A stretch of 32,000 nucleotides of DNA. Source: Candidatus Saccharimonadota bacterium (GTDB lineage Bacteria; Bacteroidota; Bacteroidia; Flavobacteriales; Blattabacteriaceae). Below are positions 1-32,000 of the stretch, piece after piece. Every line of letters starts with the position of its first letter. Position 1 is the stretch's first letter. The notes below the pieces were generated by a model. That model saw nothing but the letters and a program-made list of their open reading frames with translations, was not told the DNA's origin and ran no database searches. Position numbers and translations under genes: made by a program. The stretch lies in NCBI GenBank assembly GCA_029851085.1, contig CP100318.1, positions 30,001 to 62,000 of the forward strand, read 5' to 3'.

Positions 1-84
1 AATATTATGAATTTTATTAAATACAATATTAAAGATACTTTTATTAAAATTTTTGATGAAAAATATAAAAATTGTTATAAATAA
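1..84 (+). CDS. 3' end of an unidentified CDS that enters from the left window edge
   Basis: Frame 1 is open from base 1 (NIMNFIKYNIKDTFIKIFDEKYKNCYK) to TAA at 82-84. It is too short to identify. Confidence 0.3.
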   Translation, partial: NIMNFIKYNIKDTFIKIFDEKYKNCYK

Positions 85-345
85 TTGGATTTACATATGA
101 TTTTATTTATAAGTTTTGAAGAAAGTTTTTTTATAATTTTTGTTGCTATACTGTTATTTGGTGTAGATCAAATTCCTGAAATAGCAATGGTATTAGGTAA
201 ATCTATATATAAAATACGTTATTCTATAAATAAAATAAAAAAAGAAATGTGGGAATATTATGAAAAAGAAGAATTTTCAAAAAAATTAAAAAAAGAAAAA
301 AAAGAATTAGATGATAATTTTTCAGGTTCTATAAAACGAACATAA
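85..345 (+). CDS. tatA: Twin-arginine translocase TatA/TatE-family subunit
   Basis: Small protein with an N-terminal TM helix followed by a TatA-like hinge and amphipathic helix (FFIIFVAILLFGVDQIPEIAMVLGKSIYKI) and a charged tail. The track start is TTG at 85. ATG at 97 (MILFIS...) is an equally plausible start. Confidence 0.6.
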   Translation: MDLHMILFISFEESFFIIFVAILLFGVDQIPEIAMVLGKSIYKIRYSINKIKKEMWEYYEKEEFSKKLKKEKKELDDNFSGSIKRT

Positions 346-348
346 TGT

Positions 349-1836
349 TTATGTTTTAATTTTAAAAGTTGTAATATTCTTATTATCTTCAAGTGTTATT
401 CCTAATTCTTTTAATTCATTTCTTATATTATCTGATAATATCCAATTTTTTTCAGAACGAGCGTTATTACGAATTTTTATTAGTAAATTTATTAACTTTT
501 TAGAAACATTATCTATTTTTTCAATTGGTTCAAGTCCTAAAACTTTAAAAATAAAATTATGCATAGTATTTTTAAATAGTAAAAAATCATCAATACCTAA
601 TTTTAGAACGCCTTTTTCAAGTAATTCTATGTATTTAGTTGCTTTAAATAAAAGTGAAATTAACATTGGACTATTAAAATCATCATCCATAGCTTTATGA
701 CATTCTTCTTTCCAAGAAAAGACATCAAAAGTTGATACCACATTATCTGTATCGGCATAATAAATATTATCTAATTTTTTAAATTTATTCATTAAACTAT
801 AATATGTTCGTTCAGCATCAATAAGCGCATCATTAGAAATATTTATAATACTACGATAATGATTTTTTAAAATAAAAAAACGTACTATATTAGGATGAAA
901 AGGTTTTTCTAAAAAAGTATTTTTACCACTAAAAATATCTTTAGGTAATAATATATTCATAGTAGATTTACTCATTTTATAACCATTTAATGTTAACATA
1001 TTAGTATGTATCCAAAAGTTAATTGTTTTTTGATTATAAATACCTTGAATTTGTGCTAATTCACATTCATGATGTGGAAATTTCAAATCTAGACCTCCAC
1101 CATGTATATCAAAAAATTTACCTAAATATTTAACACTCATAGTTGAACATTCTAAATGCCAACTAGGAAATCCATTTCCCCAAGGAGATGGCCAATGCAT
1201 TATATGATTTATGGGAGCTTTTTTCCATAATGCAAAATCTTTAGGATTACGTTTTTCTTGTTGTTTTTTTAAAAATCTACTTGATTCTATTAAATTATCA
1301 ATTTTATGTTTGCTTAAAATTCCATATTCATAATTTTTATTATAAGCTTCAATATTAAAATATACTGAACCGTTAACTTCATAAGCTAATCCTTTTTTAA
1401 TTAAAATTTTAATATATTCAATTTGATCGATTATATGACCTGTAGCTGTAGGTTCAATACTAGGTGGTAAAATATTAAATAGATATAAAGTCTGATGAAA
1501 ATCAATAGTATATTTTTGAACAATTTCCATAGGTTCAAGTTTTTCTATTTTAGCCTTTTTTCCAATTTTATCTTCTCCTTCATCATTATCATTTTCTAAA
1601 TGACCAACATCAGTAATATTACGTACATAACGCACTTTATAACCTAAATATTTAAAATATCTAAATATTAAATCAAAATGTATAAAAGTTCTGCAATTGC
1701 CTAAATGAATTTTATTATAAACTGTAGGTCCACAAACATACATACCAACATGTCCTTTAATAATTGGATTAAATATTTCTTTTTTTCCTGTAATAGAATT
1801 ATATATTTTTATATTACGTTTAATAATTTTTTTCAT
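349..1836 (-). CDS. cysS: Cysteinyl-tRNA synthetase
   Basis: 495 aa with class I motifs HLGN (HIGH) and KMSKS. N-terminal [20 protein letters not shown] is typical of CysRS. Confidence 0.95.
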
Positions 1837-1874
1837 ACTTTATGTAAAATTACTATTTTTATATAATATATTAT

Positions 1875-3341
1875 ATGGCACAATTAACTTCACGTAGAGA
1901 AGATTATTCTAAATGGTATAATGAAATTATAATTAAAGCTAATTTAGCAGAAACATCTAATGTACGTGGATGTATGATTATAAAACCTTATGGGTTTGCT
2001 ATATGGGAAAAAATACAAAATATTTTAAATAAAAAATTTAAAAATACTGGACACGATAACATTTATTTTCCATTATTTATTCCTAAATCTTTATTTTCAA
2101 AAGAAGCTTGTCACATTGATGGATTTTCACAAGAATGTGCTGTTGTTACCCATTATAGATTAAAAAAAAAAGATAATAATATTATAATAGATCCTGAAGC
2201 TAAATTGGAAGAAGAACTTATAGTAAGACCAACTTCTGAAACAATTATTTGGCATACTTATCGTCGTTGGATTAAATCATATCGAGATTTACCTATATTA
2301 ATTAATCAATGGGCTAATATAATACGTTGGGAAATGCACACTCGTTTATTTTTACGTACTTCTGAATGTCTTTGGCAAGAAGGTCATACTGCTCATACTA
2401 ATAAAAAAGAAGCTGTATGTGAAGCTAAGCAAATGCTAAATATTTATACTAATTTTATAGAAAATTATATGGCTATACCTGTAATTCAAGGAGTAAAAAC
2501 AGCTATTGAACGATTTGCTGGAGCTGAAGAAACTTATTGTATTGAAGCAATTATGCAAAATGGTAAGGCTCTTCAAATAGGAACTTCTCATTTTTTAGGT
2601 CAAAATTTTTCTAAGGCTTTTAATGTAAAATTTACTAATAATAAAGGATATCAAGAATACGTCTGGGGAACATCGTGGGGAATATCTACTCGTCTTATAG
2701 GTGCATTAATAATGATTCATTCAGATGATAAAGGTCTTGTTTTACCGCCTAAATTAGCTCCTATACAAACTGTTATAATTCCAATATTTAAAAATGAAGA
2801 GCAACTTAAAAGAATAACTAAAATAGTTTCTAATATTAAAAATATTCTTAAAGAGAATAATATTAGTGTTTTTTATGATGATAGAAATATTTATACTCCA
2901 GGATGGAAATTTAATGAATATGAGTTAAAAGGTGTTCCTATACGTATTAATATTGGTATAAAAGACTTAGAAAAAGGCATGGTAGAAATTGTAAGACGTG
3001 ATAATTTAAATAAACAATTTGTTAATTATAATTATATAGGAAAAATAATACCTGAGTTATTAACAATAATTCAAAAAAATCTTTTTAAAAAAGCTTTAGA
3101 ACGTAGAAATAATTTTATTACTAAAGTTGATGATTATAATGAATTTAAAAAAATTTTAAATGAAAAAGGAGGTTTTATTTTGGCACACTGGGATGGTACA
3201 TCAGAAACAGAAAAAAAAATTAAACTTGATACAAAAACAACTATTCGTTGTATTCCGTTAAAAAAATCAAAAGAAAAAGGTAAATGTATTTATTCAGGAA
3301 AACCTTCTAATCAACGTGTTTTTTTTGCTAAAGCATATTAA
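1875..3341 (+). CDS. proS: Prolyl-tRNA synthetase (archaeal/eukaryote-like type common in Bacteroidota)
   Basis: 488 aa. Contains [39 protein letters not shown] and the C-terminal ...FAKAY. Confidence 0.95.
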
Positions 3342-3381
3342 TATTATATTATAATAATAATTATTATAATGATTTTAAACA

Positions 3382-3585
3382 ATGAAATTAATTACTATTG
3401 TAAAAGAAGGTGAATCTATTGATAAAGTTTTAAAAAGATATAAAAAAAAATTTGATCAAGCACGTATTATGAAAGAATTACGTGAACGACAACAATATAT
3501 TAAACCTTCTGAAATTAGAAGAAATAAAATAATAAAGGCTAAATATAAAGAACGTATTAAATTAATTCAAGAAGAAGAATTATGA
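3382..3585 (+). CDS. rpsU: 30S ribosomal protein S21
   Basis: 67 aa, basic. VKEGESIDKVLKRYKKKF...RERQQYIKPSEIRR is S21-like. Its TGA stop overlaps the mnmE ATG (ATGA). Confidence 0.9.
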   Translation: MKLITIVKEGESIDKVLKRYKKKFDQARIMKELRERQQYIKPSEIRRNKIIKAKYKERIKLIQEEEL

Positions 3586-4961
3586 ATAATGATTTTTTGC
3601 AAAATGATACAATAGCTGCTATTGCCACACCTAATGGATGTGGTGCTATTGCTATTATTCGTATTTCTGGTTCTATTGCTATAGAAGTTGTTGATAATTT
3701 ATTTAATCCAATTAATAAAAATAAAAAATTAATAAATCAACCTTCATATACTATTCATTTAGGATGGTTATATGACAATAATAAAATTTTAGATCAGGTT
3801 TTAATTTCTTTATTCAAAGCTCCAAATTCATATACTGGTGAAGATATAGTGGAAATTTATTGTCATGGTTCTCCATATATACAAAAAAGTATATTACAAA
3901 CTATTATTAGGAAAGGTATACGTTTAGCTCGTAATGGTGAATTTACTATGCGTGCTTTTTTAAAAGGTAAAATGGATCTTTCACAAGTTGAAGCTTTAGC
4001 AAATCTTATATATTCTAAATGTGAAGTTACTCATAATATAGCTATACAACATATTAAAAAAAGTTATATTACTGATATAAAAAATTTATATAAAAAAATT
4101 ATAAATTTTGTTTCATTAATTGAATTAGAATTAGATTTTTCTGAAGAAAATTTTATTCTTGTAAATAAGTCAGATCTTTATAAAACTTTATTTCAATTAG
4201 AAAATATTATAAAAAATATGAGAAATGCATTTAAATTAGGGAATGCAATTAAAGAAGGTATTTCTGTAGCAATAATAGGTAAACCTAATGTAGGAAAATC
4301 TACATTATTTAATGCATTAATAAATTCAGATGAAGCAATAATATCAGAATTAGCAGGAACTACACGAGATGCACTAGAACATAGTATTATTATAAATGGT
4401 TTATTATTTAGATTTATTGATACTGCAGGTATACATTATACAATGAATAATTTGGAAAATTTGGGAATTAAAAAAACTTTTGAAAAAATATTAGAATCAC
4501 AAATAATACTATATTTAGTAGATGTTTATTCTTTTGAAGAAAAAAAAATACACGATATTATTAATTACTTTAATAAACATTATCCATTAAAAAAAATATT
4601 AATTATTGTTAATAAATCAGATTTAGGGAATTTTACCTTTAAAAAAAATGATTATGTATATATAATATCTGCAAAATATAATACCAATATAAAAGATTTA
4701 ATTAATGCTATTACCAATTTAGTTTATAATAATATTGTTAAAGATGATTCAATTATTACTCAAAATATATATTATGAAGCTTTAAATGGAACATTAAAAT
4801 CTATAAATAATGTAAAAAAGGGATTATATAAAAACTTACCTGAAGATTTATTAACAATAGATATTCGACTTATATTAAATTTTTTATCCAAAATTATAGG
4901 TAAAATAAATAATGAAGATATATTAGAAAATATATTTTCTCGTTTTTGCATAGGTAAATAA
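3582..4961 (+). CDS. mnmE: tRNA modification GTPase MnmE (TrmE)
   Basis: 459 aa with N-terminal DTIAAIATPNGCGAIAIIRISG, G1 motif GKPNVGKSTLFNAL and the C-terminal CIGK signature. Confidence 0.95.
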   Translation: MNNDFLQNDTIAAIATPNGCGAIAIIRISGSIAIEVVDNLFNPINKNKKLINQPSYTIHLGWLYDNNKILDQVLISLFKAPNSYTGEDIVEIYCHGSPYIQKSILQTIIRKGIRLARNGEFTMRAFLKGKMDLSQVEALANLIYSKCEVTHNIAIQHIKKSYITDIKNLYKKIINFVSLIELELDFSEENFILVNKSDLYKTLFQLENIIKNMRNAFKLGNAIKEGISVAIIGKPNVGKSTLFNALINSDEAIISELAGTTRDALEHSIIINGLLFRFIDTAGIHYTMNNLENLGIKKTFEKILESQIILYLVDVYSFEEKKIHDIINYFNKHYPLKKILIIVNKSDLGNFTFKKNDYVYIISAKYNTNIKDLINAITNLVYNNIVKDDSIITQNIYYEALNGTLKSINNVKKGLYKNLPEDLLTIDIRLILNFLSKIIGKINNEDILENIFSRFCIGK

Positions 4962-4962
4962 T

Positions 4963-5766
4963 ATGAAATTATTACATAACAAAAAAGGTATTATATTTGG
5001 TGCTTTAAATGAAGATTCTATAGCTTGGAAAGTTGCTGAACGTGCTTATGAAGAAGGAGCATATATTGTTTTAAGTAATACACCTATGGCTTTAAAAATA
5101 GGAAATATTTATAAATTATCTAAAAAAACAAATTCTATAATTATTCCTGCAGATGCAACTTCTTTAAAAGATATTAAAAATCTTTTTAACAAAACAATGG
5201 AACATTTTAATGGAAAAATAGATTTTATACTACATTCTATAGGAATGTCCATTAATATTCGAAAGAAACGTGAATATACAAATATTGATTATAATTGGTT
5301 ACAAAAAAGTTGGGATATATCTGCAGTATCTTTTCATAAAATTATGAAAATTGCTTGGGATAAAGATGCTATTAATGAATGGGGTTCTATTATAGCTTTG
5401 ACATTTATTGGATCTAAACGTATTTTTCATGGTTATAATGATATGGCTGATCATAAAGCATATATTGAAAGTATTGCTCGTAATTTTGGTTATTATTGGG
5501 GAAAAAAATGTAATGTACGTGTTAATACAGTATCACAATCACCTACTAAAACTACCGCTGGTATAGGTATAAAAAATTTTGATATTTTTTTACATTATGC
5601 GAATGAATTATCTCCATTAGGAAATGCATCAGCTGATGATTGTTCAAATTATATAATAACATTATTTTCAGATTTAACTAAAAAGGTGACTATGCAAAAT
5701 TTATATCATGATGGAGGATTTTCTAAAACAGGAATTAATGAATCTATTATAAATAGATTTTTTTAG
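4963..5766 (+). CDS. fabI: Enoyl-[acyl-carrier-protein] reductase (NADH), FabI
   Basis: 267 aa SDR-like protein. N-terminal KGIIFGALNEDSIAWKVAERAYEEGA and HSIGMS...YNDMADHKAYIES are typical of FabI. Confidence 0.9.
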   Translation: MKLLHNKKGIIFGALNEDSIAWKVAERAYEEGAYIVLSNTPMALKIGNIYKLSKKTNSIIIPADATSLKDIKNLFNKTMEHFNGKIDFILHSIGMSINIRKKREYTNIDYNWLQKSWDISAVSFHKIMKIAWDKDAINEWGSIIALTFIGSKRIFHGYNDMADHKAYIESIARNFGYYWGKKCNVRVNTVSQSPTKTTAGIGIKNFDIFLHYANELSPLGNASADDCSNYIITLFSDLTKKVTMQNLYHDGGFSKTGINESIINRFF

Positions 5767-7241
5767 AATTTTTCTGGTTTCATTTGAGGAAATAATAATA
5801 CTTCTTGAATAGAATTTTGTTTAGTTAGTAACATAACTAATCTATCAATACCTATTCCAATTCCTGCTGTTGGTGGCATTCCAAATTCTAATGATCGTAT
5901 AAAATCATAATCTATATTAGATTCATTTTTGTTATAAATTTTTATCTGTTCTTTAAAACGTTCAAGTTGATCAATAGGATCATTAAGTTCAGAATAAGCA
6001 TTAGCTATTTCTTGACCATTTATAATAAGTTCAAATCGTTCAGTCAAATATTTATTGTTACGATGTTTTTTAGTTAATGGACTCATTTCAATAGGATAAT
6101 CAATAATAAAAGTAGGTTGTATGTAATGTTTTTCACATTTTTCACTAAAAATTTCATCTATAATTTTACCTTTATCCATATCATGGGTTGTATTAATACC
6201 TAATTTTTTACAATTTTTTAACAAAGTTTCTTTATCCATTTTACTAATATCTAAATTAGTATGTTGTTTTATTGCTTTAAGTATAGGTATACGAATAAAA
6301 GGAGCTTTAAAATTAATAGTGTTATTATTATTAATTTTGATTTTTGTACTTTTTATTATAGATAATAACATATTTTCTATCATAGAATCTATAAAATCCA
6401 TCATCCAATAATAGTCTTTATATGCTACATAAAGTTCCAAGATAGTAAATTCAGGATTATGTATTCTGTCCATACCTTCATTTCTAAAATCCTTAGCAAA
6501 TTCATATACACCTTTAAAACCTCCAACAATTAATCTTTTTAAATATAATTCATTGGCAATTCGTAAATAAAGTGGTATATTTAACGCATTATGGTAAGTT
6601 ACAAATGGTTTAGCAATAGCTCCTCCTGGAATAGGATGTAAAATAGGAGTTTCAACTTCAATATATCCTTTTTTATTAAAATATTGTCTAATAAATTGAA
6701 TAATTTGATTACGTTTAATAAAAATATCTTTAATATGTTTATTAACTATCAAATCAACATATCTCATACGATAACGTTGCTCAGGATTAGAAAAATTATA
6801 ATGCATTTTTCCATGAGAATCAATTTTAACTGGTGGAATAGGACGTAAAGATTTAGAAAGTAAACATAATTCTTTTACCCAAATAGTTATTTCTCCTAGT
6901 TTAGTTTTGAAAATAAAACCTTTTACACCAATAATATCTCCAATATCTAAAAGTTTTTTAAATATTATATTATATGTATCTTGTGATATCTCATCTCTAA
7001 TAACGTAAATTTGCATACGTCCGCTATCGTCTTGTATATCTGCAAAAGAAGTTTTTCCCATTATTCGCATACTCATTAATCTTCCTGCAATACTTATTTT
7101 TTTTCCTTCTTCATAATTTTCAAAAATTTCTTTAATTGTAATATTTATAGGATAAGTTGCTGATGGATAAGGGTCTATTCCTAATAGTAATAATTTTTTA
7201 AGTTTATTTCTTCGTATAATTTCTTGATCTGATAATTGCAT
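5763..7241 (-). CDS. lysS: Lysyl-tRNA synthetase, class II
   Basis: Contains FRNEGMDRIHNPEFTILELY and GIGIGIDRLVMLL. I place the start at the internal ATG (7241; MQLSDQEIIRRNKL...), which matches typical LysRS N-termini. The track start at 7292 would overlap the lipB start. Confidence 0.93.
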   Translation of the reverse strand: MQLSDQEIIRRNKLKKLLLLGIDPYPSATYPINITIKEIFENYEEGKKISIAGRLMSMRIMGKTSFADIQDDSGRMQIYVIRDEISQDTYNIIFKKLLDIGDIIGVKGFIFKTKLGEITIWVKELCLLSKSLRPIPPVKIDSHGKMHYNFSNPEQRYRMRYVDLIVNKHIKDIFIKRNQIIQFIRQYFNKKGYIEVETPILHPIPGGAIAKPFVTYHNALNIPLYLRIANELYLKRLIVGGFKGVYEFAKDFRNEGMDRIHNPEFTILELYVAYKDYYWMMDFIDSMIENMLLSIIKSTKIKINNNNTINFKAPFIRIPILKAIKQHTNLDISKMDKETLLKNCKKLGINTTHDMDKGKIIDEIFSEKCEKHYIQPTFIIDYPIEMSPLTKKHRNNKYLTERFELIINGQEIANAYSELNDPIDQLERFKEQIKIYNKNESNIDYDFIRSLEFGMPPTAGIGIGIDRLVMLLTKQNSIQEVLLFPQMKPEKF

Positions 7242-7278
7242 TTTATTATTATAAATAAATAAAATAATAAATTTTTTT

Positions 7279-7977
7279 ATGTTAAAAAACATTAAAATCT
7301 TTTTTAAAGATTTAGGTATTAAAGATTATTACAAATCATGGATATATCAAAAAAAACTTGTTGAAAAAATTATTAATCAAAAAAAAAATATAATAAAAAA
7401 TACGTCAAATTATCTTTTATTTGTTGAACATCCTCATGTCTATACTTTAGGTAGAACTGGAAATTATAAGCATTTATTATTAGATAAAAATTTTTTAAAA
7501 AATTTAGGTGCTAGTTTTTATAAAACTGATAGAGGAGGTGATATAACATATCATGGACCTGGTCAATTAGTAGTATATCCTATTTTAGATATGGAGCTTT
7601 TTTTTACAGATATTAATAAATATTTACGTTTTCTTGAAGAAGTTATAATACAGACTTTACGTATTTATGGTATAAAAGGTTTATGTTCAAAAGGAGAAAC
7701 AGGAGTATGGTTAGATGTAGGAAAATCATATACACGTAAAATTTGCGCAATTGGAATTCGTATTAATCGTTGGGTAACTATGCATGGTTTGGCTTTAAAT
7801 ATTAATACAGATTTACGATATTTTAATTATATAATTCCTTGTGGAATTCATGATAAATCAGTTACTTCATTAGCAAAAGAATTGCATTCTAATATAGATA
7901 TGAATGATGTTAAAAACGAGGTTAAAAAAGCTTTTAAAAAAGTTTTTAACGTAAAATTAATTAATATTAGCAATTAA
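7279..7977 (+). CDS. lipB: Octanoyltransferase (lipoyl(octanoyl) transferase) LipB
   Basis: 232 aa with RGGDITYHGPGQLVVYPI, KICAIGIR and IIPCGI motifs. Confidence 0.9.
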   Translation: MLKNIKIFFKDLGIKDYYKSWIYQKKLVEKIINQKKNIIKNTSNYLLFVEHPHVYTLGRTGNYKHLLLDKNFLKNLGASFYKTDRGGDITYHGPGQLVVYPILDMELFFTDINKYLRFLEEVIIQTLRIYGIKGLCSKGETGVWLDVGKSYTRKICAIGIRINRWVTMHGLALNINTDLRYFNYIIPCGIHDKSVTSLAKELHSNIDMNDVKNEVKKAFKKVFNVKLINISN

Positions 7978-9309
7978 TGTTTCAATATTATCATATTCAT
8001 TTTCTTTTCCTAAAATCATGTTTTTTATTGAGATTTTATTTCTTTCAATTTCTTTTTTTCCGATACTTATTATAAATGGTATACTTTTTTTATTAGCATA
8101 TTTTAATTGTTTTATTATTTTAATAGGTTTAGGATATAATTCAGCCGATATATTTTTTGATCTCAATATTTTAATTAATTTATAAGCGTATATAGCTTCA
8201 GAATTTCCAAAATTTATAAATAAAATTTTAGGATAATATTTAATAATGTTTTTAAATAATTTTAATTCTTGCATAAGAATACATATTCTATCTAATCCAA
8301 AAGAAATACCTACTCCTGAAATATTTTTTAATCCAAATATATGTGTAAGATTATCATAACGTCCTCCACCACCAATAGAATAATTTTTATTTTTAGGCAT
8401 AACTTCAAATACTATTCCAGTATAATAATTTAAACCCCTAACTAAATTTAGTTGTAACTCTAAAGTATTATTTAATCCAATTTCTTGTAGTTTATTATAA
8501 ACGAATTTAATATCTTTTATTCCATTTGTTACTTTATTAGAAGAGTTTAATTTTTTAGAAAAAAATTCTATTTTTTCTTTAAAAGTTCCTTTAAATAAAA
8601 AAAACGGTTCTATATATTTAATAATATTATTAGGAATACCTTTTTGTAAAAGTTCTTTTTTTACTCCTTCTAATCCAATTTTATACCATTTATCTAAAGC
8701 TATAAGAATATTATTCCAATAATTATTATCTATATTACATATTTCTAATAATCCTGTAATAATTTCTTTGTGATTAATTAAAATTAATATAGGAATATTT
8801 AATTGAGTAAATATTTCATCATAAAGTTGAATTAATTCTATTTCTTGCCACAAATATTTAGATCCTATCACATCTGCATCACATTGATAAAATTCTCTAA
8901 AACGACCTTTTTGGGGTTTATCTGCTCGCCAAACAGGCTGTATTTGATATCTTTTAAAAGGAAATATTATTTTGTGTTTATGCATAACTACATAACGTAC
9001 AAAAGGTATAGTTAAATCATATCGTAATCCTTTATTAGATATAGTTGATATAATATTTTTATAGTTATTTTCTTTAAATAAAGATTTATTATCCTTAATA
9101 AAGTCTCCAGAATTTAGAATTTTGAATATTAATTTTTCTCCTTCTTCTCCATATTTTTTAGTAAGAGTTGATAGATTTTCAATTGCAGGTGTTTCTATAG
9201 GCTCAAAACCAAAATATTCAAAATTTTTTTTTATTATATTTATAATATAATTTCGTTTATTAATATTTTCTGAGGAAAAATCATGCATTCCTCTAGGAAG
9301 TTTGTACAT
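7957..9309 (-). CDS. hisS: Histidyl-tRNA synthetase
   Basis: 450 aa with MYKLPRGMHDF, FREFYQCDADVIG (motif 2) and GGGGRYDNL (motif 3). Confidence 0.95.
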   Translation of the reverse strand: MYKLPRGMHDFSSENINKRNYIINIIKKNFEYFGFEPIETPAIENLSTLTKKYGEEGEKLIFKILNSGDFIKDNKSLFKENNYKNIISTISNKGLRYDLTIPFVRYVVMHKHKIIFPFKRYQIQPVWRADKPQKGRFREFYQCDADVIGSKYLWQEIELIQLYDEIFTQLNIPILILINHKEIITGLLEICNIDNNYWNNILIALDKWYKIGLEGVKKELLQKGIPNNIIKYIEPFFLFKGTFKEKIEFFSKKLNSSNKVTNGIKDIKFVYNKLQEIGLNNTLELQLNLVRGLNYYTGIVFEVMPKNKNYSIGGGGRYDNLTHIFGLKNISGVGISFGLDRICILMQELKLFKNIIKYYPKILFINFGNSEAIYAYKLIKILRSKNISAELYPKPIKIIKQLKYANKKSIPFIISIGKKEIERNKISIKNMILGKENEYDNIETLIANIN

Positions 9310-9328
9310 TGTATAATTGCAAAAATTT

Positions 9329-9508
9329 TTAATTTATTTTAATAACATTGTTGTTATTGTTTTTTTTAAAAAATTTATTAAATATTTTTTCATATATATT
9401 AATAATAATCCAAAAAGGTATTATTATTATAAATAATATCAAAGACCAAAAACCTGATATAATCATAAATAAAAAAAATAAAAAACCTAAAAATTGTATT
9501 ATTGTCAT
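9329..9508 (-). CDS. Candidate small hydrophobic membrane protein (59 aa), absent from the supplied ORF track
   Basis: My manual translation of the minus strand gives MTIIQFLGFLFFLFMIISGFWSLILFIIIIPFWIIINIYEKIFNKFFKKNNNNNVIKIN*. Its ATG (9508-9506) overlaps the obg TGA stop as ATGA. It is on the same strand as flanking obg and hisS, and has a hydrophobic core followed by a Lys-rich tail. Caveat: T-rich DNA encodes F/I/L-rich ORFs by default. Confidence 0.35.
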   Translation of the reverse strand: MTIIQFLGFLFFLFMIISGFWSLILFIIIIPFWIIINIYEKIFNKFFKKNNNNNVIKIN

Positions 9509-10491
9509 GTTAATTTTTTTTTATCAAAATTTTTAATCATTATATCATATAATTTATTTTTTAATTCTTTTAATCCTTCGTTTGTAATATAAGAAAGAAA
9601 AATATATGGTAAATCTTTAGGTATATTTTTAATAATCGATTTTTTTATATTATCATTGATTTTATCAGATTGAGATATAACTAATATTTTTTTTTTTTTT
9701 TCTAAAATTTTATTGTTATAAAATTTTAGTTTTTTAACTAAAATTTTATATTCATTATTGTGATTATTAGTATCTGCAGGAATAATAAAAATTAATATTT
9801 TATTGTGTTCAATATGTTTAATAAAACGATTACCTAATTTATTAATTCCTATTCCTGGTATATCAATTATTTTAATATTAAAATCTCTATAAAACAAAAC
9901 TCCTATATTAGGTATTAAAGTAGTTAATTTATAATTAGATATTTTAGGTTTAGCATTTGTTAACAAAGAAAGCAAAGTTGATTTACCTGCATTAGGATAT
10001 CCAATTAAACCTATATCAGCTAAAATTTTTAATTCCAAAATTATCCATCCACCTACTCCTGAAATTCCTTTTTGTGCATATTGAGGTGTCTGATTAATAG
10101 AATTTTTAAAATTACAATTACCTAATCCACCTTTACCACCTTTGAATAAAATATTTTCTTTATTATTTATTATTTCTAATAATATTTTTTCTTTTTCATC
10201 TTTAATTATTGTTCCTAAAGGTACTTCTAAAATTAGATCTTTTCCATTAGAACCAGTCATATTATTTTTTTGACCAGAACTACCATACATTGCTTTATTA
10301 TATTTTTTTAAATGAATAAGTGTATCAATTTGTTTATTACCTTTTATAATAATATTTCCTCCTATTCCACCATTTCCTCCATCAGGTCCACCTTTATAAA
10401 AAAATTTTTTTCTATAAAAATGTACTGCTCCAGATCCTCCATCTCCACTTCTACAATATATTTTAATATAATCTAAAAATTTTTTTAACAT
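9505..10491 (-). CDS. obg: GTPase Obg/CgtA
   Basis: 328 aa with a glycine-rich Obg fold (SGDGGSGAVHF...GGPDGGNGGIGGNIII) and G1 motif GYPNAGKSTLLS. It contains an in-frame A15 tract (plus-strand T15 at 9687-9701). Confidence 0.95.
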   Translation of the reverse strand: MLKKFLDYIKIYCRSGDGGSGAVHFYRKKFFYKGGPDGGNGGIGGNIIIKGNKQIDTLIHLKKYNKAMYGSSGQKNNMTGSNGKDLILEVPLGTIIKDEKEKILLEIINNKENILFKGGKGGLGNCNFKNSINQTPQYAQKGISGVGGWIILELKILADIGLIGYPNAGKSTLLSLLTNAKPKISNYKLTTLIPNIGVLFYRDFNIKIIDIPGIGINKLGNRFIKHIEHNKILIFIIPADTNNHNNEYKILVKKLKFYNNKILEKKKKILVISQSDKINDNIKKSIIKNIPKDLPYIFLSYITNEGLKELKNKLYDIMIKNFDKKKLT

Positions 10492-10512
10492 ATTATTTTA
10501 ATAATCTAAAAT

Positions 10513-10534
10513 TATAATCTTTAACAAGATTATA
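10513..10534 (-). terminator. Possible weak hairpin between lpdA and obg
   Basis: A 9-bp A/T-rich stem (tataatctt / aagattata) with loop taac. On the minus strand it is followed by AATTTTAG, which is not a convincing U-tract. Confidence 0.2.
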
Positions 10535-10581
10535 TATCTACTGTAGTTATTCATTTTTGCTTGTGTTCCTTTTCCACAACA

Positions 10582-11973
10582 TCACATATTTATGCACATA
10601 TTATATGCATTATTTACTGCTTCAACAATAGATTCACTCATTGTAGGATGAGGATGAATAGTTTTAATAATATCATAATTTGTAGTTTCTAATTGTCGTG
10701 CAATTACAACTTCAGAAATTATTTCAGTAACTCCGTTACCAATCATATGACATCCTAATAATTCACCATATTTAGTATCAAATATTACTTTTACAAATCC
10801 TGTATGATTTCCATCAGCTACTGCTTTTCCTAAAGCATTAAAAAAGAATTTTCCTATTTTTATTTTATAACCTTTTTCTATTGCTTTTTTTTCTGTATAT
10901 CCTACAGATGCTATTTCTGGTATACAATAGGTACAATTTGGAATATTATTATAATTTAATGTATCTATTGGTAAATTTTTGATATGTTCTACGCAAGTAA
11001 TTCCTTCGTAAGAAGCTACATGAGCTAAAGCTGGACCTGGTATTACATCTCCTATTGCATAATAACCAGATATATTAGTTCTGTAATATTCATCAACAAT
11101 AATCCTACCATCTTTAGTAGTTTTAATACCAGTTTCTTCTAATCCAAGATTAGAAGTATTAGGAATAATACCAGCTGCAGATAAAATTATTTCTGTTTCT
11201 AAAATATGTTTTTTTCCAGATGTATTAATTACGTTAACTTTAATTTTATCATTAATATTAATATCATCAATATATGATGAAGTAAATATTTTAATACCAT
11301 TTTTTATAAAAATCAATTCTAATTCTTTAGATATATCTTCATCTTCTAATGGTAATATACGGGGTAAATATTCTAACATAATTACTTTAGTACCTAAAGA
11401 ATTGTAAAAATAAGCAAATTCTACACCAATTGCTCCAGCACCTACTATTATCATTGATTTAGGTAACTTCTCTAAAGTTAGAGCTTCTTTATAACCAATA
11501 ATTTTATTTTTATCTTGAGGTAAATTAGGTAATATTTTAGAACGTGCTCCAACAGCTATTATAATATGTGAAGCACTATATTCCATAATATTATTATTAA
11601 TATCAATTACATTTATTATTTTTCCAGGTTTGATTATAGCTTTACCAAAAATAATTTTTATATTGTTTTTTTTTATTAAAGAAGTTAAACCATTATTCAT
11701 TTTATTAATTATTGCTCTACTACGTGCAATAATTTTAGATAAATCAAATTGTATATTATCATTTGATAGACCATAATCTTTTGCATGTTTTAAATAATTA
11801 AATATTTTAGCACTTTGTAATAATGCTTTTGTAGGAATACATCCCCAATTAAGACAAATACCTCCTAAGTTTTCTTTTTCAATAATAGCAGTTTTTAACC
11901 CAAGTTGAGCTGCACGTATTGCAGCAACATAACCACCAGGTCCACTTCCTATTACAATTAGATCAAAATTCAT
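10582..11973 (-). CDS. lpdA: Dihydrolipoyl dehydrogenase (E3)
   Basis: 463 aa with FAD-binding GSGPGGYVAAIRAAQLG, redox disulfide CLNWGCIPTKAL and C-terminal HPHPTMSE. Confidence 0.92.
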   Translation of the reverse strand: MNFDLIVIGSGPGGYVAAIRAAQLGLKTAIIEKENLGGICLNWGCIPTKALLQSAKIFNYLKHAKDYGLSNDNIQFDLSKIIARSRAIINKMNNGLTSLIKKNNIKIIFGKAIIKPGKIINVIDINNNIMEYSASHIIIAVGARSKILPNLPQDKNKIIGYKEALTLEKLPKSMIIVGAGAIGVEFAYFYNSLGTKVIMLEYLPRILPLEDEDISKELELIFIKNGIKIFTSSYIDDININDKIKVNVINTSGKKHILETEIILSAAGIIPNTSNLGLEETGIKTTKDGRIIVDEYYRTNISGYYAIGDVIPGPALAHVASYEGITCVEHIKNLPIDTLNYNNIPNCTYCIPEIASVGYTEKKAIEKGYKIKIGKFFFNALGKAVADGNHTGFVKVIFDTKYGELLGCHMIGNGVTEIISEVVIARQLETTNYDIIKTIHPHPTMSESIVEAVNNAYNMCINM

Positions 11974-12010
11974 AATAAATATTTAATATTTGTTAGTTAT
12001 TGTATATATT

Positions 12011-12028
12011 ATATATATATATATATAT
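12011..12028. repeat. (AT)9 microsatellite in the lpdA / RRM-protein divergent intergenic region
   Basis: Read directly as atatatatatatatatat, flanked by further imperfect TA repeats. Confidence 0.9.
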
Positions 12029-12078
12029 TAATTACAAAAATAAATTATATATTATAACAAAAATAAATTATATAAATT

Positions 12079-12330
12079 ATGAAATTGTACGTAGGTAATC
12101 TTCCCTATAAAGCATCAGAACAAGAAATAAAAAAATATTTTGAGTCTGTAGGAGAAGTAAATAGTGCAAAAATAATAACAGATAAATATAAAACTAGAAG
12201 CAAAGGTTTTGGTTTTATTGAAATGTCAAGTGAAGAAGCTGCTAAAAAAGCCATAAAAAAACTTAATGGAACACAATTTATGGGAAGAAATATAGTAGTA
12301 TCTGAAGCTAAACCTAAAAATGTCAATTAA
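12079..12330 (+). CDS. RRM-domain RNA-binding protein
   Basis: 83 aa with RNP-2 LYVGNL and RNP-1 KGFGFIEM. The layout is that of a single-RRM bacterial Rbp. Confidence 0.88.
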   Translation: MKLYVGNLPYKASEQEIKKYFESVGEVNSAKIITDKYKTRSKGFGFIEMSSEEAAKKAIKKLNGTQFMGRNIVVSEAKPKNVN

Positions 12331-13213
12331 TTTCCATGGTACAGGAGTGGCATTAGTTACTCCTTTTGATGAAAAAAAATCTATTGATTTTCATAATTTG
12401 GAAAAATTAATAAATTATGTAAATGAAAATGGAGTTGATTATTTAGTAATTTTAGGTACTACCGGAGAGTCAACTTCCTTAAATAAGGAAGAAAAAAATA
12501 AAGTAATTAAATTTGTAAAATCAGTTAATAATAATAATAAACCAATGATTTTAGGAATTGGAGGAAATAATACTGATATGGTAATTAAACAAATTAAACA
12601 AACTGATTTATATGATTTTCAAGCAATTCTGTCGGTAGTTCCCTATTATAATCGTCCAACACAAGAAGGAATATATAAACATTTTAAGACAATTGCTGAA
12701 AATACAGATGCAAATATAATTATATATAATGTTCCATGTAGAACATCTTCAAACATATTACCTGAAACTGTTTTGCGATTAGCTAATGAATTTGATAATA
12801 TTATTGGAATTAAAGAATCATCTGGAAATTTGATACAAATATTAAAAATAATAAAACATAAACCAAAAGATTTTTATGTAATATCAGGAGATGATTCATT
12901 AGTATTACCTATAATTTTTAGTGGAGGTGATGGAATTATATCGGTATTAGCTCAAGGTTTTCCAAAACATTTTTCAAATATGGTAGATCTTGCAATTAAA
13001 AATAATATGAAAGAATCATGGTCAATTTTCTATGAATTGGAAGATATGATAGAACTTATTTTTGAAGAAGGAAATCCTACAGGTATTAAAACATTGCTTA
13101 AAATTATAGGAATATGTAAACCTTATGTTAGATTACCATTAGTAGAAGGAACAAAAAAATTATATCAAAAAATTCTTTCATCATATGAAAGAATAATAAA
13201 CACTTTAAAATAA
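12320..13213 (+). CDS. dapA: 4-hydroxy-tetrahydrodipicolinate synthase
   Basis: 297 aa with GTGVALVTPF, LGTTGES, YNVPCRTS and GIKES (catalytic Lys region). Confidence 0.95.
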   Translation: MSINFHGTGVALVTPFDEKKSIDFHNLEKLINYVNENGVDYLVILGTTGESTSLNKEEKNKVIKFVKSVNNNNKPMILGIGGNNTDMVIKQIKQTDLYDFQAILSVVPYYNRPTQEGIYKHFKTIAENTDANIIIYNVPCRTSSNILPETVLRLANEFDNIIGIKESSGNLIQILKIIKHKPKDFYVISGDDSLVLPIIFSGGDGIISVLAQGFPKHFSNMVDLAIKNNMKESWSIFYELEDMIELIFEEGNPTGIKTLLKIIGICKPYVRLPLVEGTKKLYQKILSSYERIINTLK

Positions 13214-14073
13214 TGATAAAATATATTATATATATTTTATTATGTACATATTTATTTACGTCATGTAATAATTTAGATATAGATAATTTATCTAAAAAAA
13301 CAAAAGATGAATTAAATAATTCATTAAAATTTTTAGATTTATCTAAAAAAGAGAATATAAATTTTATTTTAAATAAGGAAAATAAAAAAACAAAAGATGA
13401 ATTAAATAATTCATTAAAATTTTTAGATTTATCTAAAAAAGAGAATATAAATTTTCTTTTAAATAAGGCCAATCTATTATACAATAATAAAAAATATGAT
13501 GAAGCTATAAAGTTATATACGTATTTACATATTGATAATATTTATATTCTATATAAAATAGCTTTGGCTAATTTTAAAAATAAAAATTATAATAAAGCAG
13601 TCTTACAGTTTAATAATTTTTTTGAATTATATAATAACAATAAATTAGTTAAAAGTTTAGCTGAAAAAGCATTATTAATGTCAGGATATTGTTATTATTT
13701 ATTATCACCTGATTATTATTTAGATCAAAAAAATACATATAATGCTATTTACCTATTTAAAAAATTTAAAAATTATTATCCTAATAATAAATATATAAAT
13801 ATGGTTAATACATTACTTGTAAAATTAAATAACAAAATTGAAATAAAAAAATTTAATTTAGCAAAATATTATTATGATTTATCTTATTATAAATCAGCTA
13901 TAATTTTTTTTAAAAATTTTATTAATGATTTTCCTAATTCTTTGTTAAAAGAAAAAGCTTTTTTTTATATGTTAAAATCTCAATATAAATTATATAATTA
14001 TAATCAATTAGAAAAATTGTATAATAATTTTATAGAAGAATTTATAAAAATTCTAAGTTATGAAAATATATGA
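13213..14073 (+). CDS. bamD: TPR-like outer-membrane lipoprotein, BamD(YfiO)-like
   Basis: Lipoprotein signal with lipobox (MIKYIIYILLCTYLFTSC). Contains TPR-like helices (YNNKKYDEAIKLY, YKIALANFKNKNYNKAVLQF, KYYYDLSYYKSAIIFFKNF). It is followed by an omega-like gene, as in Flavobacteriia. Carries an internal 30-aa duplication. Confidence 0.6.
   Translation: MIKYIIYILLCTYLFTSCNNLDIDNLSKKTKDELNNSLKFLDLSKKENINFILNKENKKTKDELNNSLKFLDLSKKENINFLLNKANLLYNNKKYDEAIKLYTYLHIDNIYILYKIALANFKNKNYNKAVLQFNNFFELYNNNKLVKSLAEKALLMSGYCYYLLSPDYYLDQKNTYNAIYLFKKFKNYYPNNKYINMVNTLLVKLNNKIEIKKFNLAKYYYDLSYYKSAIIFFKNFINDFPNSLLKEKAFFYMLKSQYKLYNYNQLEKLYNNFIEEFIKILSYENI
13294..13468 (+). repeat. 90-bp (30-codon) in-frame tandem duplication inside the BamD-like gene
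   Basis: Copy A runs 13294-13378 and copy B 13384-13468. I see one mismatch (13366 a versus 13456 c; Ile to Leu). Protein: KKTKDELNNSLKFLDLSKKENINF[I/L]LNK twice. Confidence 0.95.
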
Positions 14074-14371
14074 AAAAAAGGCTCCTAAAACAACTGTAAC
14101 GATTGATAGATATGAATTAGAAAAATGTGGAGAAAATATATTTTTTATAATAAATATTTTAAATAAAAGAGCTGATAAAATAAATAATATGATAAAGACA
14201 GAGTTAGATAAAAATTTAGAAAAGTTTAATTTTTTTGAAAAAATAAATGATTTATTTGAAAAAAAGGAAATAATTGAAATTTCAAAATTTTTTGAAAAAC
14301 TCCCTAAACCTACTTCTATTGCAATACAAGAATTTTTAGATGGAGAATTATTGTATTATAAAAACCAATGA
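14060..14371 (+). CDS. rpoZ: Bacteroidetes-type RNA polymerase omega-like protein (Rpb6/RpoZ family)
   Basis: 103 aa. SKFFEKLPKPTSIAIQEFLDG and NKRADKINNMIK resemble flavobacterial omega as I recall it, and the gene sits right after the bamD-like gene. This rests on recollection, not a search. Confidence 0.55.
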   Translation: MKIYEKKAPKTTVTIDRYELEKCGENIFFIINILNKRADKINNMIKTELDKNLEKFNFFEKINDLFEKKEIIEISKFFEKLPKPTSIAIQEFLDGELLYYKNQ

Positions 14372-14375
14372 TATG

Positions 14376-14448
14376 TGACCCGGCTGGGATTCGAACCCAG
14401 GACCCTTACATTAAAAGTGTAATGCTCTACCAACTGAGCTACCAGGTC
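14376..14448 (-). tRNA. tRNA-Lys (anticodon UUU)
   Basis: The reverse complement folds as a cloverleaf: acceptor GACCTGG/CCGGGTC, D arm GCTC-AGTTGGTA-GAGC, anticodon arm TTACA-CTTTTAA-TGTAA and T arm CTGGG-TTCGAAT-CCCAG. CCA is not encoded. Confidence 0.92.
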
Positions 14449-14492
14449 ATTTACTAATATAAAATTTTTTGAATAAAAATTGTTTATAACTA

Positions 14493-15801
14493 ATGTTATT
14501 TAATTATAAAAAACAAAAATTAATAAGTAATTTGTTACTTAAAAAAAAAAATTTTAGTAGCAGTTAGTGGAGGTGTAGATAGTATGGTTCTTCTACACGT
14601 ATTATACAATTTAGGAGTTTCGATAAAGGTAGCTCATTGCAATTTTAAACTTAGAGGAAAAGAATCAGATGAAGATGAGAGGTTTGTACATAGATTTTGT
14701 TTAAAACAAAAAATTGATTTTTATAGTAAATCATTTGATACTAATAAATATTCTATATCCAATAAACTATCTATTCAAATGGCTGCTCGTAAACTTAGGT
14801 ATGATTGGTTTGAAAAATTACTTCTAATGTTAGAATATAATTATGTAGCTATAGGACATCATTTAAATGATTCTATAGAAACATTTTTTATTAATCTTAT
14901 TAGAGGAACAGGAAAAAAGGGTTTATTAGGTATTTCAGAAATTAATGGTAAAATTATTCGTCCTATTTTATCTTTTACTAAAGAAGATATATTGAAATAT
15001 GCAAAAGAAAATAAAATAGAATGGCGTGAGGATAGTAGTAATAAAAGTATTAAATATTTACGTAATAATATTCGGAAACATATAGAACCTTTTAAAAATA
15101 TACCTAATTTTTATAATGGATTTAGAAAAACTATTCATAATTTATCATATGAATATTTGGTGTTAGAAAACCAATTAAAAATTGTTATTAAAAATATTAC
15201 TATAAAAAAATCTATAAATCCATTTATTTGGAAAATAAATTCTGAAATATTAAGTTCATTAGAACCAATAATTATTAATTTATTGTTTTTACCTTATGGT
15301 TTTAAAAATTTAAAAGATTTAATACGATTTTTAAACACACAATCAGGAAAACAATTGTTTTCAAAACATTATCGTTTAATTAAAGATAGAAATTGTATTA
15401 TATTAACAAAGAAATATTTAATAAATAAAAAAGTTTATAATATATTTGATTTATCTACTATTAGTGATCCTATTTATATGTCATTTTCAATTTCTATTAA
15501 AATAGATAAATTGGCTACAGCATCAGTAGATTTAGATATGCTTAAATTTCCTCTTAAATTAAGAATTTGGAAAAAAGGTGATTATTTTTATCCATTAGGA
15601 ATGCATAACAAGAAAAAAATAAGTAAATATTTAAAAGATGAAAAATTATCTCTTTTGGAAAAAGAAAAAATTTATTTATTGGTTAATTCAACAGAAGAGA
15701 TTATTTTGGTTTTAGGAAAACGTTTAGATGATAGATTTAAAGTTACTAATAATACAAAAAATGTATTAAATATAAATATTAATAATTATGAATGTTGGTA
15801 A
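14493..15801 (+). CDS. tilS: tRNA(Ile)-lysidine synthase TilS, frame-disrupted at an A11 tract (or using a non-ATG start)
   Basis: The PP-loop motif SGGVDS (14566-14583) lies upstream of the first in-frame ATG (14584), and that frame is closed by TAA at 14524. ATG at 14493 opens another frame (MLFNYKKQKLISNLLLKKK...). It joins the PP-loop frame if the A11 run (14541-14551) is read as A10, giving ...LLLKKKILVAVSGGVDSMVLL. Confidence 0.8.
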
Positions 15802-16438
15802 TTTATTTAAAATAAAATCAAATATTCCTTCATACGTAAAAATTATAGCTGTATCTAAAAATAAACCAATTTCTAAAATAAAAGAAATTTATGATGCTGG
15901 ACAACGTGATTTTGGTGAAAATTATATTAATGAACTTGTTGAAAAACATAAATCTCTTCCTAAAGATATTCGTTGGCATATGATTGGTAAATTACAAAGT
16001 AATAAAATAAAATATATAGGTAATTTTGTTTATTTAGTGCATAGTATAGAAAAAATAAAACATCTTAAAATACTTAATAAAGAAGCTATAAAACATAATA
16101 GAGTTATTCAATGTTTACTTCAAATAAAAATTGCTGAAGAAAAAAAAAAATCTGGTATTACATATTTAGAAGCTATTCAAATATTAAAATCTGATATTTA
16201 CTTAAACATGAAAAACGTTAAAATTATAGGTTTAATGGGTATTGCTACTTTTAGTCAAAATAAAAACAAAATTTCTGATGAATTTAAATATTTGTATCAA
16301 ATATTTAATATTTTTAAAGAAAAAAATAATGAATTTAATATTATTTCTATGGGTATGAGTAATGATTATAACATTGCAATAAAATGTGGAAGTAATATGA
16401 TTCGTATAGGAAATGCTATTTTTGGTTTTAGAAATTAA
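15788..16438 (+). CDS. yggS: YggS-family pyridoxal-phosphate homeostasis protein
   Basis: 216 aa with AVSKNKP (PLP Lys), FGENY, WHMIGKLQSNK and MGMSNDY. Confidence 0.88.
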   Translation: MNVGNLFKIKSNIPSYVKIIAVSKNKPISKIKEIYDAGQRDFGENYINELVEKHKSLPKDIRWHMIGKLQSNKIKYIGNFVYLVHSIEKIKHLKILNKEAIKHNRVIQCLLQIKIAEEKKKSGITYLEAIQILKSDIYLNMKNVKIIGLMGIATFSQNKNKISDEFKYLYQIFNIFKEKNNEFNIISMGMSNDYNIAIKCGSNMIRIGNAIFGFRN

Positions 16439-16443
16439 CAAAT

Positions 16444-17388
16444 ATGATAAAATATCCACGTATTGTATTTATAGGTACTACAGATTTTGCAGTAAAATCT
16501 TTAAAAAAATTAATAGAATTAAACTATTTAATATCATTAGTTATAACAATTCCAGATAAATTTTATAAAAATAAATTAATTGAATCAGCTGTTAAAAAAA
16601 TTGCATTATTATACAGATTACCTATTCTTCAACCAAAAAATCTTAAAGATCAAACGTTTTTAAATGAATTAAAATCATATAAAGCAGATTTACAAATTGT
16701 TGTAGATTTTCGAATGTTACCAAAAAAAGTATGGTCTTTACCTATTTTGGGTACTTTTAATCTACATGCATCATTGCTACCTCAGTATCGTGGTGCAGCA
16801 CCTATACAATGGGCGATTATTAATGGAGAAACTGAAACTGGATTAACTACTTTTTTTTTAGATGATAAAATTGATACAGGACATATTCTTTTACAAAAAA
16901 AAATTACAATAGGAATAAAAGAAACTGCTGGAAATTTATCTAATCGTATGGCATATATTGGTGCTGATCTAGTTATAGAAACTGTAAAAGGACTTGTAAA
17001 TAAAAATATAAAATCGATACCTCAACCTAAATGCAAAAATTTAAAAATTGCTCCAAAAATATATAGAAAAGATTGTCGTATTGATTGGAATCTTTCTATA
17101 GATTTTATTTTTAATAAAATACGTGGTTTTAGTCCTTATCCTGCTGCATGGACTTTATTATATTTAGATGAATATCCTTTACAATTTAAAATTTATCGTT
17201 CTGATATTATAAAACAAATACATAATAAATATATTAAAGAAATAATTATAACTAAGTCATCGATAAATATAGCTGTAAAAAATGGCTATATTCTAATTCT
17301 AGAAGGACAAATAGAAGGGAGACGAAAAATGTGTGCAATAGATATTATAAATGGAATAAAAAATAAAAAAAAATTATATATTGAATAA
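16444..17388 (+). CDS. fmt: Methionyl-tRNA formyltransferase
   Basis: 314 aa with RIVFIGTTDFAV and NLHASLLPQYRGAAPIQWAIINGETETG. Confidence 0.95.
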   Translation: MIKYPRIVFIGTTDFAVKSLKKLIELNYLISLVITIPDKFYKNKLIESAVKKIALLYRLPILQPKNLKDQTFLNELKSYKADLQIVVDFRMLPKKVWSLPILGTFNLHASLLPQYRGAAPIQWAIINGETETGLTTFFLDDKIDTGHILLQKKITIGIKETAGNLSNRMAYIGADLVIETVKGLVNKNIKSIPQPKCKNLKIAPKIYRKDCRIDWNLSIDFIFNKIRGFSPYPAAWTLLYLDEYPLQFKIYRSDIIKQIHNKYIKEIIITKSSINIAVKNGYILILEGQIEGRRKMCAIDIINGIKNKKKLYIE

Positions 17389-17405
17389 TATTATTTATCA
17401 TAATT

Positions 17406-17681
17406 ATGAATAAAACTGAATTAATAGATATTATTTCTGCAAAAACTGGATTTACAAAAGTTATTATTAAAAATATTATTGAAGCATTTATTTCTAGTGT
17501 TAAAGATACTTTATGCAAAGGAGAACGAATAAGTTTAATTGGTTTTATTACACTTTTTGTTGTAGAACGAAATGCAAGAAATGCTATAAATCCTAGAACA
17601 AAAGTTAAAATTTATATTCCTAAGAAAAAAGTTGTTAAAGTTAAAATAGGAACTGAATTAAATAATTTAATAAATAAATAA
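17406..17681 (+). CDS. hup: HU-family DNA-binding protein
   Basis: 91 aa. MNKTELIDIISAKTGFTK ... RNARNAINPRTKVKIYIPKKKVVKVKIG shows the HU/IHF fold signature. Confidence 0.9.
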   Translation: MNKTELIDIISAKTGFTKVIIKNIIEAFISSVKDTLCKGERISLIGFITLFVVERNARNAINPRTKVKIYIPKKKVVKVKIGTELNNLINK

Positions 17682-17683
17682 AA

Positions 17684-18745
17684 TTATTTTTTTAGTTTTT
17701 CTGCATTATAAGCTATTTTAATAGCATCAATCATTTCTTTAATATTACCACTCATAAATGAGTCTAAATTATATATTGATTTATTTATTCTATGATCTGT
17801 AACTCTATCTTGAATATAATTGTAAGTTCGTATTTTGTATGATCTGTCACCTGTATTTATTAAATATTTTCTTTCATTAGATCGTTCTTTTATTTTTTTG
17901 TTAAGTTGCATTTGATAAACTCTAGAGTATAATATTGTCATAGCTTTTTCCAAATTTTTATGTTGTGAACGTTGATCCTGACATTCTGCTACTATACCAC
18001 TAGGTATATGAGTTAAACGCACTGCAGATTCTGTTTTATTTACATGTTGTCCACCTGCTCCACTAGATCTAAAAGTATCTCTTTTTATTTCTGTTGGATT
18101 AATTTCAAAATCAATTTTTTTTATTTCAGGTAAAACTACTACAGTAACAGTAGATGTATGTACACGTCCTTGAGATTCAGTTTTAGGAATTCTTTGTACT
18201 CTGTGTACACCTGATTCAAATTTTAATGTTCCATAAACTCCATTTCCATATACACCTAAAATAACCTCTTTATATCCTTTTATAGATGATTTTTGTAAAT
18301 TAAGTATTTCACTAATCCAACCAATATATTTAAAATACATTGTATACATTCTAAAAATATCTTCTACAAATATACATGCTTCATCGCCTCCCGTTCCAGC
18401 ACGTAATTCCAAAATTACGTTTTTATCATCTTTAGAAGATTTAGGATATAATAAATGTTTAATTTGTTTTTCAATATTAGATAATGCTATTAAAGCATCA
18501 TTTTTTTCAGATTTAGCTATTTCTTTTATTTCTATATCTTCTGACATTGACGATAATATTTTATTAGCTTCATATATAATATTTTTTTTATTTTTATAAG
18601 TTTGATAAACTTTTATTATTTTTTCTAATTCTTTATATTTTCTGTATTTTTCTTTATCATATATTATAGTATTGTTAATTATCTTAGATAATTCATAAAA
18701 TTTTTTTTGAATATCTTGTAATTTTTCTATTAAAAATGTTTCCAT
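17684..18745 (-). CDS. prfA: Peptide chain release factor 1
   Basis: 353 aa with the RF1-type tripeptide region RIPKTESQGRVHTS (PxT) and the GGQ motif SGAGGQHVNKTESAVR. Confidence 0.95.
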   Translation of the reverse strand: METFLIEKLQDIQKKFYELSKIINNTIIYDKEKYRKYKELEKIIKVYQTYKNKKNIIYEANKILSSMSEDIEIKEIAKSEKNDALIALSNIEKQIKHLLYPKSSKDDKNVILELRAGTGGDEACIFVEDIFRMYTMYFKYIGWISEILNLQKSSIKGYKEVILGVYGNGVYGTLKFESGVHRVQRIPKTESQGRVHTSTVTVVVLPEIKKIDFEINPTEIKRDTFRSSGAGGQHVNKTESAVRLTHIPSGIVAECQDQRSQHKNLEKAMTILYSRVYQMQLNKKIKERSNERKYLINTGDRSYKIRTYNYIQDRVTDHRINKSIYNLDSFMSGNIKEMIDAIKIAYNAEKLKK

Positions 18746-18788
18746 TAAATTAATTTAATAATTATTATATTAAAGAATATTTTTAACT

Positions 18789-18814
18789 AAAACTGTTTTA
18801 AAAAACAGGTTTTT
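18789..18814 (+). promoter_or_regulatory. Bulged A/T hairpin plus T-run, one per 86-bp unit (first of nine; add 86 n for the others)
   Basis: In aaaaCTGTTTtaaaAAACAGgtttt, CTGTTT pairs with AAACAG, and the flanking AAAA/TTTT pair across a G bulge. It ends 8 nt before the ATG in each unit. It is terminator-like in both orientations but very A/T-rich and therefore weak. Confidence 0.4.
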
Positions 18815-18821
18815 AATATCA

Positions 18822-18839
18822 ATGTTTACAATAAATTAA
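18822..18839 (+). other. Decoy mini-ORF ATG TTT ACA ATA AAT TAA (MFTIN*), first of eight at 86-bp spacing
   Basis: ATGs fall at 18822, 18908, 18994, 19080, 19166, 19252, 19338 and 19424. The ninth in-phase ATG (19510) is the real rho start (MFNINELK...). Translation is not demonstrated. Confidence 0.4.
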
Positions 18840-19509
18840 TTTAATAATTATTATATTAAAGAATATTTTTAACTAAAACTGTTTTAAAAAACAGGTTTTT
18901 AATATCAATGTTTACAATAAATTAATTTAATAATTATTATATTAAAGAATATTTTTAACTAAAACTGTTTTAAAAAACAGGTTTTTAATATCAATGTTTA
19001 CAATAAATTAATTTAATAATTATTATATTAAAGAATATTTTTAACTAAAACTGTTTTAAAAAACAGGTTTTTAATATCAATGTTTACAATAAATTAATTT
19101 AATAATTATTATATTAAAGAATATTTTTAACTAAAACTGTTTTAAAAAACAGGTTTTTAATATCAATGTTTACAATAAATTAATTTAATAATTATTATAT
19201 TAAAGAATATTTTTAACTAAAACTGTTTTAAAAAACAGGTTTTTAATATCAATGTTTACAATAAATTAATTTAATAATTATTATATTAAAGAATATTTTT
19301 AACTAAAACTGTTTTAAAAAACAGGTTTTTAATATCAATGTTTACAATAAATTAATTTAATAATTATTATATTAAAGAATATTTTTAACTAAAACTGTTT
19401 TAAAAAACAGGTTTTTAATATCAATGTTTACAATAAATTAATTTAATAATTATTATATTAAAGAATATTTTTAACTAAAACTGTTTTAAAAAACAGGTTT
19501 TTAATATCA

Positions 19510-21120
19510 ATGTTTAATATCAATGAATTAAAAGGTAAAAAACTATTTGAATTACAAAAATTGGCTAAGTCATTAAAATTAAAAAATTATACTCAGCTAA
19601 GGAAAAATGATTTATTACAAAGAATTATAGAAAACATAAAAAAAACAGAATCAAAAGAATTTACTAAAAAAACAGAATCAAAAGAATTTACTAAAAAAAC
19701 AGAATCAACAGAATTTACTAAAAAAACAGAATCAAAAGAATTTACTAAAAAAACAGAATCAACAGAATTTACTAAAAAAACAGAATTTACTAAATTTCCT
19801 CAAAAAACAGAATCAAAAGAATTTACTAAAAAAACAGAATCAACAGAATTTCCTCAAAAAACAGAATCAAAAGAATTTACTAAAAAAACAGAATTTACTA
19901 AATTTCCTCAAAAAACAGAATCAAAAGAATTTACTCAAAAAACAGAATCAAAAGAATTTCCTAATAGGAAAAATAATTCAGAAATATATACTCGTTATAA
20001 TAATAGAAAATATAATGTAATTAGTGAAGGAGTATTGGAAATTATGGAAAATAATTATGGGTTTTCTAGGTCTTCTGATTATAATTATCTTGCATCACCA
20101 GATGATGTTTATGTTTCTCAATCTAAAATTAGATTATTTGGTCTAAAAACCGGTGATACAATAAAAGGAGAAGTACGTCCACCTAGAGAGGGAGAAAAAT
20201 ATTTACCTATAATAAGGATTATAGAAATTAATGGAAGGCCGCCTTCTTCTATTAAAGATAGAGCTTCTTTTGAACATTTAACTCCTTTATTTCCTAATGA
20301 AAAATTAAAATTAGCTGAAAAAAATGCTACATTATCAACACGAATAATAGATTTATTCACTCCTATAGGAAAAGGACAACGTGGTATGATTGTAGCTCCT
20401 CCAAAAACTGGAAAAACTACTTTATTAAAAGAAATAGCAAATGCTATTGCTGCAAATCATCCTGAAGTATACCTAATTATATTACTTATAGATGAACGTC
20501 CTGAGGAAGTTACTGATATGCAACGTAGTGTTAAAGCTGAAGTTATTGCTTCAACTTTCGATGAACCAGCTGAAAGACATGTTAAAGTAGTTAATATAGT
20601 TTCAGAAAAAGGAAAAAGAATGGTAGAATGTGGTCATGATGTATGTATTTTAGCAGATTCTATAACTCGTATGTCTCGTGCATTTAATACTGTTGCTCCA
20701 GCATCTGGAAAAATTCTTTCAGGAGGTATAGATGCAAATGCTTTACATAAGCCTAAAAGATTTTTTGGGGCAGCTAGAAATATAGAAAATGGTGGTTCTT
20801 TAACTATTATTGCAACAGCTTTGATAGATACTGGATCTAAAATGGATGATGTAATATTTGAAGAATTTAAAGGTACTGGAAATATGGAACTACAGTTAGA
20901 TAGAAGAATATGTAATAGAAGAATTTATCCTGCTATAGATTTAGTTTCTTCTAGTACTAGAAAGGATGATCTTTTGCTTGATGCTAATACATTGCAAAGA
21001 ATGTGGATTTTGCGAAAACATCTTTCTGATATGAATTCTACAGAGGCAATGGAATTTTTAATATCTCGTATTATTAGAACTAATAATAATATAGAATTTT
21101 TAAATTCTATGAATAGTTAA
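19510..21120 (+). CDS. rho: Transcription termination factor Rho with a repeat-built N-terminal insertion
   Basis: 536 aa. Features are the Rho_N helix bundle ([35 protein letters not shown]), the OB/CSD RNA-binding domain ([16 protein letters not shown]...), Walker [11 protein letters not shown] and an ATPase core running through ...RRIYPAIDL. Confidence 0.96.
19639..19962 (+). repeat. About 12 tandem copies of a 27-bp / 9-aa unit (consensus KKTESKEFT) inside rho
   Basis: aaaaaaacagaatcaaaagaatttact is iterated with variants ([31 protein letters not shown]). It sits between the Rho_N helix bundle and the OB fold. Confidence 0.95.
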
Positions 21121-21514
21121 ACTTAAATGCTTTTTTAATTTTATTTGAAATAAATAAAAATGTATCCTTTGATAAGGATTTTCTTCTTAAAGAAAAATCT
21201 AAATCACTTTCTTTATCCATAGGTATTAAATGTATATGCGCATGAGGTATTTTAAATCCCATTACAACTAAACCTACACGTTGACATGATATTGTTTTTT
21301 CTATGCTTAAAGCTACCTTTCTAACAAAAATCATTAATTTTGAAAACTCTTTTTCTTCTAATTTAAATAAATTATTTATTTCTTTTTTAGGAATAACTAA
21401 AGTATGTCCTATTTTTAGAGGATAAATATCCAAAAATGCTAAATGATTTTTATCTTCAGCTACTTCATAAGCAGGAATATTTTTATTAATTATTTGTGTA
21501 AATAATGAAGACAT
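21107..21514 (-). CDS. HIT-family (histidine triad) nucleotide hydrolase/transferase
   Basis: 135 aa with the histidine triad HAHIHLIP and N-terminal [28 protein letters not shown]. Confidence 0.88.
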
Positions 21515-21516
21515 TA

Positions 21517-21981
21517 TTAACTTATTTCTAATATTTCATAATCTATAATAGTATTATTAGGTAATTTTATATGAGCTATTTCACCAACTTTTTTTCCTAA
21601 TAAACCTAAAGAAATAGGAGTATTTATAGATATTTTACCAATTTGAAGATTTGATTCTTCTTCAGGTACCAAAGTATATATATGTTCACTACCATATTTT
21701 ATATTTTTTATTTTTACAGTAGATAATATAAAAACTTTTGAATTAGATAATTTAGAACTATCTATTATACGTACAGTAGATAACTTTTCTTTTAATTTTC
21801 TAATATGTATTTCTAAAAAAAATTGTGCTTCTTTTGCAGCATGGTATTCAGCATTTTCTGATAAATCTCCTTTATCACGTGCTTCAGCTATTTGTGAAGA
21901 TATACGTCTACGTTCGATATTTTCTAAATGTTCTAACTTTTTACGTAATTTATTTAATCCTTCTTTAGTAAGATATGTCAT
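21517..21981 (-). CDS. greA: Transcription elongation factor GreA
   Basis: 154 aa. LTKEGLNKLRKKLEHLE...ARDKGDLSENAEYHAAKEAQ is the coiled-coil acidic tip, followed by the C-terminal FKBP-like domain. Confidence 0.92.
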   Translation of the reverse strand: MTYLTKEGLNKLRKKLEHLENIERRRISSQIAEARDKGDLSENAEYHAAKEAQFFLEIHIRKLKEKLSTVRIIDSSKLSNSKVFILSTVKIKNIKYGSEHIYTLVPEEESNLQIGKISINTPISLGLLGKKVGEIAHIKLPNNTIIDYEILEIS

Positions 21982-22042
21982 AATTTAATATTGAACATAA
22001 ATAACAGAATTAATATATACAATATTTTTTTTATATTTATAA

Positions 22043-22056
22043 ATATATATATATAT
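22043..22056. repeat. (AT)7 microsatellite in the greA / rpsT divergent intergenic region
   Basis: Read directly as atatatatatatat. Confidence 0.85.
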
Positions 22057-22082
22057 TAAATATTTAAATAATTTTATAACAT

Positions 22083-22328
22083 ATGGCAAATAACAAATCA
22101 TCTATGAAAAGAATACGCCAGAATAAAATGATACGATTGCGTAAAAAATATTATCATAAGTCTACACGTACAGCCATCAAAAAATTTAAAGTAGGTAAAA
22201 ATGTTAAGTATTCTACTATTGTATCAATGTTAGATAAATTATCTAAAAAAAATATTATACATAAAAATAAAGCTGCTAGATTAAAAAGTAAATTAGCCAA
22301 AATGATGGCCCATTCGTCTATTGGTTAG
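22083..22328 (+). CDS. rpsT: 30S ribosomal protein S20 (3' end and stop codon lie inside tRNA-Glu)
   Basis: 81 aa. MANNKSSMKRIRQNK...KNIIHKNKAARLKSKLAK is S20-like. There is no stop until TAG at 22326-22328, 20 nt into the tRNA. Confidence 0.88.
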   Translation: MANNKSSMKRIRQNKMIRLRKKYYHKSTRTAIKKFKVGKNVKYSTIVSMLDKLSKKNIIHKNKAARLKSKLAKMMAHSSIG

Positions 22329-22378
22329 GACATCAGATTTTCATTCTGAAAAGAGGGGTTCGATTCCCCTATGGGCTA
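22307..22378 (+). tRNA. tRNA-Glu (anticodon UUC)
   Basis: Cloverleaf: acceptor GGCCCAT/ATGGGCT (G1-U72 wobble), D arm GTCT-ATTGGTTA-GGAC, anticodon arm TCAGA-TTTTCAT-TCTGA and T arm AGGGG-TTCGATT-CCCCT. CCA is not encoded. Confidence 0.88.
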
Positions 22379-22403
22379 CATATATTGAAATTATTGATTG
22401 TAT

Positions 22404-23708
22404 TTATTTTTTTCTAAAATGAATTCCTATAGGAATTCCTTTGAATTTAAAAAAATAACGTATTTTATTTTCTATAAATTTTTTGTATGAATATTTAATA
22501 TAATTAGGAAAATTAGTAAAAAAAACAAATTGGGGAGTATATGTTGGTAATTGAGTACAATATTTGATTGTAATAAATTTTCCTTTAACAGAAGGTGGAG
22601 GTGTATTTTTTATTAAAGGTAATAAAGTTTGATTTAAAACACTAGTTTTAATTTTTAATTTTCTATTTTCATATAATTGTATAGCATATTCCATCATTGG
22701 AAGTATACCTTTTTTATTTATTGAAGAAATAAAAAAAATAGGAACATCTTTGAAGTGTTTAATTTTATTTAAAATTAAATTTTTATATAATTTATTTGTA
22801 TCATTTTTTTTTTCAATTAAATCCCATTTATTAATTAATATTAATATTCCTTTATTATTATTAATAATAATATTTAATATATTAGTATCTTGAGATTCCC
22901 ATCCTCTAGTAGCATCAATCATCAATAAACAAACATCAGCATTTTCAATAGATTTAATAGTTCGTATTACTGCATAAAATTCTAAATTATTATATAATTT
23001 AGATTTTTTACGAATTCCAGCAGTATCTATAAGTATACATTTAAATCCAAATAGATTATAATATATATCTATAGGATCTCTAGTAGTTCCTGGAATATTA
23101 GTAACAATATTACGATTTTCCATAAGTAATGTATTAATAAGTGTAGATTTACCTACATTTGGACGACCTACTATAGCTATTTTAGGTAAATTTTCATTTT
23201 TTTTATATTGTATTTCTTTAGGAAAAGTTTTTAATAATTCATCTAAAAGATCTCCTGTTCCACTACCATTTATAGATGAAATTGAATAATATTTATCAAA
23301 TCCTAATTTATAAAAATCTGTATTATTATATATATTTTTAATACTATCAATTTTATTAACTGCTAAAATAATTGGTTTATGTTCTTTTCTAAGAATTTTT
23401 GCTATTTCAATATCAATATCTATTAATCCTGTGGTAACATCTACCATAAAAATAATTGAATTAGCTTCTTTTATAGCAAAAAATATTTGTTTACGCATTT
23501 CTTCTTCAATTATATTGTTATTTTTTAATGTATATCCTCCTGTATCAATAACAGAAAATTTTATACCATTCCAATAAGATTCTCCGTAATGTCTATCTCT
23601 AGTTACACCACTGACTCTATCAACAATAGCTTTACGATGTCCTAACAGACGATTAAATAATGTTGATTTTCCAACATTAGGACGTCCTACAATAGCAGCT
23701 ATATTCAT
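22404..23708 (-). CDS. der: Ribosome-associated GTPase Der (EngA)
   Basis: 434 aa with two tandem GTPase domains, each carrying GRPNVGKSTL, plus a C-terminal KH-like domain. Confidence 0.95.
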   Translation of the reverse strand: MNIAAIVGRPNVGKSTLFNRLLGHRKAIVDRVSGVTRDRHYGESYWNGIKFSVIDTGGYTLKNNNIIEEEMRKQIFFAIKEANSIIFMVDVTTGLIDIDIEIAKILRKEHKPIILAVNKIDSIKNIYNNTDFYKLGFDKYYSISSINGSGTGDLLDELLKTFPKEIQYKKNENLPKIAIVGRPNVGKSTLINTLLMENRNIVTNIPGTTRDPIDIYYNLFGFKCILIDTAGIRKKSKLYNNLEFYAVIRTIKSIENADVCLLMIDATRGWESQDTNILNIIINNNKGILILINKWDLIEKKNDTNKLYKNLILNKIKHFKDVPIFFISSINKKGILPMMEYAIQLYENRKLKIKTSVLNQTLLPLIKNTPPPSVKGKFITIKYCTQLPTYTPQFVFFTNFPNYIKYSYKKFIENKIRYFFKFKGIPIGIHFRKK

Positions 23709-23728
23709 AATTTTGTTATAATTAAAAT

Positions 23729-25231
23729 TTAATTTATTTTTTTAAAAGCTTTTCCTAAATTATCTGCTATATCTCCTGCTATTAATCCTTCTAAACTTGT
23801 ATATTGTACAACAATATCTGCAGATAATCCATGTAAATATACTCCTAAAATACAAGCTTCTTTGTGTAAATATCCTTGAGATAATAAACTTAAAATTACT
23901 CCTGTAAGAACATCTCCACTACCAGCAGTAGCCATTCCTGGATTTCCTGTACTATTAAAATAAAGTGTACCATTAGGAGTAACTGTAATAGTATATGCTC
24001 CTTTTAAGATAATATAAAATCCATTTTTATGAGCAAAATTTTTTAACATTTCTAATTTAGAATAATCATTTTTCCAATCACCAACTAAACGATTAAATTC
24101 TTTAGGATGTGGAGTTAAAATAGTATTTTTTGGTACATTTGATATTAATGTAGGATTTTCAGAAAGTATATTAATGGCATCAGCATCTATAACTAATGGA
24201 GTTTTTATTTTTAATAAATAATCTTTTAAAAGATTAACATTTTCTAATTTTTTGCCTAATCCAGTACCTATTGCTATTGCATTGGCAATATTAGGATTTG
24301 GAAAATTTTCCCAATTATTATTTAATATAATAGCTTCAGGAATTGCAATTTGTATTATTTTATGTCCAAATAAAGGTGTATGTATACTTAATTTACCAAT
24401 ACCACTCCGTAAAGATCCTTTTGCACTTAATATAACAGATCCTATCATTCCATAATCACCACCTATTAGAAGACCATGTCCAAAAGTGCCTTTATGTGAA
24501 AATTTTTTACGTTTTTTATAAATTGATTTTATTAAAAAATAATCTACGTAATAATTTGTAGTTTTAAATTTTAAAAAAATATTTTCTAAATATTTTTTAG
24601 GTAAAAATTCTAATACATGCCATCTACCTACATATTTATATAATTCTGGTAATAAAAATGCTAATTTAGGTGCGTAAAAACTAAGTGTATGATTAGCTTT
24701 AATAATTCCTTTATAATTTTGTATTGGTTTTTCTGCAAAAAGACCCGATGGCATATCTATAGATATAATATTATCTATATTTTGATTTATATATTCAATT
24801 AAATTTTCCCAATATCCTTTTATTGGTTTATTAATACCAATTCCAAAAAGTGAATCAATAAGTATGTTATTTTTTTTAATTGAAAAATATGTATCTCCTT
24901 CATATAAATCATTAATTACTACATTCATTTCCTTAAGTCGATTCAAATTTAAATAAAATTCTTGTGAATAAGAGTTTGTAATATTAGCTATGTATATTTT
25001 TACTTTTGCTTTAATATTTATAAGCATTCTTCCTATAGCTAAACCATCACCTCCATTATTACCTTTTCCCGATAATATTATAAATTGTTTTTCTTTTATA
25101 TTAAAATTTGAATTTATCCAATTAAAACAAGCTGTTGCAGCTTTTTCCATTAAATTAATAGGAGTAATTGGTAGATTTTTTATTATATAATCATCTATAT
25201 TTTTAATATTTTCTGAAGAAAATATATTCAT
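23729..25231 (-). CDS. nnr: Bifunctional NAD(P)H-hydrate repair enzyme Nnr (epimerase + ADP-dependent dehydratase)
   Basis: 500 aa with the YjeF_N motif SGKGNNGGDGLAIGR and the C-terminal carbohydrate-kinase motif TAGSGDVLTGVI. Confidence 0.85.
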   Translation of the reverse strand: MNIFSSENIKNIDDYIIKNLPITPINLMEKAATACFNWINSNFNIKEKQFIILSGKGNNGGDGLAIGRMLINIKAKVKIYIANITNSYSQEFYLNLNRLKEMNVVINDLYEGDTYFSIKKNNILIDSLFGIGINKPIKGYWENLIEYINQNIDNIISIDMPSGLFAEKPIQNYKGIIKANHTLSFYAPKLAFLLPELYKYVGRWHVLEFLPKKYLENIFLKFKTTNYYVDYFLIKSIYKKRKKFSHKGTFGHGLLIGGDYGMIGSVILSAKGSLRSGIGKLSIHTPLFGHKIIQIAIPEAIILNNNWENFPNPNIANAIAIGTGLGKKLENVNLLKDYLLKIKTPLVIDADAINILSENPTLISNVPKNTILTPHPKEFNRLVGDWKNDYSKLEMLKNFAHKNGFYIILKGAYTITVTPNGTLYFNSTGNPGMATAGSGDVLTGVILSLLSQGYLHKEACILGVYLHGLSADIVVQYTSLEGLIAGDIADNLGKAFKKIN

Positions 25232-25298
25232 ACTATTTATTGTTAAAAAATAATAGCAAAAATATAATATTATATTAAATTTATATAAATTTAATTAT

Positions 25299-26369
25299 AT
25301 GAATTATTCAATTAATTCTGAATCAGAATTTTTTTTAAAAAAATATTTGAATACAGCTTCACCTAGTGGTTATGAAATTAATAGTCAACAATTATGGAAA
25401 AAATATATTAATCCTTATGTTGATAATATTAATGTAGATATTTATGGAACTGTTGTCGGTATAATTAATCCTAATAAAAATTATAAAATATTAATTGAAG
25501 CTCATGCTGATGAAATTTCTTGGTATGTTAATTATATAACAGATAATGGATTTATTTATGTTATTCGTAATGGAGGATCAGACCCTCAAATAGCTCCTTC
25601 TAAACGTGTATATATACATACTAAAAAAGGTTTAGTTAATGGTATTTTTGGATGGCCTGCTATTCATACAAGAAAATCTTTAGAAGAAAAATCACCTAAG
25701 GTAAATAATTTATTTATAGATATAGGTGCATCTAATAAAAAAGAAGTTGAAGATTTAGGAGTTCATATAGGTTGTATAATATCTTATGTAGATGAATGTT
25801 TTATATTAAATAATAAATATTATGTATCTCGTGCTTTAGATAATAAAATTGGTGGGTTTATAATAGCTGAAGTAATTAAATTAATAAAATTAAATAATGT
25901 AAAATTACCATTTTCTTTATATGTTGTTAATGCAGTTCAAGAAGAAGTTGGATTAAGAGGTGCTAAAATGATAACTAATGTAATTAAACCTAATTTGGCT
26001 ATAGTTACTGACGTAGCTCATGATACTTTTATTCCTATGGTTGAAAATGAAGTAGATATAAAATGTGGATTAGGTCCAATAATAAATTATGCACCTTCAG
26101 TACATAATTTTTTACGTGAATTTATATTAAATTTAGCTATAGAAAATAAAATATCTTTTCAACGTTTGGCATCTCAAATTACTGGAACTGATAATGATGT
26201 TATTGCTTATTCTAATGGTGGTGTAATTTCTAGTTTAATATCAATACCATTGCGTTATATGCATACTACAGTTGAAATGGTTTCTAAAAAAGATGTTGAA
26301 GAAACAATAAAACTTATTTATACTATTATTTTAAATATAAATCCAAATCAAAATTGGAATTATTTTTAA
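25299..26369 (+). CDS. M42-family metallo-aminopeptidase (glutamyl aminopeptidase / FrvX-like)
   Basis: 356 aa with SPSGYE, EAHADEI, SRALDNKIG and VQEEVGLRGA, typical of M42. Confidence 0.8.
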   Translation: MNYSINSESEFFLKKYLNTASPSGYEINSQQLWKKYINPYVDNINVDIYGTVVGIINPNKNYKILIEAHADEISWYVNYITDNGFIYVIRNGGSDPQIAPSKRVYIHTKKGLVNGIFGWPAIHTRKSLEEKSPKVNNLFIDIGASNKKEVEDLGVHIGCIISYVDECFILNNKYYVSRALDNKIGGFIIAEVIKLIKLNNVKLPFSLYVVNAVQEEVGLRGAKMITNVIKPNLAIVTDVAHDTFIPMVENEVDIKCGLGPIINYAPSVHNFLREFILNLAIENKISFQRLASQITGTDNDVIAYSNGGVISSLISIPLRYMHTTVEMVSKKDVEETIKLIYTIILNINPNQNWNYF

Positions 26370-26709
26370 TAATTAAGTTTTTTTCTATATTTTCTATATA
26401 TTCAAATGAATCATCTAATTTAAAATAGATATTAGGAAATTTTCTAAATTGATGTCTTAATTGTTTAGCTAAAATATTTTTATAAATAGATGATGAATTA
26501 CATATTTGTTTAAATAATAAATTTTTATTTTCATTTGAAATAGAATATATGCTAATATATATTTTTGCTAAACTACTATCTGGTGATAAGATTACTTTAG
26601 TAACACTAATAATAAATTCTTTTTTATAATTATTTTCTATATTAATAAATAATTCAGAAATTTTTTTACGTATTAATGAAGCTGCTCTTTTTAGTTTGTT
26701 ATTTATCAT
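26326..26709 (-). CDS. rbfA: Ribosome-binding factor A
   Basis: 127 aa. N-terminal KRAASLIRKKISELF and ITKVILSPDSSLAKIYIS are RbfA-like. Its 3' end overlaps the convergent M42 gene by 44 bp. Confidence 0.72.
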   Translation of the reverse strand: MINNKLKRAASLIRKKISELFINIENNYKKEFIISVTKVILSPDSSLAKIYISIYSISNENKNLLFKQICNSSSIYKNILAKQLRHQFRKFPNIYFKLDDSFEYIENIEKNLIIKNNSNFDLDLYLK

Positions 26710-26780
26710 AATAAAGTTAAAATATTAAAAAAATGAGTATTTCAAATCACGTTACAAATATTGTATGTTGGAATAAATGA

Positions 26781-29700
26781 TTAATTCAATTCATTTGAAT
26801 TATGAATATTTTTATTAATTTTTTTATAAGAAAAAAATGATATTATCATTATAATTGATATTATAATTAATGTCACATAAATCCATTTGGGTATTGGTAT
26901 AGGTTCTCCTTTTCCGTAAGAATGTAATCCTGAAAAATAATAATTAACTCCTAAATAAGTCATTACAATTGAACTAATACCCATTAAACTTGCAATATTA
27001 AAAATAAAATTTCCTCTAAGATTAGGTATTAATCGCATATGTAAAATAAAACTATATACTATTATACTTATCAATGCCCAAGTTTCTTTAGGATCCCAAT
27101 TCCAATAACTTCCCCAACTTTCGTTTGCCCATATTCCTCCTAAAATAGTTCCTATTGTTAATAAAAATAAACCTATAATAAGTGTAATTTCATTAATTAT
27201 GGTTAATTTTTCTACATAAAGAATTATATTTTTATTATTTTTAATTGCATTAATAATATATAAAATTAATACAATAAATCCTATGAATGAACCTATTATC
27301 AAAAATGCATAACTAAAAATAATTATTGCTACATGAATTATTAACCAATATGATTTAAGAACTGGAACTAAATTAGTTATTTCTGGATTCATTAAATTTC
27401 CATGTGCAATACTTAAAATACTAGCAGATGCTAATGATGTTATTGATTTAATAAAAGAATTTTTAAAGAAAAATCCTATTAATATAATACACAAACTAAT
27501 AAAAATAGCAGATTCATATCCATTGCTCCAAGGAGCATGATTAGAAATATACCCTCGTAATATTAAACCAAATGTATTATATATAAATATATATAATAAT
27601 ATATAATTAATAATATTAATAATATTATTAATATTGTTGTTATTATTGATAAATACTTTTAAAAAAGAACAAAATAATAAAATTATTCCTAATAATAAAT
27701 AAAAATACATTACATAATAAAAAATATTTAAACGATTATATAATAATTCTGCTTTAATTTTTTCTTTTGAAGGTATTATTTTATAACCATATTTAATTTG
27801 ATAATCTTGAATATATTGTAATGCTTGATCAGCTAAATTCCAATTATTTTGTTTTTGTGATTTATATAATGCTATTAAATAATTATTAAATAATTTATTA
27901 CTAATAGTATTTTTATATGTTATATTTTCATAAGTCCAAGTATTTTTATAATCATGAGGAATAGGAAATATTTTTATATATATACCTTGAAAAATTCCTG
28001 CCAATATATTTATGCGTTCATTTAATTTTAAAATTGCTTTATCATATTCATTTCTTTTATTAGGACTTTTTATTAAAGCTTTTTTATATTCTTTTTCAAT
28101 TATATATGTAATTTTATTATTATTAATAATAAATAAATTATTTAAAGAAGTATAACCATTTTTATTTGCTTTTACTAATTCTAATAATTTTTTACCTCCT
28201 GTAGATTCTACTTTAATAAAAGGTATTATTGACCAACCAATATTTTCATTTAAAAAATATGTTATCCAACTTTCTTGTATTATAGATAATAACCACTGAT
28301 TTGCAGTTAAATTTTCAATTTTATCTTTTTTGGAAATTTTTCTTAAACATTCTAATGCTATAGTATTAATAGGTTTAATACGTCCTTGTTCATCTTGTAT
28401 AAGTAAACTACCAAATTTATCTGCATGTTTTTTTGGAATATAATATTTTGATTTAGCAAAAATATTTTTTTGAGTTAATAAACTAATTATTAATATTATT
28501 AATATTAATAATATTTTATTTGAAATAACAGATAATTTATTTATTAGTTTATTAAAACGAGTTCCTTTCCAAAATAAAGTTAATAACATTCCTAAAATAA
28601 TTAAAAAATAACCTGTATAAGAAATTCTTGTTCCCCATATATCATTATTTATTGACAATATTGTTCCTTTTTCATTAGGATAATAACTAGTTTGAAAAAA
28701 TCGATATCCTTTATAATTAAGAACATTATTCATAAATATTTTATAATCTTTCATTTCATTATTATCAATAATAGTCACATAACTTGCAAAAGAAGATGCT
28801 AATTCTGAACCTGGATATTTATTTATAACAAATTTATTTAATTTTATGCTAAAAGGTAGATTAATTAATATTGATCCATAACCTATATATATTTTTTTGT
28901 TATCAAAATAAAAATATTTACCCATATTGGTAATTCCTTTTCCTCCAAGAAATGTTATTATTTTCGATTTATTATTATTACTAATTTTTGCAGTAATAAC
29001 ATTTGGTAATTCTTTATTATTTGATGTTATATATTTAATATATCCTTTTAAAATTCCTTTAGGAATAAATATAGAAGTTTTTCCAATATTATATATTGCT
29101 TGATTATTAATAATAAATTTTTTATTTGTTTGAAAATTATTATTATTGATTAAATTATTAGGTGATATTAAATATAGTTTTCCTTTATTTTCTAATATTT
29201 GTATAGCATTTTTTACTTTTTTATTAAAACTTATCCATATACCATTTCCTAAATTTTTTAATTCTCCATTTTTAATATATATATCTATAATTTTATTATC
29301 TTGTAAAAAAACAATTTTTATAAATTTTTGTCCATAATTGTTTTCAACAAAAGTTTTTTTAGCAAAAGGAATAAAATTTATAATTTTTACATTATAAATG
29401 TTTTTTTTATATAAAAAATTACCATTATATTTATTATGAAAATGTGATAAAATATATGGAGAATGATAATAATTATCATCTATTTGCAATTTTATATATG
29501 TTTTATCAGAAATTGCATTTTTAATAGTTTCTCCTTCTCCAATATTTACTATACCTTCAAATCCTATATATCTTGATATAGCTCCTCCAATCAATATAAT
29601 TATAAATGCTAAATGAAATATTAATATTGGAATTTTTTTAATCTTAAAAAGATTAATAATATTTTTAATTAAATTTATTCCTAATAATAATAATATTATT

Positions 29701-29876
29701 TGAAACCAAATAGACTTATAAATAAGTGCAATTGCTGTTTCTATTGAATATATTTCTTCAATAAAAGTTGCAATTGCAAGAGATATAGCAGTTATTAGAA
29801 ATAATATTGCTGTTGTTATATTATTTCCCAATATTTTTAATATGTATGATAACATTATAAATTTAAAATTAAGCAA
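26781..29876 (-). CDS. ccsA: Fused cytochrome c biogenesis protein (ResB/CcsB-like N-terminus + CcsA C-terminus; system II)
   Basis: 1031 aa polytopic protein with the C-terminal WWD heme-handling motif WGSYWNWDPKETWALI. The track start is TTG at 29876. ATG at 29855 (MLSYILK...) is an alternative that shares 1 nt (TAATG) with the upstream gene's stop. Confidence 0.85.
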   Translation of the reverse strand: MLNFKFIMLSYILKILGNNITTAILFLITAISLAIATFIEEIYSIETAIALIYKSIWFQIILLLLGINLIKNIINLFKIKKIPILIFHLAFIIILIGGAISRYIGFEGIVNIGEGETIKNAISDKTYIKLQIDDNYYHSPYILSHFHNKYNGNFLYKKNIYNVKIINFIPFAKKTFVENNYGQKFIKIVFLQDNKIIDIYIKNGELKNLGNGIWISFNKKVKNAIQILENKGKLYLISPNNLINNNNFQTNKKFIINNQAIYNIGKTSIFIPKGILKGYIKYITSNNKELPNVITAKISNNNKSKIITFLGGKGITNMGKYFYFDNKKIYIGYGSILINLPFSIKLNKFVINKYPGSELASSFASYVTIIDNNEMKDYKIFMNNVLNYKGYRFFQTSYYPNEKGTILSINNDIWGTRISYTGYFLIILGMLLTLFWKGTRFNKLINKLSVISNKILLILIILIISLLTQKNIFAKSKYYIPKKHADKFGSLLIQDEQGRIKPINTIALECLRKISKKDKIENLTANQWLLSIIQESWITYFLNENIGWSIIPFIKVESTGGKKLLELVKANKNGYTSLNNLFIINNNKITYIIEKEYKKALIKSPNKRNEYDKAILKLNERINILAGIFQGIYIKIFPIPHDYKNTWTYENITYKNTISNKLFNNYLIALYKSQKQNNWNLADQALQYIQDYQIKYGYKIIPSKEKIKAELLYNRLNIFYYVMYFYLLLGIILLFCSFLKVFINNNNNINNIINIINYILLYIFIYNTFGLILRGYISNHAPWSNGYESAIFISLCIILIGFFFKNSFIKSITSLASASILSIAHGNLMNPEITNLVPVLKSYWLIIHVAIIIFSYAFLIIGSFIGFIVLILYIINAIKNNKNIILYVEKLTIINEITLIIGLFLLTIGTILGGIWANESWGSYWNWDPKETWALISIIVYSFILHMRLIPNLRGNFIFNIASLMGISSIVMTYLGVNYYFSGLHSYGKGEPIPIPKWIYVTLIIISIIMIISFFSYKKINKNIHNSNELN

Positions 29877-30604
29877 TCATAGGCTAAATATATATTATTA
29901 GGTAATTCTTGTTCTACTATTGCATGAAATCCTAAAAGATGACTAATATGTGTTAAATATGTTTTTTTTGGTTTTAGTATTTCTATTAATTTTAATGATT
30001 CTGATAAAATAAAATGAGATTTATGTTTAGGTTTTTTTCTTAAAGAATTTAAAATTAAAATTTCTAGTCCTTTCAATTTATTAATTGTTTCATTAGGAAT
30101 AAAATTAGCATCAGTAATATATGCAATATTATTTATACGATATCCTAATATTGGTAATTTTCCATGCATAATCAGTAATGGCATTATTTCTATGTTAGAA
30201 ATAGAAAATGTTATATATGTTTCAATATTGATTAATTGAACATTAAATTTTTTTTCTTCTGAAAAGAAATAAAAAAATCTTTTTTTTAAAATTTCTAATG
30301 TTCTAGGTAATCCATATATATAAATTTTTTTTTTATTAATTGGATAAATATCATCTAATCCTGATATATGATCATTATGTTCATGTGTTAGTAATATAGC
30401 ATCTATATTATTATTTTTACTACGTAACATTTGATATCTAAAATCAGGACCACAATCTATTAAAATATTTGTATTTTTTTTTTTTATTAAAATAGAACTT
30501 CTTAATCTTTTATCTTTAAAATCTGTAGACAAACAAATAGGATTTGTTAATCCTATTACTGGAATACCTTGAGAAGTTCCAGTTCCTAAAAATGTTATTT
30601 TCAT
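29855..30604 (-). CDS. MBL-fold metallo-hydrolase (PhnP-like)
   Basis: 249 aa with MKITFLGTGTSQGIP and the zinc motif THEHNDH. Confidence 0.78.
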   Translation of the reverse strand: MKITFLGTGTSQGIPVIGLTNPICLSTDFKDKRLRSSILIKKKNTNILIDCGPDFRYQMLRSKNNNIDAILLTHEHNDHISGLDDIYPINKKKIYIYGLPRTLEILKKRFFYFFSEEKKFNVQLINIETYITFSISNIEIMPLLIMHGKLPILGYRINNIAYITDANFIPNETINKLKGLEILILNSLRKKPKHKSHFILSESLKLIEILKPKKTYLTHISHLLGFHAIVEQELPNNIYLAYDCLILNL

Positions 30605-30696
30605 TAATATTTTTTTAATTTGTAATCCTTGACTTTAGGATATCCACACCTAATGCAATATCTAAATAAAATTAGATTTTAAAATGAGTAAATAAT

Positions 30697-31047
30697 TTAA
30701 AATGGTAAATCATCAAAATCAGAAGAATTTTTATTTTTATCAAATTTAAAATTTGATATTTCTTTTTCCGGAAAATTAAATTTTTCAATTTTCCATCCTT
30801 GAATAGAATTAAAATATTTTGTAATTCCTTCAGGATTATTCCATTCTCTTCCTTTTATATTGATAAATATTTTTACTTTATCACCTGATTTAAACATATT
30901 TAATAAATCAATTTTATCTTGAATAAATTCGATTATAATATTTTGAGGATATTGTTCTTCAGTTTTTATAATTAATTCTCTTTTTTTAAATCCATTATTA
31001 AAAATTTTAACATCAAATATTTTTTTTATAGTTCCTAATATTTCCAT
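30697..31047 (-). CDS. DUF3127-like protein with an SSB-type C-terminal tip
   Basis: 116 aa. EEQYPQNIIIEF...KGREWNNPEGITKYFNSIQGWKIE resembles Bacteroidetes DUF3127 as I recall it. The C-terminus is ...SSDFDDLPF. Confidence 0.6.
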   Translation of the reverse strand: MEILGTIKKIFDVKIFNNGFKKRELIIKTEEQYPQNIIIEFIQDKIDLLNMFKSGDKVKIFINIKGREWNNPEGITKYFNSIQGWKIEKFNFPEKEISNFKFDKNKNSSDFDDLPF

Positions 31048-31088
31048 AATTTTATTTATTATTATAAATAATAATATTATTATTTAAT

Positions 31089-31406
31089 TCACAAAAAACC
31101 TAATTCTAATTTTGCTTCTTCACTCATCATATCTTTATTCCATGGAGGTTCAAAAATAAGATTAATTTTTACATTATTAATATCATTAATATTATTAATT
31201 TTATTTTTAATATCTGTTAAAAATTTGTCAGCTATAGGACAATTTGGTGAAGTTAAGGTCATTGTAATTATTACATTATTATTATTATTTAATTTAATAT
31301 CATATATTAATCCTAATTCATATATATTAATATATAATTCTGGATCATATATTGTTTTTAAAACTGATATAATTTGTTCATATAAATTATAATTGTTTGA
31401 TAACAT
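31089..31406 (-). CDS. DUF59 / SufT-like Fe-S cluster assembly protein
   Basis: 105 aa. IYDPELYINIYELGLIYDI...ITMTLTSPNCPIAD is the MIP18/DUF59 signature. Confidence 0.78.
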   Translation of the reverse strand: MLSNNYNLYEQIISVLKTIYDPELYINIYELGLIYDIKLNNNNNVIITMTLTSPNCPIADKFLTDIKNKINNINDINNVKINLIFEPPWNKDMMSEEAKLELGFL

Positions 31407-31408
31407 AT

Positions 31409-32000
31409 TTATATTTTTTTATTACAAATACCATTTGTATTATACAAATAAATAGGATATCCAAATTTTTTCATTTCTTTAATATTAAAATTATTACCAA
31501 TAATAATTATTCTAAAATAATTTATTAAAAAATATTTTTTAGCTGTTTCTAAAATTTGTTCTTTTGTTATATTTTTTATATTTAAAATATAATTTTTTAA
31601 AAAATTTTTAGGATATTTAATTTCATTTATAATATAATTGATATATTTAATTGGATTTTCAAATTTCATAATAAAATGACCTATTTCTTCTTTTTTATTA
31701 TTTTCTAGTTCTTTATCTGAAATATAATGTGTTGTTATATCATGTAATTCTTTAATTAATAAATTAATTGTATCATTTACATGATGTAAATTTATTTGAG
31801 TTTTTAAACTAAAAATAGTTTTATAATCATTTATTATAATATTTGAAGCAATATAATAAGCATATTTTTTATTTTCACGAATATTTATGAATAAACGTGA
31901 ATTAGGCCCATTACCTAAAATATTATTTACCATTTGAGCAATTAAAAAATCATTATTCATTGTTTCTAATGAAATAGGATTTCCCATATAAATAATTGCT
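31409..32000 (-). CDS. M16-family (pitrilysin/insulinase-like) peptidase, C-terminal part; CDS continues beyond the right window edge
   Basis: ILGNGPNSRLFINIRENKKYAYYIAS matches the M16 C-terminal domain pattern. The frame stays open upstream of the track's first Met through base 32000. Confidence 0.7.
   Translation of the reverse strand, partial: AIIYMGNPISLETMNNDFLIAQMVNNILGNGPNSRLFINIRENKKYAYYIASNIIINDYKTIFSLKTQINLHHVNDTINLLIKELHDITTHYISDKELENNKKEEIGHFIMKFENPIKYINYIINEIKYPKNFLKNYILNIKNITKEQILETAKKYFLINYFRIIIIGNNFNIKEMKKFGYPIYLYNTNGICNKKI

Follow-up and report, generated by a model that had tools for sequence, protein, structure and literature searches.

prfA, rho, and the spacer between them

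We analyzed a window of 32,000 nucleotides (nt), positions 30,001 to 62,000 of the forward strand of contig CP100318.1 (GCA_029851085.1), and all coordinates given here refer to it. The window comes from Candidatus Bostrichicola ureolyticus LBRU, a Bacteroidota endosymbiont of the beetle Lyctus brunneus with a 337-kb genome. Two divergent genes encode the termination factors at this locus: prfA (17684 to 18745, minus strand; start codon at 18743 to 18745), which specifies the 353-amino-acid peptide chain release factor 1 (RF1), and rho (19510 to 21120, plus strand), which specifies the 536-amino-acid transcription termination factor Rho. Both were assigned from their open reading frames and NCBIfam models, with a score of 444 bits against an equivalog cutoff of 400 for RF1 (NF001859/TIGR00019) and of 656 bits against a cutoff of 315 for Rho (NF006886/TIGR00767). 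The prfA product is identical to WGH27916.1 of Ca. Bostrichicola ureolyticus. An exact look-up of the LBRU Rho protein returned no record, one likely reason being that short-read assembly breaks inside a 27-bp array within rho. A gene for HU lies nearby, at 17406 to 17681.

The two genes are separated by 764 bp. Between open reading frames of at least 80 amino acids elsewhere in the window, gaps are mostly 1 to 105 bp, with three of 195 to 240 bp, and the prfA-rho gap is more than three times as long as the next largest. The range of about 20 to 100 bp given in the initial annotation was therefore somewhat too narrow, but the gap is the outlier it was taken for.

An 86-bp unit repeated without mismatch

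The gap is filled by a perfect head-to-tail array of an 86-bp unit at 18746 to 19516 (771 bp, 8.97 copies), delimited as the maximal run in which each base equals the base 86 positions further on. As assembled, the copies contain no mismatch. The perfect run begins directly next to the prfA start codon and takes in the first 7 nt of rho (ATGTTTA) at its other end, so that, in the assembled sequence, the copy number and the edges agree with the initial annotation. Tandem Repeats Finder (TRF) reports the array at 18735 to 19516 (period 86, 9.1 copies, 99% matches, score 1550), its extra 11 left-hand bases being an imperfect match within prfA. A 44-nt core of the unit matched nine times in the window and not once in 100 dinucleotide-preserving shuffles; the perfect array is far above chance expectation. 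We discarded the idea of hidden coding capacity: the interior of the array has no open reading frame of 20 amino acids or more, 86 is not a multiple of 3, and the array is noncoding. The search for the 86-mer elsewhere, which the initial annotation had proposed, found no second copy in the 32-kb window and no 16-mer shared with sequence outside the array. Exact-core scans of genome and metagenome contig collections gave no match either, Bostrichicola genomes being evidently absent from both collections.

Read from the left edge, the first unit (18746 to 18831, plus strand) consists of 76 nt of spacer, the bases ATGTTTA (rho +1 to +7), and CAA. In an alignment with the spacers of the L. cavicollis symbiont (LCAV) and the symbionts of D. 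minutus and D. porcellus, this closing CAA corresponds to the left end of the ancestral spacer. Judged by that alignment, the biologically sensible register of the unit is CAATAAATT...ATCAATGTTTA, and the left end in LCAV reads CAT-TC-CAATAAATT. Each unit ends in AATGTTT. The motif also occurs within prfA codons 2 to 4 on the reverse strand (18735 to 18741, given as read on the plus strand; seen in the sequence, the TRF extension, and the register table), exactly one period (86 bp) farther left, and a 7-nt direct repeat thus bounds the array.

Translation and periodicity show that every unit carries a decoy rho start, ATG TTT ACA ATA AAT TAA (MFTIN*), the first at 18822 to 18839 on the plus strand. 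The eight decoys recur every 86 bp (18822, 18908, 18994, 19080, 19166, 19252, 19338, and 19424), and the ninth ATG of the series, at 19510, is the genuine rho start. There are two palindromes per unit. One of them, the imperfect palindrome AAAACTGTTTT/AAAACAGGTTT (18789 to 18812 in the first unit), forms a weak hairpin of 6 bp with a T run after it and falls below the pass mark of the terminator scan. It is specific to Lyctus symbionts, with only partial counterparts in the Dinoderus symbionts.

Sister strains carry a single spacer

In the search for a fifth strain (L. africanus), cluster look-ups yielded only four complete strains, namely, LBRU, LCAV, and the symbionts of D. minutus and D. 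porcellus, plus a 750-bp fragment that stops short of the locus. A further candidate, P0124, proved to come from the D. porcellus symbiont, as a Nanopore fragment with many errors. The assembled copy number is about nine in LBRU and one in each of the other three strains, all of which have intact rho and prfA. The single-copy spacers measure 99 bp in LCAV, which is 97 to 98% identical to LBRU, 90 bp in the D. minutus symbiont, and 85 bp in the D. porcellus symbiont, and only short blocks are conserved among them. According to their alignment with the array, the 86-bp unit comprises 79 of the ∼81 ancestral spacer bases plus the first 7 bases of rho. The unit is thus essentially the one ancestral spacer that the initial annotation had taken it to be exactly, though with a few spacer bases missing and the rho bases added. 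The comparison with related symbionts, also suggested there, finds the array not conserved.

Over 12,386 aligned bases, LBRU and LCAV are separated by 163 substitutions (1.3%) and 43 indels. Had the array existed since the two strains diverged, about 5 substitutions would be expected in it, and it holds none. Since the array is missing from a strain only ∼1.3% substitutions away, the sequence comparison dates its expansion as recent, after the divergence of LBRU and LCAV, in line with the very recent expansion proposed at the outset.

Further arrays around rho and in the Lyctus symbionts

The 86-bp array is not the only repeat at the 5′ end of rho. TRF detects a 13-bp unit, TTTAATATCAATG, in two copies across the rho start codon (19500 to 19525, plus strand). 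In LCAV this unit is present in at least 8 copies plus a gap of 239 N (L005, 5572 to 5649 and 5889 to 5901), and there too the units repeat the rho start, reading MNNINV* in the one unit that was translated and, as inferred, MFNINV* in the consensus. The 13-bp duplication is older than the LBRU/LCAV split, and it accounts for the hotspot. Inside rho, 122 bp from the 86-bp array, lies an in-frame 27-bp array of 12.1 imperfect copies (19639 to 19964, plus strand; 87% matches). The encoded KTESKEFTK-type units separate the N-terminal helix bundle of Rho from its RNA-binding domain. This array is specific to LBRU; in the protein alignment, the other three strains have one such unit and a Rho of 441 to 443 amino acids.

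LBRU has one more array in the window, of 90 bp in two copies (13293 to 13468), and its arrays reach TRF scores of 1550, 505, and 345. The arrays of LCAV are the 13-mer at the rho start, a perfect 9-mer, and a 57-mer, each of which flanks an N run. In the Dinoderus loci, repeats are weak and low in copy number, none scoring above 113 in TRF. Of the three LCAV arrays, two share their sites with LBRU arrays but differ from them in unit length, which indicates hotspots that expanded independently. Over the 13 to 32 kb compared, the sequences indicate that the Lyctus-associated symbionts are prone to tandem repeats and indels relative to the Dinoderus strains, a lineage-specific excess of the kind that marks an instability syndrome.

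A young minisatellite as the most probable explanation

Taken together, we consider the array to be most probably (at roughly 65%) a young, strain-specific minisatellite, i.e., a tolerated slippage accident in a repeat-prone lineage and not a dedicated control device. It has the usual properties of a minisatellite or variable-number tandem repeat (VNTR): head-to-tail units of ∼10 to 100 bp, a copy number that varies between close strains, and a noncoding location. In the lineage leading to LBRU, an 86-bp segment covering nearly the whole spacer and 7 nt of rho would first have undergone a tandem duplication and later have grown to about nine copies, presumably through slippage during replication, unequal exchange between sister chromosomes, or both. 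The AATGTTT repeat, with copies one period apart at the array edge, fits a slipped-strand or microhomology-mediated duplication. However, a simple origin from this microhomology, which we considered and set aside, predicts the junction CCAT, whereas the junction seen is ACAA, which matches the ancestral spacer in LCAV (CCAATAAATT). Such an origin would therefore call for a further step: two subsequent substitutions, or else the loss of 5 nt from the left edge.

The anatomy of the array suggests why it could be tolerated: when a divergent spacer is copied in tandem as a whole, both genes keep their native upstream bases, of which the first 76 for prfA and ∼79 for rho are unchanged. We infer that it is close to neutral. 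The expansion would have added eight extra sets of any promoters in the spacer, eight MFTIN* decoy starts, and eight weak hairpins, elements whose effect on the levels of Rho and RF1 is probably mild at most and not under selection. The array would then be one symptom of the repeat- and indel-prone mutational regime in Lyctus-associated symbionts, and since their genomes hold several other young arrays, a mutational explanation is sufficient.

Regulation of Rho and RF1

The initial annotation had read the copy number as possibly setting or attenuating the dosage of Rho and RF1. We found no evidence in support of such control, which we consider unlikely. The unit contains 5 C and 5 G per 86 nt on either strand, with no C-over-G bias; its predicted folds were no better than those of shuffled sequences (z from −0.75 to +0.57), the terminator scan found no terminator-like site, and an Rfam scan of 18300 to 20100 at an E value of ≤1 gave no matches. 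Structured RNA or an intrinsic terminator in each unit was rejected on these grounds, the only candidate being the weak 6-bp hairpin. An autoregulatory Rho leader was likewise set aside, since C-rich, G-poor loading sites are lacking and each unit contains a translatable mini-open reading frame; nor is there the conservation expected of a leader or attenuator, given that the array is missing in three of the four strains.

Bacteroidota are not expected to use the σ70 consensus. Matches to this consensus were fewer than in shuffles (13 versus 18.7). A σ70-like site (TTTACA/18 nt/TATTAT) is created at each unit junction, and its −35 element is not positionally conserved in LCAV; with the total below the shuffle expectation as well, we did not count σ70-type promoters as evidence.

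The initial annotation had also stressed that the flanking genes both encode termination factors. Among 80 rho loci of free-living Bacteroidota, RF1 was found within 3 kb of rho in none, which makes the pairing look like an accident of genome reduction. No high-scoring array lies directly against the rho start in any of 80 Bacteroidota rho loci.

The strongest competing explanation, which we nevertheless regard as unlikely, is an adaptive expression rheostat, in which the 86-mer array of LBRU and the 13-mer array of LCAV were selected and their copy number tunes Rho and possibly RF1. Extra promoter copies could raise transcription, or else the eight decoy starts with their mini-open reading frames and the weak hairpins, set in long leaders, could throttle translation or attenuate transcripts. 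The anatomy lends this some appeal, in that every unit contains the complete upstream context of rho with its start codon, the LCAV units likewise multiply the rho start, and a σ70-like site arises at each junction. Moreover, two sister strains have between them three independent arrays that touch the rho 5′ end (the 86-mer and 27-mer in LBRU and the 13-mer in LCAV): the two noncoding ones, with different units and independent origins in strains 97 to 98% identical, both multiply the rho start codon, and the third changes the N-terminal linker of Rho. This coincidence could reflect selection on Rho output beyond what a hotspot alone would produce. On the other side, three of the four strains do without the 86-bp array while keeping intact rho and prfA, the scans for promoters, structure, terminators, Rfam families, and C-over-G bias speak against the rheostat, arrays also occur at unrelated sites of these genomes, and the 13-bp duplication that predates the strain split explains why rho is a hotspot.

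We are somewhat more doubtful still of a recurrent selection on Rho output that was met by independent start-codon arrays (86-bp units in LBRU, 13-bp units in LCAV), and just as doubtful that such selection worked through decoy initiation sites, each with a mini-open reading frame of 5 to 6 codons, stacked before the real start. If it did, slippage-driven copy number in polyploid symbiont populations would be a heritable, reversible dial on Rho, which might reach RF1 through the shared spacer and would replace the lost control by transcription factors.

Is the array present in the reads?

The initial annotation had allowed for an assembly artifact. In that case, hybrid assembly would have overexpanded a loop in the graph, and the true genome would have one spacer of ∼81 to 86 bp or just two or three copies. 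The perfect identity of all copies would suit this idea, as would the facts that nine is the count of the assembly, that 771 bp is beyond the span of short reads, and that N runs at arrays in the sister LCAV record show such loci to be hard to assemble. Against it, an independent k = 31 assembly of Illumina data (Logan contig L001 of L. brunneus run SRR19201365) is 100% identical to the window and ends 30 nt into the array. A stop after exactly k − 1 bases marks a branching node, meaning that the first 30 bases of the repeat have at least two left contexts and that there are at least two copies. The Logan contig also ends inside the 27-bp array of rho, at 19906. The array reads ACAA at its internal junction but CCAT at its left edge, and one spacer could not give both. 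In addition, the published genome from the L. brunneus host drew on MinION (Nanopore) reads, assembled in hybrid mode (PMC10284843). The repeat is present in the raw reads and a pure artifact is unlikely, and we regard overexpansion from one to three copies as very improbable; the perfect identity, however, may be partly a product of short-read polishing or hybrid assembly.

A mobile or dispersed element of the MIRU or REP type was rejected because the window has no further copy and the unit is homologous to the native spacer. Scarcely credible is an iteron-like array whose repeats bind a protein, e.g., at a replication origin or a nucleoid-organizing site: nine identical AT-rich units with two palindromes each and the nearby HU gene give it a superficial resemblance, but the cumulative GC skew has no inflection at the array, syntenic sister genomes that must also replicate lack it, and the unit is a local spacer, neither dispersed nor a conserved motif.

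Significance

As a young minisatellite, the array offers a clean, datable case of new sequence arising in tiny endosymbiont genomes that are supposedly static: since a strain divergence of ∼1%, an entire divergent control region, together with a start codon, appears to have been amplified ninefold. It would flag Lyctus-associated Bostrichicola as a second “unstable” lineage of obligate symbionts, after Portiera of Bemisia. Young arrays also explain the assembly gaps in the sister LCAV genome (CP100320.1), and the 86-bp locus, the rho 27-mer, and the LCAV 13-mer arrays are good candidate VNTR markers for population studies of these symbionts. Were copy number to affect the levels of Rho or RF1, the array would be a repeat-based substitute for lost regulators, an effect that none of our findings requires.

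Comparison with known systems

In Escherichia coli, rho is autoregulated through its leader by Rho-dependent attenuation. The array resembles that leader in lying in, or creating, a long region upstream of rho that is possibly transcribed as a leader, but it is not C-rich and G-poor, has no conserved counterpart, and shows no structure or terminator signal.

Contingency repeats, such as the 7-bp repeats upstream of the hmw genes of Haemophilus influenzae, have units of 1 to 10 bp, alter promoter spacing or distance, and occur in free-living pathogens, in their surface or virulence genes. Like these, the array consists of tandem repeats upstream of a gene, whose copy number slippage can change, and such changes can affect expression. 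Unlike them, it has an 86-bp unit next to essential housekeeping genes, and in its case an effect on expression is only hypothetical; phase variation of this type was rejected for the unit length and because the proximal 76 to 79 bp of each gene are unchanged.

Bacterial minisatellites or VNTRs are intergenic head-to-tail units of tens of bases whose copy number differs between close strains, and MIRU/VNTR units can hold tiny open reading frames that abut the start or stop codons of flanking genes. Mycobacterial interspersed repetitive units (MIRUs) form a family dispersed over many loci, most of them within operons, whereas the 86-bp array occupies one locus (with no other copy in the window), lies between divergent genes, and derives from the local spacer.

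The closest counterpart is Candidatus Portiera aleyrodidarum of Bemisia tabaci, in which intergenic tandem repeats proliferated along with the loss of replication and repair genes (Sloan and Moran 2013, PMC3673631). For Portiera, the loss of repair genes such as dnaQ is documented, and its instability was interpreted as a result of degraded replication and repair (PMC3673631). Portiera is a gammaproteobacterium, whereas Bostrichicola belongs to the Bacteroidota, and the repeats of Portiera are mostly 7-bp microsatellites in a study that considered units of up to 40 bp (PMC3673631), while the Bostrichicola unit of 86 bp is a recognizable whole divergent control region with its start codon. Both are nevertheless obligate insect endosymbionts with genomes of ∼0.3 Mb, and in both, one lineage stands out from its relatives by perfect intergenic tandem repeats, an indel-rich spectrum, and swollen spacers.

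The prfA-rho spacer is a perfect 86-bp tandem array

The genes for RF1 (prfA; minus strand, 17684-18745) and Rho (rho; plus strand, 19510-21120), both above their NCBIfam equivalog cutoffs, are separated by a 764-bp gap. A perfect period-86 run covers positions 18746-19516 (771 bp, 8.97 units) without a single mismatch between copies, in full agreement with the initial annotation, which had placed about nine identical copies from immediately next to the prfA start codon to a point 7 nt into rho. The 44-nt core of the unit matched nine times in the window, compared with zero matches in 100 dinucleotide-preserving shuffles, and no ORF of at least 20 amino acids was found within the array. Elsewhere in the window, gaps between ORFs of at least 80 amino acids are mostly 1 to 105 bp long, with three of 195 to 240 bp. 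The prfA-rho gap is thus over three times the size of the next largest and was rightly called an outlier, although the remaining gaps are not all in the range of about 20 to 100 bp given for them. At their 3' ends, rho and a convergent HIT-family gene (21107-21514, minus strand) overlap by 14 bp (21107-21120), showing that the rest of the region is tightly packed, in contrast to the array.

The window has a G+C content of 21.6%, and its RF1 is identical to WGH27916.1 from "Candidatus Bostrichicola ureolyticus" (337,436-bp genome). We compared the locus with Logan contigs, an independent short-read assembly of Illumina run SRR19201365 from the powder-post beetle Lyctus brunneus (PMC10284843); these contigs match the window across the flanking genes for 5,350 and 7,609 bp, with 100% identity. 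The prfA-side contig stops at 18775, exactly 30 nt past the prfA start codon. A contig from a k=31 de Bruijn graph halts in this way when two different k-mers lead into the next one, so the reads must contain at least two different sequences to the left of the unit's first 30 bases. These are ...CCAT at the array edge and ...ACAA inside it, a pair that a single spacer could not produce. The rho-side contig stops at 19906, inside a second array of 27-bp units within rho. For L. brunneus, MinION reads (SRR19201357) were obtained as well and used in a hybrid assembly (PMC10284843); this Nanopore support and the contig break make a pure assembly artifact unlikely. The array is therefore real at least as a repeat, with about nine copies as the assembled count. 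Short-read polishing homogenizes tandem copies and could contribute to their perfect identity. The genome paper (PMC10284843) mentions neither the prfA-rho repeat, nor tandem repeats in general, nor rho, and a 2025 preprint on Bacteroidota symbionts mentions neither tandem repeats nor rho.

The array is strain specific and young

All four Bostrichicola strains on record were compared at prfA-rho. The symbionts of Dinoderus minutus (loci L002 and L003) and, with the host inferred, Dinoderus porcellus (CP100319.1, locus L006) have single spacers of 90 and 85 bp, respectively, and a Rho of 441 amino acids, whereas the L. brunneus strain encodes a Rho of 536 amino acids next to its 764-bp spacer. 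The Lyctus cavicollis symbiont (CP100320.1, locus L005; host inferred) has a 413-bp spacer and a Rho of 443 amino acids. This last strain is 97 to 98% identical to the window, with 163 substitutions in 12,386 aligned bases and 43 indels (11983-25355 versus L005). In its 413-bp gap, a single 99-bp homolog of the 86-bp unit precedes an array of tandem 13-bp units. Since the homologous spacer is present only once, the 86-bp array is specific to the L. brunneus strain and younger than the split between the two. Had the array been as old as the split, about 5 substitutions would be expected (771 × 0.0066), compared with 0 observed (Poisson P of ∼0.006, or ∼0.04 with the lower divergence of individual BLAST segments). 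The array is thus young and derived from the native spacer, which bears out the recent expansion proposed initially; as for sharing among related symbionts, the copy number comparison found it absent from three of the four strains.

The divergent prfA-rho adjacency itself is kept in all four strains. Within 3 kb, it occurs at none of 80 free-living Bacteroidota rho loci (L009 to L088), and gene loss, rather than an ancient regulatory pairing, probably brought the two genes together.

Anatomy and origin of the unit

In the spacer alignment, the L. brunneus unit lacks 10-bp and 8-bp segments that the L. cavicollis spacer has, which puts the ancestral L. brunneus spacer at ∼81 bp. When the left end in L. 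cavicollis (CAT-TC-CAATAAATTAATTT) is set against the internal junction in L. brunneus (ATGTTTA-CAATAAATTAATTT), the most fitting description of the unit is 79 of the 81 spacer bases (CAATAAATT...ATATCA) joined to the first 7 bases of rho (ATGTTTA). Its initial description as exactly one ancestral spacer was therefore close. The left-most copy lacks 5 bases (TCCAA) relative to L. cavicollis, and after this loss the AATGTTT of prfA codons 2 to 4 (18735-18741) sits exactly one period left of the AATGTTT of the unit. This explains why TRF, through an imperfect match reaching into prfA, extends the array 11 bases further left (18735-19516, 9.1 copies, 99% matches, score 1550). The 7-nt direct repeat is compatible with slipped-strand or microhomology-mediated duplication. 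Such a duplication predicts a CCAT junction, whereas ACAA is observed; this could reflect either two substitutions after the first duplication or an ancestral spacer sequence with a later 5-nt loss at the left edge.

Slippage or unequal exchange probably created the array and expanded it. Because the divergent spacer was duplicated whole, each gene retains its native bases directly upstream (76 for prfA and ∼79 for rho), so that essential expression would not be broken; this probably explains why the array persists. The extra copies also multiply candidate promoters, decoy starts, and weak hairpins, which may shift Rho or RF1 levels somewhat. On the plus strand, each unit carries a decoy rho start, ATG TTT ACA ATA AAT TAA (MFTIN*), where the real Rho begins MFNINE. 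The true start at 19510 thus comes after eight decoys, located at 18822 + 86n. Read on the minus strand, the internal junction is TTG TAA, and prfA has no decoy reading frame. All four strains share a 15-nt block, ATTATATTAAAGAAT, without change; it recurs in every unit and is the best candidate for a real control element.

Other arrays point to a repeat-prone lineage

The window has exactly two copies of the 13-bp unit TTTAATATCAATG, which span the rho start (19500-19525). In L. cavicollis (L005 5572-5649 and 5889-5901), ∼1.3 copies are followed by 239 N and then six copies, the last of which supplies the opening codons of rho. Each duplication of the 13-mer regenerates an in-frame ATG for the next copy, and the Rho N terminus is thus kept. 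These 13-mers are also decoy rho starts at 13-nt spacing, with upstream units encoding a six-codon mini-ORF; the variant unit just before the rho start translates to MNNINV*, and the consensus unit, as read from its sequence, would encode MFNINV*.

At most 122 bp from the 86-bp array, an in-frame 27-bp array within rho (19639-19964; 12.1 copies, 87% matches) codes for KTESKEFTK-type units, which lie in Rho after the N-terminal helix bundle and before the RNA-binding domain. This unit is single in the three other strains (Rho of 441 to 443 versus 536 amino acids). Divergence among the 27-bp copies exceeds what would be expected from the 1.3% by which the strains differ in flanking sequence. Several free-living Bacteroidota loci (e.g., L061, L040, and L045) likewise have coding repeats in the N-terminal insertion of Rho.

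Further repeats lie outside rho. A 90-bp repeat (two copies, 45-bp subperiod; 13293-13468) is located inside a YfiO/BamD-like gene (13213-14073), where L. cavicollis has a 57-bp array with a 57-N gap (L005 11449-11697). A perfect 9-bp array, TATCATTTG, in L. cavicollis has 9.7 and 6.1 copies around a 49-N gap (L005 10372-10562; window ∼14364) and runs into a 121-amino-acid hypothetical gene (L005 10508-10871); at this site, 186 bp are missing from the L. brunneus strain. The three N runs of this 13-kb locus (239, 49, and 57 bases) fall within the 13-mer, perfect 9-mer, and 57-mer arrays, respectively, and are presumably repeat gaps left by an Illumina-only assembly. Two of the three L. cavicollis arrays occupy the same sites as L. 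brunneus arrays but differ in unit length, which indicates independent expansion at shared hotspots. In the syntenic loci of the Dinoderus symbionts, repeats are only weak and low in copy number (TRF scores of ≤113). The indel-to-substitution ratio between the two Lyctus strains is high (∼1:4), and many indels are coding and multiples of 3, suggesting a slippage-dominated mutation spectrum.

A regulatory role is not supported

The initial annotation had also proposed that copy number sets or attenuates Rho/RF1 dosage, possibly through Rho autoregulation. In its favor, the noncoding array at this locus in each Lyctus strain contains repeated copies of the rho start site, and a third array alters the N-terminal linker of Rho. 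However, a hotspot explains these repeated hits on the rho 5' end as well as selection does, because the arrays are few and the 13-bp duplication was already at the rho start in the common ancestor. Further points against dosage control and Rho autoregulation are the three strains without the array, the 80 free-living loci without the gene pair, and the lack of a C-over-G bias in the unit (5 C, 5 G). Nor does the unit show a structural signal: of two AT-rich palindromes, one gives a weak 6-bp hairpin followed by T's, which does not pass a terminator scan; RNA folds of the unit are no better than those of shuffles, and an Rfam search of the locus gave no match. There is no sign that any shift in Rho or RF1 levels is selected. 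A σ70-like site (TTTACA/18/TATTAT) is formed at each unit junction; it is not treated as a promoter here, as scan hits were rarer than in shuffles (13 versus 18.7) and its position is not conserved in L. cavicollis. The original observation is thus confirmed and its interpretation partly supported, being right on structure and recency, with regulation unsupported.

Comparison with known systems

The tested features of a Rho leader attenuator, a contingency-type promoter repeat, an iteron origin, and a dispersed repeat family were not found in the 86-bp array, which does fit the definition of a bacterial minisatellite (VNTR). In Portiera of Bemisia tabaci, the loss of genes for replication and repair goes together with tandem repeats in intergenic DNA and with swollen spacers (PMC3673631). 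The Lyctus-associated Bostrichicola strains match this "unstable endosymbiont" pattern in repeats and indels. What sets this case apart is that the unit comprises an entire divergent control region together with a start codon, and that a sister strain carries a parallel 13-mer array.
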